Part shown: piece by piece, positions 1 through 64,000 of the stretch
How positions within the stretch are numbered: position 1 is the first letter of the stretch
Layout of the letters: each line of letters starts with the position of its first letter
Assembly (NCBI GenBank): GCA_036679605.1
Contig: JAZDCZ010000289.1
Span: 64,001 to 128,000, forward strand
Length of the DNA stretch: 64,000 bases
Direction: 5' to 3'
DNA from: Gemmatimonadota bacterium
GTDB lineage: Bacteria > Gemmatimonadota > Gemmatimonadetes > Gemmatimonadales > GWC2-71-9
Translations under genes and position numbers: made by a program
Notes under the pieces: model-generated
What the model saw: only the letters and a program-made list of their open reading frames with translations
Databases searched by the model: none
Told to the model about the DNA's origin: nothing

Positions 1-154
1 TTAAAGCACGTGCGACGTTGGCTGAGCGTTCTGTTTCAGCCACCTGCTGAGAATGTGTCGAATGTCTTGCTTGCCGGCTGGTTCGCGACTAGCGGAGGTG
101 GGGTAGTCTTCGCGCCCAAATCGGTCGGTGAGCCCTATGTATACGATGAAGTGG

Positions 155-295
155 GAGTGGACAGCTAACGAGTTTTGTGGATTGGGTGGTTAAACCTTTT
201 TTGCACAACTCCACATGGGCGTGGAAAGTGGTCGTAAGGTGTCCAGAGAGAGTTTGTTAGCATTCCACATTGACTGCACACGAACTGTGTCAGCC
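155..295. promoter_or_regulatory. Cluster of DnaA-box-like 9-mers (possible oriC or dnaA-upstream region)
   Basis: TTTTGCACA (199-207) fits TTWTNCACA. Degenerate copies occur on both strands: TGTGGATTG 176-184, AACTCCACA 207-215, CGTGGAAAG 220-228, CATTCCACA 261-269. The region is non-coding and dnaA is not in the window. Confidence 0.4.
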
Positions 296-311
296 GAAGA
301 AACATCGGCGC

Positions 312-339
312 TTGCGCGGTTTTCGCAACTCCATAAATT
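312..339 (+). promoter_or_regulatory. Putative sigma70 promoter for the downstream structured RNA
   Basis: TTGCGC (312-317), 16-nt spacer, TAAATT (334-339), ending ~8 nt before the first helix. Confidence 0.45.
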
Positions 340-345
340 AGCTTG

Positions 346-774
346 TGTAACTCAGGGGAAGGGTCGAGGCCCCGGCGTCGAGACTACGCCCTGAGTTAAC
401 GCCCCCAGCGAGAATTCCGGGGAGGTTGCCGAAGCAAACAAGGGCTCAGGTGACCAACGATCCGGGTGAACACCTCGACTCGGGGCTGGCGAGACCAGTC
501 GCGTGTCTTGCCCACGCTGATGTAGCGCCTCGGCGTGCAGTGTAAGGGGTCGGTCCGCGACTCGATCTGACTTGCAGCGCTCACACGGGTGAACCTTGCG
601 GCTCGGCCAAGCTGCTTGGGAATGGAAGCCGGAGCTCCCGAAAGCCCTACCGCGGATTCATCAGTCCATGCGGTGGCTGAAGGGAAGAAGAACAGAGGGA
701 GCAATTCCCCTGGCTCCGGGTAACCGGTGTGTAAGACGGCGGGTCACTGTTACGGTGCGCCCGCCGTCTTTTTT
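346..774 (+). ncRNA. Candidate large structured non-coding RNA of unknown class (~430 nt)
   Basis: Consecutive helices: 348-357/389-398 (10 bp perfect), 426-437, 484-500, 513-520/530-537, 607-619, 649-674, 693-712 (GCAA loop), 716-727 (GTAA loop). Upstream promoter, downstream terminator, and no credible ORF. Confidence 0.65.
733..774 (+). terminator. Rho-independent terminator
   Basis: AAGACGGCGGG (733-743) pairs with CCCGCCGTCTT (760-770) and is followed by a T run. Confidence 0.85.
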
Positions 775-863
775 GTCCTATCTGAAAGTGTTCTGTTTTT
801 TTTCGATCACGCCAGAGTGGAATCGGCCGTGTCTCGACGAGGGACATTCGCTACACTAACGTC

Positions 864-1073
864 ATGACCCCCTGGTTTCGCATGCCCGCCAAGAGAGAGG
901 GGCTTCGTCGGGCAGCGCTTGATGATCTTCGCCACTCATTGGCCGCAATCCGCTGCGCTATCGAGCTTGCGGAGCAAGGACACGAAACTGGAGAGCGAGA
1001 GCAGCTACTTCTTAGGGTGGCGACGCGACAGCTCGTGAGTGCGGAAAGTACAGTTGACAAAGTGGCTAGGTGA
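864..1073 (+). CDS. Small helical protein resembling a stand-alone HisKA/DHp segment
   Basis: ALDDLRHSLAAIRCAIEL resembles the H-box helix (HDLRxPLxxI) with Asp at the His position. 69 aa. Confidence 0.45.
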   Translation: MTPWFRMPAKREGLRRAALDDLRHSLAAIRCAIELAEQGHETGEREQLLLRVATRQLVSAESTVDKVAR

Positions 1074-2553
1074 GCGGAGTTCTTTCCGCGTCACCCAAAT
1101 GCTGGAGGGAAATATCTCGTTCTGCAGCAGGAATCATTGTCATCTCCAGATTGCCTTTCGGCAACAGATGGACTACGGAGTTCGCGTAGTATTCGAGTAG
1201 CGGTCGCTGCGCTGGTTGGATGACGAAGTTCTCTCCCTCCCTCACTACCAGGCGACGCATCCGCAGGGTCAGCCATGCTCGATCCAAGATCACTTCTGCA
1301 GCCCTGTCTTTCTGGACCAGCTTTGCCCCAGTCAGCCTCAGGTGATCCCGGTATTGGTCCAGTAACTCTAGCAGTGCGTGCTTCTGAACGACCGTCGCGC
1401 CAAAGCTAAGAAGAGCCGCGGCCACAAGAGGTACCGGAGTAACCGGCATGATGTCGGCGATTCTGTCCATGACTCGGCCAGCCAACTGCTGGAGTTTCGG
1501 CAGTCTCTCTTCCCTTGGCAGTCGCAGAGCGTCAGGGTTTTGTGCAGTCCAGTTCTTCAAAGAAATGGGAGTGCCAAAGTTGACGGCTACACGGCCATAT
1601 CGCTTGAGGTTTCCAGTTAGGAGTCGGACAGTATTGAAAAACAGGTAGTGCAGAACGGTGGTCATTTGGCGCAGCCGCCCCGGTCGCTCGTGGTCCGGCA
1701 GCAGTTCCATGATGAGTGAGCGATCCTCCAGGACGCGGTCATAGTTGATGGCGACGGGCACCAACCAAATGTCTCCCGTAAAGTCGGGATCGAGAATAGT
1801 ACGGACGCTGTAATCGAGCAGACCCACTCTTGGCGGGCACATCATACCTGTTTTCGTGAGCCCGCCTTCGAGAAAAATTCCCTGGGTTACTCCGTGCTTT
1901 GTAATGAGCTGAACATAGCGTTCGAGTACGGTGTGATAGAGCGAGTCATGGAAGCCACGCCGTACGAAGTAAGCACCGAATGATTTGAACACATACTCGA
2001 GGGGCCAGACGCGTGCCCACTCACCCACTGCATAACTGATGCTAACCCCATGGGCAAGAACGTAGGCGGCCACGATGTAATCCGCGTTAGAGCGATGATT
2101 CATGAGGTAGAGCACGACGTCGTTGCGGGGCAACGTGTCAAGAGCTTTGCGATCCTGATACTCTGAACTCACTTGATATAGGAGTCGGATTACGGCGCGG
2201 GAGATGTTGTATCCGATTTTGTAGTAAGAGAGCACGTGAAAGAAGGGCACGATCTCGTCGATATAGTGTTCGACCCGCACACGAGCGTCCATCTCGCTCA
2301 CCCCACGCTCTCGGCAGTGTTCCTGCATGGCATCGCGGATCGCTCGGTCGATCATGAGTTTATCTCGAACGGTTCTCTTGCTTACCAGCTTGTAGCGATC
2401 GAGTCGCAGTTGAAATCGATGTACCGCACGCAAAATGGAGCGATTCAACCGGTTGATGATTGCTCTTCGGGTTGAGCGGATTGTCCAGAGCACCATGCCG
2501 CCGGCAAGCAGAATTGCCGTAGACAGTGCCACCAGAGAAACCAAACGAGTCAA
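1066..2553 (-). CDS. Glycerol-3-phosphate acyltransferase (PlsB-like)
   Basis: NHRSNAD HX4D motif, GAYFVRR, FLEGG, VPVAINYD. Confidence 0.85.
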   Translation of the reverse strand: MTRLVSLVALSTAILLAGGMVLWTIRSTRRAIINRLNRSILRAVHRFQLRLDRYKLVSKRTVRDKLMIDRAIRDAMQEHCRERGVSEMDARVRVEHYIDEIVPFFHVLSYYKIGYNISRAVIRLLYQVSSEYQDRKALDTLPRNDVVLYLMNHRSNADYIVAAYVLAHGVSISYAVGEWARVWPLEYVFKSFGAYFVRRGFHDSLYHTVLERYVQLITKHGVTQGIFLEGGLTKTGMMCPPRVGLLDYSVRTILDPDFTGDIWLVPVAINYDRVLEDRSLIMELLPDHERPGRLRQMTTVLHYLFFNTVRLLTGNLKRYGRVAVNFGTPISLKNWTAQNPDALRLPREERLPKLQQLAGRVMDRIADIMPVTPVPLVAAALLSFGATVVQKHALLELLDQYRDHLRLTGAKLVQKDRAAEVILDRAWLTLRMRRLVVREGENFVIQPAQRPLLEYYANSVVHLLPKGNLEMTMIPAAERDISLQHLGDAERTPLT

Positions 2554-3578
2554 ACTGGAGGCCGGGGGCCGGGCTTGTCATGACGGTACGCCATGCTCTT
2601 GAGACGTGCAATTCGGACGGCCATTGGCGGGTGTGTTGCCAAGAGGTTAGCCAACGCACCTTCCTTGTGAGTGAGCCTGCGGCCCAGTGGATCAGCGATG
2701 CAAAGATGTGCGCTTCCTCTCTTGATCGTCTTGGTGGCTCCGCTCACATCCTCGATCTTGCGAAGCGCGGTAGCTAGCGCTTCCGGGTTTCTAGTGAATT
2801 GGGCAGCTGTGGCGTCCGCCAGGAATTCCCTTTTTCGGCTGACTGCGAGTGCCAAGAGTCGGGATACTATGGGAGCGAGAATGACACTGATGATCCACAC
2901 AACCAAGAGGATGGCGATGAGCGCCCCTCCCCCCTTCTTTCCGCCCGAACTTTTTGAACTACGACCACGTCTGCCTGGACCACCGAACCTGAGGATGCGC
3001 GAAGTTCCGTCCGCCACCAGAGCCATGACACCGACCAATGCTGCGAGCAGCGTCATCAACTTTACATCGTGATTTCGAATGTGCGCCATCTCGTGTGCGA
3101 CCACTGATTGAAGCTCGTCTCTTTTAAGGAGTTTGAGCAAACCCTCCGTTACGGCGACGTGCGCGTGGTGTTCATCATGACCAGTTGCAAAGGCGTTGGG
3201 GTCTTGATCGGGAACGATCCATATGGTTGGTCGGGGAATTCCAGAGGCAATTGCCATCTCCTCGACTACGTTGACCAGAGTTTTCTCTTCCTGTTTCGAC
3301 GGTGTCAGAAGCTCCCACGCGCCCGTTGCCCAAAGGATTTGCTTTGGACCCCGCTTCCACGCGTGCCATGTCATGCCGGCGGCCAGCAAAGTGGCAGCGA
3401 TGCCGAAGAGCGGGATAACGTGGTGATAATCTTGCGGTGGTGCTTCGACGGTTGATAAGTAGAAAACAACATCACCCCCGAAACCGATCCACGCGAAGAA
3501 CAGCAGAAAGACAGTTACGAGGGTGGCAGATCGGCGTCGATTCGAAGCTTGCTGTTCGAATAGGTTTTCTTCACTCAC
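2550..3578 (-). CDS. htpX: M48 membrane zinc metalloprotease (HtpX-like)
   Basis: PNAFATG, AHEMAH (HEXXH), SRKREFLAD, THPP. Adjacent to lemA. Confidence 0.9.
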   Translation of the reverse strand: MSEENLFEQQASNRRRSATLVTVFLLFFAWIGFGGDVVFYLSTVEAPPQDYHHVIPLFGIAATLLAAGMTWHAWKRGPKQILWATGAWELLTPSKQEEKTLVNVVEEMAIASGIPRPTIWIVPDQDPNAFATGHDEHHAHVAVTEGLLKLLKRDELQSVVAHEMAHIRNHDVKLMTLLAALVGVMALVADGTSRILRFGGPGRRGRSSKSSGGKKGGGALIAILLVVWIISVILAPIVSRLLALAVSRKREFLADATAAQFTRNPEALATALRKIEDVSGATKTIKRGSAHLCIADPLGRRLTHKEGALANLLATHPPMAVRIARLKSMAYRHDKPGPRPPV

Positions 3579-4167
3579 TGTTTCGCTTCATCGAAAGATC
3601 GACCTTGGGAACTTCGCGTGCTCTTTCGTCCGTTATTTCCCAAAGTTCCACGCACTCAGCATGCGCTACTCCGGCGATCAAGCTCCAAGGGAACTGCTGC
3701 TGCCGAACATTATACGTCGTTGCGGTATCGTTATAGAGCTGCCGTGCAAACGAGACACGGTTCTCTGTGGAGGTGAGTTCCTCCTGTAGTTGGGTCACAT
3801 TACCGGTGGCTTTGAGGTCTGGATATCTCTCGACGACCACGTTCAGGTGCGATAAGGCCGATGACAGGGCAGCCTCAGCAGCCGCCAGTTGTTTGACTCC
3901 AACACTGGGCGTGGCGCCGCTGCGGATTTCCACCGCTTGGTTCCGGGCCTGGATTACAGCTTCAAGTGTGTCTCGTTCGAACTCCATCGCTCCCTTGACG
4001 GCCTCTACCAGGTTGGGGATGAGATCATACCGTCGCTTCAGTTGCACGTCGATCTGTTTCCAAGCGTTCGCGGTTTGCCCCTTTAGGGCGATTAGTTTGT
4101 TGTAACCGGCTATTGCCCAGACCAGACCGATCGCCATAGCAGCAACAAACAATATGGTCACAAACAT
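3571..4167 (-). CDS. lemA: LemA family protein
   Basis: IDVQLKRRYDLIPNLV, YPDLKA, ENRVSFARQLYN. Confidence 0.95.
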   Translation of the reverse strand: MFVTILFVAAMAIGLVWAIAGYNKLIALKGQTANAWKQIDVQLKRRYDLIPNLVEAVKGAMEFERDTLEAVIQARNQAVEIRSGATPSVGVKQLAAAEAALSSALSHLNVVVERYPDLKATGNVTQLQEELTSTENRVSFARQLYNDTATTYNVRQQQFPWSLIAGVAHAECVELWEITDERAREVPKVDLSMKRNSE

Positions 4168-4215
4168 TTTTTGCGTCCTCGGTAAGTTATGGTCTAATTT
4201 TCGAAGCTGACAACA

Positions 4216-4857
4216 TTATTCCGTATGCTCTACCTGAGTAACCAAACGACTAATGGCGACCCTAACAGCATCTGCAATCTCATCGTCCTGATCCAACCGC
4301 ACCAACTCCCCCTCTTCGTCAACGTGAAGTTCAACCTCGTCTGTGATCCGTATCCTGCGCCAGATGGTTGGTGCGTTTTCGTTAGTATCTGGGTCTTGGG
4401 TCGACCGAAATGCGCGACCTGCCCTTCCTAGTGAAGGTTGCTCACGCCGCTTGATCGTAAGCTGATCGGGGGCGGGCAGGCTCGTCCCTAAAGCGGCCGC
4501 GACACGACGCTCCAAAATGTCTCCTGTTGTTTCGTCCAACTCCTTGGAGATGACCGTTAGAGTCGCGCCCTCCATCTGGCGCAGCTTGATCGTCAAGACT
4601 TGGAGTAGATGACGATAGGTGTAGACTGCAGCAGTGCCCCGCCCATCCGGACGCGCCACCAACCCCTGGGACACATAGAAGCGTATCGTGCGATCAGTGG
4701 GTCTGATGTTGGCAGCCGAGTTGGTCGGCCTTACCTCAGATGCTTCTAGTACTGCTGCGGATATTGTTGCCAGGTCACGGAGTCCGAACGGTGCCAACTG
4801 ACGGTATGCGCGGAGGTGTAAGAGAGCAGCCTCTGATGTCGCGCGAGCCGTAGTCAT
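4216..4857 (-). CDS. MerR-family HTH transcriptional regulator
   Basis: RTIRFYVSQGLVARP...YTYRHLLQVLTIK. Confidence 0.8.
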   Translation of the reverse strand: MTTARATSEAALLHLRAYRQLAPFGLRDLATISAAVLEASEVRPTNSAANIRPTDRTIRFYVSQGLVARPDGRGTAAVYTYRHLLQVLTIKLRQMEGATLTVISKELDETTGDILERRVAAALGTSLPAPDQLTIKRREQPSLGRAGRAFRSTQDPDTNENAPTIWRRIRITDEVELHVDEEGELVRLDQDDEIADAVRVAISRLVTQVEHTE

Positions 4858-5253
4858 CTAGCGTCCGTTTGCCTCCAGGGGGCCCTCGGACATGAGCGAC
4901 TCGATGAGATCCGCAATCTCGTTCATACCAAAGGGCTTGCGAATCGTTGGGAGATCATAAACGCTGAGCCACGCCTGATGGTCGTTGATCTCGACGTCGC
5001 TACTCATCACCACCACGCGGGATTTCAGGTGAGGCCAACGGCTGAGAATCAGTTGAAATAGTGTAGGACCAGACATGGTGGGCATGCGCAGATCCATTAG
5101 CACCAGATCGACGCTATGTTCTTTCAGGATCTCGCACGCTTCCTCACCGGATCCGGCCAGGAATACGGTGAACCCCCGGCGTTCAAGCGCGATTCCCAGC
5201 ACCTTTCTGACGGCTGCGTAATCGTCGACCACTAGAACAGCGCGATTGTTCAC
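4858..5253 (-). CDS. Single-domain response regulator (CheY-like)
   Basis: VLVVDD, DLRMP, KPF motifs. Confidence 0.9.
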   Translation of the reverse strand: MNNRAVLVVDDYAAVRKVLGIALERRGFTVFLAGSGEEACEILKEHSVDLVLMDLRMPTMSGPTLFQLILSRWPHLKSRVVVMSSDVEINDHQAWLSVYDLPTIRKPFGMNEIADLIESLMSEGPLEANGR

Positions 5254-6050
5254 GATGCGTTCGCCATCTCCGCCGTCCGCTTGGCGAAAAACTGCTTGCG
5301 CACCACCTCAATGACTTCGGCAGAATCGAACAGCACCCGCAACTCCTTTGGGGTCACTCCAAAGACCTCTCTTACCTTCTGGGCGAAGGTTCGCGTCTGA
5401 GCATAGCCGAGTTTTCTTGCCACGTCTTCCACAGTATAACCAGGGTCTTGCAACAATCTGTGGCCATACACCACCCGCAAGACCGTTAAAACCACGCTTG
5501 GCGTTGGGAGATTGGCCCGCGCAAACCACCTGAGACAGGTACGTCGGTCCATGCGCGCCCGGATCGCTAGGTCCTGTACCGTCTGAACCTTTCCGGGTTC
5601 GCGGATAATCGTCTCGATCGCCCACTTCAGCTGCGCTGGACATTCGGAGAGGAGATCGCTGATGGACGAGATCATCCTGTGCGAGACGCCCTCAGCAGCA
5701 GCCTGGACTAGAAGATCGCCGAGCCTTGCGGGGTGATCGTCATGCTGGGCAATCACGACCTCCCGGATTCCTGCTTCTCCAAGTCTCAGCAGCACCGAAG
5801 CCATGGCGGGGGTGAGATGTGTGTACACGACGAGAGGTAGTGATGGGAAGAAAACCCGAAACCGCTCAATTTCCTTTGTAGTGGGTTCTCCCTCCAAGGC
5901 TGGGTCCACCACGGCCGCCTCTAGTGGCTCCCGCAGGATTGTATTGAGCGCCCCTTTCCAATCGTCTACCGGGAGGAAAGTAAACCGATGCCGCCCGGCC
6001 CGCGTGAGCTGAGCAAGCCTTGATCTCGAAACTGCCGCCAAAATCAGCAC
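5250..6050 (-). CDS. AraC/XylS-family regulator with a degenerate receiver-like N-terminal domain
   Basis: C-terminal double HTH: TVQDLA..MDRRT and TVEDVARKLGY..FREVFGVTP. Confidence 0.85.
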   Translation of the reverse strand: MLILAAVSRSRLAQLTRAGRHRFTFLPVDDWKGALNTILREPLEAAVVDPALEGEPTTKEIERFRVFFPSLPLVVYTHLTPAMASVLLRLGEAGIREVVIAQHDDHPARLGDLLVQAAAEGVSHRMISSISDLLSECPAQLKWAIETIIREPGKVQTVQDLAIRARMDRRTCLRWFARANLPTPSVVLTVLRVVYGHRLLQDPGYTVEDVARKLGYAQTRTFAQKVREVFGVTPKELRVLFDSAEVIEVVRKQFFAKRTAEMANAS

Positions 6051-6054
6051 GAAT

Positions 6055-6093
6055 GTCCCAATAACGACCTATAAAGTCCCAAAAACGCCCTAT
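6055..6093. promoter_or_regulatory. Tandem 18-bp direct repeats at a 21-bp period (AraC-type operator candidate)
   Basis: GTCCCAATAACGACCTAT (6055-6072) versus GTCCCAAAAACGCCCTAT (6076-6093), 16/18 identical. Confidence 0.6.
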
Positions 6094-6170
6094 CGGGAAC
6101 ACTACTCCGCATCAAACTTGAATTGGTCATCTGAAGACAGTCTCCCATTCCAAACCATATGGAGGGCACC

Positions 6171-6326
6171 ATGTCCCGCACTACTCGCCTATTAGCAATC
6201 GCCATCCTCAGCTCCTTTGCTCTCAGCGCAGCGGCTTGCAGCGATCCCGCGGCCCCGCGCAACGACTGCACGGACGTTCCGGGACAGCCTTGCATATCGC
6301 AGAGCATCCAGAACTCGGGCATCTAG
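6171..6326 (+). CDS. Small lipoprotein-type secreted peptide (51 aa), absent from the ORF track
   Basis: GGAGG RBS at 6161-6165. Translation MSRTTRLLAIAILSSFALSAAAC-SDPAAPRNDCTDVPGQPCISQSIQNSGI has a lipobox AAA|C. Confidence 0.8.
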   Translation: MSRTTRLLAIAILSSFALSAAACSDPAAPRNDCTDVPGQPCISQSIQNSGI

Positions 6327-6352
6327 GAAGGCTCGTCCGCGTTTCAGGAAGA

Positions 6353-7633
6353 TCACATGGCCTCAAGAGCCTGTAGCTCTTGAATGGCCGTGTGTAATTC
6401 CGGTAGGGCAGTTTCCGAAGTCGGGGGTACCGCGCTCGCAACTTTGCAGGCGCGGCGCTCCCGCACGCAGCCCAATGCATCCTCGATTCGGAATAGTCTT
6501 TCCCCGAGCCCATAGCGCTCGGCCAGCTCGATTGCATGGACTAGGTGCTTCTCGGCCCTGGCATGGACGCCGAATTGCGAGAGCCCAGTTCCTACCTTGA
6601 ACTCGAAATCGACTTGCTCGTCCGGCGGAAGGGAGTCCAGATGGTTGCTAACCTCCTTTCGCCACCTTTCAAAGGAGATTCGATCCACGATCACTGAACT
6701 CACTTCAAGCATTTCTAGTGCGGTTCGTACACGCACTTGAAGAGGAGGGTCCCCGGAGAGAACCAGCTCAAACGCATGCTCTGCCGCAGCGTAGTATCCC
6801 AGTTCCTTGAGCAACACACCGGTGTCGCTCAACGCCCGTGCCCGGCTGATCGGAGCTTCGTACAATTGAAAAGCTCGGAAGATCAGGGGTATAGCCTCCT
6901 GAGTCCGTTTCATCAAGTGCAGCGCGACCCCTAGGTCCTGACAGCCGTGTGCCTCGGCGACCACGTCACCTTCCCGCAAGGAGTCCGCAACCACTTGTCG
7001 TAGGGCACGTTCAGATTCCGGAAGGTTGCCCGTTTTCTGCATAACGACGGCGCGGCCGATTCGGGAGCGTCTTTCTGAGTGGGAGTCTCCCATGCGTTCC
7101 GCCATCTGCCCGCCGAGCGAGTATGCCTCGGTCGCCATCGTGCAAAGGCCACTGAGTCGGAGCACCCGCCCTTTTTGTAGGAGTGCCGCTACCTCCTCTT
7201 CCCCGTCCCCTCCATCGCTCAGATGTAGCGTCGTGTCGAGTACGTCCAGAGCTTCGTCCAGACGGAGATCGTCCTCCAGCAAGTACGCGAACGCCAGGAG
7301 AGGCGAAAAGAGGAGATGTGGGTCGTCCTCCTTCAGGGCTGTGTCAGCCAAGTGTACTATCTCGCGAAGGTTCTTCACCTCGGACGTCTGTGGATGGAGG
7401 TCACGGAGAAACTCAGCTGTTGCCTTTATCTGGTAGGCGGTCGCTTCGATGCTGAAGTGCTCGTGCGGAGCAGCAAACTGATCGACCAGCCGAAGCGTTA
7501 GGAACGCGCCGAGACAGTGCTGTCCCGATCCCTGCCCCTGCCCTTGTGCGTTCCCGGCTCGCTCCAGGAACGGTTGGTGAAAATTGGAGTGCCGGGGCGA
7601 CGTCGCCCGATAGGATTCTAGGTAAGAAGTCAC
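6353..7633 (-). CDS. TPR-repeat protein, cytoplasmic, no catalytic domain seen
   Basis: Serial TPR-like helix pairs (ALLQKGRVL, SRIGRAVV, GCQDLGVAL, ALSDTGVLL). Probable GTG start at 7633 after AAGGGG. ORF is open to 7726. Confidence 0.8.
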   Translation of the reverse strand: MTSYLESYRATSPRHSNFHQPFLERAGNAQGQGQGSGQHCLGAFLTLRLVDQFAAPHEHFSIEATAYQIKATAEFLRDLHPQTSEVKNLREIVHLADTALKEDDPHLLFSPLLAFAYLLEDDLRLDEALDVLDTTLHLSDGGDGEEEVAALLQKGRVLRLSGLCTMATEAYSLGGQMAERMGDSHSERRSRIGRAVVMQKTGNLPESERALRQVVADSLREGDVVAEAHGCQDLGVALHLMKRTQEAIPLIFRAFQLYEAPISRARALSDTGVLLKELGYYAAAEHAFELVLSGDPPLQVRVRTALEMLEVSSVIVDRISFERWRKEVSNHLDSLPPDEQVDFEFKVGTGLSQFGVHARAEKHLVHAIELAERYGLGERLFRIEDALGCVRERRACKVASAVPPTSETALPELHTAIQELQALEAM

Positions 7634-7776
7634 GTCAAGATTCCCCTTTAGAGCTGTTTCTGAGGTCTTAGCAAGTATGGCGCCAGAAGGGTGCTGCTGC
7701 AAGACCGCGTTTTTCTGTACCCCCATGCATTGGAAAGTGTCTGCGCAGCGGTGCCTTGCACCATAACCTTTGCGGT

Positions 7777-8202
7777 ATGCAACGCGGCGTTACGTTGATC
7801 GAAATGATAGTAGTCATCGCCCTCATCGGTGTGACTGGTCTGGGCTTGCCCAGGTTCTTGCGATGGGCCGACAGGCTTGCGGTCATCAGAGCCACTCAGG
7901 ATATCGAGAGTTTTTATGCCCGAGCCCGGTTCTCGGCCGTCTATCACAATAGCCGAGTGCGCATTGTCTTTCATCAAGACTCCCTCACAGTCACCGCCGA
8001 GGGCGATCAAGATTCGATACTACTGCGCCGAATCGGACCTCGCGGGCGCAGAGTTCAACTGGAGGCTTCGAGGGAGGTGATCAGGCTTTACCCCAACGGT
8101 CTTGGGTTGGGTGGCGCCAACACCAAGCTCGTTCTCAGGCGCGGGGCAGCAGCCGAATCCCTCACGATCTCCCGGCTCGGACGGCTCAAGAGGTGGCCCT
8201 AG
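7777..8202 (+). CDS. Prepilin-type N-methylation protein (FimT/GspH-like minor pilin)
   Basis: QRG|VTLIEMIVVIALIG class III signal. Confidence 0.85.
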   Translation: MQRGVTLIEMIVVIALIGVTGLGLPRFLRWADRLAVIRATQDIESFYARARFSAVYHNSRVRIVFHQDSLTVTAEGDQDSILLRRIGPRGRRVQLEASREVIRLYPNGLGLGGANTKLVLRRGAAAESLTISRLGRLKRWP

Positions 8203-8321
8203 CAAATCCGCCGGGAACCAATCTAGGGAGTGCCTTGTTAACCCTCATGAGCGCAATCGCGCTCTCTACAAGACAAGCCTGGTCGCGTGTGACGTTTGAC
8301 GGCGGCGTCGCCCGGCCATCC

Positions 8322-8355
8322 AGCCCGGGGCCTTTGGCCCCGGGCTTCCTCTTTT
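8322..8355 (+). terminator. Rho-independent terminator
   Basis: AGCCCGGGGCC-TTT-GGCCCCGGGCT followed by TCCTCTTTT. Confidence 0.7.
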
Positions 8356-8432
8356 AGGGCCTGCGACATCCGCACCTTCCCTTGGGATGTGTCCGGGCTC
8401 CACCAAGTCGATCAACTGACCGTAGATTCGAC

Positions 8433-9488
8433 CTACTGTCGCCAGAGGAACACTGGGCTATTACGGCCGGGCCAGACGGCAATTGAGCTTGTTCCACCGG
8501 GCAGCGTGTTGGTGGCGGTGGTGCGGTCGGTGCGGAGATCAATCTTGAGCAGTCGATTCCCGCTGTCGCCAGTGGTTACAAATGCCCAGAGTCCCTTGCC
8601 GGACAGAGCGAAAACCGAAAACTTGCCGAAATCAGTTAGTCGCATCGTAGTTGTTTGCTGTTCTAGGTCTACGAATTCTAGCTGCTGCCGCAGGGGAAAT
8701 CGGACCAACGCTCTTGGGAGTTGGGCAGATGCCGCGAGTTCAGTTCCTCCGGGTACCAATCTCAGAGAGTCCAGGGGTCGGAGCGTGACGCGGTCCAAGA
8801 AAAGGAGTTGTCCGGATTTTGCACATGTCATGTAGATGATGTTTCCACTCCGGGACGGTGCTAATCCTCCCGGGCCACATGCGGCATCGAGATCCAGGGG
8901 TACGGTTCGGACGAGGCGTCGAAGCAGCAGATCCAGCTCGGCCAATCCGGCATCGCAGCGGACATATGCCCTTTTCACTTGGCTGACGATTGCGATGGCC
9001 AGGGGAGCCGTAGAGCAGACGGAGAGCTTTTCGTACTTGCTCAACGAGGCGGCTGAGAGGAAAAAAACAACGCCCTCGCGCCCGTCGCCTTCGGTGGATC
9101 TGCCCATCATAAGAATCGTGCGTGGATCCACGATATGCATCGATCCAGAGCGCTCCGTTCGAGAGGGCAGTGTTACTTGATCAACTGCTACGCCGTCGAT
9201 CCTTCGAAGACGCAGCACCGAACTAGCCTGCTCTCCCTGGATGCCTGCGAGGAGGCTCAATCCGTCGGAGGCAAAGGCGATGTCAACTATCTGGCCCGAC
9301 GACTCGTCGGATGAGAGGTAAAGGGTGTCGGTTGGGGTAAGATCTCCGTTGAGGAGAACTATGCTTGACCCGCTACTTCCTCCAGCGACCGCAATCCACT
9401 GCGGGGCGGGTGAGCAACTAGCCAGCAGCAATAGGGCGCTGATCCATGCCCTGGATGATGAATCAGCCTGGTGGGCTGTCGTCCTCAT
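8433..9488 (-). CDS. YncE-like beta-propeller lipoprotein
   Basis: Lipobox LASC and repeated propeller-blade motifs. Confidence 0.65.
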   Translation of the reverse strand: MRTTAHQADSSSRAWISALLLLASCSPAPQWIAVAGGSSGSSIVLLNGDLTPTDTLYLSSDESSGQIVDIAFASDGLSLLAGIQGEQASSVLRLRRIDGVAVDQVTLPSRTERSGSMHIVDPRTILMMGRSTEGDGREGVVFFLSAASLSKYEKLSVCSTAPLAIAIVSQVKRAYVRCDAGLAELDLLLRRLVRTVPLDLDAACGPGGLAPSRSGNIIYMTCAKSGQLLFLDRVTLRPLDSLRLVPGGTELAASAQLPRALVRFPLRQQLEFVDLEQQTTTMRLTDFGKFSVFALSGKGLWAFVTTGDSGNRLLKIDLRTDRTTATNTLPGGTSSIAVWPGRNSPVFLWRQ

Positions 9489-10545
9489 CGATGAAGATTA
9501 GTGCCATACGGTTCTGGACGGAGGCTGTCAGGGCGTCCATCACCTTGGGGTCGATGATGGTTCCCGTAAGCACTCGCATCCGTTCCACCGCGGCCTCGGG
9601 ATCTAGCGGTTCTTGGTAGGGTCGCGCCGTTGTCAGCGCATCGTACACTTCCGCAGCGCAGATAATTCTCGCCCCGAGAGGGATGTCTTCTCCCGCTACG
9701 CCGTCGGGGTAGCCACTTCCGTCCCAGTGCTCATGGTGGCTCCTCACATACGATACGATGGCGCCCAAATGCTTAAGGGGTGCAAGAATCTGGGAGCCGA
9801 TGACTACATGCTCTTTGATGTGATTGTACTCCTCGTCGCTCAGTCTGCCTTGTTTGTCGAGTACCGACTCTTTGACTCCGATCTTGCCGAGGTCGTGAAG
9901 TCGACCCGCCATTCGGACATTATCCACTTCTTCGTCCGGTAACTCCATATGGTGTGCGATTGTGGAAACAAGAGCTGCTACGCGTGCGGAGTGACCACTG
10001 AGCCACCTGTTCTTTGCCTCGAGCGCGTTCACGAGCGCCTCCAGAGTCGCGACAGTAACCTGTTCGAGTTTGCTCCTTTCTGCTTCCAGCTCCTTGGTTC
10101 TGCGTTGCACTTCTTCCTTCAACCAAGCCGAGATCTCCTTGTTCTGGAGGCTGGTATCTCGAACCTTGAGAGCCCGGTCGACAGCGTGCGCCAGGTCGCT
10201 CAGCTCGATGGGCTTGGTCAGGTAATCTAGAGCCCCTCTCTGCATACAAAGCGCGGCACTGGTGGCGTCTGTTAGAGCACTTAGCATCACGATCGCCAAA
10301 TCGGGGTCTTGATCGAGGGCCTCCGAAACCAGGTCGATCCCGCTCATTCCGGGCATGCGAATGTCCGAGAGCATGAGTTCGTAGGAATCTTGCTCGAGAA
10401 GCTTCAACGCTTTGTCGCCAGATTCGGCTTCGGTGACGGCAAATCCACGGGTTGTCAGGAAACGAGTCAACGCCTTCCGCAGCGGCTCTTCGTCATCTAC
10501 GACGAGTAGTCGTATCGATTCCTCGGCTTTACTTGGCCCGGTCAC
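9463..10545 (-). CDS. Response regulator with HD-GYP c-di-GMP phosphodiesterase domain (RpfG-like)
   Basis: REC domain plus LHDLGK and HHEHWDGSGYP. Confidence 0.92.
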   Translation of the reverse strand: MTGPSKAEESIRLLVVDDEEPLRKALTRFLTTRGFAVTEAESGDKALKLLEQDSYELMLSDIRMPGMSGIDLVSEALDQDPDLAIVMLSALTDATSAALCMQRGALDYLTKPIELSDLAHAVDRALKVRDTSLQNKEISAWLKEEVQRRTKELEAERSKLEQVTVATLEALVNALEAKNRWLSGHSARVAALVSTIAHHMELPDEEVDNVRMAGRLHDLGKIGVKESVLDKQGRLSDEEYNHIKEHVVIGSQILAPLKHLGAIVSYVRSHHEHWDGSGYPDGVAGEDIPLGARIICAAEVYDALTTARPYQEPLDPEAAVERMRVLTGTIIDPKVMDALTASVQNRMALIFIDEDDSPPG

Positions 10546-10645
10546 TGAGAGGTTCTCATTAGGGATATCCTGAGTCGGCTACACTTAGCAGATAGAATAA
10601 CCCTCGGGACGCAGTTGGCAACGCGGGGCAGATATCCTCTAGAGT

Positions 10646-11500
10646 TCACGCGATCTCGCCATCGTCCACGAAAGTCGGTTCTACTGTCCGCGGAATGATT
10701 CCGGCAGCAGCTGCTCTATCCAGCAATTCGGCTACGGCTCGTCGCCCGTTGTTTCCGTAATCAACCGTGTAGCTATTCACGTACATTCCCACGAACTCAT
10801 CGGCCTTTGCGGCGTCCAGGCCTCGTGCGTACTGCATCGCATGTTGCAGAGCCTCTTTCCGGTGCTGCAATCCATATACGATACTGGCTCGCAAATCACG
10901 CGAAACCTGTTTGATAAGGTCTTCACCGAGATCCTTCCGAATCACATTGCCGCCCAAGGGGAGTGGAAGGCCTGTCTGCGAGAACCACCATTCCCCCATA
11001 TCGACCCAGAGGTGTAGGCCCATGTCCCCATAGGTGAGTTGACCCTCGTGGATTAGCAAGCCGGCGTCCACGTCGCCGTTGGACACGGCCGACTCAATGA
11101 CGTCGAATGGCATCACTACCGCTTCGTGCTTGGGCTGAAAGAGACGCAATGCAAGGGCCGCGGTTGTGAGAGTTCCTGGTATGGCGACCCGCATCCCTCG
11201 GACTGCGGAGCACACATCGGCGGGTGGTGGACTGAGGGCCACTAGTCGAGGACCGTAACGGTCACCCATTGATGAGCCATGAGGGAGCAGCGAGTAACTG
11301 TCCGCTAGATATGCGTAGGCGTGAATCGACACAGCTGTCACATCCAACTCGCTCTTGAGAGCCCGTTGGTTCAGCGTCTCTATGTCTGCCAGCTCGTGTT
11401 CGTACACCCGGTCCCCGGTTTGGATCTTATCAGTTGCCAGAGCGTAGAACATGAATGCATCGTCCGAGTCGGGACTATGCGCGAGAGTAATCTTCGGCAT
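10646..11500 (-). CDS. mqnD: 1,4-dihydroxy-6-naphthoate synthase (futalosine pathway)
   Basis: HSPDSDDAFMF, LIHEGQLTY, LPLPLGG, MYVN. Confidence 0.88.
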   Translation of the reverse strand: MPKITLAHSPDSDDAFMFYALATDKIQTGDRVYEHELADIETLNQRALKSELDVTAVSIHAYAYLADSYSLLPHGSSMGDRYGPRLVALSPPPADVCSAVRGMRVAIPGTLTTAALALRLFQPKHEAVVMPFDVIESAVSNGDVDAGLLIHEGQLTYGDMGLHLWVDMGEWWFSQTGLPLPLGGNVIRKDLGEDLIKQVSRDLRASIVYGLQHRKEALQHAMQYARGLDAAKADEFVGMYVNSYTVDYGNNGRRAVAELLDRAAAAGIIPRTVEPTFVDDGEIA

Positions 11501-12267
11501 CAGGCGTCTCCACCGGTGAAACTTCTTGCCCTCTCGTAGAACGAGTCGATGGTAGATCGGTGTGCCTGGTACTCTGGTCGTTGGACCGCGATTTCTCGCT
11601 GGTAATTATTGAGAAACCGCCTGTAGGCCGATAACACTGCTGCGGAGTCCCCTCTTATCTCCGCCACGGTGTGGCGCAGCGTAATTGCAAGCAAATGATC
11701 TGGCACCTCCGTCTCGATGGAATCGGCATGGGCCAGAGCACCGGTCTCGTTGCCAGTGACCGCGTTGATGAGTCCTACATCGTAGTGCGCGTCGTTGTCC
11801 AGATCACCGAGGTTCGCGTATGCTTGCAGCCCCATGGGTGTGAAGAAATTCACCTCAGCGGTATCACCGCGTTCGACGGAGGCCAATATTCTGTCGAACA
11901 GACGGTCGGCTTGCTGGCGCGGAGTCATGCTGCTGATGTCGGTTGCTGGCCGGTTCGCGAGGCCGGGGGGAGGGGCACCGGTTTGCTGGGGCGACTGCCC
12001 CGAACTGGGTAATCGGACGGCAAGTACGATGATCAGCACGACTACCGCTGCTCCGGCGACGGCCCATGGTAACGCCGATGTGGTTCCGCCTTTCTTGGGT
12101 CTGGTCTCGGTTGGCGAACCACACGCGTGGCAGAACCGAGCACCTGGGGAGATGGGTGAACCGCAGGACGAGCAAGTCGCGGCCGCAAGCGTGGCGCCAC
12201 AGCCGCTGCAGAATCTTCCTGTTGCGGTTTGTCCACAACTAGGGCATTTAGTAGTTGCATGGTTCAT
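11500..12267 (-). CDS. Double zinc-ribbon membrane-anchored protein
   Basis: Four CxxC pairs, one TM helix, helical C-terminus. Confidence 0.75.
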   Translation of the reverse strand: MNHATTKCPSCGQTATGRFCSGCGATLAAATCSSCGSPISPGARFCHACGSPTETRPKKGGTTSALPWAVAGAAVVVLIIVLAVRLPSSGQSPQQTGAPPPGLANRPATDISSMTPRQQADRLFDRILASVERGDTAEVNFFTPMGLQAYANLGDLDNDAHYDVGLINAVTGNETGALAHADSIETEVPDHLLAITLRHTVAEIRGDSAAVLSAYRRFLNNYQREIAVQRPEYQAHRSTIDSFYERARSFTGGDA

Positions 12268-12341
12268 GAGTTGATCACGTGTCTAGAAATTGGTGCCTGC
12301 GTAACGTCACTAATATAGACGGATGGCCCGGGAGCGCGCCT

Positions 12342-14594
12342 TTGACAACAAACAAGTTGTGGATTCTCTGCCTGATTCTCACGGTGCCTGGAGGACTCGC
12401 GGCCCAGGGCACTAGGACTGTCCGGGGTCGAGTCCTGTCGTCTGTCGATAGCACGGGTCTCTCTGGAGTACGCGTCAAGGTTGTAGGATCTGCATCCGCT
12501 GCTGTTAGCAATGCTGTGGGCGAGTTTGCATTGACGGCACTGCCACGCCAAGCGCTGCGCGTCGCGTTCGAACGAATTGGCCTCATTGCCGATACCGTTG
12601 GCCTGTCGGCCGATCAAACCACATTGACCGTTTATCTCGGGTTATCGGCGATTGCGCTCAAGGCGGTCCAGGGTGCCCCAACTCCGGTGGCTCGCGAGCG
12701 TTTCGAGTCGGTCGCCCAGACCAGTACCGTAACCCTAAGTCCCAAAGAGATTACCAACACTCCGACTCTCGCCGAGCCCGATATTGCCCGGGTGGTTCAA
12801 CTCCTGCCCGGGACGGTTGCCAAGAATGACTTCAACGTCGGATTCAACGTTCGGGGAGGAGAAGCGGATCAGAATCTTGTACTGCTCGACGGAGTTCAGA
12901 TTTTCAATCCGAGCCATCTTGGAGGCATCTTCAGCACGTTTGACAACGCAGCGGTCGATCACGTGGACTTTCTGACCGGTGCATTTCCCTCTCGATTCGG
13001 CGGTCGCTTGAGCAGCGTGATGGACGTCGAGCTTCGCGACGGGAACCCGAGTTCTACAGATGTGCATGGCAATTTGTCTGCTCTGTCTGCCAAACTTCTC
13101 GTGGAGGGACCTATTGGAGGTTCCGGTGCGTCCTACTTGATCGGCGCCCGGAGGACTTATGCAGATCTCGTCGTAGCACCGTTTCGCGAGGACGGATTCC
13201 CCTACTACTTCGGTGACATCGTTGGCAAAGCCACCTTCCCGCTGGCGGGCGGCGGTACGGTGGCTGTCACCGGGTATGTTGGGCGCGACGTTCTAGACCT
13301 GCCCTTTCTCGATGCGGAGCCGGGTCGCGAAGGAATTGATCTAGAGTTCGACTGGGGGAACCGATTGCTTGGTATCAATTTTCGCCAGCCCCTCGGCGAC
13401 GTCGTGCTCGAGCAACACTTCAGTGCCAGTGGATTCACAACCTCTCTCGGCCTTGAGCCCGATGTGCGCCGGCTCGAAAACTCGAGCCGCGTCCTGACTG
13501 CCAGGACGAGCCTTGAGTTTTCATTAGGTGCAACGAATGAGGTTCGAGTAGGAGGAGGCGTCGAGGACTACAGCATGAGCCTGACGGTGGACAGCAAGTC
13601 ACTCGACATAAACGACCTTGCGCTCGACTTTGATCCCACGGTTTTGTCGGCTTTCATAGATGATCAGTGGCGTCCATTTTCTTGGATGCTGTTGCGTCCT
13701 GGGGTCCGAGTCGAGCGGATCGGCGGTGGAGCTAGCTTCACCGGAGTCTCGCCCAGGGCAAGCATGAAGGTGTTCGTCACTAAGGATTTCGCGCTTACGG
13801 GGTCAGCGGGCAGGTTCTATCAGCCGATCCACTCAATACGCGATCAAGAACTGCCGGTGACTCTGTTCGACTTTTGGATAGGTGCTGACAAGAATACCCC
13901 CGTGGCTCGCTCCGACCAGTTCGTACTCGGACTCGAGAAGTGGATAGGCGAGGAGGTTTCCATGTCAGTGGAAGGCTACACAAAAACCTTCGACAATTTA
14001 GTGTTTCAGAATCCAGCCGACGACCCCAAGGTAAGAGGGGACGAATTCAGGCCGGCTACGGGCGACGCCCGCGGCATCGACGTGTTGATTAGGAAGTATT
14101 CGGGCGACGTAACTGGATGGATTTCGTACAGCATCGCGAAAACCACGCGCCGGTCAGAGGGGCAAGAGTTTCCCCCGGCGCACGATCGCAGGCACACCCT
14201 GAATGTAGTGCTACAGACCAAAGGGCCATTGGGAAGCCAAATGGGTGCACGTTGGGGCTATGGCTCGCCCATACCCTTCACCGGGATAGTGGGCCAGTGG
14301 CTCCACCGCCAGTACAGCGCCCGACTCAACACGTTCAACAGGATCGACGACGAAGCCATCAGCACAACCATTAACGCGCGGCGGTTTCCGTTCTATTCTC
14401 GTCTGGACCTAAGCTTCCGGTGGGAAGTAGAAAAGTGGGGTGCGACTTGGCACCCGTACCTGCAAGTGGTCAACGCCTTTAATCGCACTAACGTATGGGT
14501 TTATACCTTCGACTTTGATCGAGCCCCACCTACCAGATCAGGTTTCTCTCAGTTACCGATCCTTCCGACCATTGGAGTGGACTTCGAATGGTGA
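12342..14594 (+). CDS. TonB-dependent receptor
   Basis: Carboxypeptidase-regulatory-like N-domain, plug (VRGGEADQNLVLLDG), C-terminal aromatic FEW. Probable TTG start at 12342 after GGAG. ORF is open from 12279. Confidence 0.9.
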   Translation: MTTNKLWILCLILTVPGGLAAQGTRTVRGRVLSSVDSTGLSGVRVKVVGSASAAVSNAVGEFALTALPRQALRVAFERIGLIADTVGLSADQTTLTVYLGLSAIALKAVQGAPTPVARERFESVAQTSTVTLSPKEITNTPTLAEPDIARVVQLLPGTVAKNDFNVGFNVRGGEADQNLVLLDGVQIFNPSHLGGIFSTFDNAAVDHVDFLTGAFPSRFGGRLSSVMDVELRDGNPSSTDVHGNLSALSAKLLVEGPIGGSGASYLIGARRTYADLVVAPFREDGFPYYFGDIVGKATFPLAGGGTVAVTGYVGRDVLDLPFLDAEPGREGIDLEFDWGNRLLGINFRQPLGDVVLEQHFSASGFTTSLGLEPDVRRLENSSRVLTARTSLEFSLGATNEVRVGGGVEDYSMSLTVDSKSLDINDLALDFDPTVLSAFIDDQWRPFSWMLLRPGVRVERIGGGASFTGVSPRASMKVFVTKDFALTGSAGRFYQPIHSIRDQELPVTLFDFWIGADKNTPVARSDQFVLGLEKWIGEEVSMSVEGYTKTFDNLVFQNPADDPKVRGDEFRPATGDARGIDVLIRKYSGDVTGWISYSIAKTTRRSEGQEFPPAHDRRHTLNVVLQTKGPLGSQMGARWGYGSPIPFTGIVGQWLHRQYSARLNTFNRIDDEAISTTINARRFPFYSRLDLSFRWEVEKWGATWHPYLQVVNAFNRTNVWVYTFDFDRAPPTRSGFSQLPILPTIGVDFEW

Positions 14595-14794
14595 CCGGAG
14601 GAACTGCCAGACATTTTCTGGTGGTTGGGTGCAGCGTGTTGATCTCTGGTTGTGACCTCAAAGAGGTAGTCGTTCCCGTCGGCGAGCCAACGGTGGTGGT
14701 GCAAGCGGTGATGCGTCCGGATCTCGGAGGACGGTACCTCCTTGGAAACGGCAGTGACACGTCTACCGCGATCCCAAGTCACGAGTTACTCTAG
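14588..14794 (+). pseudogene. Truncated TBDR-partner lipoprotein (DUF4249-like N-terminus only)
   Basis: Lipobox ISGC then VVVPVGEPTVVVQAVMRPD, overlapping the TBDR stop. Ends at 68 aa. Confidence 0.55.
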
Positions 14795-14797
14795 CCT

Positions 14798-15103
14798 ATG
14801 ACTGAGGACAGCGACCGTAGGATCGCACAGAGCCGCTTCGAGCCTTCCCTTGCCGAAATCAAAGCTCGTCAGATGGGTGAACTGACCCGCGGCCAGAGCC
14901 ACTGGGACGTGTTGCTCGAGGTCGCAAGGGACAGCGCACTAGGAGCTATCCGCGGCCGGATCCACTTCATTTCGGGCAATATCCACCGACTGTCGGGTTG
15001 GATTTTTCTGGAATGGTCCGACAAGGACGTCCAGGCCCGGTTCTCGGCGTTTTCTGCGCAGGATCTATGGAATCTTCTCGATTCGCTCGGGGTAGGTACA
15101 TAA
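14798..15103 (+). CDS. Hypothetical protein
   Basis: 101-aa ORF co-oriented with neighbours, protein-like composition. Confidence 0.65.
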   Translation: MTEDSDRRIAQSRFEPSLAEIKARQMGELTRGQSHWDVLLEVARDSALGAIRGRIHFISGNIHRLSGWIFLEWSDKDVQARFSAFSAQDLWNLLDSLGVGT

Positions 15104-15218
15104 TCGGGTTTCCACCTCAAATGTTGCATCAGTGACACATTTTCCAAACAAATCATACATCAATTATCTATTCTATCGTGGTATGTTCACGAATTGGTGT
15201 GAAAATTGCACGAACTAC

Positions 15219-15248
15219 TTGACATAACCAGTCAGGTGTCGATAACCT
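15219..15248 (+). promoter_or_regulatory. Putative glnA promoter
   Basis: Perfect TTGACA at 15219-15224 with a weak -10 (TAACCT) ahead of a GGAG-TTG start. Confidence 0.45.
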
Positions 15249-15274
15249 CAGTAAACACTAGCTCGGAGCCTAAA

Positions 15275-16681
15275 TTGTCACACCACAAATCTCTCACTGT
15301 ACCCGGCCCCGACAAAAAGTCGGCTGTTCGCGGCAAGGTCATAGATACCAAGGGAGCAAGCGGCAGCGATATCGTGAAGCTGGCCCACGAACTCGAGGTG
15401 GACTTTCTCCGACTGCAGTTCAGCGACGTCACGGGTATCAACAAGAATGTGGAGGTGCCGGAAAGTCAGTTCGAGAAGGCGGTTGAAGGTGATGTGATGT
15501 TCGATGGGTCCTCTATCGAGGGCTTCGCCCGCATTGAAGAGAGCGACATGGTCCTGAAGCCCGACCTCGACACGTTCAAGGTCTTCCCCTACGATGACGA
15601 GGGTGGGCGGGTTGCGAGGTTGATCTGTGATATCTATGTACCCGACGGTACGCCGTTCGCTGGTTGTCCCCGCCTGACCCTAAAACGTCAGATAGCTCAT
15701 GCCAAGAAGATGGGGTTTCAGATGACGGCGGGTTGCGAAGCGGAGTTCTTCATCTTCCATCTAGGTGAACACGGAGAAGCATCGCTCGACACGCACGATT
15801 CGGGTGGGTATTTCGACTTGGCCCCAGTTGATAAGGCCGAGCCCATTCGTCGATTGATCATCCAGGATCTAGAGCATTTGGGTTTCGAAGTGGAAGCAGG
15901 TCACCACGAGGTGGCTGGTGGACAACACGAAGTGGACTTCAGGTATGCCGACGCTCTAACCACGGCGGACAACCTCGCAACATTTCGCTTCATCGTGCGT
16001 ACGCTGGCGTATCGTCACGGGTTCATGGCTACCTTCATGCCCAAGCCCATTGAGGGAAACAATGGCTCGGGCATGCATACCCATCAGTCTCTACTTCTAG
16101 AGAATGGAATGAACGCCTTCTACGATCCGAAGGCCAAATGGGAAATCTCCGATACGGGGTTGGCTTACATAGCAGGATTGCTGAAACACGCCTGCGGTTT
16201 CGTGGCCGTCACCAATCCGTTGGTCAACAGCTACAAACGGCTCGTGCCGGGTTTCGAGGCTCCTACGAACGTCGCATGGAGTATGCGCAATCGATCCCCA
16301 CTGATTCGGATTCCCGACCGTCGCGGCCAAGGTACGAGGTGTGAGTTGCGGATGCCGGATCCCTCGGCCAATCCCTATCTTGCGCTGGCGGTCCAGTTGG
16401 CTGCGGGGCTTGACGGAGTATCGAACAAATGGTCCCCGCCGGATCCAGTCAATAAGAACATCTTCACGATGAGCCATCGCGAGAGGCGCAAGTATCGCAT
16501 AGATGAACTGCCAAGGGATCTGCACGAAGCGTTAGATCAGCTTGAGAAAGACCAGGTCATCCGCGATGCTCTAGGCAGTCACATCTTTGAGCGGTTTATG
16601 GAGGCCAAGCGCCAGGAGTGGCGTGAATACTCTGCTATGGTGAGCGACTGGGAGGTGGGAAAGTACCTAGGCAGCTACTGA
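15275..16681 (+). CDS. glnA: Glutamine synthetase type I (GSI-alpha-like)
   Basis: FDGSSIEGF, HHEVAGGQHE, FMPKP..NGSGMHTHQS, ELRMPDPSANPYLA. Probable TTG start at 15275. Confidence 0.95.
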   Translation: MSHHKSLTVPGPDKKSAVRGKVIDTKGASGSDIVKLAHELEVDFLRLQFSDVTGINKNVEVPESQFEKAVEGDVMFDGSSIEGFARIEESDMVLKPDLDTFKVFPYDDEGGRVARLICDIYVPDGTPFAGCPRLTLKRQIAHAKKMGFQMTAGCEAEFFIFHLGEHGEASLDTHDSGGYFDLAPVDKAEPIRRLIIQDLEHLGFEVEAGHHEVAGGQHEVDFRYADALTTADNLATFRFIVRTLAYRHGFMATFMPKPIEGNNGSGMHTHQSLLLENGMNAFYDPKAKWEISDTGLAYIAGLLKHACGFVAVTNPLVNSYKRLVPGFEAPTNVAWSMRNRSPLIRIPDRRGQGTRCELRMPDPSANPYLALAVQLAAGLDGVSNKWSPPDPVNKNIFTMSHRERRKYRIDELPRDLHEALDQLEKDQVIRDALGSHIFERFMEAKRQEWREYSAMVSDWEVGKYLGSY

Positions 16682-16723
16682 GCCGATAACTAACTAGATT
16701 CCCTTTTCAGGATCGTACGATCT

Positions 16724-16761
16724 GTCCCGGTGCCGCCATGCGGTATCGGGACGTTCTGTTT
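16724..16761 (+). terminator. Terminator after glnA
   Basis: 13-bp stem 16724-16736/16740-16752 followed by a T-rich tail. Confidence 0.65.
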
Positions 16762-16781
16762 AGGTTTTAGCTCGGTTTTTC

Positions 16782-18350
16782 ATGAAGCTACTGATTTCTC
16801 TGTGTGTTCTGCTTACGGTTTCGCGGTTGTTGCCGGCACAGGTCGTCTCGCGCGATCTGAGTTCTGTTATAGACAGCATCGAGATAGTCAATCAGAATGT
16901 TTTTAGCGAAACGGAAGCTAGCTCGAGCTTCTTGTTTCGCGTGGCGAACTCCATCCGAGTGAGTACCCGTACAGGCGTGGTGCGTCGCGAGTTGCTCTTC
17001 AAGGTGGGTGAGTCGTACGACTCTGCAACCGCAGCAGAGACCGAGAGGAATCTCCGCAGACTAGGGATATTCCGCGATGTTACCATCGATACCGTTCGGG
17101 TTGATGGGCGCCTGACGGCAGTCGTGAGAACCGCGGACGGTTGGACGACAGACTTGCAACTGAACGCCCGTTCCACGGGCGGCGAGTTTTCCTGGGCCGC
17201 AGGTCTGCTCGAGCGAAATTTTCTGGGAAGTGCCACGAGCCTAGGGGCAAGTTACCGTAACGAGCCCGACCGGACCGCGGTGGCGGTGATATTCGCCGCT
17301 GACAGAACATTCGGGTCCAGAATAGCTGTCCAGGGACTCTACGATGACCTTAGTGATGGCAGGCGCGGCTTCTGGTCGATGGGTCTTCCTTTCAGAGCAT
17401 TTACCGACAGGAGATCCTTCAATTTTACCGGTGCGGCAAGCAAGGAGCGGATACTCCAGTTCAGGGACGGCAACTTGTTTGCGACGTTTCGGCGCCGGAT
17501 GTTCCGACAGCGCGGTCAGGTCGCGATCGCTCCGATTGCAACGAGTGCCGGATACGTTCGCGTCGGCGTAGCAGGCCAGATCAAGCGTGAAGAATACCTG
17601 CCGGAAGCAGCCATAGGTTCGCTCGTGCCGGATACGGTAACGGGTGCATTGGGGGTCTTCGCCGACCTGCGGAAAGCTCGATTCAGGGTCGTAACTCATT
17701 ACAACGGATTCGCACGGGAAGTGGACATAGACTTGAGTACAAGGGTTTCCCTGACTTCGTGGTTTGCGCCCAGCGCGTTTGGCTATGAGAAAACTGGTGT
17801 CGGAGGTGGCATCGCGGTGCGTACGGGTGGATCACTCGGTCGGAGTTTTGGATGGGTCCAGGTTAGAGCCAATGGATTGTTTACGTCTTCATCCGGTCTT
17901 GATTCAGGTCGCGTTTCGGTGAGTGTAACCGGTGTCTCACAGATTCTCTCGAAAAGTGCATCGGTCTTTCATCTGGAGGCGGGTTCGCTACGGCGCACGG
18001 CTCCGGGAACCGAATTCGATCTGGGCCATGGGTTCGGGCCGAGGGCGTTTGGTGTCCACGCTTTCACCGGGACCAGGACGGTGTGGGGATCGCTCGAACA
18101 CCGTGCGTTCCTGGCCGACGAGGTTTTCGGTTTGCTGGGGCTTGGGGTTGCGGGCTTTGTGGACTATGGAGGAGCCTGGTTTGCAAATCAGGGCGCGCGG
18201 GTTGGTGGTGACGTAGGTGGTGGCATTCGCTTCGGTTCGACGAGGGCAACCGGCCCGAATATCGGTCGGATCGATATTGCGTATCGTTTCGGCGACGGTA
18301 TAGGGTCGAGTCGCTGGATTGTCCTGTTCGGGCGCGGCTTCTTTTTCTGA
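16782..18350 (+). CDS. BamA/TamA-like outer-membrane protein with POTRA domain
   Basis: Signal peptide, RELLFKVGE..ETERNLRRLGIF POTRA motif, C-terminal F. Confidence 0.8.
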   Translation: MKLLISLCVLLTVSRLLPAQVVSRDLSSVIDSIEIVNQNVFSETEASSSFLFRVANSIRVSTRTGVVRRELLFKVGESYDSATAAETERNLRRLGIFRDVTIDTVRVDGRLTAVVRTADGWTTDLQLNARSTGGEFSWAAGLLERNFLGSATSLGASYRNEPDRTAVAVIFAADRTFGSRIAVQGLYDDLSDGRRGFWSMGLPFRAFTDRRSFNFTGAASKERILQFRDGNLFATFRRRMFRQRGQVAIAPIATSAGYVRVGVAGQIKREEYLPEAAIGSLVPDTVTGALGVFADLRKARFRVVTHYNGFAREVDIDLSTRVSLTSWFAPSAFGYEKTGVGGGIAVRTGGSLGRSFGWVQVRANGLFTSSSGLDSGRVSVSVTGVSQILSKSASVFHLEAGSLRRTAPGTEFDLGHGFGPRAFGVHAFTGTRTVWGSLEHRAFLADEVFGLLGLGVAGFVDYGGAWFANQGARVGGDVGGGIRFGSTRATGPNIGRIDIAYRFGDGIGSSRWIVLFGRGFFF

Positions 18351-18893
18351 GGCGTCGACCTCGGCACTCTCTGGCTGCCTGCTGCCCACTTCTTGTCTGA
18401 CGGACGACCAATATGCCCTGGCTAGCTGTTCGACAAGAGGCTTAACCCGCTCGCGCAGTGTAGTCAATTTGTCTGACGGTATCGCGCCGAGCAGTTTTCT
18501 CGACGACCAAGTCGGCGTGTAGACCATCTTGGTGGAATCCCGCATCAACAGTGTTAGCTGTCGCACTTCCAGCGAGGCTGTGTAGAAGTACTGCCTACTG
18601 GAGAGTCGGAGCAGCTGTAGCACGAGATGCACGGCCGGATTGCCGATGGTTTGCTGCCACTCCGGTTGGGTCAAGATCGTGATATTATTGCGACTCAGGA
18701 TCGATGCTATGTCTGCCCGCAGTGAGTCGGGGGACAACCCCTCAATAGTGCGCGGAACGCCGGTTACCTCGATATAGAATCCAGGAATAACCGCAAGGCT
18801 CTCGAATTCGAGTCGGCTGCGACCCGACTGAGCCCATCCGGTTGATGACACTGAAAGAGCTGTAGCAACCAGCAATAAAGTGCGCGACCACAT
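17988..18893 (-). CDS. Secreted hypothetical protein with an apparent C-terminal run-on into the convergent gene
   Basis: Signal peptide MWSRTLLLVATAL..WAQ. Globular-looking to ~18400, then overlaps the OMP gene by 363 nt. Confidence 0.65.
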   Translation of the reverse strand: MWSRTLLLVATALSVSSTGWAQSGRSRLEFESLAVIPGFYIEVTGVPRTIEGLSPDSLRADIASILSRNNITILTQPEWQQTIGNPAVHLVLQLLRLSSRQYFYTASLEVRQLTLLMRDSTKMVYTPTWSSRKLLGAIPSDKLTTLRERVKPLVEQLARAYWSSVRQEVGSRQPESAEVDASEKEAAPEQDNPATRPYTVAETIRNIDPTDIRAGCPRRTEANATTYVTTNPRALICKPGSSIVHKARNPKPQQTENLVGQERTVFERSPHRPGPGESVDTKRPRPEPMAQIEFGSRSRAP

Positions 18894-19005
18894 GGTGCCA
18901 ACTCCGAAATGATTGAGCAATAAGAATGACGATTCTCAGTGCGTTTTGTCAGGGGCAACGAGCCCGCTTGAGAAAGTCATGCTCCTGTGCGACTTTGAGT
19001 CTCCC

Positions 19006-19077
19006 GGCGCCGTGGCCAAGTGGTAAGGCGGAGGTCTGCAAAACCTCTATTCGGCAGTTCGAATCTGCCCGGCGCCT
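19006..19077 (+). tRNA. tRNA-Cys (GCA)
   Basis: Acceptor stem GGCGCCG/CGGCGCC, anticodon loop CTGCAAA, TTCGAAT T-loop, U discriminator. CCA is not encoded. Confidence 0.97.
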
Positions 19078-19175
19078 CTCCGCTCGCTTTGCGAGCGATC
19101 GTGGGCCGCACAGCTTCGGTCAACGCCGCTCGTCTCTGACTCGCGGCTTACGGTCGAATCTGCCCGGCGCCTCTC
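19059..19175 (+). repeat. 22-bp direct repeat of the tRNA-Cys 3' end (att-like) around a 73-nt spacer
   Basis: TCGAATCTGCCCGGCGCCTCTC at 19059-19080 and 19154-19175. Confidence 0.9.
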
Positions 19176-19231
19176 TGCAGGTCTCGTTATGTGAATGATG
19201 CGACCAGGAAGGTCGTCGGGATTTGCCGACC

Positions 19232-19648
19232 CTATGTCCGAGGTCGCTCAAGGACCGCTACGACTTTTCCATACTCCGTGCCTACCAGTCCCTCGAGTTC
19301 GTGGGCAATGTCGACATTTGGGCCAAGCTTGCTGCTCCACATGCCGCTCCGGAGTTGCCTCGCTGCGTGTTTCAGACTGTCCCCAACCGCATAGATTGCA
19401 ATCTTCTCCTTGTCGGGTTGGTGGCTGGGAGAATCACACGGGACGTAGCCGAACAAACCAAGAACTTCAATGAACGCTTCAATCGTCGCCTTCCTGGTCA
19501 CCTGTGCGGGCCAGTAGCCCAGACGGTGGGGCCACCAGTTCCGGGATTTGTCGCCGACTGCCCAAGCAATGCAGTTGTACTTTCTGTCTGGCGGGCTCGT
19601 CAATCCGTAGAGGGTAGTCCTGAGCTTTGGGAAGGACTTCTCTAGCAT
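19232..19648 (-). CDS. Hypothetical protein with a Cys/His putative catalytic signature (DUF7689-like)
   Basis: YNCIAWA, WWP..YWP, HAARQ, WSSKLG. Confidence 0.7.
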   Translation of the reverse strand: MLEKSFPKLRTTLYGLTSPPDRKYNCIAWAVGDKSRNWWPHRLGYWPAQVTRKATIEAFIEVLGLFGYVPCDSPSHQPDKEKIAIYAVGDSLKHAARQLRSGMWSSKLGPNVDIAHELEGLVGTEYGKVVAVLERPRT

Positions 19649-19651
19649 ATT

Positions 19652-20080
19652 CTAATCGTAGAAATACCTCACAGTTTTCCCCCATTCGATCCATGCCTCT
19701 GTCATTCGGTCAAGGTCTCCCCTATCGGTTGCGTTGACGGGATCGGCGCCGGTCAATGCGCTAAGGGCCCAGAACCACTGATTCGGTTCGCGCCGTAGTT
19801 CGTGGAGGATCAGTGGGATCACCTCGGGTCCCAGACCAATGATCTGCTGATAGGCGGGGTTCATCACGATCTCGTCAAGCGACGACGTGAAGGCTGTCAC
19901 AAGTCGCCATGTTTCGGCAAGGTCTCGGAACTGCGACGCCAATGGCCTGCGTGAGACAGGCTCTCCAAAGTGAATGCTAGCTGCTCGCAGATCCTTCTCC
20001 ACAAGAGCGTAGTCATTTCCGGCACCCGTCGAAGCTGGCTCGTCAAGAGCGAACCGATCGATTCCCGTATAGGCAGTCAT
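19652..20080 (-). CDS. Hypothetical helical protein, partner of the downstream gene
   Basis: PAYQQIIGLG..LILHEL..WFWAL..TGADPV. ATGA overlap with the upstream gene. Confidence 0.7.
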   Translation of the reverse strand: MTAYTGIDRFALDEPASTGAGNDYALVEKDLRAASIHFGEPVSRRPLASQFRDLAETWRLVTAFTSSLDEIVMNPAYQQIIGLGPEVIPLILHELRREPNQWFWALSALTGADPVNATDRGDLDRMTEAWIEWGKTVRYFYD

Positions 20081-20850
20081 TTGAATAACTCCTTTGCCTT
20101 GTCGGTGAAGCTGAGCGTGAAAATCTCGTTCTTTAGCGTTCTGAGTTCTTCCAAGGCATCCCAAACCTGGTCGCTGTCCGGATCATACTTACCCTCACGG
20201 AACACATCGACATCGAAAATCAGGGCAAAAATATTCGGCGACGGTGCCTTGGGATCTACCGTTTCTGTGATGATGGCTGTGCCTCTCCCTTTCGTATCTG
20301 GTACAACCAACCGCATGAAAAAGTTCGGGAGCTGCTGAGAAATGCCCTCCGCAATCTCTGGTGCTGTCAAGAAATAGTCCTTGAAAGCCAGTCCTGCCGC
20401 AGGTACAGGAATCTCGACACGGTTGATGTACCGCAGGGCGATTCTTGTGACCGCCGTGGGCTTAAAAGTCTGCCAGTAGGTGTCCCACAACCGCCGCGCT
20501 TCATCCCGCAGAGCTGCCCACGTCTCGTAAGGTCGTAGTCGGCTGAACCCAAAAAGATCTACGCGGGGCTGGACCACGCAAAGACCATCAGCAGATTTCA
20601 GCAGGAATCCGATCGGGGTCCCAGAACCCTCAGTACTGACCTCCTTCTTTTCTTTGTCGAAGTGGATGTTGGCCTCGACATTCATTCTGACACTCTTTTC
20701 GGGATACTCCGATGCGATGGCTTGGACGAATGAATCCAGATCATCGAAGTGGATGTCGGGCGGGTTTGTCACGCGAAGTTCCAGAACGGCTTCCGTTATC
20801 GGTGCGTTCGGAAAGTGAAGCTCAGTGTCCAGCTGGGTGGGGTGCGCCAC
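20077..20850 (-). CDS. TIGR04255 family protein
   Basis: NAPITEAVLELR, PYETW, RIALRYINR, IFDVDVF. Confidence 0.85.
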   Translation of the reverse strand: MAHPTQLDTELHFPNAPITEAVLELRVTNPPDIHFDDLDSFVQAIASEYPEKSVRMNVEANIHFDKEKKEVSTEGSGTPIGFLLKSADGLCVVQPRVDLFGFSRLRPYETWAALRDEARRLWDTYWQTFKPTAVTRIALRYINRVEIPVPAAGLAFKDYFLTAPEIAEGISQQLPNFFMRLVVPDTKGRGTAIITETVDPKAPSPNIFALIFDVDVFREGKYDPDSDQVWDALEELRTLKNEIFTLSFTDKAKELFK

Positions 20851-20923
20851 AGACTATAATCTGCTCACTTCTATCACCGAAGACAAGTCGACTTGCTAGT
20901 CATTGAACGACAGTCCCACAATC

Positions 20924-22120
20924 TCAACGGTATTTCTTCACCACAGCCGCCAGAACCTCAATAGCCTCATGTAACTGCTGGTCTGACAGATACGGTGCGG
21001 GCCCCAGTCTCAGGGTGTCGCCTCGATTGTCCGCGAGAACACCGGCCTCGTTCAGGCCTTGCCGAATCGATTCTGCCAGCGGCGACCGCAGAGCTAGAAA
21101 TCCGCCGATCCCACTGAGATCAATGCTCTTGTCGCGAGATATGATTGCCTCGTCGAGATCTGCGTCATCGAACGATCGAGCCAATAAGGCCACCTGGTGT
21201 TGGCTCACCTGTCGCAGGAAATTAGGCGTCAACTGCTCACGCTCGAAGAAGTCGAACACTTCGCTCGCACGGTAATGGCTCGTGGGGTCATAGGTTGCTC
21301 CGGCAAACCGGTCCGCACCGTCGGCGTATTGAACGAGTTTGCCGGTCTCGGTCTCGCTCATGCTACCGAACTCGCCGAACCATCCGGTAATGACGGGCCG
21401 CATCCTGCATCCTGCGGGAACGCGCAGAAAACAATTACCCTCTCCGAGTTGACAGTACTTGTATCCGCCACCAACCACGAACGCCCCTGCGAGTCGCTCC
21501 TTCCCCAGAGAGAAGGGCAGCACGTTCAGTGCATGGTATGCGTCCACGAGTAGCTCGGCTCCCACTTTCTGACAGGCTGATAGGACATCCCCCAAGCCGG
21601 GTACGATGTGTGCGTTCTGAAACAGAATTGCCGAGACCATCACTGCGGCTGTGCGATCGTCCACGGCCTCGCAGAGCCGCGCCGAAAGAGTCTTCGCAGG
21701 CAGAGCCGCGATCTTCTCCACTCGGATGTTCTCTTCGGAGAGGCGGTCAAGCTGACGTCGCAGTGTATGAAATTCACCATCGGTAGTTATGATCTTGGGG
21801 CGGTCTCGCAGGGGTATGGCCGAGATGAACCGCAATATGAGATCGTGGGTGTTTTGTGCCAGTGCGATGTCTCCCCCATCGTCGTCCAACAGCCTAGCGA
21901 ACCCCCTACGTACCCGCTCTGCCTTTTCAAACGCGCGATCCCACTTCTCGTCGGCGCACTCGGCGGCATCCAGCCATGCCTGCTTCTGACCTTCAAATCC
22001 GCAATCGGGCCATGCCTGATGTGAGTGGCCGGTAAGCCGCAGGCTCTCAGTAACACGGAACCTGCTGTAATGCTGAGCCAGCCGGTTCAGGGTTCGGTAG
22101 AGATCGGATGGATCCATCAC
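20924..22120 (-). CDS. kynU: Kynureninase
   Basis: Class V PLP enzyme (DAYH, GGYKY, PVITGWF) adjacent to TDO. Confidence 0.85.
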   Translation of the reverse strand: MMDPSDLYRTLNRLAQHYSRFRVTESLRLTGHSHQAWPDCGFEGQKQAWLDAAECADEKWDRAFEKAERVRRGFARLLDDDGGDIALAQNTHDLILRFISAIPLRDRPKIITTDGEFHTLRRQLDRLSEENIRVEKIAALPAKTLSARLCEAVDDRTAAVMVSAILFQNAHIVPGLGDVLSACQKVGAELLVDAYHALNVLPFSLGKERLAGAFVVGGGYKYCQLGEGNCFLRVPAGCRMRPVITGWFGEFGSMSETETGKLVQYADGADRFAGATYDPTSHYRASEVFDFFEREQLTPNFLRQVSQHQVALLARSFDDADLDEAIISRDKSIDLSGIGGFLALRSPLAESIRQGLNEAGVLADNRGDTLRLGPAPYLSDQQLHEAIEVLAAVVKKYR

Positions 22121-22124
22121 GCCG

Positions 22125-22907
22125 TCATAGGTCGGTTCGAATTGCCCACAGGTCGGGGAAGGCCGGCTTGAAGAGTGTAGTCTTGAGGTAGTCCGCTCCG
22201 TCGGAGCCCCCGGTGCCTTCCTTTGTGCCGATGGTTCGCTGCACCATCTTCACATGACGGTAACGCCACTCCTGAATCCCCTCGTCAAAATCCACCAAAC
22301 GCTCGCACAATTGTGTGGTCAACGGGTCGTTGCGGTAAATGTCGACCAACTGTCGCTGCACGGCAGGGGATGGTTTGGTCGATTCAGTGGGGTCGGCATT
22401 CAGTAAATCCGCCGGCAACTCGTAACCGATGTTGGCGAGGTACTTCAAGAAGGTCAGCCAAAGGGACGGCTTGCGAAAGCGGATATCTAGACGCTGCCGG
22501 TCACTCGAGTCCGCGTTGAATCTCTCGAGCGCCTCGCGATTCTTGAGTCCGAGTGTGAACTCCAGTTCGCGGAACTGACATGACTGAAACCCGCTACCCG
22601 ATTCGAGTCGCTCTCTGAAGGAGAGGAAGTCAAGTGGCGTCATGGTCTCCAGTATGTCCAGTTGTGCTACCAATACCTTGAGGATCGTTAGCACGCGCTT
22701 CATACCCTTCAGAACAGGTGGTGTAGCGCCGGCGTCCAGGCGCGCCATTATGTAGTCGAGTTCGTGGAGTATCTCCTTAAACCACAGTTCGTAGACCTGA
22801 TGGACGACGATGAACAGCATTTCATCGTGCTCCAGGTCTTCAGATCGCGGCTGTTGCAGAGATAGGAGTTCGTCTAATTGCAGGTAGCTGGAATATGTCA
22901 CCGGCAT
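22125..22907 (-). CDS. kynA: Tryptophan 2,3-dioxygenase
   Basis: HDEMLFIVVHQVYELWFK, SGFQS, WRYRH..GTGGS. Confidence 0.95.
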   Translation of the reverse strand: MPVTYSSYLQLDELLSLQQPRSEDLEHDEMLFIVVHQVYELWFKEILHELDYIMARLDAGATPPVLKGMKRVLTILKVLVAQLDILETMTPLDFLSFRERLESGSGFQSCQFRELEFTLGLKNREALERFNADSSDRQRLDIRFRKPSLWLTFLKYLANIGYELPADLLNADPTESTKPSPAVQRQLVDIYRNDPLTTQLCERLVDFDEGIQEWRYRHVKMVQRTIGTKEGTGGSDGADYLKTTLFKPAFPDLWAIRTDL

Positions 22908-22946
22908 GGATACACCCGTTGTTGATGGCCTGAATGTTGACTTCGA

Positions 22947-25199
22947 TTACTTGAAGCGTGGTGTGTATTCGTTCAATGATGAGTACTGATCGGGCCACCG
23001 AAGTTCATGGCCCAGTTCGTAAGCGGCATGTCGAGTCCAGTACGGATTCCACAGGTGCGCGCGCGCCATCACACACAGATCGGCTCGGCCCGCCGCCAGG
23101 ATACTGTTCACGTCCTCGTACGAAGATATGTTGCCGACAGCCATTGTTGGAATTCCGACCTCGTGCCTGACCCGGTCGCTGAATGGTGTCTGAAACTGAC
23201 GCCCATAAACCGGCTGTGCGTCGGGAACCGTCTGTCCGGCGGAGACGTCGATTATGTCGCAACCGTGTTCCTTTAGCAGCCGGGCTACGTCGACCGCATC
23301 ATGTGGCTCTACTCCACCCGGGGCCCAGTCGGTTGCCGAGATACGTACGGAGATAGGCTTGTGCGCTGGCCAAGACGCACGTACTGCGTCAAACACATCG
23401 AGTGGGAATCTCATCCGGCGTTCTAGGTCGCCACCGTATTCATCGGTGCGGAGGTTCGTGAGTGGCGAGATGAAGCTGCCAAGTAGGTAACCGTGGGCGA
23501 AATGTACCTCCAGCATGTCGAAGCCGGCCTCTTCCGCCATGTCGGCGGCACGGACGAACGATGCTCGCACGTCGTCCATGTCGGACCTTGTCATCTCGAT
23601 CGGAACTTGGCTGTGATCGAAGTAGGGCACTGCTGACGGTGCCATGATGGGCCAGTTTCCTTTGGTGAGCGGTTCGTCCATTCCCTCCCACAATATGCGC
23701 GTCGAACCCTTCCGTCCGGCATGCCCCAACTGTAGGCCGATTCTTGCATAACTATGCTGGTGAACGAAGTCCGTTATGCGTCTCCACTGGATGACGTGAT
23801 CGGGACTGTAGATGCCGGCGCATCCGGGCGATATGCGCGCGTCGGCGCTGATGTCGGTCATCTCCGCGATCACAAGCCCGGCGCCGCCGACGGCCCGTGC
23901 GCCCAAGTGAACAAGATGCCAGTCATTGGGAGTGCCGTCCTGTGCGCTGTATTGACACATGGGGGAAACAACGACGCGATTGACGAGACGCATGTCCCTT
24001 AGCCTGAAAGGCGTAAAGAGCGGAGGCGGAACACGTTCAGGCCGACTCTGATAATGTCCCTCGGCGATGGCACGCTCTGTAAACCACGTGTCTACATTGT
24101 CGATGAATTTAGGATCACGAAGTCTCAAGCTTTCATGCGTGATCCGCAGACTTCGCGTGAGCAAGTTGAACGCAAATTGTGTTGGGTCCAGGTCCATATA
24201 GCGTTCTGTATCCTCAAACCACTGTAAACTCACCTGCGCTGCCCGCTGCAAGCTTTCAACTTCTGGCCGGCGCCGCTCTTCGTACTCAGCCAATGCATCG
24301 GAGAGCGTGTCATGCGAATCAAGAGCGGCAGCAAGTGCTATGCAGTCCTCCATTGCTAGTTTCGTTCCCGATCCAACCGAGAAATGAGCCGTGTGGGCGG
24401 CATCGCCCAGCAGAACAACGTTGTCGTATGACCACCGCTCATTCTTAATGGTTGGGAAATTACGCCAAATCGACTTGTTCTTCAGTAATCGGTGACCTTC
24501 TAACTCTTCAGCGAGCAAATTCTCGCAGAACTCGAGGGTTCGATCTTCATCCTCTTCCTCAATGCCGGTAGCGCGCCATGCACTCTCAGTAGTCTCTACG
24601 ATGACTGTGGAGTGGCCGGGCTCATACTGGTACGCATGTATGCGCCATAGCCCATGTTCGTCTTGCTTGAAGTAGAAGGTGAATGCATCGAAAGATCGCG
24701 TGCTGCCGAGCCATACGAACTTGTTCGGTCTCCAGTCGATGTTGGGCCGAAAAGCGTCACTGTACTTGGCTCGTATGGTGCTGTTGAAACCGTCTGCAGC
24801 GACGACGAGATCGGCGTCACGATATTTGTCTGGGTCGGTGACCGGTGTCTCAAATTGCAGCTTTACACCGAGTTCATGACAGCGGTACGCTAGGATCAAC
24901 AGGAGTTTCTGCCGAGACATGCCACTGAATCCGTGTCCCGACGATGTAATGAGTTGACCTTTGTAATGAACGTCTACGTTGTCCCAGCGTGCGACATGTC
25001 GCATCATTTCATCGTGCGTTGCACGATCGGCGGCCGCCAGGTTGTCCTGAGTGGCGTCGGAAAAAACCACACCAAACCCAAAGGTATCGTCCAGGCGATT
25101 CTGTTCTACGACGGTGATATCGTACGTAGGGTGTGCCTTCTTCATTATGACCGCGAAATACAGCCCAGCCGCGCCACCTCCAATGCACACGATTTTCAT
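22947..25199 (-). CDS. abmA: Anthraniloyl-CoA monooxygenase/reductase (bifunctional salicylyl-CoA 5-hydroxylase family)
   Basis: FAD monooxygenase N-half ([28 protein letters not shown]) fused to an OYE C-half ([13 protein letters not shown]). Confidence 0.92.
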
Positions 25200-26668
25200 A
25201 GATCGTCAGTCGCAGGTGGCGCCGACAGGTTCCTGGTGCGAGGCGCAACGAGACGACGCTTCGCTTCGTCCGTCAACGAGATGTTGGGTTCGTCTAGGTC
25301 GATACGGTCCCATAGCTTACATGTCACTTTCTTGTGTACCTGATCGAGCCCTTCACAGTAGTTAGTGAACGAACATCGGCGGATCTCGTCACCTCGGCCA
25401 AGTTTGATCTTCAAGAACCAATCGGGGTCGGCCAACGTCTGGCGGGCCGAAGCTACAATATCTGCCTCGCCGCGCTCTAGGATGCGTTCTGCTTGATCCA
25501 GAGTGCTGATGCCGCCTGATACCACGACAGGTGTCTGGTACCCCTCGTTGTGGAGTGCCATGCGGACTGTCGCTGTCGCGGCAACGTTCCGACCGAAGGG
25601 TCCGGCATCATCCGACCTAACGGTCGGCATGCATTCGTAACCGCTGGGCCCAGTGTATGGATAAGCTGCCCAACCGATCTTCGGTTGCTTTGCGTCCTCG
25701 AATTTCCCGCCGCGGGAAAGCGAAAGGTAATCCATTCCTGCATCAGCAAACTGTACTGCGAAATATGCCGCATCATCGATCGTGCTTCCGCCCGGGATAC
25801 ACTCCTCCGTCAGATAGCGACACCCGACCACGAACTGGCTAGATACCGCGTTCTTTACCGCATGAAACACCTCAAGTGGTAACCGAACGCGGTTAGCGAG
25901 CGACCCTCCATAGTTATCAGCGCGGTCGTTCAAAGCCGATAGAAACGAAGCCATGGTGTAGGCGTGGGCGTAGTGTAACTCGACGCCGTGAAAGTCGCAC
26001 GCCTCGGCCCGCTTGGCCGCTGCGCTGAATGTACTGGGCAATGTCATAGGAAGGTCGCGAATGTGCGGCCTATCCAGATCCGTGACACGTTCCCGGTAGC
26101 CAAATCTCAGGGACTCCAATTCACGATCCGAGAGGACGCCCGACAAATCTTCGTCGGCTAGCGCTAGTAACTCTAGCCGTATTTCTTCATCTGATCCGGC
26201 AACAACGCGACGGTGTGCGTCAGTGATCTCCAGATACTTTCCCAGAAAGAGTTCCTTAGTAGGACGTCTCCGGATGACCTGAAAGTCTATGATCTGGATG
26301 AAGAGCTTGGTGCGGTCGTGACTGGCTTTCCTTACCGTCGCGGCGAGACGCTTGAGTCCTGGTACGAAACGATCGTGTCCGATCCTCAGTAGCGGGCCGC
26401 TCTTGATGTCACGTATCCCAGTTGCCTCCACGACGATGGCACCAGGCTGCCCCTCTGCCATGCGCTCGTACCAGTCGAGGATGTCCTGAGTTACATACCC
26501 CTCATCGGTTGCCCTCCACGGTACCATTGCAGGCACCCATGTGCGTTCGGCCAGCACCAAGTGACCGAGTCGTATTGGTTGAAACCACTTGGAGCTAGCT
26601 GCCTCCCGTTTGGTGGGCCACTGCGGCTCAGGTGTCGAGTGCTTGACTGGATTGGGTGGGTGCCACAT
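25196..26668 (-). CDS. NADH:flavin oxidoreductase (old yellow enzyme family)
   Basis: [36 protein letters not shown]. Confidence 0.85.
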
Positions 26669-27803
26669 CTGCGAGTAAATGTCGGGCTATGATCAACTGT
26701 TGGATTTCCGTGGTCCCCTCATAGATCCGGAGTGCACGAACCGCTCGATACAGCCGATCCACCGTACTGTCAGCGAGGATGCCACGACCACCAAGAATCT
26801 GTATCGAATCATCGACGATACGTTGAGCAGCTTCCGTTGCGAACGCTTTGGCCATGGAGGCCTCTACGGTTACCCGATCTGCTCCGTGGTCTTTCTCGAA
26901 CGCAGCCCGGTAGACTAATAGGCGGGCGGCCGTGAGATCCGTGGCCATTCGAGCAAGCTTCGCCTGCACTAGTTGGAAGTCGCCGAGCCTTGCGCCGAAT
27001 TGGCGTCGCGTAACTGCGTGGTTCAATGCCTCACTCAGGGCTCGCTCGGCGAGGCCACACGCAGCGGCTCCTACGGTGGCGCGCAAGCGATCGAGTGTAG
27101 CGAGCCCGATTTTGAAGCCACCGCCCTCATCACCCAGCATGCAATCTATCGAAATGCGACAGTCGCGAAACGCGATCTCACCGAGAGGATGTGGTTCGCT
27201 CATAATTTGCGAGCCCACGAACTCGAATCCGGGGGCATCAGCTGCGACGAGAAAACAGGAGATACCCTTGGCACCCTTTTTTGGGTCAGTAGATGCGAAG
27301 ACCACATAGAAGTCGGCGATGCCGGCATTGGAAATAAGCGTCTTACTGCCGTTCAGCAGGTAGTGGTCGCCATCCCGTGTGGCTACAGTGGTGAGTGCTG
27401 CTACGTCGGAGCCGGCCTCATGTTCGGTCATTGCAAAGGCGCCCATGGCTTCTCCTGCCAGCGCCCTTGGAAGCCAACGATCTTTGATTGCAGAATCTTC
27501 GATCAGGAGTAGCGGCGTGGTCCCCAGTGCCTGCAGCGCGAATACTGCATCGGCGAGAGGAGATTCATCGGCTAATGCCTCCCGTATGAGGCAGCAAGCC
27601 CTAAGGTCCTGATCGCCGATCGGCGCGAACCAACCGCTGTCTCCGAGGCTAGTCAGAATTGTGCGCGCATTCTCTCTGGCGGCGACGTCATCGGCAGCGT
27701 GGGAAATTTGTGCGATATCGTTGGCGGCGAACTCCGCTATCTGAGTTGCCAGCTCGAGGTGTCTGTCCTCGAGAAACGCCCGCACTGCATGTGTATCCGG
27801 CAC
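26628..27803 (-). CDS. Acyl-CoA dehydrogenase
   Basis: AFAMTEHEAGSD, RRQFG, RIYEGTTEIQ. Confidence 0.92.
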   Translation of the reverse strand: MPDTHAVRAFLEDRHLELATQIAEFAANDIAQISHAADDVAARENARTILTSLGDSGWFAPIGDQDLRACCLIREALADESPLADAVFALQALGTTPLLLIEDSAIKDRWLPRALAGEAMGAFAMTEHEAGSDVAALTTVATRDGDHYLLNGSKTLISNAGIADFYVVFASTDPKKGAKGISCFLVAADAPGFEFVGSQIMSEPHPLGEIAFRDCRISIDCMLGDEGGGFKIGLATLDRLRATVGAAACGLAERALSEALNHAVTRRQFGARLGDFQLVQAKLARMATDLTAARLLVYRAAFEKDHGADRVTVEASMAKAFATEAAQRIVDDSIQILGGRGILADSTVDRLYRAVRALRIYEGTTEIQQLIIARHLLADVAPTQSSQALDT

Positions 27804-27810
27804 TCGTCGC

Positions 27811-28611
27811 TCAGGTAAACTTTGGGTCGCGCTTCGCCACGAACGCATCGTAGGACTCGCGAAAGTTAGGGCTGAGCATACAGCCGGCCTGCGCCTGCGC
27901 CTCTGCGTCCAGCGCAGTCACGAAATCCATCGCTGCTTCCTGGCTGAGCGAGGTCTTGGTCACACCGAGCGCGAAGGAGGGGCCTTTGGCCAGTTGCTCG
28001 GCAAAAGTTTTCGCTTCAGCGGCTAAATCATTTCTCGAGACGACTCTATTGTAGAGACCAATGCGGAGGGCCTCTTCGGCGCTGATGAACTCACCCGTCA
28101 TAAGTAATTCGCTAGCGCGTCCGAATCCTACGATACGAGGCAGGAGCCACGCGGCTCCCATATCTGCACCGGATAATCCGACGCGCGTAAAAAGAAATGC
28201 GATTTTTGCCGAGTCGGCAGCAATTCGGATGTCGCTCGCGATGGATATTACTGCCCCTGCGCCAGCTACTGTGCCGTTCAATGCAGCTACCACAGGACGT
28301 CGACATTGCCGAATTGCCAAGATCAAATCACAGGTCATTCTGGTAAATTCCAGCAGGCCCTCGTAGTCTCGTTGGAACAAAGCACCGATGATGTCTTCGA
28401 CGTCGCCGCCAGAGCAGAATGCCCGGCCCGCACCTGTTATGACAATCGCGCGTACCCCGGGTTCGGTGTCGAGTTGACGGAAGGTGTCGCGAAGTTCTCC
28501 GTAGCTATCGAAGGTCAATGCATTGAGGCGATCCGGTCTATTCAGAGTTATGGTGGCAACAGCGGTATCCGTGTTGTGCTCGTAGAGAAACGTTGCCGGT
28601 GTGAGAGCCAT
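27811..28611 (-). CDS. Enoyl-CoA hydratase family protein
   Basis: LNRPDRLNAL, AFCSGGD, GLSGADMG. Confidence 0.92.
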   Translation of the reverse strand: MALTPATFLYEHNTDTAVATITLNRPDRLNALTFDSYGELRDTFRQLDTEPGVRAIVITGAGRAFCSGGDVEDIIGALFQRDYEGLLEFTRMTCDLILAIRQCRRPVVAALNGTVAGAGAVISIASDIRIAADSAKIAFLFTRVGLSGADMGAAWLLPRIVGFGRASELLMTGEFISAEEALRIGLYNRVVSRNDLAAEAKTFAEQLAKGPSFALGVTKTSLSQEAAMDFVTALDAEAQAQAGCMLSPNFRESYDAFVAKRDPKFT

Positions 28612-28625
28612 TATGAGGGATCTCC

Positions 28626-29033
28626 TTAGTCGAATGGGATCACTGCAGTGGCCTCGATCTCGACCATCGCATTCTGCTCGAGCAAACCCTTGACCTGAAC
28701 CAAGGCCATAGCTGGGAAGTGACGTCCCATGAGGGCTCGGTACGCTTGACCCAATGGTTTCAAACTCGCTGTGTAGGCGTCCAAGTCGGTCACGTAAATA
28801 GTGAGTCGACCGATATGACTTGGCTGACCGCCGGCCTCGATGACTACGGACACTGCGTTTTCCAGGGCACGCTCGAATTGCTCGACGAATTCTTTTGCCA
28901 CCACGGTTCCCGTAGAATCGCTGGCCACTTGACCCGCGACGAACAGTATGCGTCCCCTAGCCGGCGCAAGCATACCGTTGTTCCAACCCTTGGGTGCGCC
29001 CAACGATTCCGGATTAATGATTTGGAATGTCAT
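28626..29033 (-). CDS. RidA/YjgF family protein
   Basis: LFVAGQ, FPAMALV, VEIEATA. Start overlaps the SDR stop. Confidence 0.9.
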   Translation of the reverse strand: MTFQIINPESLGAPKGWNNGMLAPARGRILFVAGQVASDSTGTVVAKEFVEQFERALENAVSVVIEAGGQPSHIGRLTIYVTDLDAYTASLKPLGQAYRALMGRHFPAMALVQVKGLLEQNAMVEIEATAVIPFD

Positions 29034-29830
29034 CCTAGGTAGCCACCTCCGTCCATGACTATGGCTTGGCCGTTGACGCTCTTGGCGTTGGGAGTACATA
29101 ACCACAGTGCGAGACTGGCCACCTCCTCCGGTGCAATCAGTCGCCTTTGCGGCGACGTGTCCAAGATCGCTGCCAAGGCTTCGTCTGCAGACATACCCGT
29201 GCTCGCTGTTATGCGCTCGACCGACTGACGTGTCATGTCGGTGTCGACGTATCCTGGACATATGGCGTTGACCGTGACATCACGATGGGCCGCCTCGGCA
29301 GCAACAGAACGCGTGAAACCCACAACGGCATGTTTTGAAGCACTGTACGCCGAGATATACTTAGCGCCCGATACTCCTGCCACCGAAGTAATGTTGACGA
29401 CGCGTCCCCAATTCTGTTCCATCATCTTGGGCAAGAACGCTTGGGTGCAGAGAAAGGTGCCGGTAGCGTTTACCGCCATCAGACGATTCCAATCATCGAG
29501 CGTTTGCTTCCGAAGCGGCGCTGACGTCGCAATTCCAGCATTGTTTACCAGAATGTCGATATGGTCAAGGTGTCCGTATGCGGCGCTTGCCATGTCCGCT
29601 ACACTGGACGGATCTGAGACATCGCACGGAACGGCCCAGGCATCGTGTCCTGCAGCTCGCAACTCTTCGACTAGTTGATCGAGTTGGCTCTGTGTCCTGG
29701 CTGTGACAATAACGGAGGCACCGGCCGCTGCCAGGGTCCTGGCCACAGCTTCTCCGATGCCTCGTCCACCACCTGTCACAAGGGCGGTCCGGTGGCCGAG
29801 TTGCGGGCGCGGCTCCATTGAATGACTCAT
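29030..29830 (-). CDS. Short-chain dehydrogenase/reductase
   Basis: TGGGRGIG, NNAG, YSASK. Confidence 0.92.
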   Translation of the reverse strand: MSHSMEPRPQLGHRTALVTGGGRGIGEAVARTLAAAGASVIVTARTQSQLDQLVEELRAAGHDAWAVPCDVSDPSSVADMASAAYGHLDHIDILVNNAGIATSAPLRKQTLDDWNRLMAVNATGTFLCTQAFLPKMMEQNWGRVVNITSVAGVSGAKYISAYSASKHAVVGFTRSVAAEAAHRDVTVNAICPGYVDTDMTRQSVERITASTGMSADEALAAILDTSPQRRLIAPEEVASLALWLCTPNAKSVNGQAIVMDGGGYLG

Positions 29831-30582
29831 GTGCTTATGTCTGCTATTATGGCCTCCTCGAGTATTGCTCCGAGAATTTCAATTGTGTTCTTGCCCTCTT
29901 CTGAAGAAGCCTCGGCGGGGTTTCCAAAGTAAGCTTGAGGTCCACCAGCCTCACTGAATGTAGCCTTTCCTTCTCGAATTGCGGCAGAAAGCGATACGGG
30001 GTTGGGTGGTAGTTCGCGCCTTAGCTCGTCGTGCACGAGTTGTGGTCGCTTTGCCAACACGATGGATGTCTCATATTGACCGGCGTGGCAAGCACCACTC
30101 TTGAACTCCTCGGTAAGGCGCGAGGCCCAAGGCTTCTTAGTAATGTCTGGAAAAATTACTTGCAGGCGAGCTTCCTTGCGGACGCCGTTAACGGCTGTAT
30201 TCAGCGATTGAAGATGGACGGGGTCCAGATGAGAGTTGGCAAGCGCGAGTACCTGAATTCCGTGTGCCGCCAAACTGCGGGCTATGCCGACAATGGTGGC
30301 GGAAACCGCTTCTCCGTCGAGTGATACCGTGCCCGCAAACCCAGCACCGAACCGGGCGGCAGTGTATGTCATTGTTGGCAACATTAGGACATCGTAGCCG
30401 GCTCGAACTAACCGTTCGGCGCCTGACTCAGCCATGGCCTCAGCAATGATTGCGTCGGTACCCAGTGGTAGGTGAGGACCGTGAGCTTCGATGGCTCCCA
30501 CTGGGAGCACGGCGATGGTCCTAGAGCGATCCAGGTTCTCAACTTCACTCCACGTCAGGTCAAATAGACGTAGGAGCGCCAT
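29827..30582 (-). CDS. Creatininase-family amidohydrolase
   Basis: PVGAIEAHGPHLPLGTD, NSH, HAGQYETS. Confidence 0.9.
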   Translation of the reverse strand: MALLRLFDLTWSEVENLDRSRTIAVLPVGAIEAHGPHLPLGTDAIIAEAMAESGAERLVRAGYDVLMLPTMTYTAARFGAGFAGTVSLDGEAVSATIVGIARSLAAHGIQVLALANSHLDPVHLQSLNTAVNGVRKEARLQVIFPDITKKPWASRLTEEFKSGACHAGQYETSIVLAKRPQLVHDELRRELPPNPVSLSAAIREGKATFSEAGGPQAYFGNPAEASSEEGKNTIEILGAILEEAIIADIST

Positions 30583-30648
30583 CAGACGAGATTACCAGTC
30601 ATAGTTGAAGGTTGACTCACACTCCAGTTAATGGGCATCATTGCACAC

Positions 30649-32169
30649 ATGAGCTTCCAACCACCCGAAAAGTTCAATATCGCCGATTACTTCCTAGACG
30701 CCAGGATCAGGGAAGGTCAAGGCCATCGGCCCGCACTCCATTGTAATAGCACGACTGTTTCTTACCAGGAAATACAAGAACTCGCCAACAAATTTGGCAA
30801 TATGCTCCGAGACAATGGCGTGATGCCAGAGCAGCGTGTGATAATAGCACTTCCTGACGGACCGGAGTTTGTAGCGGCATTGTTTGGCACACTCAAGATC
30901 GGGGCCGTTGTGGTCATGATCAACCCGGACATCAAGAAAGACGTGGCTCAATATTTTTACTCCTACACCCGTGCCCGCGTTGCGGTAGTCCATGACGATA
31001 CGCTGGCGCCGTTCGACGACGCTGCCCAAGATGCTGTTGACCTGGCGGCGCTCATGGTGGTGGGCAGTTCCGAGTTTGACGATCGCCTAGCCACGGCTTC
31101 GAGCGACCTGGATACGTACGCAACGCACCGTGATGATGCTGCGATATGGCTCTTTTCCGGTGGAACGACCGGTCGCCCGAAGGGTGTAGTTCAGACACAT
31201 TCTTCCTTCGCGAATACCACCGAATGCTACGCCAAGCAAGTGATAGCGTACAACGAGAATGACGTAACGATCTCAGTTCCCAAGTTGTATTTCGGCTACG
31301 CCACTGGATCCAATCTCTTGTTCCCCTTTTCGGTCGGTGCGTCATCGGTGCTGTTTCCCGAGCGTTGTACCGCGGATGTCTTGTTTGCAAATATCGCTCG
31401 TTTTCGACCCACCATCTTGATCAACGTACCAACGATGATCAACCACATGGTGAATCATCCGGAAGCAAGTTCAAGAGATCTGTCATCGTTGCGTCTTGCG
31501 ACATCTGCCGGAGAGGCGCTTCCAGCAGATCTGTACCACCGTTGGAAAGAGACGTTTGGCGTGGAGATGCTCGACGGACTCGGGACGGCTGAGATGTGGC
31601 ACATCTTTCTCTCTAACCGGCCGGGCGAGGTCAAGCCCGGTACCCTTGGCAAAGTTGTGCCGGGCTTCGAGGTCAGAGTGTGCGATGACATGGGACAAGA
31701 GCTTGCATGCGGCGAAATCGGATGGCTCTGGGTTCGCGGGAACTCCAGGGCGATCGGCTACTGGCATCAGATGGAAAAAAGCAAGCAATCGTTTCGTGGA
31801 GATTGGTACATTTCGGGAGACATGGTGTGCCGTGACACCGATGGTTACTTCACCTATTGCGGCCGCGACGACGATATGATGAAGGTAGCGGGCAAGTGGC
31901 TGTCACCTCAGGAACTCGAGAACTGCTTAATCCAACATCCGATGGTTACTGAAGCAGCTGTCGTTGGAATAGTCGACGCGAACGGGCTGACGAAACCACA
32001 CGCCTTCGTTGTCCCGACAGACGAGACCGCCACACTTGAGGAGGACCTCAAGGCATTTTGTAGAGAGCGGCTCGAGCCGTACAAACATCCCCGCAAGGTA
32101 GTCTTCACGGATAAGCTCCCGCGGACGCATCTAGGTAAGATCGACCGGGGCAAACTTAGGACGACGTGA
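30649..32169 (+). CDS. Benzoate/anthranilate-CoA ligase family protein
   Basis: FSGGTTGRPKG, DGLGTAEMWHIF, PRTHLGK. Confidence 0.88.
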   Translation: MSFQPPEKFNIADYFLDARIREGQGHRPALHCNSTTVSYQEIQELANKFGNMLRDNGVMPEQRVIIALPDGPEFVAALFGTLKIGAVVVMINPDIKKDVAQYFYSYTRARVAVVHDDTLAPFDDAAQDAVDLAALMVVGSSEFDDRLATASSDLDTYATHRDDAAIWLFSGGTTGRPKGVVQTHSSFANTTECYAKQVIAYNENDVTISVPKLYFGYATGSNLLFPFSVGASSVLFPERCTADVLFANIARFRPTILINVPTMINHMVNHPEASSRDLSSLRLATSAGEALPADLYHRWKETFGVEMLDGLGTAEMWHIFLSNRPGEVKPGTLGKVVPGFEVRVCDDMGQELACGEIGWLWVRGNSRAIGYWHQMEKSKQSFRGDWYISGDMVCRDTDGYFTYCGRDDDMMKVAGKWLSPQELENCLIQHPMVTEAAVVGIVDANGLTKPHAFVVPTDETATLEEDLKAFCRERLEPYKHPRKVVFTDKLPRTHLGKIDRGKLRTT

Positions 32170-32193
32170 CTGCAAGGAACGAGGAACCCAACT

Positions 32194-33255
32194 ATGGAGC
32201 GTAGCTCTTGGCTTCGATGGACGACTGCCGGCCTGATGACGGCGACTGGTGTGTTCCTAGTTGCTGCCTGTACTTCGGATCAAGATAATTCTGCGCCAGA
32301 AGCAGATACACCAGTTGCAAATGCAGTGCGCCTCTATGTAGTTGACCGGCACGAAGGCGTTTTCCGTCTTGATCCGGCGACGTTGGAACCGATCGATACG
32401 ATCGATACGGGTCCGCGACCGCACGGACTCGTAGCGTCGCCTGACGGCCGTACCCTCTATATCACCGTGGAGACGAGTAGCGAACTTCTCAAAGTAGATG
32501 TGGCAACCCACGAGATCATTGGTCGGGTAGGTGTCGGTCCGATCCCCAACGAACCCACGTTGAGTCGGGATGGAAAGTATGCGTTCGTTCCACAGCGAGC
32601 TGCCGACAAGACAGCAGTGGTCGATACCGATGTCATGAAAGTCGTAAAGCTCCTGCCTGCCGGAGACGCTCAGCACAATGCGTATACCTCCGCCAACGGC
32701 GAGCATGTCTATGTCACGTCGATGGGAGATGAACTCATTTCGGTCATCGATCCTACTGCGCAGGAAATCCTTCGACAGATTCCAGTCGGCGGAATTCCTC
32801 GGCCTTTGGCACTCACTGCCGACGACTCTCTCGCATACCTGGCGTTGTCGGGTCTTACGGGTTTTGTGACGTTGGATCTACGTGCCGGTGCGGTAGTAAA
32901 TCGCCTCGAGTTGCCCGTCCCGGATGGCACGCCTGTCCCGCACCTCGATACCTACACGCATGGCATGTTGCTGACCCCCGACGACCGTGAACTCTGGATC
33001 GCAACTTATGCCACTGACAAGGTCTACGGGTTCTTGATGCCCGAGGTCAAACAGTTTGCAGAGATCTCCACAGAGGGCGGGCCATTTTGGTTTGCATTGC
33101 ATCCAGATGGAGAGCCACTCTATCTAACTCTGGAAACGGCAGGTTCTGTCGTCGCGATTAGTAGGGGCACCAGAGAAGTGATCAGAAGAGAGAAAGTCGG
33201 CAGGGCTCCCACACGAATCCTCGCTTTTCGTACACCCGTTCAAGATCGTAGATGA
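32194..33255 (+). CDS. YVTN/YncE beta-propeller lipoprotein
   Basis: Lipobox VAAC, repeats such as GPRPHGL..SPDGRTLY. Confidence 0.8.
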   Translation: MERSSWLRWTTAGLMTATGVFLVAACTSDQDNSAPEADTPVANAVRLYVVDRHEGVFRLDPATLEPIDTIDTGPRPHGLVASPDGRTLYITVETSSELLKVDVATHEIIGRVGVGPIPNEPTLSRDGKYAFVPQRAADKTAVVDTDVMKVVKLLPAGDAQHNAYTSANGEHVYVTSMGDELISVIDPTAQEILRQIPVGGIPRPLALTADDSLAYLALSGLTGFVTLDLRAGAVVNRLELPVPDGTPVPHLDTYTHGMLLTPDDRELWIATYATDKVYGFLMPEVKQFAEISTEGGPFWFALHPDGEPLYLTLETAGSVVAISRGTREVIRREKVGRAPTRILAFRTPVQDRR

Positions 33256-34820
33256 AGGCAGACGATCTCCCACTGTACTACAATGCCGTCGAGATTCTGG
33301 AGCGAAACCTAGAATCCCGATCGGACAAGGTCGCTCTTTACACCGATACGCGCACGTTGACCTTTCGTGAGGTGTCCGATGAGGTAAACCGCGTAGGCAA
33401 CGCCCTCAAGAAGCTCGATGTCCGGATGGGAGAATGCGTTGGTCTCGGGGCACCTGACAGCGCCGAATGGGTCACCTGCTTCTTTGGTGTAATGAAAATC
33501 GGAGCCGTGACCGTCTGTATGAACACGCTGCTGAAGCCAGACGATTTTCGCTTCATGCTTGCCGACAGCCGGGTTCGGGTTCTGTTGGTACATGCTGACT
33601 TGCTTGATTCTATTGGCACCATACTGCCACAGCTCCCTGACCTAAAGGATGTCGTGGTAATTGGAGGTTCCAACAATTCAGCAAACTACGAGTACGATGA
33701 GTGGATCAAAGGCGAATCTACGAATTTAAATTCTGCGCGGACCCACAGAGAGGATTTCGGCACGCTCAACTACTCCAGTGGTACGACGGGCAAGCCGAAG
33801 GGAATATTTCACGCACATAAAGACTACGTGATTACGGCAGAGCTTTGGGCACTAGGTGTACTTGGTTTGCGGACGGAGGACCGCACATTCTCGAACGCCA
33901 AGTTGTTCTTCGTCTACGGGTTGGGTGGCAATCTCCTTTTCCCATGGCAAGTGGGTGCGGGCGCCATACTGTTCTCCGGCTCCGCAAGGGACACGGACAG
34001 AGTTCTCGGCGTCATCGATCGCTTCAAACCGACGATAGTCTTCAACGTCCCCACGGGATACGCTGCGGCGCTAGCCGTACCCGATCTCACTGAGAAATAC
34101 GACATTTCATCCGTACGCCTCTGCGTTTCCGCGGGGGAGTCTCTACCGGCAGCAATCTGGCACCAGTGGAAGGAAAAAACGGGAATCACTATTCTCGATG
34201 GCATAGGATCGACCGAGAACTTCCACATCTTTATCTCGAACTCCCCTGATGACGTATGTCCGGGGAGTAGCGGCAAGCCAGTACCTGGCTACGAGGTGAA
34301 GATAGTAGACGACACCGGCGTCGCGGTAACAGGTGGTGAGATAGGAAACCTAATGGTCAAGGGCGAGACGGCAGCAGTATGGTATTTACATCAGTACCAT
34401 CGGACGCGGCTGACTTTCCAGGGCGAGTGGCTGCACACGGGAGACAAGTACTACGAAGACGGTGATGGATATTTTTGGCATGCCGGCCGCGCCGATGACA
34501 TGCTCAAGGTCGGAGGTATCTGGGTATCACCTGTAGAGGTGGAGAATACCCTCGTTGCCCACCCGGCTGTCGCGGAGTGTGCAGTCGTTGGGGCACGGGA
34601 TAAATCGAATCTAGTTAAACCCAAAGCATGGGTTGTGTTGGCCGAGGAGTTCGAGCCATCGGAAGATCTGGCACAGGAACTGATCAGTCACTGCACCGAA
34701 GAAATTGCCGCGTTCAAGAGACCTCGATGGGTGGCGTTTACGGAGGATCTACCTAAGACGGCGACTGGCAAGATTCAGCGCTTCAAATTGCGTCAGGTTA
34801 GCGAAGATATTGGACAATGA
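33252..34820 (+). CDS. Benzoate-CoA ligase family protein (second copy)
   Basis: YSSGTTGKPKG, KLFFVYGLG, DGIGSTENFHIF, PKTATGKIQR. Confidence 0.9.
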   Translation: MKADDLPLYYNAVEILERNLESRSDKVALYTDTRTLTFREVSDEVNRVGNALKKLDVRMGECVGLGAPDSAEWVTCFFGVMKIGAVTVCMNTLLKPDDFRFMLADSRVRVLLVHADLLDSIGTILPQLPDLKDVVVIGGSNNSANYEYDEWIKGESTNLNSARTHREDFGTLNYSSGTTGKPKGIFHAHKDYVITAELWALGVLGLRTEDRTFSNAKLFFVYGLGGNLLFPWQVGAGAILFSGSARDTDRVLGVIDRFKPTIVFNVPTGYAAALAVPDLTEKYDISSVRLCVSAGESLPAAIWHQWKEKTGITILDGIGSTENFHIFISNSPDDVCPGSSGKPVPGYEVKIVDDTGVAVTGGEIGNLMVKGETAAVWYLHQYHRTRLTFQGEWLHTGDKYYEDGDGYFWHAGRADDMLKVGGIWVSPVEVENTLVAHPAVAECAVVGARDKSNLVKPKAWVVLAEEFEPSEDLAQELISHCTEEIAAFKRPRWVAFTEDLPKTATGKIQRFKLRQVSEDIGQ

Positions 34821-35902
34821 TTGATATTCCGGTGGGGGAGGGGGACACGCGCACAATCGCCGAGCGGTGGGAAGAGATTCTTGCCCGAACTCCGGTAGCC
34901 TCGGAAGACGGTGAGTCCATAGGTGTTTCCCGAGAAGGACGCGACATACGGGCATTCCGATTTGGTCGCGGCCGACTGCGCGTGAGCATATTGGCTGGTT
35001 GCCACGCCGACGAACCCATCGGTCCTCGAATGCTGGGCCATTTGTGCTCCTATCTATCCACGCTGTCGCCCAATGATCCTCTGATCGAGGCATACGATTG
35101 GTGGATCATTCCCCATATCAACCCCGATGGTGAGGTGAGAAATCGAGAGTGGTATGGAGCCACCGACTCAGCGTACGACTTGGTCACATACCTGTCGCAC
35201 GTGGTGCGCGAACTCCCAGGAGAGGACGTGGAATTCGGTTTCCCCCGGGACCAGCTTGATCTGGACGCCCGGCCCGAGACTCGTGCTGCCGTTGAGTGGT
35301 GGAGACAGTCTGCCGCGCCGTTCAATCTGCATCTTTCTCTCCACAGCACGGGCTTCGCCGCCGGTCCCTGGTTTCTTGTTGAGGAAGCGTGGTCGGATCG
35401 GTGTGATCTCCTAAAGGAACTCTGTACCGTACGGGTGGAGGAATTGGGATACACTCTGCATGACGTGGAACGCCTGGGCGAAAAAGGGTTCTTTCGCTTG
35501 GGGAGAGGGTTTTGTACACGTCCGGACTCTCGGTACATGAGACAATACTTTGTCGACCAGGGAGACGAGAGTACTGCACGGCTCTTCCGACCAAGCTCAA
35601 TGGAAATCATGCGCTCTTTGGGTGGTGATCCACTTACACTCGTTTCGGAAATGCCATTGTTCATCACTCCCGGAGTGGGTGATACGTTAGGACCTCCGGA
35701 TCCGGTGGCGGTGGATTTCAAGGCTGCGATCAGTCGTTGGAAGGTGATGCTCCGAGAGGGTGACTCCGGCGAAATCGTCGCGCGTGAGATCGCTGAGCGT
35801 GGACTGAGAGCAATGCCCGTGCTGGACCAGATGATTCTTCAGCTCACTCTTATCGGCGCGGGAATCGCCCAGGTCGAGTCTCTCCCACTAGACAGTCGTT
35901 AG
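34817..35902 (+). CDS. M14 zinc carboxypeptidase family protein
   Basis: GVSREGR, GCHADE (HxxE), PHINPDG, SLH. Confidence 0.8.
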   Translation: MIDIPVGEGDTRTIAERWEEILARTPVASEDGESIGVSREGRDIRAFRFGRGRLRVSILAGCHADEPIGPRMLGHLCSYLSTLSPNDPLIEAYDWWIIPHINPDGEVRNREWYGATDSAYDLVTYLSHVVRELPGEDVEFGFPRDQLDLDARPETRAAVEWWRQSAAPFNLHLSLHSTGFAAGPWFLVEEAWSDRCDLLKELCTVRVEELGYTLHDVERLGEKGFFRLGRGFCTRPDSRYMRQYFVDQGDESTARLFRPSSMEIMRSLGGDPLTLVSEMPLFITPGVGDTLGPPDPVAVDFKAAISRWKVMLREGDSGEIVAREIAERGLRAMPVLDQMILQLTLIGAGIAQVESLPLDSR

Positions 35903-35904
35903 GT

Positions 35905-36330
35905 CTACTGGATTCCTCTGCGTGTGGAATCGCGGCGGGCAATTTGGAACGTGACGGACCACTCTCCAGTGAAATCCCAAAGCTCCGCTCCGGGGCGTTG
36001 GACTATTGAGAGCGCTGAGATGTTTTCGGTGACGCACTGTGCCAAATCCTCGCTGCCGGTAGAGTTTTCGGTTATCTCCGGAGTGAGCGTGCCACCGACA
36101 CCGTGAAGCTTGACTCTTAGAGTGCCCTCGGTGTCTCGGTTTTTCCTCAGAGCCCGTACATAGCACGCCTCGAATCTCGGGTCCAGCGGGGCAAGCTGGC
36201 GCTCCAGGTAATCAGAATCTACTGAACCCTCCACGGTCAATTGACCGAACTGGACTGTGCCGAACGGTGTCCCGCCACCGCAAGCCACGGATATCAGGGC
36301 TGCCGTTGCTGTCCAGAGAATCTTGCGCAT
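35905..36330 (-). CDS. Lipoprotein with an AgmX/PglI (TonB-C-like) domain
   Basis: Lipobox VAC, CYVRAL...EG...LAQCV pattern. Confidence 0.65.
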   Translation of the reverse strand: MRKILWTATAALISVACGGGTPFGTVQFGQLTVEGSVDSDYLERQLAPLDPRFEACYVRALRKNRDTEGTLRVKLHGVGGTLTPEITENSTGSEDLAQCVTENISALSIVQRPGAELWDFTGEWSVTFQIARRDSTRRGIQ

Positions 36331-36366
36331 GGTCTTGCCACCTCCGGTGCTCGGAATGGATTCTTC

Positions 36367-36437
36367 TTGTGATTCAGGACAAACATCGCTATAATACCAT
36401 ATTAGTATTGTCTAATATCGTAGTTAGTATCATCTAA
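36367..36437 (+). promoter_or_regulatory. Sigma70 promoter followed by two TTAG-N6-CTAA operators (DtxR/MntR-like)
   Basis: TTGTGA-17-TATAAT (36367-36395). Palindromes ATATTAGTATTGTCTAATAT (36399-36418) and TTAGTATCATCTAA (36424-36437), 22 bp apart. Confidence 0.65.
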
Positions 36438-36454
36438 TCACTGGAGACGCTTCG

Positions 36455-37297
36455 ATGTCCGCCGCCTACCGGGCACTCTGTGCCGTTGCCGTTCTAGCTG
36501 GATTCTCCGTGTCACCCGTTCTTGGTCAGATTAATAGGGACGTCGCCAAGTCGGCCCTCGTGACCGACCGCCCTGATCAGACCGAATCCAGTGCAGTTGT
36601 GGGCCGCGGACTCATCCAGGTGGAGGTGGGTTGGTCGTTTTCCGAACAAGATGAGCGTGGAGTGCGGCTGAGAAGTCATGCGGCCCCCCAAGCATTGTTC
36701 CGCGTTGGGATTTTGGACGGGCTAGAAGGGAGATTCGGATTCGCCGGATGGATCCGAGAAGAATTGCTCGGATCCATTGACCCAGCCGGTCCCAGTTCGA
36801 ACACTAGTAGTGGTTTCGGTGACATCGACATCGGGTTCAAGTATCGCTTGGGAGATCATGCGGGAACGGGCCCCGATTGGGCCTTCCTGGGTGGCGCCAA
36901 GCTGCCCACTGGTAAAGATGGATTGGGCAGCGAGCGAGTTGATCCGAATTTCCGACTCAGTTTCGCCTACGATCTGGCCGACCGAGTATCGCTAGGGTCT
37001 AACGTGGGTGCCCTGTGGACGAGTAGTGCTACGGTGCTAGGTACGGAGACACTGGTCGATTTCTTGTACACACTCGCCTTGGGGTTTTCCGTTTCCGAAC
37101 GCGTCGGTGCATTTTGGGAATCGTTCGGGTTCGTTGCGTTGGAAGAAGCGGGATCATCCCGTCATTCGATGGATGGCGGACTGACATTTCTCGTGAACTT
37201 CGACGTGCAGTTCGACGTAAGTGGTGGTGTGGGCCTCAATGATGCAGCCGATGACTGGTTCGTCGGTGCTGGGCTCTCCATTAGGATAGGAAGCTAG
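36455..37297 (+). CDS. Outer-membrane beta-barrel channel (MetA-pathway/phenol-degradation-like family)
   Basis: Signal peptide, TDRPDQTES, GFGDIDIGFKY, KLPTG. Confidence 0.8.
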   Translation: MSAAYRALCAVAVLAGFSVSPVLGQINRDVAKSALVTDRPDQTESSAVVGRGLIQVEVGWSFSEQDERGVRLRSHAAPQALFRVGILDGLEGRFGFAGWIREELLGSIDPAGPSSNTSSGFGDIDIGFKYRLGDHAGTGPDWAFLGGAKLPTGKDGLGSERVDPNFRLSFAYDLADRVSLGSNVGALWTSSATVLGTETLVDFLYTLALGFSVSERVGAFWESFGFVALEEAGSSRHSMDGGLTFLVNFDVQFDVSGGVGLNDAADDWFVGAGLSIRIGS

Positions 37298-37342
37298 AGG
37301 AGTGTGGGGCAACTTGTGCGTCTCCCCACACCCCTCGAACAC

Positions 37343-37732
37343 TTATTTCTTGTGACTTAGAGTCCACACATATGCGGCAACTGCCTTGACCTGGGCATCG
37401 GTCAGAGCGCCACTACCCCTAGGAGGCATGACTGCCCCCGTTTCTGACTGCGTTCCCTCCATGATTGCCTTGACGATGGCTTCATATCCACCATCTCCCT
37501 TTACCCAGTCTTTGTCTGTCAGGTTTGCACCCAAGTTGGGCACACCTTTCGCATCTGGACCATGACACGCAAAACAGGTACCAGCGCCTGCAAATAGAGT
37601 TGCGCCCTCGGAGATCATTTTTTCTGTAACACCTTTAGGTAATGCTTCTGTCTTGGCTTGGGCTGAAACCAGTGACGGCACTGTCAACACAGCGCCCAAA
37701 GTCAACGGCAACCAAAATTTCTTGACGTTCAC
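37343..37732 (-). CDS. Monoheme c-type cytochrome
   Basis: Signal peptide, CFACH, distal MPP. GTG start after GAGG. Confidence 0.9.
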   Translation of the reverse strand: MNVKKFWLPLTLGAVLTVPSLVSAQAKTEALPKGVTEKMISEGATLFAGAGTCFACHGPDAKGVPNLGANLTDKDWVKGDGGYEAIVKAIMEGTQSETGAVMPPRGSGALTDAQVKAVAAYVWTLSHKK

Positions 37733-37855
37733 GTGCTGGACCTCACTTGGATAGAAAAATTCTGCAACTAGTAGGGCCGTTTCCAAACGGCGCGTCCGAA
37801 AAGATCTGAATTAGTGAGAGCAAGATATCTAGTCGAATACACTTCTCGCCAGTCT

Positions 37856-39265
37856 CTAGCTCGATGAGCAGGCCGCTCGCTTCTCGGCGGCCAGGGGCAG
37901 GCAGATCTTGATTGCCAATCCGCCCAATCTGCTGCGCTCCGCCTCTATGGTGCCGCCATGGGCCGAAAGGATCGTGGACGCAATTGTAAGTCCTAGGCCG
38001 ACTCCTCCTGTCCGAGATCTGGCCGCGTCGGCCCGGTAAAGCCTTTCGAACAGATACGGTAGATCGTCGTCGGGGATTCCCGGTCCATCATCCTCTACCG
38101 CGATCAACAGTCTTTCTTGCCCGCCACTCACGGAGACTTCGACTTTCGTTCCCGGGGATGTGTGAGTAATTGCATTGTCGAGCAGGTGATTCACAACTAG
38201 CCGCATCATCTTTGCGTCTGCCCATGCAACGGTGTCTAAGTCGGAATCTTGCCTAAACTCGATCGAATGTTCCTTCGTCCGTGACTGGGCTCGGCTCACG
38301 GCTTCTGCTATGATTTGCGAGACGTCGGTGGGTATGCAACTTGGGCTCAGTTCTCCTGCCTCGAGGCGGGCAAGCAGGATCAAAGCCTCACTAATGGAAT
38401 TGAGATGCTCGACCTCCTCAAGGCAGCTCTCCAGTACCATGCGGTACTGCTGCGGATCCCGCTCGCCTCTCAACGCGACCTCCAATTCACCCCGCATTGC
38501 GGTGAGCGGTGTCCGAATATCATGCCCAAGATCAGCGATGATTCGTTGCTGAGTTTGGAATACTCCGTCCAGTCGCTCGAGCATATTGTTCAACACTGCG
38601 ACTAGTCCCTCGAACTCTGTCACGTGTGCTTGGGCCGTGATTCGCTGTCCGGGCGCTCCAGGCGTAATGGCCTGGGCCTGCCGGGTGACGACGGCTATGG
38701 GATACACGGCAGATCCTGCCAGCCAGGCGGCACCCACAAGAGTAGCAATCGTACCGAAGATCACTGTTCCGAGCATGAGCAAGAAGACGGCTCGGTCCGC
38801 TCTCCTCAGAGGATCGAGCGACGCGGCGACCTGAAGAACCGCAAATCCGGGACGACTGTTTCTTGGCGTGGGGACGTACAAGGAACGAATACGGCGGTCT
38901 TTCCACGTCTGCGTTGCCCAAGAGATTTCGCCATTGATGGCTTCATCGAAGCTTGCCTGATCAACAGGAATGCTGGCCCCAAAAGGGGTGTTGGTGGCGG
39001 AAGCTCTTCCCAGAGTATCCCGCACTATTACAAAGCGATTGACCCGTTCGACGAATTCATCGAGATCAGATGCGGAGTCGAAGGCTATCGGTAGTCGCGC
39101 CGCAAGCACTGCGGCTTCTAGTTGCTGCGCCGAGGCCAGGCCAGCATCGAGCTGGTCGCTAATTCTTCGGTGAGTGCCCAGGAAGGCCCACAAGGCGATC
39201 AGGAAGAGCGCCAAAAACATTGTGAGCGAAAACCGCACCGCCAAAGTGCGGCGCAGCGAATGCAT
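37856..39265 (-). CDS. Membrane sensor histidine kinase (CusS-like)
   Basis: Two TM helices, HAMP, GHDIRTPL, HATPase boxes. Confidence 0.9.
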   Translation of the reverse strand: MHSLRRTLAVRFSLTMFLALFLIALWAFLGTHRRISDQLDAGLASAQQLEAAVLAARLPIAFDSASDLDEFVERVNRFVIVRDTLGRASATNTPFGASIPVDQASFDEAINGEISWATQTWKDRRIRSLYVPTPRNSRPGFAVLQVAASLDPLRRADRAVFLLMLGTVIFGTIATLVGAAWLAGSAVYPIAVVTRQAQAITPGAPGQRITAQAHVTEFEGLVAVLNNMLERLDGVFQTQQRIIADLGHDIRTPLTAMRGELEVALRGERDPQQYRMVLESCLEEVEHLNSISEALILLARLEAGELSPSCIPTDVSQIIAEAVSRAQSRTKEHSIEFRQDSDLDTVAWADAKMMRLVVNHLLDNAITHTSPGTKVEVSVSGGQERLLIAVEDDGPGIPDDDLPYLFERLYRADAARSRTGGVGLGLTIASTILSAHGGTIEAERSRLGGLAIKICLPLAAEKRAACSSS

Positions 39266-39951
39266 TACGTCTGTAGCTCGTCCGGTTTCTTGAGGCAGAA
39301 CCCTACGCCACGGACGGTCTGAATGATGTTCTGGCAGTTCGCATCCCGGAGCTTGCGTCGAAGATTTCCTACGTGAACGTCCACGACATTACTTTCGGGA
39401 TCGAAATGCATGTCCCAGACCTTTTCCAGTAACTCTGTGCGCCGCACGACGGCCTCAGCGTTCAGTATGAAATGTTCGAGCAGCTGGAATTCGCGCGGCG
39501 TCAGGTCAAGCAACTCGCCCGACGCTCGCGCTTGGTGTTTTATCCGATTCAGCTCCAGCGTGGCGTAGGAAAGTCGCTCGACTCGAGTGGCACCCCCCCG
39601 TCGAATCAAGGCTCTAAGACGGGCGAGAAGTTCGTCGAATCTGAACGGCTTTGCCAAGTAGTCGTCGGCGCCGGCATCGAGCCCTCGGACGACATCTTCC
39701 GTAGTATCCCGTGCCGTTAGCATTAGGATTGGTGTCTGCCGACCTTCTTTTCTTAGGTCTGCCGCGACTTGCAACCCGTTTCTCTTCGGGAGCATGATGT
39801 CCAGCAGAATGGCATCGTAATCGTTGATATGTGCCAGTGTCGTCGCCTCGTCACCGTCTTTGGCGACGTCGACAGCGTAGCCCTCTTCGCGAAGGCCCAT
39901 CTGTATGAAGCCTGCGACCTTCCGGTCGTCTTCTACTACCAGTATCCTCAT
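39265..39951 (-). CDS. OmpR-family response regulator (CusR-like)
   Basis: REC plus wHTH, SNVVDVHV, TVRGVG. Confidence 0.92.
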   Translation of the reverse strand: MRILVVEDDRKVAGFIQMGLREEGYAVDVAKDGDEATTLAHINDYDAILLDIMLPKRNGLQVAADLRKEGRQTPILMLTARDTTEDVVRGLDAGADDYLAKPFRFDELLARLRALIRRGGATRVERLSYATLELNRIKHQARASGELLDLTPREFQLLEHFILNAEAVVRRTELLEKVWDMHFDPESNVVDVHVGNLRRKLRDANCQNIIQTVRGVGFCLKKPDELQT

Positions 39952-40021
39952 GGGTCTAACTGTACCGGACCTGTCGTAAGAGGTTATTTAATCGACTGTG
40001 AAGAAGTCTTCATTTACGCCC

Positions 40022-41260
40022 TCAACCATCTATGTATCGTGGCAGGTCCAGTATGAATCGAGCACCCTTCCCGGGCTGACTTTCCACGCTCAATTCACCA
40101 CCCAGTAACCGCGCTAGTTGGCGGGAAAGCGCTAGACCTAGGCCTGTGCCGCGTTCATGCTGGTCTCCCGCTCGTTCGAACGCCTCGAAAATCGAAGCCT
40201 GTACATCGCCGGCAATGCCCTCGCCCTGATCTACTACATCGAACCTTATCGATGACTTCTTCGCCCGAACCTGGACCGTAATCGGAGCGCCTTCTGGACT
40301 GTGCCGCACCGCGTTCGTGAGAAGGTTGATCAATATCTGCCGTATGCGCTGCGGATCCGTACGACACGGGACCGTGCCGTCCACTCCAATTGTCTCAATG
40401 GTGACGCTCTTACGCTCAGCGGATGGTTCGATGATTCGTAGGGCTTTACTCGCTATGTCGCTGGCATCTGTATCCCGCACTATCGGACGTAACTTGTCGG
40501 CGTCAATCCTGCTGAGGTCCAGTAGATCCTCCAACAGGGCCAATGTGTGTTCAGCGCATTCGTGCACCTCCAGGGCCGCCCGGGGGGCCGAGTCACCTGT
40601 CTTCCGGACCCAAAGATCCGCCCAACCATATACGGCAGTTAGGGCGTTTCGCAGCTCGTGATTTACCGTGGCGAAGAATCGCTCTCTAGAGGCCTGCAGT
40701 TCTTTCAGCTCGGACAGGAGGTGTTCCTCGTGCTCGTACAGTCGAGCATTCTCTACTGCTACGGCAGCATGTCCTGCCAGGATGACCGCCACCGCTTCAT
40801 CTTCTGCACTGAACTCCCGAGCACCGACTCTATCGGTGAGGTAGAGGTTGCCCAGTGGCCCCGCACGCCCCATGATCGGAACGCCAAGAAAGGAGCGCAT
40901 GTTAGGGTGATGCGCCGGGAAGCCAACGGCTGCTTTGTGGGTTGAAATGTCGGCGATCCTAAGTGGCTTTGGATCAGCGATCAGAAGTCCGAGTACACCC
41001 TTTCCCTCGGGTGGACTGCCGATTGCGGCGTGCAACTCGGGTCCCACCCCGCTAGTGACGAATCTGTCTACCTCTCGCCCTCCCTCGCGGAGCACGCCGA
41101 GCGCCGCGTATGTAGCACCGATCACCTCTCGCGCCGCATCGGTGATTTCTTGCAGAACAGCGTCTACCTCATGTACTGCGGAGATCCGGATAGCCGCAGC
41201 ACTCAGTTTTTCGATTCGTGACCACAGGCGTTTGGGGCCGTCGGACGGTTGAGAGATCAT
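40022..41260 (-). CDS. GAF-domain cytoplasmic sensor histidine kinase
   Basis: DosS-like GAF (GFPAHHPNMRSFLGVPI), NHELRN, GTGLGL. Confidence 0.9.
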   Translation of the reverse strand: MISQPSDGPKRLWSRIEKLSAAAIRISAVHEVDAVLQEITDAAREVIGATYAALGVLREGGREVDRFVTSGVGPELHAAIGSPPEGKGVLGLLIADPKPLRIADISTHKAAVGFPAHHPNMRSFLGVPIMGRAGPLGNLYLTDRVGAREFSAEDEAVAVILAGHAAVAVENARLYEHEEHLLSELKELQASRERFFATVNHELRNALTAVYGWADLWVRKTGDSAPRAALEVHECAEHTLALLEDLLDLSRIDADKLRPIVRDTDASDIASKALRIIEPSAERKSVTIETIGVDGTVPCRTDPQRIRQILINLLTNAVRHSPEGAPITVQVRAKKSSIRFDVVDQGEGIAGDVQASIFEAFERAGDQHERGTGLGLALSRQLARLLGGELSVESQPGKGARFILDLPRYIDG

Positions 41261-41340
41261 GGGCTCAAACTATAGATCCCTGCGGCATTGAGCTAGTCAC
41301 GGGAGCCATCGCCGTGTCCATGCCTAGGCTGATCAGCTGC

Positions 41341-42870
41341 TCAGTTTGGATTCTGTAGAATGTGAATCGATCGAATTCTTGATCCGCGCCCCTCTGATGG
41401 AGCTTTTGCGCGCCGTTGTTGTGCGAGAGTGACGGCCCCTGTAATAAGGAAACCGGCACCCAGCAAAAAGATGGATCCTGGTGGTACGACGAGCTGATGG
41501 ACAGTCGTGGTCACGCCTAGCCCGAGAATAGCAAGACCAGTGAAGACCTCTAGAAGCGCGGTGCCCAACCGCGAGATCCGGTATGATGCACCGAGCCAGG
41601 TCTTGTCGCCCGCGTCTGAATGGTGGTACTTGGGCGTTCGGAGGAACGGAGTGGGGCGGCGCGTCAATCCGCGCACTATGGCAGTCGTTTGACTGAGTGC
41701 AAGACCCGCTCCCAGCACCATGATGGCGGGGATAATTCCCAGCTTTTTCCACCAACTCCGTGGCCACCGGGCCTTGAGCGGCAGTCCATAGAAAAACGCA
41801 AGAGATACCGTAGCGAAGGTCAGAAGAAGGCCGTCGACTAGGAACAGCCAATCTCTGTACTGAGGAGCGCCCAGCAAGGCAGCCGAAAGACCTGCGAGCG
41901 CCAGAACCACAAAAGCAGCGTAGGAGAGGTGGCCGGTCAGATGCCACAACGCCTCCAGTTTGACCCGGGGGGGTAACGGCGTTGCCAGGAGGCGTGGCAG
42001 AATCTTGAAGGCGCATTCCACACTGCCCTGCGCCCATCGTTGTTGCTGCAGACGATATGCCGCCAGCTCGACCGGAAGTTCGGCCGGGGCCGTGACGTCA
42101 TCCCGATAGACAAACCTCCAACCTGCCATCTGGGCGCGGTAGCTGAGATCCACATCCTCTGTCAGCGTGTCGGCATGCCAACCGCCGGATGTCTCGATTG
42201 CCACTCGACGCCAAATACCTGCCGTGCCGTTGAAGTTGAAGAAACATCCTGTAGTTGCCCGCACACCGTGCTCAATTCTGAAATGAGCGTCCAGTTGCAA
42301 AGCTTGAACTTCAGTCAGGAGGGACATGTCTCGATTGATGTGTTCCCACCGGGCCTGAACCATGCCAACTGCGGGATCGTCGAATTCTCCAACCAGCTGT
42401 AGCAAGAACTGTTGCGGTGGAACGAAGTCGGCGTCGAATACTGCTATTAGGTCACCACGCGCTTTGGTAAGTCCATGCGCCAACGCGCCTGCCTTGAATC
42501 CCTCACGGGTTTTCCGTCGCAGATGGTGCACGCGGATTCCGTCCGCTCGGAGCTGCCCTATAGCTTGAGCCACCTTCTTAGGAGTTTCGTCTGTTGAGTC
42601 GTCCAACACCTGTATTTCCAGCAACGACGGCGGATAATCGAGTGCGCCTGCCGCCATAACGGCTCTCGTAGCCACGTAGCGCTCATTGTAGAGAGGTATC
42701 TGCACGGTCACGGATGGCAAATGTGTCGGACGGCTCGTCTCTCTCTTGGCTGCTGGCTCGACATGTCGTATGTAGCGGACCGCTAGGCTGAGTCGGTGGC
42801 AACCGTATGCAACCAATATCACGGAAGCCATAAGGTGGAGAGTGAGTAGGACCAGGGCCGCTAGCGTCAA
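41341..42870 (-). CDS. GT2 glycosyltransferase (cellulose-synthase-like)
   Basis: QIPLYNE, DDS, KAG, FDAD, TED, QQQRW. Probable TTG start at 42870. Confidence 0.9.
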   Translation of the reverse strand: MTLAALVLLTLHLMASVILVAYGCHRLSLAVRYIRHVEPAAKRETSRPTHLPSVTVQIPLYNERYVATRAVMAAGALDYPPSLLEIQVLDDSTDETPKKVAQAIGQLRADGIRVHHLRRKTREGFKAGALAHGLTKARGDLIAVFDADFVPPQQFLLQLVGEFDDPAVGMVQARWEHINRDMSLLTEVQALQLDAHFRIEHGVRATTGCFFNFNGTAGIWRRVAIETSGGWHADTLTEDVDLSYRAQMAGWRFVYRDDVTAPAELPVELAAYRLQQQRWAQGSVECAFKILPRLLATPLPPRVKLEALWHLTGHLSYAAFVVLALAGLSAALLGAPQYRDWLFLVDGLLLTFATVSLAFFYGLPLKARWPRSWWKKLGIIPAIMVLGAGLALSQTTAIVRGLTRRPTPFLRTPKYHHSDAGDKTWLGASYRISRLGTALLEVFTGLAILGLGVTTTVHQLVVPPGSIFLLGAGFLITGAVTLAQQRRAKAPSEGRGSRIRSIHILQNPN

Positions 42871-42871
42871 G

Positions 42872-43339
42872 TTACAATGCGGGAATGGACAGAGGGGCGG
42901 TTGGTTCTCCGCGTGCAATGGCAACGATACCGTCACAACGACCGCAGACAACACCCCGTTCGTCCCGGAGTTCGGCGCTGGCAAAGATGAGCGACCGTCC
43001 GGCCCGTGTTGTTTGTCCTTTAACCTCTATCCTGTTGCCGTTAACGGGCTGCATAAACTGGATGTTGAGCTGAGCGACGCCCACCCGCTGGCCAATCGCG
43101 TGCATGTAACCGGTCAAGCCGATCACGAGGTCAAACAACCCGGCCATTACCCCACCGTTGACCGCATCTGTACCGAGCCCCCCTCGGTGCTGCGGGAGAA
43201 TAGGATCGATGACAGCGCACACGATTCCCTCGGTGGAAAGGTCGAGGTGAGCGCCAAGGCTGCGCAAACCGGGGTGATCGTTCCATTCCGCTTGGAATTT
43301 CTCAAGTTGGCCAGGGGAAAGCTCAGAATGCAATGACAT
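42872..43339 (-). CDS. PaaI-family hotdog thioesterase
   Basis: VNGGVMAGLFD, AGRSLIF. Confidence 0.85.
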   Translation of the reverse strand: MSLHSELSPGQLEKFQAEWNDHPGLRSLGAHLDLSTEGIVCAVIDPILPQHRGGLGTDAVNGGVMAGLFDLVIGLTGYMHAIGQRVGVAQLNIQFMQPVNGNRIEVKGQTTRAGRSLIFASAELRDERGVVCGRCDGIVAIARGEPTAPLSIPAL

Positions 43340-43599
43340 GATTGGTTCGCACAAGCACACTCATGATAGGTAGATACAGATTGAGAACAAGAAAAGCTTC
43401 CGTAAAGATCCGTACTAATGAGAAAGTCTTCGCGGAAGATCAGACTGAAAAGTAACCCAATGGTCAGACTCCCATCACACGCACCCACGGACGGGCCCGG
43501 GCTTCCAGCGTTGACGTCCGGCTCTGGACGCCACCCTCTTAACGCTGATACATTTGGGACGTCATTCTAAGAGGAACGTAATCCAAAGGTGGGGCGGGA

Positions 43600-44247
43600 A
43601 TGAACAGATTGACTGCTATCACGTTGACAGGCCTACTCTTAGCTGGCTGCAGCGATCAATCCGGTACTGTTGCGCCTGAGGCAGCAGACTTAGGGGCAGC
43701 ATCCGAGCTGGAGCTGGCCGCGAGCCTGACGTCCGAGGTAGCGCAGGCGACCCGATCTGATGGTGGACCGGAAAACCTCGTGAGGCGGTTGATCCAGGGC
43801 GTACGAGAGAATGGTGACGACCTAGCCCACCGAATGCTGCGACAATCTGCCGTCCTGCGGGATTCCGCCCGAGCCGAGCTTGAGGCTGGGAATGAAGAGG
43901 CGGCGAGGAGGCTAGGACAGCAGTCCTATGGGCTACTTCTCGGAGCCATAGTGCGCACATTCCCCAATTCACCTGCCCGTGTCGGGAACATCGTTGACGA
44001 CATTCTGACGCATATGAGGGAGAGATTGGGGGATCGTGAGGCGCCTCGGATTCGGAAGATCCTCCGGCATGTTGCAGAGCTGCGAAGGCACGCTAACCAG
44101 GCTTTGGACGCCGGTCGCCTGAATGCTGCTCTGGGAACGAACTTGACGGCGCTCAGAGTCTTGCAGCGACTGGTGCACCATGTGACGAACGGTACGGATG
44201 ACGCCGAAGATAGCGCGCGCGATGCCTTCGGCAGTTTGTCGGGATAG
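43600..44247 (+). CDS. Hypothetical helical lipoprotein
   Basis: Lipobox LAGC. Confidence 0.75.
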   Translation: MNRLTAITLTGLLLAGCSDQSGTVAPEAADLGAASELELAASLTSEVAQATRSDGGPENLVRRLIQGVRENGDDLAHRMLRQSAVLRDSARAELEAGNEEAARRLGQQSYGLLLGAIVRTFPNSPARVGNIVDDILTHMRERLGDREAPRIRKILRHVAELRRHANQALDAGRLNAALGTNLTALRVLQRLVHHVTNGTDDAEDSARDAFGSLSG

Positions 44248-44372
44248 CAAGCAACTCCACACAAGACCTTTATGATTTCCCCTCCGGCTGTTAGAGAACG
44301 AAGTCGGAGGGGTTTGACATATCCTGTACCCCGTGGCCATGTTCCCCCTCCCCTTTTCAGGAGGTGTGGCGC

Positions 44373-46466
44373 ATGCGTGTCTATACGGCCGACGCAATCC
44401 GGAACGTTGCGGTAGTTGGCCACGGTGCCAGTGGTAAAACCACCCTAGTAGACGCCCTATCATTTGTGGCCGGCAGCAGCAAGCGGCACGGTTCCGTTCC
44501 CGACGGAACTGCTCTCACTGACTACACTTCAGACGAAATCGAACGGCAGTACTCCATCAATTTGGCACTGGCATACGCCGAGTGGCGGGATACCAAAATC
44601 AATCTCATCGACGCTCCGGGTTACTTGGATTTTACTGGTGATGCGATGGCGTCGATCTACGCCGCGGACGCAGCCTTGATGGTTGTGGGTGGGGCGTCTG
44701 GAGTTGAGGTGGGCACGGAGAAGGTGTGGGAGTATGCAGCTCAGCGGGAGATACCGCGGATGTTTTTCGTCTCGATGCTGGATAAGGAGCACGCTGATTT
44801 CGAGACCGTTTACCGTGACATCAAAGAGCACATTACGGCGAACGTGATTCCAATTGAAATACCGGTTGGAGAAGGGCCTGATTTTCATGGAATCGTCAAT
44901 CTGTTCTCGAAGAAGTGCCACATGTACAAGAAGGGCACCAAGACTGGAGAATACGACGAAGTCGATGTACCCGACGAATTCACCGAGCGCTTCGACCAGT
45001 ACTCGAAGGAACTAATCGAGACCATCGCGACCACCGACGATGCGCTCTTGGAGCGCTACTTCGACGGTGAGGAGATCACTCGTGAAGAGGCTATCACGGC
45101 GTTGAAGATCGGGATGCTGAAGGGCGAATTGTTCCCACTGCTTTGTGGCTCGGCACACCTCACATACGGTATGCGCGCGCTGCTTTCCAAGCTGGTTGAG
45201 TTGGCACCCTCTCCGAAGGACCGACCGGCGGTCGCTGCAAAGATCTGGGGATCAGCAGCCGACATCTCAATAGAGACACGCGATGACGGCCCGTTTGTGG
45301 CGCAAGTATTTAAGACGGTCTCCGAGCCTCACGTGGGCGACGTATCGCTTTTCAGAATTTATTCCGGTAGCATCGGAAATGGGGCCGATGTGTACAACGC
45401 TCCGAGGGAGACACAAGAGAAGCTCAATCATCTATCAGTGGCGTTGGGTAGGGAACGGACCGAGATACCTGAGCTACACGCCGGGGATATTGGCGTCGTG
45501 GCCAAGTTGAGGGACACACATACCAACGACACCCTGTCCCTTCGCGGAACTCCGGTTGCCTTGTCGAAGATCCCGTTTCCTGACCCACTCATAGTGCTGG
45601 CGGTTGACGTGACCAAGCGCGGTGAGGAGGACAAGCTGTCAACGGGTCTCCAAAAACTTCACGACGAAGATCCGACCTTCAACTATGAATACGATAGTGA
45701 GCTACGCCAAACTCTGATAAGTGGTCGGGGCGAACGGCATCTGGAGGTCGTGGTCAAGCGCCTCGAGCGGAAATTCGGAGTGCATGCGGAGCTAAAACGA
45801 CCACAGGTAGCCTATCGAGAAACCTTCAAGAAAAAAGGGGAAGGACAAGGCAAGCACAGAAAGCAATCCGGCGGCAGAGGCCAGTATGGAGATTGCTGGA
45901 TTAGAATAACTCCCATGCCTGGTGGGTCGGGTTACGAATTTGTAAACAAGATAGTCGGAGGTGCTATTCCGTCGAAGTATATCCCAGCGGTAGACAAGGG
46001 AGTCCAAGAGGCGGCGGTGCGGGGGGTGATTGCCGGAAATCGGGTCGTGGACTTCAAAGTGGAATGCTTTGATGGGAGCTACCATAATGTGGATAGCAGC
46101 GAGCAATCGTTCAAGATGGCTGGGATACAGGCGTTCAGGACGGTAGCGGCTGCGTGTAAGCCGGTGATTCTTGAACCGATACACGAGGTAGAGGTGTGGA
46201 CTCCAGAGGAACATTTGGGCGATGTCATGGGAGATCTGTCGTCCCGCAGAGGACAGATTCTCGGGACAGAACCAGATAAACGTCTCACTAGGGTGAAAGC
46301 ACTGGTTCCAGAGGCGGAAATGTATCGTTACTCCACGCATCTACATTCGATGACGCATGGACGAGGCACCTTCCATTGGGAGTTCTCGAGCTATCAGGAA
46401 ATACCTTCTGACGTGGTGCAGAAAATCATTGCCGAACGGAAGAAAGCAGAGGAAGCCTCCAAGTAG
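44373..46466 (+). CDS. fusA2: Elongation factor G-like protein (EF-G2)
   Basis: GHGASGKTT, DAPG, KQSGGRGQYG, DGSYHNVDSS. G4 motif is degenerate (SMLD). Confidence 0.92.
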   Translation: MRVYTADAIRNVAVVGHGASGKTTLVDALSFVAGSSKRHGSVPDGTALTDYTSDEIERQYSINLALAYAEWRDTKINLIDAPGYLDFTGDAMASIYAADAALMVVGGASGVEVGTEKVWEYAAQREIPRMFFVSMLDKEHADFETVYRDIKEHITANVIPIEIPVGEGPDFHGIVNLFSKKCHMYKKGTKTGEYDEVDVPDEFTERFDQYSKELIETIATTDDALLERYFDGEEITREEAITALKIGMLKGELFPLLCGSAHLTYGMRALLSKLVELAPSPKDRPAVAAKIWGSAADISIETRDDGPFVAQVFKTVSEPHVGDVSLFRIYSGSIGNGADVYNAPRETQEKLNHLSVALGRERTEIPELHAGDIGVVAKLRDTHTNDTLSLRGTPVALSKIPFPDPLIVLAVDVTKRGEEDKLSTGLQKLHDEDPTFNYEYDSELRQTLISGRGERHLEVVVKRLERKFGVHAELKRPQVAYRETFKKKGEGQGKHRKQSGGRGQYGDCWIRITPMPGGSGYEFVNKIVGGAIPSKYIPAVDKGVQEAAVRGVIAGNRVVDFKVECFDGSYHNVDSSEQSFKMAGIQAFRTVAAACKPVILEPIHEVEVWTPEEHLGDVMGDLSSRRGQILGTEPDKRLTRVKALVPEAEMYRYSTHLHSMTHGRGTFHWEFSSYQEIPSDVVQKIIAERKKAEEASK

Positions 46467-46482
46467 ACCCACAGATTGACCG

Positions 46483-46974
46483 CTACTCGTCGATTCGCTC
46501 GTAGAGCCGGAAGCTATACGGGTACCGATGTTTGTCGTCGGGCTCGTGACGATTGTCGTGCGCAAGCGTCCAGCAGGATGGATCGATTTCGGGAAAGAAC
46601 GTGTCCCCATCGAACTCGGAATGTACCAACGTCAGGTATATGCGGTCGGCGAGAGGTAACGCTATCCGATAGATATCTCCACCACCAACTACGAAAACCT
46701 CTTCTTCTTCTGCAGTTAGTTGAAATGCCTGTTCAAGGCTGGTACTCGTTTCCACTCCTTTGCATTCATAATGAGCGTTTCGGGTCACGACAATGGTTCT
46801 TCGGTCTGGGAGTGCTCGTCCGACAGAATCGAGCGTCTTGCGTCCCATGAGAATTGTGTGACCGGTGGTGAGTTGTTTGAAGTACTTGAGGTCCGCAGGA
46901 AGGTGCCATGGCAGAGCCCCATCCTTACCGATGACTCTGTTTTCTGACATGGCTGCAACCAATGAGACGATTAT
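46483..46974 (-). CDS. folA: Dihydrofolate reductase (probable ATA start overlapping the thyA stop)
   Basis: IG..G.LPW..P.DL..FK, MGRKT, LP.R, GGG, GDTFFP. Frame extends to ATA-ATC-GTC-TCA. Confidence 0.93.
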
Positions 46975-47768
46975 ATGGCCACCTTGGCGGGGATGTGGGG
47001 ATGAGGGTCGTAACCTACCAACTCAAAATCCTCGAACTGGAAATCGAATATCGATTTTGAATCTCCCCCCTTGAGATTCATGGTTGGTAATCGCCTGGGC
47101 TCGCGGTCGAGCTGCAGCCTGGCTTGCTCCAGGTGGTTCAAGTACAGATGAGTGTCTCCCAGTACGTGAATGAATTCACCCGGCTGCAGATTGGTTACCT
47201 GTGCCAACATGAGGGTGAGCAGTGAGTATGATGCGATATTAAAGGGCACTCCAAGAAACAGGTCGGCGCTGCGCTGATAAAGTTGACACGAAAGTTTGTC
47301 GTCCCGTACGTAGAATTGAAACAGGGTATGGCAGGGAGGCAATGCCATATCCGGAATTTGCGCCACGTTCCAAGCGCTGACGATAAGGCGGCGTGAATCC
47401 GGCCGTTCACGAATCTGCTCTACAACTTGTTGAATCTGGTCGACATGTCGGCCTTCTTGTGTCGGCCAAGATCGCCATTGATAGCCGTATATCGGACCCA
47501 AATCTCCGTTTTCATCAGCCCACTCATCCCAGATCTTGACACCGTGATCGTTGAGGTACTGAACGTTGGTGTCACCGCTGAGAAACCAGAGAAGCTCGTA
47601 GATGATGGATCGAATGTGAAGCTTCTTGGTTGTGAGCAAGGGGAAGCCAGCGGCTAGGTCGAACCGTATCTGGTTGCCGAAGGTACTTATTGTCCCGGTG
47701 CCCGTACGGTCCTGCTTGGAACCGCCGTTGTCGAGCACGTGCCGCACCAGTTCGAGGTACTGCCTCAT
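46971..47768 (-). CDS. thyA: Thymidylate synthase
   Basis: [26 protein letters not shown]. Confidence 0.97.
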
Positions 47769-47843
47769 GCAGCGCCGCCGTGCATACACCGACCCCGATA
47801 ACTCTCTTGTTCTTGCAGTGCCATTGGATCCTCACACTGTACG

Positions 47844-48317
47844 TCAAAAACTCGATCGCAAAGCATCTAGAACTCGCAGGAGAATCGCCTGGGCTGGATG
47901 GTCCGATGGCACAGCCGCCTCTTTCTCCCGCATTGGCAATGACGGATCTACCGAAACGCGGTTTGTTGCTTCACCGACAACTGAGGTTACTCCATCTCGT
48001 ACTGCGTCAGCCCAGAATCGGAGGCGGACCAATCCCTCGGTATCCATGCTGTTGCCATCACCGCCGGCAAGGGTGGTTGCATTGAACCATTCTGTCTCAA
48101 CGAAACCTTCTCTCGGGCTGGTGACATGCAGTTCAAGTCCCTCGGCAATGAGCAATTCATTGAGTCGTCCGATCGCGCTATCGGGCGCCGTCTGTAGCGT
48201 ATCGACCTGCGCCTCTGGAAACGGCGCATAAAATGGCCGGACATCTGCGGCACCGCAGGCGGCAGCGACCGCTGCGGCGAGACAGTTAATGCTCGTGCGA
48301 AGGTGTGCCGGGCGAAT
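47844..48317 (-). CDS. Hypothetical lipoprotein needing a non-canonical start
   Basis: Frame is open upstream of TTG 48155 and encodes RPAHLRTSINCLAAAVAAA|CG. ATT at 48317 follows GGAGAG. Confidence 0.6.
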   Translation of the reverse strand: MRPAHLRTSINCLAAAVAAACGAADVRPFYAPFPEAQVDTLQTAPDSAIGRLNELLIAEGLELHVTSPREGFVETEWFNATTLAGGDGNSMDTEGLVRLRFWADAVRDGVTSVVGEATNRVSVDPSLPMREKEAAVPSDHPAQAILLRVLDALRSSF

Positions 48318-48879
48318 GAGAGTGCTCTCCGTTGCCGGTTGAGTCTGCGGTGACGGATTCTACCGGTTCGTCTTCATTGTCGTGCTCCTCACCAGGATCG
48401 TGAGTGTGACCTGTCGCACGTTCTGCCAACGCAGCGTCCAGAACATCGGTTGGAACACCGCCACCGTGCCGAAAGACGATAGTCCCGCCCACGTGGGCGG
48501 TCCAGAAGAGCAGGAGTGAGCCGAGCACGAGCGCGCCAATGTATGCCGGCCTTTCGCGCGAACCCATTCCCCTCCTTCGCAAGACTCGCCAGGCGGCAAG
48601 CAACCCGAAAACTACGGTGACCGTTATCGCCAGGGTTTCGTGGCGCTCCAATACCAAGTGAACGGTGCCGCCGTGCTCAATAGTGTCTTCTGCGCGCAAC
48701 CCGGAAATAAGCGCTAGAAGCGCCCCGCCGGCACCGGCAACCAGTGTCCAAAAGCCGGCTGCTCTGAGGGAATCCCGTTTCGTGAGGTTACCTGCGACCT
48801 CAAAGAACAGGGAGAAGATGAGCAGAACGACGGGCAGGTCGTTCAGGGCGGCGTGCAGTTCTGCCGGTGTCTGCCACAT
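48286..48879 (-). CDS. DUF2231-like membrane protein with a His/acidic tail
   Basis: Four TM helices, H..L..LP start, RHE, HVGGTIVFRHG, tail HSHSPGTPSHEH. Confidence 0.75.
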   Translation of the reverse strand: MWQTPAELHAALNDLPVVLLIFSLFFEVAGNLTKRDSLRAAGFWTLVAGAGGALLALISGLRAEDTIEHGGTVHLVLERHETLAITVTVVFGLLAAWRVLRRRGMGSRERPAYIGALVLGSLLLFWTAHVGGTIVFRHGGGVPTDVLDAALAERATGHTHDPGEEHDNEDEPVESVTADSTGNGEHSHSPGTPSHEH

Positions 48880-48881
48880 TA

Positions 48882-49769
48882 TCAGAGTCCCAGCTCCGTC
48901 ACCGCGGGAGGACTGGTAGAGTAGTCGTAGAAGCCTTTACCGGATTTCTTACCATGCATTCCTGCCAATACCATCCGCTTCAACAAGGGAGCTGGAGCGT
49001 ATCGTGCATCGCGATATTCGTCGAACATGATCTCAGCGATCTTGTATGTAGTGTCTAGGCCAACGAAATCTAGCAGCGTAAACGGGCCCATCGGGTGGCC
49101 GGTTCCCAGCACCATGCCCTTGTCGATATCGGGCACGGAGCCTACTCCGTGTTCTAGTGCCCGAATTGCGTCGAGCAGGTAGGGAACCAGCAGGAGATTT
49201 ACGATAAACCCCGAGTTGTCCTTCGCGGCGATCGGCTGCTTCTTGAGCGAACCTGCGAACTGCATCGCGCGCTCCATAGTTTCTGAACTCGTCGTCACGG
49301 TGCGCACGACTTCTACTAACTTCATTAGCGGTACTGGATTGAAGAAATGCAAGCCGACGAAGCGATCACCTCTTTGAGTTGCCGCCGCCATGGCCGCAAT
49401 GGTCAGGCTCGAAGTGTTGGAGGCGAAGATAGTATCCGATCCGCAGAGACCATCTAGTTCCTTCCAGAGAGCGTTCTTGATTTCTAGATCTTCAGTGACC
49501 GCTTCGATGACGATGTCTGCAATGCTGAGGTCGCCAGTGTTCGTCGTAAACGAGAGTCGGTCGAGGGTCGCAGCCTTTTCGTCTTCTGTTAGTTTCCCTT
49601 TTGCCACGAATTTGTCGAGCGACTTAACGACTGCGGCCTTCCCTTTTGCGTTCAGTTCGTCGCTGATTTCGCGTACGATGGTTCGGTATCCATTCTGGGC
49701 CGCCACTTGAGCGATTCCCCGTCCCATCAGGCCACAGCCCAACACGCCCACAGTTTTTATCTCAGTCAT
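48882..49769 (-). CDS. hbd: 3-hydroxybutyryl-CoA dehydrogenase
   Basis: GCGLMGRGIA, SNTSS, GLHFFNPVP, HPMGP. Confidence 0.93.
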   Translation of the reverse strand: MTEIKTVGVLGCGLMGRGIAQVAAQNGYRTIVREISDELNAKGKAAVVKSLDKFVAKGKLTEDEKAATLDRLSFTTNTGDLSIADIVIEAVTEDLEIKNALWKELDGLCGSDTIFASNTSSLTIAAMAAATQRGDRFVGLHFFNPVPLMKLVEVVRTVTTSSETMERAMQFAGSLKKQPIAAKDNSGFIVNLLLVPYLLDAIRALEHGVGSVPDIDKGMVLGTGHPMGPFTLLDFVGLDTTYKIAEIMFDEYRDARYAPAPLLKRMVLAGMHGKKSGKGFYDYSTSPPAVTELGL

Positions 49770-49793
49770 ATTTTCGTATCCAACTGTTTGAGT

Positions 49794-50633
49794 TCATCGG
49801 TTTATGCCACCGAGATTCTTCCGGATCTCGTCAGCTATCCGTCCCACTGCACTTGCGGTCGACTTGCTTGGCCGCCGCTTTGGCTCTAGTTCACCATGCT
49901 CCAGCCGATCAAGGACCTGCTCCAACGCCACACGCAGTTTGTCGACATGGGAGTGTCTGCTCCGCGCTATTGCCACGGAACCTGCCGGGCCCAGTAACGC
50001 CGGCACAATCGCGACCGGCACCATCACGCCCAGCACCAAAGCTATCCCTGCTGCTGCGACGCAGCCCGCCAGTAACATTCCGCTGCCCAAAAGATACTCG
50101 TTGAACGTGTTAGAAATATCTGCGGTCAGTTCAACGTAGCATTCTCGTTCATCGACCTCCATGATTCGGTCGCCCACTTCTCGTGTCCGAGCCAGCAGAT
50201 ACTTCTTTCCGCTGAAACCAAGTGAGCGCTGAAGCGATGCAAACGTTCCTTCCTTCCTCTCCCACGACGTTCGGTCAGGGAGCCTGCGTTTGATCTGGAG
50301 CAACTCGCCTTCGGAGAGCCACTTGTGAAGGGCTGCTGTCAAGGCCTCCGGCCGACCCGCAACTGTCCGCTGCGCAGTGATCCTACGAGGACCTATCAAC
50401 CACCCGAGCCGAGAAGTACTTCCCTTAACCAACGCTCGGCCTCTCTCCTCCTGGAGAGCCTTACGAAGATGAGACGCAGAAATACCGACATCATCGCCGA
50501 GCTGCATCAACTCGGCCTCGGTCAGATACTCTCCTATCTCCCGGTCCTTTGTCTGCAACTCCGCGGCGCGTTGTATGATTCGCTCCAACGCATCTCGGTC
50601 GATGCGATCGCCCGATCGTACTATGTCGTTCAT
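49794..50633 (-). CDS. Hypothetical membrane protein
   Basis: ERIIQRAAELQ N-terminal helix and two TM helices. Confidence 0.75.
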   Translation of the reverse strand: MNDIVRSGDRIDRDALERIIQRAAELQTKDREIGEYLTEAELMQLGDDVGISASHLRKALQEERGRALVKGSTSRLGWLIGPRRITAQRTVAGRPEALTAALHKWLSEGELLQIKRRLPDRTSWERKEGTFASLQRSLGFSGKKYLLARTREVGDRIMEVDERECYVELTADISNTFNEYLLGSGMLLAGCVAAAGIALVLGVMVPVAIVPALLGPAGSVAIARSRHSHVDKLRVALEQVLDRLEHGELEPKRRPSKSTASAVGRIADEIRKNLGGINR

Positions 50634-50645
50634 TGCGTCCGTCAG

Positions 50646-51851
50646 CTAGAATGCCTCTACTATGACCGCTGCGCCCTGTCCTCCCCCAATGCAAGCAGAA
50701 CCGAGACCGAATCGCTTGTTTGCCCGCCGTAGTGCGTGCAGTAAGTGGATGGTGATTCTCGTCCCGCTTGCGGCGAGCGGGTGCCCAATGGCAATGGCTC
50801 CTCCATGGACGTTCGTACGTTCACGATCTAGGCCCAATTCCTTTTCGACCGCGACGTACTGCGGCGCAAACGCCTCGTTGACCTCTATCAAATCCAAGTC
50901 CTCGATCGTCATCCCAGCAGTTTCGAGAGCCTTGCGGGCTGCCGGTGCAGGTCCGAGTCCCATGTACTTCGGTTCGACCCCCGCGATTGCCCAGGCAACG
51001 AGACGTCCCAAAGGAGCGATGTTGTGCTCTGTCGCGAATTCCTCGCTCGCTATTATGGTAGCTGCTGCTCCATCGCAGATTCCGGACGCGTTGCCTGCCG
51101 TGACTAGGCCATCCTTCTTGAAGTAAGGTTTGAGCGATTGCAGTCCGTCCAGCGTCGTTTCGGGCCTCATGTGCTCGTCTGCACCCCAATCAACCATCTG
51201 TCGCGTCTTGCGGTCCTTAATCTGGACCGGCACGATTTCGTTCTCAAATACGCCCTCGTCCCATGCCCGTTTGGCGCGACGCTGGCTGGTGACTGCGTAC
51301 TGATCCACTTCTTCCCTCGTGATTTCATATTTCTCTGCCAGATTCTCCGCCGTTTCGGCCATCGAAAAGCCGCACTGCGGATCAGTCAGGGCCTCCCACA
51401 GACTGTCCTCGAACTGAGCCGCCGGTCCGAGTCGCAGTCCCCAGCGAGCGCCGCGGACCACGTGGGGCGCTTGGCTCATCGACTCGGTTCCGCCCGCTAG
51501 AACTACGCTCGCTTCATCCAATAGGATTTGGCGGGCACCTTGAATTATCGATTCGAAGCCCGAGCCGCAAAGACGGTTCACTGTCACTGCTGGAGTTTCG
51601 ATCGGCAGTCCTGCGTTCAGGCCGACATGACGTGCCAGATAGATAGCGTCGGCAGACGTCTGCTGAGCGTTCCCAAACACCACATGATTTACTTGTGCGG
51701 CCTCCACGCCGGCTCGTTCCACAGCGTGTCGGGCCGCGACGACTCCGAGCTGAGTCGCCGAAAAGTCCTTGAGTGTGCCACCGAATTTGCCGAAGCCGGT
51801 GCGCACACCGGACAGAAATACAATGTCTTTATTCTTACCCTGGGTCTTCAT
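50646..51851 (-). CDS. Acetyl-CoA C-acyltransferase (thiolase)
   Basis: NRLCGSG, NEAFA, GHPLAASG, CIGGGQG. Confidence 0.95.
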   Translation of the reverse strand: MKTQGKNKDIVFLSGVRTGFGKFGGTLKDFSATQLGVVAARHAVERAGVEAAQVNHVVFGNAQQTSADAIYLARHVGLNAGLPIETPAVTVNRLCGSGFESIIQGARQILLDEASVVLAGGTESMSQAPHVVRGARWGLRLGPAAQFEDSLWEALTDPQCGFSMAETAENLAEKYEITREEVDQYAVTSQRRAKRAWDEGVFENEIVPVQIKDRKTRQMVDWGADEHMRPETTLDGLQSLKPYFKKDGLVTAGNASGICDGAAATIIASEEFATEHNIAPLGRLVAWAIAGVEPKYMGLGPAPAARKALETAGMTIEDLDLIEVNEAFAPQYVAVEKELGLDRERTNVHGGAIAIGHPLAASGTRITIHLLHALRRANKRFGLGSACIGGGQGAAVIVEAF

Positions 51852-51933
51852 GGGATGGTTCTCCACAATCAGTTAAAAAATATTGGCATAGCAATATCAC
51901 TGATTGGAGAATGTAGGGGCAACTCCCCGGTCT

Positions 51934-53016
51934 CTAGTTTTCTCGGGCGTGTGCCGCGATCCAGTCGGCTACCTCAGATGTCGAGGCGCTCCCACCCAGG
52001 TCGGGTGTCGTCATTCCAACCGAGAGAGCCTCTCGCACGGCAGAATCCAGAGCCCTTGCCGAGCTGTGGTGTCCCAACTCAGCCATCATCAATCCGCCCG
52101 TCAAGATTGCCGCCATGGGGTTTGCCATGCCTTTGCCGGATAGGTCCGGTGCGGATCCATGCACGGGCTCAAAAAGTCCTGCACGTCCGGGGTGAAGATT
52201 GGCGCTTGCGGCCAGACCCAACCCGCCGACCAACTCGGCACCGAGATCCGACAGGATATCCCCCAGCAGATTGTTGGTCACGATCACTTCGAACCGTTCG
52301 GGTTCCCGCACCATTTCCATGGCTAAGGCGTCCACATAACGGTGCTCACCATCGATGCCCGGATAGTCATCACCAATTTCATCAAACAAGCGCTGCCATA
52401 GCTTATGAGCAGGCACTACATTCGACTTGTCAGCCAAAGTGATGCGGTTCTTACCATTGGCCTCGGCCCACTCGAAGGCGGCGCGAATGATGCGCGACAC
52501 CTTGGGATAGGTGTGGACCTCTTCAGCTATGCGCTCCTCCTCAGGAGTCCCCTCGTTTCTTACGCTGCCGCGTCCCAAGTACAGTCCCTCCGTGTTCTCG
52601 CGGAAGATCGCGAAGTCGATAGTGCGCTGAAGAGTCTGAGAGTTTGATTTGAGAGGGCATAGATCCGGGTGCAGCAAGACACACGGCCTAAAGTTCACGT
52701 ACAAGTCGAGCTTGAAGCGGAGGCCCAAAAGGATATCGCGGGCGTGCTCGTTTCCGGGAACGCGCGGATCCCCCAGAGCGCCGAGAAACACGGCGTCTGC
52801 ACAATCTCGGATCTCTCTGAACGCCTGGTCCGGCAGCGTTTCGCCAGTAGACAGGAAATGGTCGGCACCGTACGGCAACTGCTTCCATTCGACTTGGACA
52901 CCCGCCGCGTTTGCTGCTGCATCGATAGCGGGAAGGGCAGCGGCCACAACCTCAGGTCCGATCCCGTCGCCCGCGATCACAGCAATGGACACTTTACTGG
53001 GCGGCGGTTTATCCAC
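51934..53016 (-). CDS. Isocitrate/3-isopropylmalate dehydrogenase family protein
   Basis: GDGIGPEV, RENTEG, GDILSD, FEPVHGSAPD. Confidence 0.9.
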   Translation of the reverse strand: MDKPPPSKVSIAVIAGDGIGPEVVAAALPAIDAAANAAGVQVEWKQLPYGADHFLSTGETLPDQAFREIRDCADAVFLGALGDPRVPGNEHARDILLGLRFKLDLYVNFRPCVLLHPDLCPLKSNSQTLQRTIDFAIFRENTEGLYLGRGSVRNEGTPEEERIAEEVHTYPKVSRIIRAAFEWAEANGKNRITLADKSNVVPAHKLWQRLFDEIGDDYPGIDGEHRYVDALAMEMVREPERFEVIVTNNLLGDILSDLGAELVGGLGLAASANLHPGRAGLFEPVHGSAPDLSGKGMANPMAAILTGGLMMAELGHHSSARALDSAVREALSVGMTTPDLGGSASTSEVADWIAAHAREN

Positions 53017-53668
53017 TTATGCTTGTATTGCCACAGGTGATGCAAAATTTCCAGTTGGGTTCGATTTCGCTGCCACACTCGGGGCATTCTACTGGCCTGA
53101 CCCGCGTGCCGCAGAAGGGGCAGAAGATCAGTTGCGGTTTAGCGGGAAGTTCCTCTCTACAGTGAGGGCAGACACTTGCCTTATCGATGGAAGGTCGGAT
53201 CGATGGCCTCGGTGCGGTCTCCACGGCAATGGGTTCGAATACCGGTTCCTTAGATCGTTCCTCCACTCTAAGCTCTTCATCCTCCTGTTCCTCCGGTGTT
53301 GACGGAGGAGCGTAAGCCTCGTCGGATTGAGCGACTGCCTGCACGGCAGATTGGTTCAGGCGAACGCGAGCCGCCGCGAATTCACGAAATGCTGCCGGGT
53401 TGGGATTCACTGACTGCGCTTCCTCAAGGAGAGCCTGCTGCACTTCGATGGGTTCGACGGAGGCGTATCCTGCCTCACCCGCGAGAAGACGAAGTACAGC
53501 CATCTCATAATCTTGACTCGCGTCGAACCGGAGCGCCTTCTTGTACTTACGATAGGGTATGATGCTCTGGTAGAGTTCAGACACTTCGAACGTGTGCATC
53601 GGTTGCTCAGGCTCCTGTGCCCTCAGTACATCGACCAATCCGCGAAACAATCTTTCTAGGTCGTCCAT
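53009..53668 (-). CDS. Protein with a C-terminal double zinc ribbon
   Basis: CPHC, CPFC, CPEC, CITC. Confidence 0.8.
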   Translation of the reverse strand: MDDLERLFRGLVDVLRAQEPEQPMHTFEVSELYQSIIPYRKYKKALRFDASQDYEMAVLRLLAGEAGYASVEPIEVQQALLEEAQSVNPNPAAFREFAAARVRLNQSAVQAVAQSDEAYAPPSTPEEQEDEELRVEERSKEPVFEPIAVETAPRPSIRPSIDKASVCPHCREELPAKPQLIFCPFCGTRVRPVECPECGSEIEPNWKFCITCGNTSISG

Positions 53669-53678
53669 GGATCTCCAT

Positions 53679-54179
53679 TCACCGCCATTCAGAAGCCCAC
53701 CTGTCGTATAGGACAGGTGTCACCTCTGCGGAAGCCAGCAACTCGATGCCGCTAGGATCACGATAGGCCCGGCGATAGAAGACATGAGTAGTCCCCGAAT
53801 TGATCATTAGCTTGGCGCACATGATGCAAGGGCTTGCCGTTACGAATACGACCTTATTACGCATGTCGCCGGGTGCTTTAACAAGAGCGTTTACTTCTGA
53901 GTGAATGCAACCGCACGAGCCGGGGACGATCGAATCACACTTGTTGGGAAGGCCGCGTGCGTTCCCATTGTATCCGATTGCGACAACATTTTCCAGAGAC
54001 GCGTCTGTCACGACCGTTCCCACTTGTAATCGGGCACAAGTCGATCGCTTGGCTAGTTCTTCGGCCATGCGCATGTAGACCTCGTACAACGGGATTCGAT
54101 CTACCTCATACTGGCTACCATCTGTCAACAGATTCAGATGGTGTGTGTTGTCGTGTACTCCGTCTTTGAATCCCATCAT
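53679..54179 (-). CDS. dCMP deaminase family protein
   Basis: RSTC, GYNG, HSE, PCIMC. Confidence 0.9.
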   Translation of the reverse strand: MMGFKDGVHDNTHHLNLLTDGSQYEVDRIPLYEVYMRMAEELAKRSTCARLQVGTVVTDASLENVVAIGYNGNARGLPNKCDSIVPGSCGCIHSEVNALVKAPGDMRNKVVFVTASPCIMCAKLMINSGTTHVFYRRAYRDPSGIELLASAEVTPVLYDRWASEWR

Positions 54180-54790
54180 TTGGTCCTTGGCAGCTCTACT
54201 TCCATGTTGACTAGGTCCATCTCGGTGTCGTAGTCTGCGAACTGCCCCTTGCTACGCTTTACTTGGAGCCATTCGTCAAAACCGGATGGCATCATCGCCT
54301 CGGACGTGATCTGACTTTCAGCTGCATGAATGGCGAGATCGTTAACGTATTCGTTTTTTGGATGGTCAGCATGTCCACGCACCCATCTCCAAGTAACTTG
54401 GAAAAGTGCGCGTGTCCGTTCTAGCGTCTGCCAGAGTTCTAGATTCTCTATTTTTCCACCCTTACGCTTCCAGCCACGAGCTTGCCAGCTGAGAACCCAC
54501 TCGTTCATTCCCTTGATGAGGTACTGAGAATCAGAGACAAACAATATCGAGCGCGCACTATCAACCTCCAGTGCCGACAACGTGGCTATCGCCCCAGCCA
54601 GAGCCATCCGATTGTTGGTTGTGTCCGGAGACGAAATGTAGAGATCCTCGCGAACGACCGACTCACCTGACCATCGCTCGATCAAGGAAGCTGCCCCTCC
54701 TGGATTCTTGCCTTCCCGGCCATTGCCAAGGCAACTTTCGTCTGCGTAGACGACCGCTACACTTGGGTCTAGTTTGGACATCGCGATCAA
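54176..54790 (-). CDS. rnhA: Ribonuclease HI
   Basis: YADESCLGN, TTNNRM, SDSQY, WVRGH, NEYVNDLA. Confidence 0.92.
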   Translation of the reverse strand: MIAMSKLDPSVAVVYADESCLGNGREGKNPGGAASLIERWSGESVVREDLYISSPDTTNNRMALAGAIATLSALEVDSARSILFVSDSQYLIKGMNEWVLSWQARGWKRKGGKIENLELWQTLERTRALFQVTWRWVRGHADHPKNEYVNDLAIHAAESQITSEAMMPSGFDEWLQVKRSKGQFADYDTEMDLVNMEVELPRTK

Positions 54791-54916
54791 TTCCGTCGTT
54801 GGTATCCGAGACTATTCTGCCTGTGAGTTATAGGATACTTGGTGGGATTGGGTCTGGGTACTGTAGTGGGATAAACTGTGATGTGGCTTTGGGTGTGTAT
54901 CGTGCCACGGGCCGCG

Positions 54917-55876
54917 TCAGTGTGGTTGCGCTGTGGTGGACGATCCGAGCCGCCACCCGCCTGACCGCCTAGGGTTATCGCTTACAAGCGAGAGTGCTCG
55001 TAGTCCAATAAGTGCTCTGGTCTCGCTTTCCTCTTGGTCAAACGCCCCACTGTCATGCTGTATCTCCGTCAACAGGCGGACAGCGTTGCTCATGGCTTCG
55101 CGAACCGTCGGGCTTGGAATAGAGAGCAGCATATCAAACATGTGGAAGATGTTTGTGTTCCGGATTTCACCGGTCGGCTGCTGTAGCTCCAGGATCCGCG
55201 AAACGTATTCGTCTAGCTTGGCGCGGTATTCGAGTGGAGCCACCGCGAGCGCTCCAAGGATAAAGAGAAACAAGTCGGGTGACAGATCATGAGACCGCGC
55301 GTTCCAGGGCTCGGCGATCGCAAGTAGACTTTCCACATGTTGCCGCACCGCCTTACGGTGCCCCTCGCCTGCTCGGAGCACCACCCTGAGAGTGAAACAG
55401 CTCGCAGCAAGTCGTGCAGATTCTTCTCCTTCGATTTCAACTCCGGAAGGAAATCTCAAGGGAGCCAGGTTCTCATCTCTCGTCGCAGCCGAGAAGAAGC
55501 CACTGGTGGAGTGACAGCACTCACCTTTGTCGTGACGCTGCGGTGTGCATCCCTCAAAGGCATGGCCTGGTTTGTCCTGTTGAGCCAGCAGATAGCCCAA
55601 CATGCGAATGACACCGCAGTTGTCTCCCCGGCACCCCAGTTCCAGCAGTTCCCATGCGGTCCATGCCGTACTCATTAGCGACCCGTCTACGCTGCCGTCC
55701 ATGCGAGTACGCAAACGCCGCTCCCTGATCAGGTGTCCAGTTAGCTGCCGGTCCTGAGGGTGGGGCCGATCCATGAGTCGAGCGAGGGCGCCTTCTTTGG
55801 TTTTGCGTCCCTCAAAAAATGCATTGACTCTGGTGAGTGCTAGATCGAGGTCCGGGGCATGTTCTGTTGCGTTCAT
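54917..55876 (-). CDS. Hypothetical protein with QW-like (prenyltransferase toroid-like) repeats
   Basis: LQQPTG, IQHDSGAF, MDGSV motifs. Confidence 0.7.
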   Translation of the reverse strand: MNATEHAPDLDLALTRVNAFFEGRKTKEGALARLMDRPHPQDRQLTGHLIRERRLRTRMDGSVDGSLMSTAWTAWELLELGCRGDNCGVIRMLGYLLAQQDKPGHAFEGCTPQRHDKGECCHSTSGFFSAATRDENLAPLRFPSGVEIEGEESARLAASCFTLRVVLRAGEGHRKAVRQHVESLLAIAEPWNARSHDLSPDLFLFILGALAVAPLEYRAKLDEYVSRILELQQPTGEIRNTNIFHMFDMLLSIPSPTVREAMSNAVRLLTEIQHDSGAFDQEESETRALIGLRALSLVSDNPRRSGGWRLGSSTTAQPH

Positions 55877-56181
55877 CGCGAAGACCCCTCAGAAGGAGGA
55901 GAAGCACACCAGCGGTCTCTCGGGTCCCCCGGTCGCTCCGAGACAAACGGTCGCTGATAGAAACTCTACCTATTAAAGATGGCGCAATGGTCCCCAGGTT
56001 GGCTAGTCCACCGCACTTCCGGCTCCTCAAGCGGTACGGGGCCGTGGAACGCCGACCCGGATACGCAAGCGATTCCAAACCCTATGTCAGAACGAGTGTT
56101 TTGGTGATCCATTACCTTGACACCAAAGCCAATCCGGCCTTACGTTTGCGTTCTTATGTCTTGTTATTCTAGGTAGTTAGA

Positions 56182-58440
56182 ATGGGGCACTTATTGAAGT
56201 TTGTCAGGCTGGACGTAGGCCGGTCACGGTTGTCCGTCGCTATGGGTGTGGCCTTGCTGCTGTCGGCCGCGCCAGGGTTGGCCTCTGCCCAGAAGGTGGT
56301 GGAGATCCAACTGTTTCCTGGCACGCTGACTCTCGGGCTGGGAGTGAGCGGACAGCTTCTGGCGTCGGCCTTCGATCAGCGTGGTGACAACCTTTCCGAT
56401 GCCACGTTCACATGGTCCAGTAGCGATCCCTCGGTGGCAAGAGTCGAAGAAGATCGCAGCATGGCCGGAATGGTGAATGTAGTGCCCGTCTCTCTGGGCA
56501 TTGTTACCATCGAAGTTCGGGCAGGAGATCAGAGGACTTCGGCGACGGTCCAAGTAGTGGGGGCCGATGAGCTTGCTGGGCCGGGAGCCGGAGTGGGCGT
56601 AGCGACGATTCTCCAAGTCTCTCCCAATCTGATTTTCCTCCTTCCATTGGAGGATGTACGAGTCCAGCCGCGGTTTCTGACAGACGACGGTACAGTCGCC
56701 GCGCCTGTGCAGGTCACCTGGCGATCGCTGCGAGAGGACGTGGCGAGCATTACGCCTGACGGAGTTGTGGTGGGTGTATCCCCGGGTCAGGGTGGTATCG
56801 AGGTGACTGCGAGCGGTTTGCCCACCGCGCGGGCGACAGTGCGGGTCACGCAAAGCGCATTCGGCTTCGCAACTCCGGTTCTGGCACTCTCTCCCGGCGA
56901 CGTGGACACAGTAGATGTGATTGTCCCGGAGCAGGATAGCCGGCCGCTGTCGCCACGAGGCCTCGCATGGCGCTCGACAGACATTTCGGTGGTGACGGTT
57001 TCCCCCGTAGGCGTCGCGGCGGCAGTCAAGGCGGGTAGGGCGGAGATCGTCGCTTCGGGCTTCGGACAGGAAAACCGACTGTCAGTAACCGTTCACCGCC
57101 CGGTCGAGTTTTTGGATGTGTTGCCACGGCCCGACAAGGGTCCGGTTGCAGTCCCTCTGGGCGGAACGCGCACCTTCAAGGCCACGGCACTGGCTGAGGA
57201 CGAGACTCCTGTGCCGGAGGCGCCTCTCACGTGGGGTCACCCCGATACCGCGATTGCTACCTTCGATCCCGCAACCGGTGCTTTGACCGGTAAGGCTATC
57301 GGTCACACGAAGCTCACTGTGAAGCCGCCGGGAGAGGGACTCGATGTCGAGTGGGAGATCGACATAATTGCCGGAGGGCTTGCCTTGGATGCCAACGTGA
57401 TCGGCATCGTTAAGGGCAACCAACGGCAGCTCGGCGCCTCATTTACAGACGAGGCGGGTACTCTCGTGAGCGAGGCAACGAGCGTCACCTGGACATCGAG
57501 TGATACGTCAGTAATTACAGTTGACCAACAGGGTAATGTGTCCACGGTGGGATTTGGGACGGCCACAATTGAAGCGGCGACTCCATGGGGTTCGGCGGAC
57601 ACGGCTGTGTTCTACGTGCAGGGCGATGTCTTGTTTACTTCGACTCGTGGGGGGAACGCCGACCTCTACACCTTGAACCACGACGATGCGACTCAGATCC
57701 ATCGTGTTACGGACCTGCCCGGCTTTGAATTGAACGCGGTCTTTTCCCCTGATGGTTCCAAGATCGCTTATGTCTCCGATCAAGGTGGCAATCTCGATAT
57801 CTACGTCATCGACGCTGGTGGATCGAACCCCTTACGGCTGACTCAAACCATGGCGCTGGAGGGATCGTTCGATTGGACACCGGACGGTCAGCGTATCGTC
57901 TACGAATCAGACGCCGCTGGTTCAGTGCAGCTGTGGATCATGAACGCCGACGGGTCGGAACAAACTCAGCTCACCAGCGGAATAACACCGAATTTGCAGC
58001 CCGCTGTTTCTCCAAATGGTGAAACGATCGCTTTTGTAACGAACAGGGACGGCAACTTCGAGATCTACCTGATGGACATTGATGGTACGAATCAGCGAAA
58101 CCTTACTTTGTCTCCGAACAGCGAGATCGTGCCGGCGTGGATTGGAGATTCTGCGTTTGCCTATGTCTCTGAGGAACGCAGGGGCGGGCCGGAAAGCAGA
58201 GTAATAATTCGCATGAACATGACGCGACAAACGGCAAACATGACCCCCAAGGGACTTCAGGTTACCGATTTTGCAGTTTCGGCAGATGGTAAATTGTTGG
58301 CGGTCACGGTAGCCGCCCAGGGCCCGGCCGGCACGCAGAACCGTTTGTATCTGATTCCAACGGTCGCAGGAGCTAACCCTGTGGAGGTACCGCGTGAGGG
58401 CAACGGAGATCAGTTGGTTACACCGTCGTTTCGTCGCTGA
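56182..58440 (+). CDS. Secreted protein with multiple Ig-like (Big_2) domains and a TolB-like PD40 propeller
   Basis: Repeated W-S/T-SSD.SV motifs, FSPDGSKIAY, WTPDGQRI. Confidence 0.85.
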   Translation: MGHLLKFVRLDVGRSRLSVAMGVALLLSAAPGLASAQKVVEIQLFPGTLTLGLGVSGQLLASAFDQRGDNLSDATFTWSSSDPSVARVEEDRSMAGMVNVVPVSLGIVTIEVRAGDQRTSATVQVVGADELAGPGAGVGVATILQVSPNLIFLLPLEDVRVQPRFLTDDGTVAAPVQVTWRSLREDVASITPDGVVVGVSPGQGGIEVTASGLPTARATVRVTQSAFGFATPVLALSPGDVDTVDVIVPEQDSRPLSPRGLAWRSTDISVVTVSPVGVAAAVKAGRAEIVASGFGQENRLSVTVHRPVEFLDVLPRPDKGPVAVPLGGTRTFKATALAEDETPVPEAPLTWGHPDTAIATFDPATGALTGKAIGHTKLTVKPPGEGLDVEWEIDIIAGGLALDANVIGIVKGNQRQLGASFTDEAGTLVSEATSVTWTSSDTSVITVDQQGNVSTVGFGTATIEAATPWGSADTAVFYVQGDVLFTSTRGGNADLYTLNHDDATQIHRVTDLPGFELNAVFSPDGSKIAYVSDQGGNLDIYVIDAGGSNPLRLTQTMALEGSFDWTPDGQRIVYESDAAGSVQLWIMNADGSEQTQLTSGITPNLQPAVSPNGETIAFVTNRDGNFEIYLMDIDGTNQRNLTLSPNSEIVPAWIGDSAFAYVSEERRGGPESRVIIRMNMTRQTANMTPKGLQVTDFAVSADGKLLAVTVAAQGPAGTQNRLYLIPTVAGANPVEVPREGNGDQLVTPSFRR

Positions 58441-58494
58441 CGGTTCCACCGCTGCATTTCTTTTGTCGGCCCTAACACGTATCACAGTTAAGCG

Positions 58495-59544
58495 ATGAAA
58501 GCTCTCGTCATGAGGGGGCACGGTGATTTCTCGCAACTCGAGATTGCCGACGCTCCCAAACCATCCGTGTCACACAACCGCGATGTCAGAATCAACCTCG
58601 TCGCGTCTGCGTTGAACCATCTGGATCTCTGGACGCTGCGCGGGCTTCCCGGATTAGATCTACCGTTCCCTCACATTTTAGGTGGAGACGGTGCCGGAGT
58701 TGTAGACGAGATTGGCTCTGCAGTTAAGTCTGTGCAGCCCGGCGACCGAGTCATAATCAATCCCGGAATCTCGTGCTATCAGTGCGAGCAGTGTCTTCAG
58801 GGTGAACAGTCGCTGTGCGACACATATAGACTGCTCGGCGAGCACCTCCCTGGGACCCTCGCCGAGTATATCGTGGTCCCGGAGCACAACGTGGCGTTCA
58901 TACCGACGCCTCCCGCACCACACCCGGAGATCGGCTGGGCCGAGGCCGCAGCATTCTCGCTGGTCACGCTTACTGCATGGCGCATGCTCGTGAGCCGCGC
59001 GAAACTGCAGGCCGGAGAGTCGGTGTTCATATGGGGCGCGGGTGGAGGAGTGTCCAACACTGCCTTGAAGATCGCGAAGCTGCTGGGTGCGTTTGCCATT
59101 GTGACGTCGTCGAGTGACGAGAAACTCGAAGCGGCGCGGTCGCTTGGTGCGGACGCGACCTTTAATTATCGCAAGACCGACGTCGTGAAAGAGGTCCGCA
59201 AACTAACCAACAAGAGTGGCGTTGACGTCGTGGTGGAGAATGTGGGCGAGGATACGTGGGAGAATTCTGTACGAATGTTGGCTAAGGCCGGACGATTGAT
59301 CACATGCGGTGCGACGACGGGGCCAAAGGTAGTGACGGACGTGCGGCGACTGTTTTGGTATCAGTTTTCGGTTTTGGGTTCCACGATGGGCAATGCCAGG
59401 GAGTATCGCGAAATCGTACGACTTTTAGGGCAAGGGCATCTTAGGCCGACCGTGGATTCGACATTTCAACTAGCCGATGGGGTTGCTGCGTTCGAGCGTT
59501 TGCAGGCCGGAACGCAGATGGGAAAGGTCGTAGTAGAGATCTGA
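58495..59544 (+). CDS. Zinc-binding dehydrogenase (MDR family)
   Basis: LNHLD, CYQCEQC..C, CGATTG, GSTMG. Confidence 0.9.
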   Translation: MKALVMRGHGDFSQLEIADAPKPSVSHNRDVRINLVASALNHLDLWTLRGLPGLDLPFPHILGGDGAGVVDEIGSAVKSVQPGDRVIINPGISCYQCEQCLQGEQSLCDTYRLLGEHLPGTLAEYIVVPEHNVAFIPTPPAPHPEIGWAEAAAFSLVTLTAWRMLVSRAKLQAGESVFIWGAGGGVSNTALKIAKLLGAFAIVTSSSDEKLEAARSLGADATFNYRKTDVVKEVRKLTNKSGVDVVVENVGEDTWENSVRMLAKAGRLITCGATTGPKVVTDVRRLFWYQFSVLGSTMGNAREYREIVRLLGQGHLRPTVDSTFQLADGVAAFERLQAGTQMGKVVVEI

Positions 59545-59549
59545 AGAAC

Positions 59550-59575
59550 AAAAAAGCCCCGGCAGTGCCGGGGCT
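59550..59575 (-). terminator. Rho-independent terminator (U-tail on the minus strand)
   Basis: AAAAA followed by AGCCCCGGC-AGT-GCCGGGGCT. Confidence 0.8.
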
Positions 59576-59611
59576 ATCTATCTGAAAACAGGAGTACTCC
59601 GAAGCGGTTTA

Positions 59612-59830
59612 TCACCGGCCGCGACATAAGTAGAGTGTCTCCTGGCTGTGTCCGAACCGCGGGGTACGCTCGGGGCGACACACGGTTCCGATAGTATTTC
59701 CCGTTTCGTCGACAATCTCGAACATGGTGTTCCGACGCTCCGTAAGGCACCCGTCCTCACTGGCCACTTTCTTATCTTGACGTGCCATTATCAACCTCTT
59801 CTCGACTAGTTCATCTCGCGTCAACATCAT
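59612..59830 (-). CDS. Small hypothetical protein
   Basis: GAGGGG RBS and its own terminator. Confidence 0.55.
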   Translation of the reverse strand: MMLTRDELVEKRLIMARQDKKVASEDGCLTERRNTMFEIVDETGNTIGTVCRPERTPRFGHSQETLYLCRGR

Positions 59831-59915
59831 GATCTACACCCCTCGCATCTTCGATTCTACACTTGCTCTTCTCTATGTTATTAGATGCGTGGAGTACGAG
59901 AATGGTTGCAGCAAC

Positions 59916-60368
59916 TCAACGGCGGTAGCGCTCCAGCCATTGGAGGTCGTCGGAATCCACATTGACGGCATAGAGCACTCCGTCGCCGAAACCCACCAAT
60001 CTCCGGTCGAGAACGCCGTCGGGGCCGAGGACGGTCATCCGCATGTTGCCGAAGTCCACTAGTAGAGTAGAGTCGTCGGGAAGCGGAAGCAGCGCTCCGG
60101 GAGTCCTGTATTCGCCGGGTCCCTGACCCACGTGGCCAATCTGCTCGACGATGTCGGCTGCAAAATCGACGAACCGGACGGCCTGTTCAAGCCGGTCCGA
60201 AACGATGAGTCGTCCGTCCGAGAGTTCTCGGAGGCCGGAGACGGAACTAAATGATTCGGAGAGTGAAGCGTCTGGCCTGTCGAGTACGACGCGCTCCACC
60301 TTCTGTGCTGACAGCGGACTGGATGCCAGTGATGCTGCAGCAAGACCAATCATGATAGTGCGCGGCAT
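59916..60368 (-). pseudogene. 6-bladed beta-propeller protein with a large in-frame internal deletion
   Basis: Family N-terminus (RELSDGR, GQGPGEY) is joined directly to the C-terminal blade (LYAV..D.DDLQWLERY) in only 150 aa. Confidence 0.55.
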
Positions 60369-60464
60369 GTCCTGCTCCTTTAGATGGTGCTCGTGCCTGC
60401 AAGCACACTAGATGTATCAGCGGATGAAACGGTCGCAGGCTGGGCTAGAAGTGGTGGCGGACGC

Positions 60465-61361
60465 TCAACCGGCTCTCGCGATGACGTTGCGAGCGATGGT
60501 CGACGGCACGCGGCAAGCCTCGGCGAAAGCTAGAAACACGAGGTCGAAGCTCTGGGCCGCGCGAACAGAACGACGGTTGATATGCAGCAGCCGATTGCGC
60601 AGTCGGCGAACCTGATAGCCGGCCGCCCCGAAATCGTTGGCGACGCTCGCGATGGGCCGGCCGCTGGAGTCGGCCGCCAATGCCAGGAACATCAGGGTGA
60701 TCCAGTCCATTATCGCCTTAGGTGATGGCAACCCGGCGCTCTCGAAGTCGCGTTGGATTGTCCGTTTGGGAACACGGAGTTCCGCGGATACCGATCGAAC
60801 CGAGGATAACCGCCGTTTCTCGAGATCGATTAGGCAAGCCAGTGTTTCGCGAATGTAATCCCTCGGGCGGCTCGGCAGATCGGTAATCAGCAGTTCGACG
60901 AGATAACACACCAACTCAGCGTGTCTCGCGGCCAGGAGCCAAGCAATGTTTTCCCGCACCCCGCGAATCTCGTCGCGACGAGTCGACTGGAGCATGACTT
61001 TTAGGCCGTCTCTGTCGCCACAGTGCTCCAGCAGAGTCGAGATGGTTGGGGTAGGCGGCGCATACAACAGTAGTGGCACGGTCCGATAGGCATGTCTCAG
61101 CGCCCGTACCAGCGGTACGACATCGTCGGTCCACGGGGCGAGATCGTAAATGATAGTCGTGAAGTCACTACCGGTCAGCGGAACCTTCGCAAGCCGGATG
61201 GGTGAGATATGCACGGGATTAGCTCCCATATCCACGGCCGCGTCATGCACGATGGCGGCGGCACTCGGATCGCTCACACATACGGCAGTCTGGGGTTCAG
61301 TCGATCGTGGTATCACCCGTGTCACTATCCCTTCTCGATCGGTCGGAGAACCGTCGTTCAA
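60465..61361 (-). CDS. AraC-like regulator (paralog of 5250-6050)
   Basis: VPLLLYAP, SVRSVSAELRVPKRTIQRDF..GLPSP. Confidence 0.75.
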   Translation of the reverse strand: MNDGSPTDREGIVTRVIPRSTEPQTAVCVSDPSAAAIVHDAAVDMGANPVHISPIRLAKVPLTGSDFTTIIYDLAPWTDDVVPLVRALRHAYRTVPLLLYAPPTPTISTLLEHCGDRDGLKVMLQSTRRDEIRGVRENIAWLLAARHAELVCYLVELLITDLPSRPRDYIRETLACLIDLEKRRLSSVRSVSAELRVPKRTIQRDFESAGLPSPKAIMDWITLMFLALAADSSGRPIASVANDFGAAGYQVRRLRNRLLHINRRSVRAAQSFDLVFLAFAEACRVPSTIARNVIARAG

Positions 61362-61556
61362 ACGGTCTGCTAGTGGATGATAACCCTGACATCAAGCAGC
61401 GGTTCCAGCAAGTCAACTGCAGTGGGGCAAATAGCCGACGAGATCCGGCAAAGCTTCGGCACCACTAATCGATGAACTCAAACCGACCCTCGCATCCCAA
61501 AGTCTACGGGTGGGATATCGCCTCACCGTCCATGTATGGGATTATGCCTGCACCGG

Positions 61557-61916
61557 TTAATCCGTCGACCGCTCCACGAGCCAGACCATCTCCTGTGTTA
61601 GCCGTGCCCCACGCGTGCACAAGCGGGTCCACTCGGCCTCGGTATAGATCAGGATATCTGCCGGCACGGGTAGTTCGGCCAGATCCCACTCGACCGCCCG
61701 CCGGATGAACGGCGTCACCGATTCCCGGACGACCGCCACGAAATCGAGATCGCTCCCGACCCCGGCGTCGCCGCGGGCATAGGAACCAAACAAACCGAGC
61801 CGCAGCAGCTCAGGGCGCTCGCGCATCTGACGCCGTGCCCAGCGCCGCGCCGCTGTCCCTACTGCCGACGCGTCAGGCCATCTGAGTATGAACGAACTCG
61901 ATGATTTCACTGGCAT
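61557..61916 (-). CDS. Minimal nucleotidyltransferase (MNT) antitoxin
   Basis: FGSYARGD..GSDLD. Confidence 0.9.
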   Translation of the reverse strand: MPVKSSSSFILRWPDASAVGTAARRWARRQMRERPELLRLGLFGSYARGDAGVGSDLDFVAVVRESVTPFIRRAVEWDLAELPVPADILIYTEAEWTRLCTRGARLTQEMVWLVERSTD

Positions 61917-62256
61917 ATGCGATCGCTTCTCGGCTCTGCAGCTCTCCGTAGTGCTCGAACGGCGCACCCTCTGGATGCCCATTGGGATACCGGGTGGGCA
62001 CATACCCGGCGTCTAGCACGCGCGCCTTGTCCACGAGGGCGCCGTCCACCTCGAGCGGCAGCTCTGTAAGTAGCCGGGCCACGACATGTCCCCAGGCCTC
62101 TTGTCCGCGCGCGAGATGCAGCGCCTTCACGGCCTTCTCGGCTGCTTGGTGCGCCGCAAAGCACGCCCACTCGTGCCGACCGTCTCGCTGTGACGCCTGC
62201 GCCTGTTCGAGATCGCGCTTCGCTTGCGCGAACCAGTCCTGTGATCGGTTCGGCAC
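61873..62256 (-). CDS. HEPN domain protein
   Basis: WACFAAHQAAEKAVKA, WGH, YVPTRYP. AGGAGG RBS before GTG. Confidence 0.9.
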   Translation of the reverse strand: MPNRSQDWFAQAKRDLEQAQASQRDGRHEWACFAAHQAAEKAVKALHLARGQEAWGHVVARLLTELPLEVDGALVDKARVLDAGYVPTRYPNGHPEGAPFEHYGELQSREAIAYASEIIEFVHTQMA

Positions 62257-62294
62257 GAGTCCTCCTGGTCCCCTCGCAGCCATAAAGTCGACAT

Positions 62295-62415
62295 TCAAGT
62301 TACGACCAAGGCGGTGCCGGTGTCCACGACGAACACCATTAAGACTCTTCCATCATCCTATAGAGCGCGTCCCGGTCAGCCAGATCCACCCTGGGTTTGC
62401 CCATGGAATGCACGG
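62295..62415 (-). pseudogene. Remnant of a vapBC pair (antitoxin tail plus PIN toxin N-terminus)
   Basis: ..MGKPRVDLADRDALYRMMEES* overlaps (TAATG) with MVFVVDT..* (62339-62295). Confidence 0.6.
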
Positions 62416-63550
62416 GTGACGAGTGCAGCCGCTTCAAGAATTCCTCTGCGGGTATGCACCAGATGCCATCGATCCGGAGCCTGTCCTTGCCGCGGTAGAG
62501 TAGGACCGGCTCGCATTCAGGGTACTCGTTTGCGAGACTGCGCAGCCCGCGCAGGTCTCTGTTCCGGACCACGGCAGTGTTCTTGACTTCGACGGCCCAG
62601 AAACCGCTGTCCCCGTAGATCACGAAGTCTACCTCCGTGCCGGCGCGGGTTCGCCAGAAGTACAGCTCGCTGCGGGTGCCGGAGTAGGCGATCCATGCTC
62701 TCAGATGTTGCGCTACCAACCCCTCCAATGCGCTGCCGGCGATCTCTTCCGGATTGTCCAGCGGACCGCTGGGCCGGAGCGAACGATACACTCCGGCATC
62801 GAAGTAATAGAACTTGGGATGGACCGTGGTTTTGCGCGCCGCGCGCTTTGTGAACACCGGTACTCTGAAGCCCAGCAGCAGGTCCTCCAGGACTTCCAAG
62901 TATCCCTGTACGGTGCGGCGCCCAACCTGACACTCACGTGCCACGTTGCTCAAGTTCAAGACGGCGCCGTGTGAGAAGCTCAAAGCTTCGAGAAACCGTG
63001 CGAACGCGCCGAGGCTTCGCGCCAAGCCTTCCCGTTGGACCTCTTCCTCGAGATAGAGGGATACATATGCGCTCAGCACATCGGCCGGGTCCTTTGCATC
63101 GACCACGAGCGGTAGCAATCCCGTTTCGAGTGCGTTCTCCAGATTGAACCCGGGTAACTCGGCCGCCATGAACGGATGTAGGGTACGCATGACAGCTCTT
63201 CCCGCGAGCAGATCCACTCCTCCGCGACGGAGTTTGCGGGCGCTCGACCCGGTCAACACGAACCGCCTGCCGCTCTGTTGCTCGATCAGGTCGTGGACGA
63301 CGTTCAGAAGTTCCGGTATTCGCTGCACCTCATCTATCACCACGGTGTGACTTCCAGGGGATCCGGCAACCAGCTCCGACAGCCGCTCCGGTCGCGCGCT
63401 TAGCCGCCGGAACACGTCGGGTTTGAGTAGATCGACAAACAACGCGCCGGGGCACTGCGACCTGAGCCAGGTTGACTTCCCGGTGCCGCGCGGGCCGAAC
63501 AGAAAGAAGCTCTGCTGGGGAAGGACGAAAAATCGAGGCACTAATGCCAT
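62339..63550 (-). CDS. AAA_14 / DUF4143 ATPase with a C-terminal PD-(D/E)XK-like domain
   Basis: GPRGTGKS, IDEVQ, LTGSS, KFYYFDAG, EVDFV..VEVK. Confidence 0.9.
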   Translation of the reverse strand: MALVPRFFVLPQQSFFLFGPRGTGKSTWLRSQCPGALFVDLLKPDVFRRLSARPERLSELVAGSPGSHTVVIDEVQRIPELLNVVHDLIEQQSGRRFVLTGSSARKLRRGGVDLLAGRAVMRTLHPFMAAELPGFNLENALETGLLPLVVDAKDPADVLSAYVSLYLEEEVQREGLARSLGAFARFLEALSFSHGAVLNLSNVARECQVGRRTVQGYLEVLEDLLLGFRVPVFTKRAARKTTVHPKFYYFDAGVYRSLRPSGPLDNPEEIAGSALEGLVAQHLRAWIAYSGTRSELYFWRTRAGTEVDFVIYGDSGFWAVEVKNTAVVRNRDLRGLRSLANEYPECEPVLLYRGKDRLRIDGIWCIPAEEFLKRLHSSPVHSMGKPRVDLADRDALYRMMEES

Positions 63551-63677
63551 AATTAGACTCAAAATGGCGTATGCGATGCTGAAAATCAAGTTATCTGTGG
63601 TAGGTCCCGGCCGAGTTCGCCATTCGCGGGCGACAGCGAGTTCAAGGTGCTGTGGCATAACGTCAAACTATGGAAGC

Positions 63678-63711
63678 ATTATACTATAGTATACTACTAC
63701 TATAGTATAAT
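63678..63711. promoter_or_regulatory. AT-rich nested palindrome (operator-like)
   Basis: ATTATACTATAGTA-TACTAC-TACTATAGTATAAT: 14-bp perfect arms, each containing TACTATAGTA. Confidence 0.7.
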
Positions 63712-63746
63712 ATCTCCATAAATGTGGCAGGCATCGCGCGGAGAAC

Positions 63747-64000
63747 ATGAGAGAGATCGTCGATCGTGAACAGGAGATCCGAGAACTCAAGGGGCTCGCT
63801 GACGCCGGGGCACCCAAGCTCGCTCTCCTGTATGGCCGACGGCGTGTCGGCAAGACGTTCCTGTTGACCAGGATCTGGTCGCCGGAGCGGGTGTTCTACT
63901 TCACCGCTTCTGCGACCACGCCGGAACAGAATCGCCGACATCTCGTCGGGGAGGCCGCTCGGTGGGCCGGCGTCGAACTGGAACCGCATGACTATCCCAC
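63747..64000 (+). CDS. Archaeal-type AAA ATPase (ATPase_2 family), 5' part, runs off the window
   Basis: MREIVDREQEIREL...LYGRRRVGKT after a GGAG RBS. Confidence 0.88.
   Translation, partial: MREIVDREQEIRELKGLADAGAPKLALLYGRRRVGKTFLLTRIWSPERVFYFTASATTPEQNRRHLVGEAARWAGVELEPHDYP

Follow-up and report, generated by a model that had tools for sequence, protein, structure and literature searches.

A structured non-coding RNA with a double-pseudoknot core, conserved in a clade of Gemmatimonadota

An intergenic interval in a Gemmatimonadota genome had been predicted to hold a highly structured RNA of about 430 nt with its own promoter and terminator. Is this a real RNA, does it belong to a known family, and what might it do? 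The interval lies in the window, by which we mean the whole stretch of 64,000 nt that was analysed (contig JAZDCZ010000289.1, positions 64,001 to 128,000). The features that define the gene are listed below in window coordinates.

The RNA gene and its transcription

346-774, +: ncRNA gene; full-length homologs measure 412-436 nt
312-339, +: sigma-70-type promoter (-35 TTGCGC 312-317, spacer 16 nt, -10 TAAATT 334-339), conserved in the homolog alignment
734-774, +: intrinsic terminator (stem 734-769 and U-tract), its pairing kept while the sequence varies
1-168, +: 3' end of the orphan 206-aa gene P0001, which starts upstream of the window (C212:63548)

The gene at 346-774 (+) is intergenic: the orphan gene ends before it, at 168, and a glycerol-3-phosphate acyltransferase gene follows in convergent orientation. 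The RNA gene occurs once in the source genome. Folding of the + strand gave z = -3.7, equalled by none of 100 shuffles, and the - strand of the same region gave z = -2.2. This strand asymmetry, with the frequency of G-U pairs, indicates that the conserved molecule is RNA and not DNA. The perfect 10-bp helix expected at 348-357/389-398 was indeed perfect, and the promoter placed just before it is conserved across homologs, though a strict sigma-70 scan called no promoters, the 312-339 element included. The strong terminator foreseen at the end of the region was upheld by stem pairs that persist through sequence change. Overlapping ORFs had been suspected of being spurious. In 153 homologs, 947 of 965 indel events were not multiples of 3; the 102-aa frame was broken in 125 homologs, the 87-aa frame in 103 and the 44-aa frame in 55, and no ORF was conserved. 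Judged on this alignment the ORFs are spurious, and the locus encodes a real, conserved RNA class.

Expression was examined in four RNA libraries from four studies, among 24 runs found. Among the matches listed, contigs from these libraries covered window positions 408-729 of the ncRNA. Four near-identical contigs, with only 1-7 differences, began at 414-427. Since the runs were picked for holding this stretch and the contigs carry no strand, end or level, these data support transcription and only hint at 5' trimming. The flanking genes had no coverage in these libraries, which we do not take as a sign of the RNA's level.

Beyond the terminator, a 69-aa ORF (864-1073, +) has a weak HisKA-like match (E 0.018) and a start apparently common to a genome of the same genus. 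The minus strand at 1066-7726 carries acyltransferase, HtpX, LemA, MerR-like, receiver, AraC-like and TPR genes; in close relatives part of this run shares synteny with the RNA.

Fold, deletion forms and self-pairing

348-398, +: P1, a variable 5' hairpin with an internal loop, missing in second copies and minimal forms
403-485, +: 5' domain, with covariation (P2 403-411/475-485, P3 417-430/449-465, P4 about 465-474)
431-448, +: conserved apical loop of P3, within the 5' domain
488-581, +: core (P5 488-495/505-512, P6 513-520/530-537, P7 541-553/562-576)
498-503/556-561, +: PK1, a covarying kissing pseudoknot that joins loops L5 and L7
524-528/577-581, +: PK2, a covarying H-type pseudoknot of L6 with the strand 3' of P7
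582-731, +: 3' domain (P8 582-590/723-731, P9 594-603/610-619, P10 627-634/714-721, P11, P12, P13 693-712)
604-609, +: loop L9, palindromic GGCC, a predicted intermolecular kissing loop
620-626, +: purine linker between P9 and P10; an A-rich linker precedes P13

Covariation showed a fold of 13 helices and two pseudoknots, in keeping with the high structure and further helices that had been predicted; neither pseudoknot was part of that prediction. RNAalifold on 27 sequences returned 121 pairs, 82 of them changed on both sides, and mutual information across 153 distinct full-length copies recovered the same helices. For 486-733, 45 of 62 sequences were aligned (thinned at 93% identity, one truncated form removed); 96.1% of cells were paired and 50 of 83 pairs had changed on both sides. 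None of 500 shuffles paired as well, and slid controls paired at about 40%. In a more diverse set of 46 sequences, 97% of core cells were paired. PK2 was 100% paired in this set, four of its five pairs having changed on both sides; five pair types occurred at the first pair of PK1. A divergent member adds another PK1 swap, and two of the most divergent forms have a degenerate PK1.

The two GNRA loops of the original prediction fared differently: the GCAA loop caps P13, but the GTAA-capped hairpin at 716-727 is contradicted by the covarying P10 and P8 pairings, in which 714-721 pairs with 627-634 and 723-731 with 582-590. A third pseudoknot, between the P3 loop and 644-648, was considered and rejected; it showed no covariation, and the loop survives loss of the 3' domain.

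By blastn, 43 of 60 relatives had a homolog. Two covariance models, R1 of 246 positions and R2 of 98, detected the RNA in 73 of 74 genomes of its own family, f1, in 2 of 2 from family f3, and in 0 of 74 from ten other families of the phylum; a fuller f3 search found it in 24 of 27 genomes. Both f1 and f3 are families of Gemmatimonadales. These tallies take in unpublished genomes G015 (blastn set) and G095 (model searches), and the conclusions are independent of both. The named public records with true matches were all Gemmatimonadales, Gemmatimonadaceae or Gemmatimonadota MAGs. Pattern matches in other taxa were attributed to chance (of the matches listed, 12 were tested with R1, best E 0.076), other phyla being sampled in this way. 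No true copy was found in viral contigs, phages or plasmids, the viral scans giving 0 and 1 chance match and the phages 0. Homologs and covariation, by which the prediction could be checked, were both abundant, and the near-universal presence of the RNA in its clade points to strong selection.

Extra copies occur in 18 of the 76 RNA-bearing genomes, away from the protein gene and without the upstream boxes described below. These second copies make up a separate clade, have neither P1 nor the box cluster, are driven by a different promoter and lie at varied locations. One locus (L571, G182:C8 about 77600-78200) holds a tandem pair of reduced copies of the second type, each with promoter and terminator.

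At the orthologous locus, with promoter and terminator kept, the 3' domain has gone in some lineages and both outer domains in others; in all, several lineages have a lost or degenerate 3' domain. The minimal forms, of ~130-150 nt, comprise the promoter, P5-P6-P7 with PK2, a short tail and the terminator. In a promoter-anchored scan (120 matches listed), every one of the 113 loci with sufficient DNA downstream contained the core. Among the matches listed with long flanks (n = 76), 70 loci were full, 2 were without the 3' domain and 4 scored as core only. The core of ~100 nt (P5-P7, PK1, PK2) is the part that was never lost. Because the outer domains were lost and the core was kept, function appears to sit in the core. 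Few unpaired bases there are conserved. From the topology, the P5/P6 and P7/PK2 stacks would form a pair of rods, clamped together at each end, that offers a rigid surface for docking.

Loop L9 was surveyed in 179 distinct 3' domains, 162 of them from the primary clade, and counted by hand. In the primary clade it read GGCC in 135 copies, GAUC in 4 (two origins), GCGC in 2 and AGCU in 1; the 20 non-palindromic loops were 19 GACG tetraloops, all from one clade, and one GGCA. On a FastTree tree, four of six departures from GGCC reached another Watson-Crick palindrome by a double change, where by simple arithmetic only 6 of 54 possible double changes keep the palindrome. Neighbouring loop bases cannot pair in-chain, yet they covary, which argues for a symmetric kiss of two molecules. 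This is the hallmark of OLE RNA, a symmetric palindromic kissing loop with covariation of adjacent bases, and L9 appears to possess it. In the OLE account of Kretsch et al. (PMC12286853), the L9.3 bridge proven by cryo-EM exchanges GGCC for either GAUC or AGCU, and the same covariation argument was used to draw that kiss. Palindrome switching in L9 thus carries the signature of the OLE intermolecular loop, and full-length forms are probably two molecules joined by a symmetric L9-L9 kiss. The palindrome is also gone in some f3 copies and most second copies, and a later sample held two more non-palindromic f3 loops. Since the palindrome was lost in some lineages and the whole 3' domain in others, dimerisation cannot be the essential function.

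P4 had 0-2 unpaired nt in 145 of 153 copies, compared with 0-19 of 153 for seven control hairpins (P9 aside). It was fully self-complementary in 72 of 153, with centres GAUC (38), GGUC (10), AGCU (10) and GUGC (5). P4 may be a second intermolecular bridge, or a short stem with a variable tetraloop.

Upstream boxes and the neighbouring protein

176-280, both orientations: cluster of DnaA-box-like 9-mers with a TCCACA core and conserved spacing; predicted sites
290-311, +: conserved element just 5' of the -35, UP-like or a factor site; partly the anchor of its alignment

Five boxes at up to 2 mismatches fall within 161-310, and as many were present in only 8 of 44,607 genome windows; by another count the cluster is the genome's top one. 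Most letters of the box core were 87-100% conserved in 119 upstream regions. The boxes were scored against what we take to be the DnaA consensus; the first three positions fit it poorly, and another factor may bind. Similar degenerate boxes lie at the dnaA-dnaN origin and the dnaA promoter in the same genomes. The cluster moves with the RNA gene on inversion, and in four long assemblies the distance of that gene from dnaA is 36, 41, 135 and 183 kb. On this evidence we lean towards the view that the boxes bind DnaA, which would set transcription of the RNA.

The cluster could instead be a DnaA titration site or second origin, with the RNA priming or modulating replication. Its rank as the genome's top cluster and its nearness to dnaA in 4 of 4 long assemblies would suit such a role, but we judge it quite improbable. 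TAG trios occur at dnaA-dnaN in 5 of 5 genomes, with the skew minimum there in G167 (unclear in G036), while the RNA promoter has no TAG trios, the RNA ends in a terminator, and the skew minimum of its own contig is 21 kb from the locus. These marks place the origin at dnaA-dnaN, so the RNA promoter is not the origin, and the RNA locus was rejected as one. Complementarity between the RNA and the dnaA/origin region showed no run of 10 nt or more.

Three further observations were made on these elements. The source genome's origin lies at about 106400-106700 of G000:C419 (with L255-L258), with clear TAG trios and degenerate DnaA boxes. A second box cluster with promoter element, at G000:C401:9590-9760 (L259), has no RNA after it; this copy may be a duplicate in decay, a promoter under shared regulation or part of a contaminant contig (6.3% contamination). 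At L625 the box cluster is halved, possibly through insertion or rearrangement, and the sequence after it is unrelated; no RNA lies within 2.5 kb.

The neighbouring gene encodes P0001, an alpha/beta protein with an internal duplication of two repeats (HHalign 88%). Its AF2 model was confident (pLDDT 84.7). Searches gave no match in Pfam or the Atlas and none by Foldseek at E <= 0.001; the best structural match, VIA (Z 6.4, rmsd 2.8 over 78 residues), was not a clear one. A search of 1.84 billion representatives returned 130 matches, apparently the same family or fragments; one outlier that was checked proved a low-complexity artefact.

Of 151 genomes, the P0001 profile matched 76, exactly those with the RNA. 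In 75 of the 76, RNA and protein gene are within about 1.6 kb of each other (read by eye); in the other they are split across contigs. This co-occurrence reflects roughly one gain in one clade and is thus not independent evidence. Genome G023 has neither, and an assembly gap may explain both absences. Anchored on the protein, 36 of 43 loci had the RNA; of the 7 misses, 5 end less than 400 nt downstream and 2 are without the RNA. A second such set had it in 59 of 80, with 20 misses having under 1.3 kb downstream and one an interrupted promoter. In most of f1 the P0001 gene lies upstream in the same orientation as the RNA; in f3 and G077 it is found downstream and faces the RNA. Adjacency was kept through these inversions while other neighbours turned over. 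In 123 partly redundant loci the other neighbours included an HD-domain gene (39), HtpX (22), the acyltransferase (19), RtcB (10) and archease (6); kinship among genomes makes neighbour and locus counts non-independent.

P0001 is accordingly a candidate dedicated partner of the RNA, with about an even chance of being so. The RNA could also act alone or with a general machine (ribosome, RNA polymerase or RNase), as a structural mimic or an RNA-only assembly beside which the 206-aa gene is a mere neighbour. P0001 is acidic (median pI 5.6, net charge -6), which is unusual in an RNA binder; second copies are free-standing and the core has few conserved unpaired bases. ROOL and GOLLD, in the account given in PMC12286853, assemble without protein. 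Against this stand adjacency kept through at least two inversions despite neighbour turnover, and the identical distribution of RNA and P0001. We regard action without P0001 as unlikely, if the strongest of the alternatives.

Were P0001 a regulator and not a subunit, it would bind the inverted TCCACA repeats and control the RNA promoter. A two-repeat protein suits an inverted repeat, the boxes adjoin the gene, and P0001 has a weak likeness to AP2 DNA-binding repeats (Z 5.3). That score is within background, however, the protein is acidic, and the same boxes occur at the true origin and the dnaA promoter, which makes this role improbable.

Comparison with known RNAs and proposed role

In the Rfam 15 search the best match in window 1-3000 had E 0.33, below the gathering threshold, and the whole window gave one tRNA only; a confident match was thus absent, as had been anticipated. 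That tRNA-Cys is at 19006-19078 (+), and the nearest tRNA in the window is 18 kb away. Nine loci with reduced, second-copy, f3 or orphan-promoter forms gave nothing above E 0.2 in Rfam. Outside every Rfam family and equipped with a promoter and terminator of its own, the RNA fits the original description of a stand-alone, lineage-specific large structured ncRNA. Its suggested place in the size class of OLE, ROOL and GOLLD holds as an analogy and fails as membership, for it belongs to none of them.

Like OLE, whose proteins are OapA/B/C, it is a large, ornate chromosomal RNA with a palindromic loop, here a predicted kissing loop, and a neighbouring protein gene, here a candidate dedicated partner. 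It differs in length (430 against about 580-600 nt), in its double-pseudoknot core, in phylum and in having forms down to about 140 nt. The oapA gene adjoins OLE RNA; among the neighbour clusters here there was no such membrane-protein family, and the neighbour is an orphan alpha/beta protein, not membrane OapA. The OLE model RF01071 gave no match over the cut-off in five genomes (best E 2.6, elsewhere), in a search in which no positive control genome matched, so that its sensitivity leans also on the Rfam search of the window. ROOL and GOLLD share its multiple pseudoknots, purine-rich linkers, candidate self-interacting loops and modular domains; unlike them, it has no covariance-model match, is smaller and near-universal in its clade, and is not found in phages, plasmids or tRNA arrays. 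The raiA motif, ARRPOF and HEARO/omega RNA are likewise structured ncRNAs, of 200-350 nt with pseudoknots, and ARRPOF is reported to dimerise through kissing loops (PMC12990946). Again a covariance-model match is missing, as is a neighbouring nuclease or transposase ORF: HEARO RF02033 gave 0 matches (no positive control matched), and there was no IscB/IsrB/TnpB ORF among the neighbours. CcnA of Caulobacter, reportedly linked to cell-cycle regulators, offers an analogy for regulation alone.

The prediction that the RNA is not RNase P, tmRNA or SRP was borne out by genes for all three elsewhere in the genome: the true rnpB is on C419, ARAGORN found one tmRNA, on C332, and none in the window, and a small SRP RNA is on C18. 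A split SRP/Alu domain was rejected because the distributions are not complementary and short SRP also occurs in families without the RNA. Six genomes of f11 and f12 (G062, G065, G068, G070, G072 and G074) have a large SRP RNA and the rest of the sampled phylum a small one. A divergent 6S lies on C173 at about 93510-93700 minus (E 1.3e-7), syntenic with f2; it was found with a profile of 11 relatives' sequences, one from unpublished genome G127, and Rfam RF00013 missed 6S in all 74 f1 genomes searched. The gene downstream of it is presumably folE. Replacement of 6S was discarded, both because of this gene and because the ncRNA fold is branched and not a rod with a central bubble. No group I or II intron model matched inside 346-774; this, the intergenic position and the RNA's own promoter and terminator confirm that it is not such an intron.

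A cis-acting leader, 3' UTR or divergent housekeeping RNA had some appeal while 6S was undetected, and is now very improbable and largely refuted. Downstream genes vary and mostly face the RNA, with no fixed co-oriented class, which also disposed of a riboswitch or leader; the RNA can be convergent to P0001, and RNase P, tmRNA, SRP and the divergent 6S are all elsewhere.

A ribozyme or processed RNA would have a core that cleaves, or a 3' domain that is an RNase P-like P4 relic, with RtcB, archease or HD nuclease handling the ends. Compact double pseudoknots are typical of small ribozymes, and the core is one. The RNA has the size of RNase P RNA, and by eye P10 and its flanks resemble that RNA's P4 and 3' motif, the genome's own P4 included. 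RtcB, archease and HD-domain genes adjoin 10, 6 and 39 of 123 loci, and the four near-identical contigs starting at 414-427 are a weak hint of processing. Self-cleaving ribozyme models, however, matched neither the window nor the nine variant loci. RNase P homology was rejected, with an alignment score of 18 falling below shuffles (20 +/- 2.4); the topology is nested, P10 is without the bulged U, and the 3' domain is dispensable. The end-handling enzymes are missing from most loci. This reading is accordingly as doubtful as that of P0001 as a regulator. In the genome's RNase P RNA itself (L039:1501-1869), the conserved 3' region that precedes the 3' strand of P4 is unusual relative to the consensus.

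Our literature search found no description of the RNA, in a scope that took in few subscription journals. The main text of two 2026 preprints that mine whole genomes for ncRNAs does not contain 'Gemmat', and their supplements and database may hold this RNA as an unnamed cluster. The RNA would thus be a class for which no prior description was found, apparently new in sequence, fold and partner.

The reading we prefer, at a little under even probability, is that of a scaffold RNA that assembles with itself and works together with the orphan protein, controlled by DnaA. By analogy with OLE, a constitutive chromosomal ncRNA would act through its shape as a protein scaffold. The L9-L9 kiss, and perhaps a P4-P4 duplex, would join two full-length molecules, the 5' and 3' domains would be an optional assembly shell, and DnaA on the upstream boxes would make the amount of RNA follow growth or replication state. 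That the RNA scaffolds or sequesters a protein in step with growth is itself a tentative hypothesis. More speculatively, and rather unlikely, this would be a new ribonucleoprotein class, built on an RNA close to the origin and controlled by DnaA. Its core would bind a protein of orphan fold and link replication or growth state to a cellular target, and its optional outer domains would switch it between a small monomer and a symmetric dimer or cage. If so, the three natural sizes of 140, 280 and 430 nt would reveal how an ornate RNA grows from, or is reduced to, a minimal core.

To our knowledge, few bacterial ncRNA classes exceed 350 nt, and each of those known is either an ancient machine or, like OLE, ROOL and GOLLD, unsolved. 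'Large ornate RNA' is a descriptive bin and not a mechanism, and the likeness to OLE is an analogy. This RNA offers three handles that are rare for its kind: a protein that may be its partner, a possible regulator and a series of natural deletions down to a 100-nt core. With these, the function of an ornate RNA, and whether the multimer is that function or an add-on, would be testable in vitro without a cultured host.

What the first reader, a model, noticed from the sequence alone, without database searches (positions are those of the whole stretch)
5250..7633. Candidate lipopeptide-TPR-AraC signalling cassette (RRNPP-like logic in a diderm)
Seen: an unannotated 51-aa ORF (6171-6326) has a GGAGG RBS, a lipoprotein signal (AAA|C), a Pro/Ala linker, a Cys pair (C33/C41, possible disulfide loop) and a short tail IQNSGI. 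It converges on a catalytically featureless cytoplasmic TPR protein 26 nt away and is divergent from an AraC regulator. Known: RRNPP quorum-sensing systems pair a small exported propeptide, whose C-terminus is often the signal, with an adjacent TPR receptor. Inference: the C-terminal xxSGx peptide is released and bound by the TPR protein, which then acts on the AraC or receiver proteins. A lipid-anchored propeptide would be a new variant.
Basis: partly seen in the sequence, partly recalled or inferred. Interest (0 to 1): 0.85.

Follow-up and report, generated by a model that had tools for sequence, protein, structure and literature searches.

The report
Lipopeptide–TPR–AraC signalling cassette with regulon
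A tiny exported lipoprotein gene, a repeat-protein 'receptor' and a DNA-binding regulator travel together across many Gemmatimonadota bacteria, and the regulator's likely binding site also precedes signalling, peptidase and anti-phage genes, which points to a peptide communication circuit of a kind I found described only for Gram-positive bacteria.

Summary
The organism belongs to Gemmatimonadota. A convergent small lipoprotein gene follows 130 of 142 TPR homologues; an RBS-requiring control finds 1 of 2162 long ORFs, this locus. The likely signal is a 7-residue core, exactly repeated in 30 of 165 precursors; here it is SIQNSGI, not just 'xxSGx'. A 21-bp direct repeat (6053-6092) lies upstream of the peptide gene. 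It varies with the AraC recognition helix, occurs in 7/7 genomes with this AraC and 0/17 without, and marks a predicted regulon that in this genome includes CRISPR I-E and restriction-modification genes. Best model (0.62): Rap-Phr-like autoinduction, in which the imported heptapeptide binds the TPR and switches on the pseudo-receiver AraC. Binding has only weak model support (0.52 vs control 0.02). Export, processing, import and TPR-AraC contact are inferred. The TPR matches no RRNPP-specific family model, and lipoprotein propeptides are already reported among RRNPP systems. The scan found this cassette before on other genomes (8 notes); one word search found no note on its regulon. Verdict: new variant of a known kind.

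The parts
5250..6050 (-). AraC-family regulator, 266 aa: N-terminal receiver fold (D49 kept; acidic pair after beta1 and the beta5 Lys absent; near-invariant D105), C-terminal double HTH. Predicted output regulator.
   Evidence: Pfam HTH_18; model pLDDT 91.6; receiver fold Z 17.2, rmsd 1.8 A over 116 residues to 2qr3; conservation in 139 homologues
6053..6092 (+). Predicted AraC operator: two 19-bp half-sites (6053-6071, 6074-6092) at 21-bp period, starting 3 bp from the AraC start codon and covering the expected -35 region of the peptide promoter
6114..6119 (+). -10-like element of the peptide promoter (A at +23 and T at +27 after the operator)
   Evidence: the same positions are A in 45/60 and T in 43/60 non-cassette sites; inferred promoter
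6161..6165 (+). Ribosome-binding site GGAGG
   Evidence: conserved in the 47-sequence intergenic alignment
6171..6326 (+). Lipoprotein propeptide, 51 aa: signal 1-22, lipobox Cys23, S/D/P/A tether, Cys loop, C-terminal core
   Evidence: signal called by motif only, SignalP not available
6267..6293 (+). C33-x7-C41 loop. In many relatives it holds a copy of the core; here it has a different sequence (TDVPGQP), which is unchanged in the closest relative
   Evidence: extra Cys number is 0 (43) or 2 (120) of 165; spacing 7 in 54 of 120
6303..6323 (+). Predicted mature signal SIQNSGI (residues 45-51)
   Evidence: aligns with the 7-mers that are exactly duplicated in close relatives; the exact N-terminal boundary is inferred
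6353..7633 (-). Cytoplasmic TPR protein, 426 aa: four N-terminal helices, about seven TPR repeats, C-terminal helix; no HTH. Predicted peptide receptor.
   Evidence: (pLDDT 94.6)
4858..5253 (-). Stand-alone canonical receiver protein overlapping the AraC stop; frequent fourth member
   Evidence: Pfam Response_reg; follows AraC in 84 of 104 cassettes with enough flank

Best explanation
A Rap-Phr-like peptide signalling (autoinduction) circuit in a diderm phylum. (1) The AraC binds the 21-bp direct repeat and activates the propeptide promoter and other boxed promoters; it probably also represses its own gene. The site assignment is well supported by genomics; activation is inferred. (2) The propeptide is exported and lipidated at Cys23, with C33-C41 oxidised (inferred from motif and Cys pairing). 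(3) A protease frees the 7-residue core SIQNSGI, which returns through a peptide ABC importer (inferred; protease and importer not identified). (4) The core binds the TPR groove (weak model support plus indirect conservation evidence). (5) The TPR, which has no DNA-binding domain, controls the AraC through its non-canonical receiver domain, most likely as an anti-activator released by peptide (analogy; about 60:40 against peptide-dependent co-activation). The result is positive feedback and density- or confinement-dependent expression of a variable regulon of receivers/kinases, peptidases and, in some genomes including this one, anti-phage systems.
For: Co-occurrence: 130/142 TPR loci have the peptide and 118/136 have peptide plus AraC; 43/45 AraC-anchored loci have both; control 29/2162, or 1/2162 with RBS. 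Exact internal repeats of >=7 aa in 30/165 precursors (shuffles 0.02), unit nearly always 7-8 aa, up to 8 copies, differing between lineages, as in multi-pheromone RRNPPA propeptides (PMC11343458 passages). The TPR diverges faster than AraC (median 75% identity where AraC is >=90%). Polar residues at predicted groove positions are conserved in 146 paired TPRs but largely lost in 11 peptide-less ones (R159 145/146 vs 4/11; R266 131/146 vs 4/11; D270 131/146 vs 3/11), while G202, G279, A284 and F321 stay. Complex model: score 0.52, best of 3 controls 0.02; the mark was reached by 116/157 solved and 2/215 mismatched pairs, but at <=0.60 by only 18/157 solved and by both passing mismatches; runs agree in >=55% of contacts; partner pLDDT 46-49. 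Fold: TPR solenoid with Rap among the top matches (4i1a Z 21.2, rmsd 5.3, 305 aligned). Operator: period 21 in 75/108 cassettes (null 1.3), and the GTCCC/GTCGC variant follows the second HTH helix; 7/7 vs 0/17 genomes; 43/46 close genomes carry boxes, reversed-pattern control 0. At least seven near-full-length family-5 peptide-binding proteins are encoded in this genome.
Against: No experiment on export, processing, import or binding. TPR groove similarity did not predict core similarity better than random column sets (partial r 0.14; 43 of 300 random sets as high). TPR-AraC covariation was no stronger than a neighbour-swapped control (max z 8.2 vs 7.2). No RRNPP-specific Pfam or NCBIfam model hits any of 24 TPRs, and the best fold match is eukaryotic LGN (Z 25.7), so the Rap likeness is generic. 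No dedicated protease or importer is in the cassette; the conserved HtpX/LemA neighbours are a common gene pair (recalled). A lipid anchor would hold the precursor in a membrane, and loop-only precursors (64/136) need two cuts. The loci are related, so counts overstate independence; the box/helix match rests on about one evolutionary change.
Confidence: 0.62

Rival explanations
1. Same three partners, but cell-autonomous: the TPR senses unexported or recycled propeptide as a timer or a gauge of lipoprotein export/envelope state. No signal passes between cells.
For: The lipid anchor suits retention; no release protease or importer is in the cassette; HtpX and LemA are conserved neighbours (44 and 46 of 54 loci). 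All binding and operator evidence fits equally well.
Against: Lineage-specific cores, multi-copy amplification up to 8 times and fast TPR divergence are what private codes between populations predict; an internal gauge would not need them.
Confidence: 0.17
2. The small lipoprotein is an AraC-controlled surface or membrane effector (kin tag, entericidin- or lysis-protein-like, or amyloid-like repeat). The TPR is a co-regulator of AraC that senses something else.
For: It is the best-scoring target of the operator (59 bits); G/S/N/Q/T-rich tandem repeats could form beta-rich polymers; one database calls a homologue 'predicted small secreted protein'.
Against: TPRs without a peptide lose groove polar residues; weak but control-beating complex score; the peptide's 5-mers are not shared with its own TPR (1 of 146, expected 0.28), so no NLR/amyloid-type shared motif; the repeat unit is a fixed 7-8 aa framed by Cys.
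Confidence: 0.12
3. Enterococcus-type system: the signal is cut from the lipoprotein signal peptide (as recalled for cCF10/cAD1), and the mature part is a by-product.
For: The precursor is a lipoprotein; lipoprotein-derived RRNPP pheromones are recalled from the literature.
Against: The exact repeats and the Cys loop lie in the mature part; the last 8 signal residues show no positive link with groove positions (partial r -0.09 to -0.18 with AraC and whole-TPR identity held).
Confidence: 0.04
4. Multi-core RiPP precursor with the TPR as a chaperone or export partner.
For: Repeated cores; a weak hit to the RiPP-associated TPR HaaT (20 bits, cut-off 1125).
Against: No modifying enzyme among conserved neighbours in 54 wide loci; Sec/SPII signal instead of a leader; constant AraC partner.
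Confidence: 0.03

Closest known systems
Rap-Phr (RRNPP/RRNPPA) of Bacillus, especially anti-activator Raps such as RapF acting on ComA
   Same: Adjacent small exported propeptide plus a 250-500 aa HTH-less TPR protein with an N-terminal helical domain; cores of 5-8 aa, sometimes tandemly repeated; a response-regulator-like target; orphan receptors; fast receptor divergence.
   Different: Diderm host; every detected precursor has a lipobox; disulfide-framed core in 120/165; convergent gene orientation; a dedicated, co-encoded pseudo-receiver AraC with its own operator; no Trp in the N-terminal helices (Rap Trp17 is invariant per PMC3035606); Asp/Glu rather than Asn at the central groove positions here; no family-level homology detected.
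PrgX/TraA pheromone systems of Enterococcus (recalled)
   Same: Peptide derived from a lipoprotein precursor and sensed by a cytoplasmic TPR-like protein.
   Different: There the signal comes from the signal peptide and the receptor binds DNA; here the core lies in the mature lipopeptide and the receptor has no HTH.
AraC-family class II activators with 21-bp direct-repeat sites (recalled: AraC, MelR, XylS)
   Same: Two direct-repeat half-sites at 21-bp period covering the -35 region; divergent regulator gene.
   Different: The sensing domain is a non-canonical receiver fold rather than a cupin, apparently controlled by a partner protein.
LGN/Pins TPR domain (eukaryotic peptide-binding scaffold)
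   Same: Best structural and profile match (Z 25.7, rmsd 3.7 A, 291 aligned; E 5e-20); binds linear peptides in its groove.
   Different: 14-16% identity; generic TPR likeness, no functional link implied.

Membership tests
RRNPP operational signature (PMC10075063) | Small propeptide (10-100 aa) | tested here: met
   51 aa; family 38-104 aa, median 46
RRNPP operational signature (PMC10075063) | Sec/SPI secretion ('strict' level) | tested here: not met
   Lipobox (Sec/SPII) by motif in the detected precursors; this fits only the 'relaxed' level, which admits LIPO tags. SignalP not run.
RRNPP operational signature (PMC10075063) | Receptor 250-500 aa with TPR HMM match | tested here: met
   426 aa, PF13424 38.6 bits vs cut-off 30.1
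RRNPP operational signature (PMC10075063) | Receptor and propeptide genes adjacent | tested here: met
   26 nt here; median gap 21 nt, 130/142 loci
RRNPPA protein family (by descent) | Sequence homology to Rap/Rgg/NprR/PlcR/PrgX/AimR | tested here: not met
   No RRNPP-specific Pfam or NCBIfam model in 24 members at E<=0.01; none among the 60 shown of 152 PDB profile hits
RRNPPA protein family (by descent) | Fold closer to RRNPP receptors than to other TPR solenoids | tested here: inconclusive
   Rap Z 20.5-21.2, NprR 17.7, PlcR 17.1, AimR 15.8, below LGN 25.7 and tied with unrelated TPRs
Rap proteins | Invariant Trp17 in the N-terminal three-helix bundle | tested here: not met
   No Trp in the first 100 residues and four helices predicted; criterion from PMC3035606
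Rap proteins | Conserved groove Asn (RapJ Asn225) binding the peptide backbone | tested here: inconclusive
   No residue-level structural alignment available; positions 233/270/307 are mostly D/D/E(N); criterion from PMC3601965
Rap phosphatases | Catalytic Gln (RapH Gln47) in the N-terminal bundle | tested here: inconclusive
   Q68 in 62/62 near-clade but 4/42 distant cassettes; it does not track the neighbouring receiver gene
RRNPP-type quorum sensing (function) | Mature peptide is released, re-imported and binds the receptor | not testable with these tools
   Only a weak complex model and importer genes elsewhere in the genome
Canonical response regulator (AraC N-terminal domain) | Phospho-Asp, acidic pair after beta1, Thr/Ser, beta5 Lys | tested here: not met
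   D49 134/139 and T77 104/139 kept; acidic pair and Lys absent: a pseudo-receiver

The most novel reading that the evidence does not exclude
A widespread peptide quorum-sensing system of Gemmatimonadota that arose independently of RRNPP. A lipid-tethered, often disulfide-looped precursor yields a lineage-specific heptapeptide; a new TPR receptor family relays it to a pseudo-receiver AraC; and the AraC switches on a plastic regulon that has repeatedly captured anti-phage systems (CRISPR I-E here, I-C in another genome, type I/IV restriction, SIR2-like, PD-Lambda-1).
Probability: 0.4. Interest if true: 0.9.

Novelty: new variant of a known kind. Interest (0 to 1): 0.78.

Why it matters
Cytoplasmic TPR peptide-pheromone systems are described as a Bacillota trait in the papers read. 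This cassette would extend that logic to a mostly uncultured diderm phylum: 139 of 301 sampled Gemmatimonadota genomes carry the TPR. The analysis gives directly testable parts: a named 7-residue signal, candidate groove residues, a 40-bp operator and a list of target promoters. The circuit can be rebuilt in a laboratory strain from three genes, and the 165 natural precursors are a library of potentially orthogonal peptide-receptor pairs. If the boxed defence operons are real targets, it links peptide signalling to anti-phage immunity in a Gram-negative lineage.

Tried and rejected
Groove-versus-core covariation was not above random column sets (43/300). TPR-AraC MI-APC matched its neighbour-swapped control. 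A Rap-type catalytic Gln acting on the neighbouring receiver: Q68 does not track the receiver gene. An amyloid/NLR-type shared motif between peptide and TPR: 1 of 146, expected 0.28. The idea that the post-Cys tether is just the generic lipoprotein start of this organism: similar starts occur in only 13 of 149 predicted long lipoproteins, so it is neither unique nor generic. The sigma-70 consensus scan found no promoter here. No viral contig with a close TPR relative from a single-protein search (distant relatives not excluded). No RNA holder listed. Two collection scans with alignments could not be seeded, so the named loci come from a single-protein AraC search and are close relatives only. 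The first operator pattern was too strict for the GTCGC variant (14/61 genomes). The 5-residue motif count (41/165 vs 0.6) was defined by eye on the same peptides, is circular and is not used as evidence. Paper searches for a prior description returned no paper on this cassette; the library lacks most subscription papers, and no supplements were opened.
Full report
1. Observation. The three genes are as described. The small ORF (6171-6326, +) encodes 51 aa with GGAGG at 6161-6165, a basic-hydrophobic signal ending AAA|C23, cysteines 33 and 41 and the tail SQSIQNSGI. The TPR gene (6353-7633, -; 426 aa from a GTG) ends 26 nt from it, matches TPR_12 above cut-off and has no hydrophobic segment. 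The AraC gene (5250-6050, -) is divergent. The small ORF is under purifying selection: 20 synonymous against 2 non-synonymous codon differences over 44 codons versus the closest relative found, L160. Record titles of the 53 closest AraC loci are Gemmatimonadota/Gemmatimonadales or unclassified 'bacterium HR33'.

2. The cassette is conserved. A profile of 24 TPRs chosen by TPR similarity alone hit 139 of 301 phylum genomes at E<=1e-25, with only five candidates scored per genome; most hits are in two families (72/125 and 56/70). From 159 loci I obtained 143 distinct hits of >=100 bits. I did not fetch 29 unlisted matches, three unpublished genomes or a few contig-edge fragments. One hit had no downstream DNA. 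Of the other 142, 130 have a convergent small lipoprotein ORF (123 by a strict motif filter, 7 rescued by the peptide HMM); 118 of the 136 with long flanks have peptide plus AraC. The same filter finds such an ORF after 29 of 2162 long ORFs of this genome, and after 1 (this locus) when an RBS is required. Starting from AraC instead, 43 of 45 loci with enough flank have both partners (these overlap the first set). A canonical receiver gene follows AraC in 84 of 104 cassettes. One row of these counts (L007) comes from a genome marked unpublished (G015); three more such genomes are in the tally; no conclusion depends on them.

3. The signal is most likely a heptapeptide. Among 165 non-redundant precursors (38-104 aa), 30 contain an exact internal repeat of >=7 residues (shuffles: mean 0.02, max 1). 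The unit is nearly always 7-8 aa, occurs up to eight times and differs between lineages. Cysteines after the lipobox come in pairs (0 in 43, 2 in 120, odd in 2), most often seven residues apart (54 of 120). Close relatives carry the same 7-mer once inside the Cys loop and once at the C-terminus, for example SIQGSGT in L164 and SVQNSGA in L200. By alignment the core here is SIQNSGI (residues 45-51). The loop here (TDVPGQP) differs from the core but is unchanged in L160, so it may be structural or a second signal. In 64 of 136 cassettes the only candidate core lies in the loop. Repeated pheromones within one propeptide are documented for RRNPPA systems (PMC11343458, passages seen).

4. The TPR protein. 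The model is confident (pLDDT 94.6, pTM 0.91): four N-terminal helices, about seven TPRs, a C-terminal helix, no HTH. The best fold match is LGN (Z 25.7, rmsd 3.7, 291 aligned); Rap structures follow at Z 20.5-21.2, tied with unrelated TPRs. No RRNPP-specific model hits any of 24 members, and there is no Trp in the N-terminal helices, whereas Rap Trp17 is invariant (PMC3035606, passages). So it works like a Rap at best; membership by descent is not shown. It diverges faster than its AraC (median 75% identity where AraC is >=90%, 45% at 60-70%). Polar residues at positions that face the groove by TPR register (my assignment from the repeat consensus, not from coordinates) are conserved in 146 peptide-paired proteins and eroded in 11 peptide-less ones: R159 145/146 vs 4/11, R266 131/146 vs 4/11, D270 131/146 vs 3/11, H232 94/146 vs 1/11 (Q in this protein); structural G202, G279, A284 and F321 are kept. 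The 11 orphans are partly related to each other. A complex model of TPR 15-426 with peptide 22-51 scored 0.52 against a best control of 0.02: weak support. That mark was reached by 116 of 157 solved complexes and 2 of 215 mismatches, but at <=0.60 by only 18 of the 157 and by both mismatches; runs agree in >=55% of contacts; partner pLDDT 46-49; no interface was given. Against my reading, groove similarity did not predict core similarity better than random columns (43 of 300 as high).

5. The AraC and its operator. The N-terminal domain has a receiver fold (Z 17.2, rmsd 1.8, 116 aligned) with D49 (134/139) but without the acidic pair or the beta5 lysine; D105 (138/139) and Y76 (138/139) are near-invariant. 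Between the AraC start and the peptide RBS lies a direct repeat of 21-bp period (6053-6092), conserved in the 47 aligned intergenic regions. Period 21 is the best repeat in 75 of 108 cassettes (shuffles 1.3), and the GTCCC versus GTCGC variant follows the sequence of the second HTH helix (about one evolutionary change). Of 24 same-family genomes that I picked (12 without a TPR hit, 5 with an orphan TPR only, 7 with the cassette), the 7 with the cassette AraC (>=327 bits) have 1-8 boxes each and the 17 with only a distant paralogue (<=150 bits) have none. Among 46 close genomes 43 carry boxes, with 0 matches for the reversed pattern. After 60 non-cassette sites, +23 is A in 45 and +27 is T in 43, a -10-like element, as in the window (6114-6119). 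This is the layout of AraC-type class II activation (recalled), so the AraC probably activates the peptide gene: positive feedback.

6. Predicted regulon. This genome has nine double sites (29.6-59.0 bits; shuffled 3-Mb controls max 5.4). Besides the peptide they precede cas3-cas8e-cas11e (C357, divergent from the orphan TPR paralogue), an Mrr-like nuclease with a type I restriction-modification set (C355), a weakly AbiEi-like/nucleotidyltransferase pair with a divergent AbiEi (C165), a PAS kinase (C401), outer-membrane beta-barrel genes (C178), an esterase fragment and two genes without a family. The assembly has 6.3% contamination, so contig membership is not certain, though GC is uniform (0.57-0.60). 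In 14 related genomes I fetched 60 non-cassette sites and scanned one downstream gene for 55 (five had no usable gene or a poor site): 14 receivers/kinases/HD-type signalling proteins, 7 peptidases or peptidase-associated (three M42 aminopeptidases), 3 clear defence genes (Cas3 type I-C, PD-Lambda-1, SIR2-like), 10 others (including PLD, two patatins, Tle1-like) and 21 without a Pfam family. Several are orthologues, so they are not independent. Defence is thus a recurrent minority, not the core; enrichment was not tested. Quorum-sensing control of CRISPR-Cas is known elsewhere (PMC12462963, search listing and start of abstract only).

7. Mechanism. Shown by sequence: gene anatomy, co-occurrence, 7-mer repeats, Cys pairing, operator and its co-distribution with AraC. 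Weakly modelled: peptide-TPR binding. Inferred: lipidation and export, proteolytic release, import (at least seven near-full-length family-5 binding proteins exist here), and TPR control of the AraC pseudo-receiver. I favour an anti-activator released by peptide, by analogy with RapF-ComA (PMC3035606 passage), about 60:40 over co-activation; TPR-AraC covariation was uninformative. Overall confidence 0.62. The main rival keeps the same parts but makes the loop cell-autonomous (0.17); an effector lipoprotein (0.12), a signal-peptide-derived pheromone (0.04) and a RiPP (0.03) are less likely.

8. Comparison and novelty. The pair meets four of the five operational RRNPP criteria and the 'relaxed' form of the fifth (PMC10075063, passages). 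The lipoprotein signal is not new as such: 211 of 2,734 RRNPPA propeptides were predicted Sec/SPII (PMC9765709, section 9 read). What is new is the diderm host, the separate receptor family, the disulfide-framed core, the convergent layout and the dedicated pseudo-receiver AraC with a mappable regulon. Searches found no paper on it; the library omits most subscription journals, and the supplements of the RRNPP surveys, which could list such loci, were not opened. PMC3601965 was seen as passages. The scan's own notes describe this cassette on other genomes (eight notes); they are not independent evidence. One claims matched co-diversification of peptide and TPR, which my test did not reproduce. 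A word search for an operator/regulon note found none, though two notes say the regulator seems to switch the small gene on.

9. Verdict. A real, conserved, uncharacterised regulatory cassette that most likely works as Rap-Phr-like peptide signalling in Gemmatimonadota. New variant of a known kind; interest 0.78.

Noticed in passing
L214 (G000:C357), sites near L214:4338 and TPR paralogue in L023:1348-2619: An orphan TPR paralogue without peptide or AraC sits divergent from a strong operator that precedes a type I-E cas3 operon; L024/L241 show the same orphan-TPR/operator layout with a different downstream gene. It may be a peptide-blind modulator of the circuit.
   Followed up: partly
L143, L149, L153; P0127: Distant homologues carry a ~190-aa N-terminal extension without a Pfam family and still have a peptide (tandem repeats in L143, L149) plus AraC; P0127 is the TPR fused behind an ECF-type sigma factor, suggesting a modular sensor.
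   Followed up: partly
L146, L147: TPR followed after 49 nt by AraC with no peptide detected; these keep R159 and N203 but change R266, H232 and D233, hinting at which residues touch AraC and which the peptide (two related loci only).
   Followed up: no
window 2550-4857 (-) and 7756-8202 (+): Conserved neighbourhood in close relatives: MerR-like HTH (49/54), LemA (46/54), HtpX/M48 peptidase (44/54) downstream of AraC, and a FimT/GspH-like pilin divergent from the TPR (35/54).
   Followed up: partly
L263, L308, L311: An M42 aminopeptidase lies behind the operator in three related genomes; a candidate for trimming or destroying the signal.
   Followed up: no
L218:1764-1802 (G000:C88) and L221 (G000:C422 end): A double site with 20-bp instead of 21-bp period precedes another AraC-family gene; a half-site at a contig end precedes an ECF sigma/anti-sigma pair.
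   Followed up: partly
window 5253-6050, AraC residues 104-105: A near-invariant Asp-Asp replaces the receiver lysine after beta5, close to D49; it could be a non-canonical metal or partner-binding site.
   Followed up: no
window 8322-8346 (+): Strong 11-bp hairpin with T-rich tail between the pilin-like gene and the convergent 8433-9488 gene: probable terminator.
   Followed up: no
window 14588-14794 (+): A 68-aa ORF with a lipoprotein-like start directly after the TonB-dependent-receptor-like ORF 12279-14594; possibly a truncated gene.
   Followed up: no
L018, L019: In two distant-clade cassettes the gene upstream of the TPR looks like a peptide-ABC substrate-binding protein (by eye, not scanned).
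   Followed up: no
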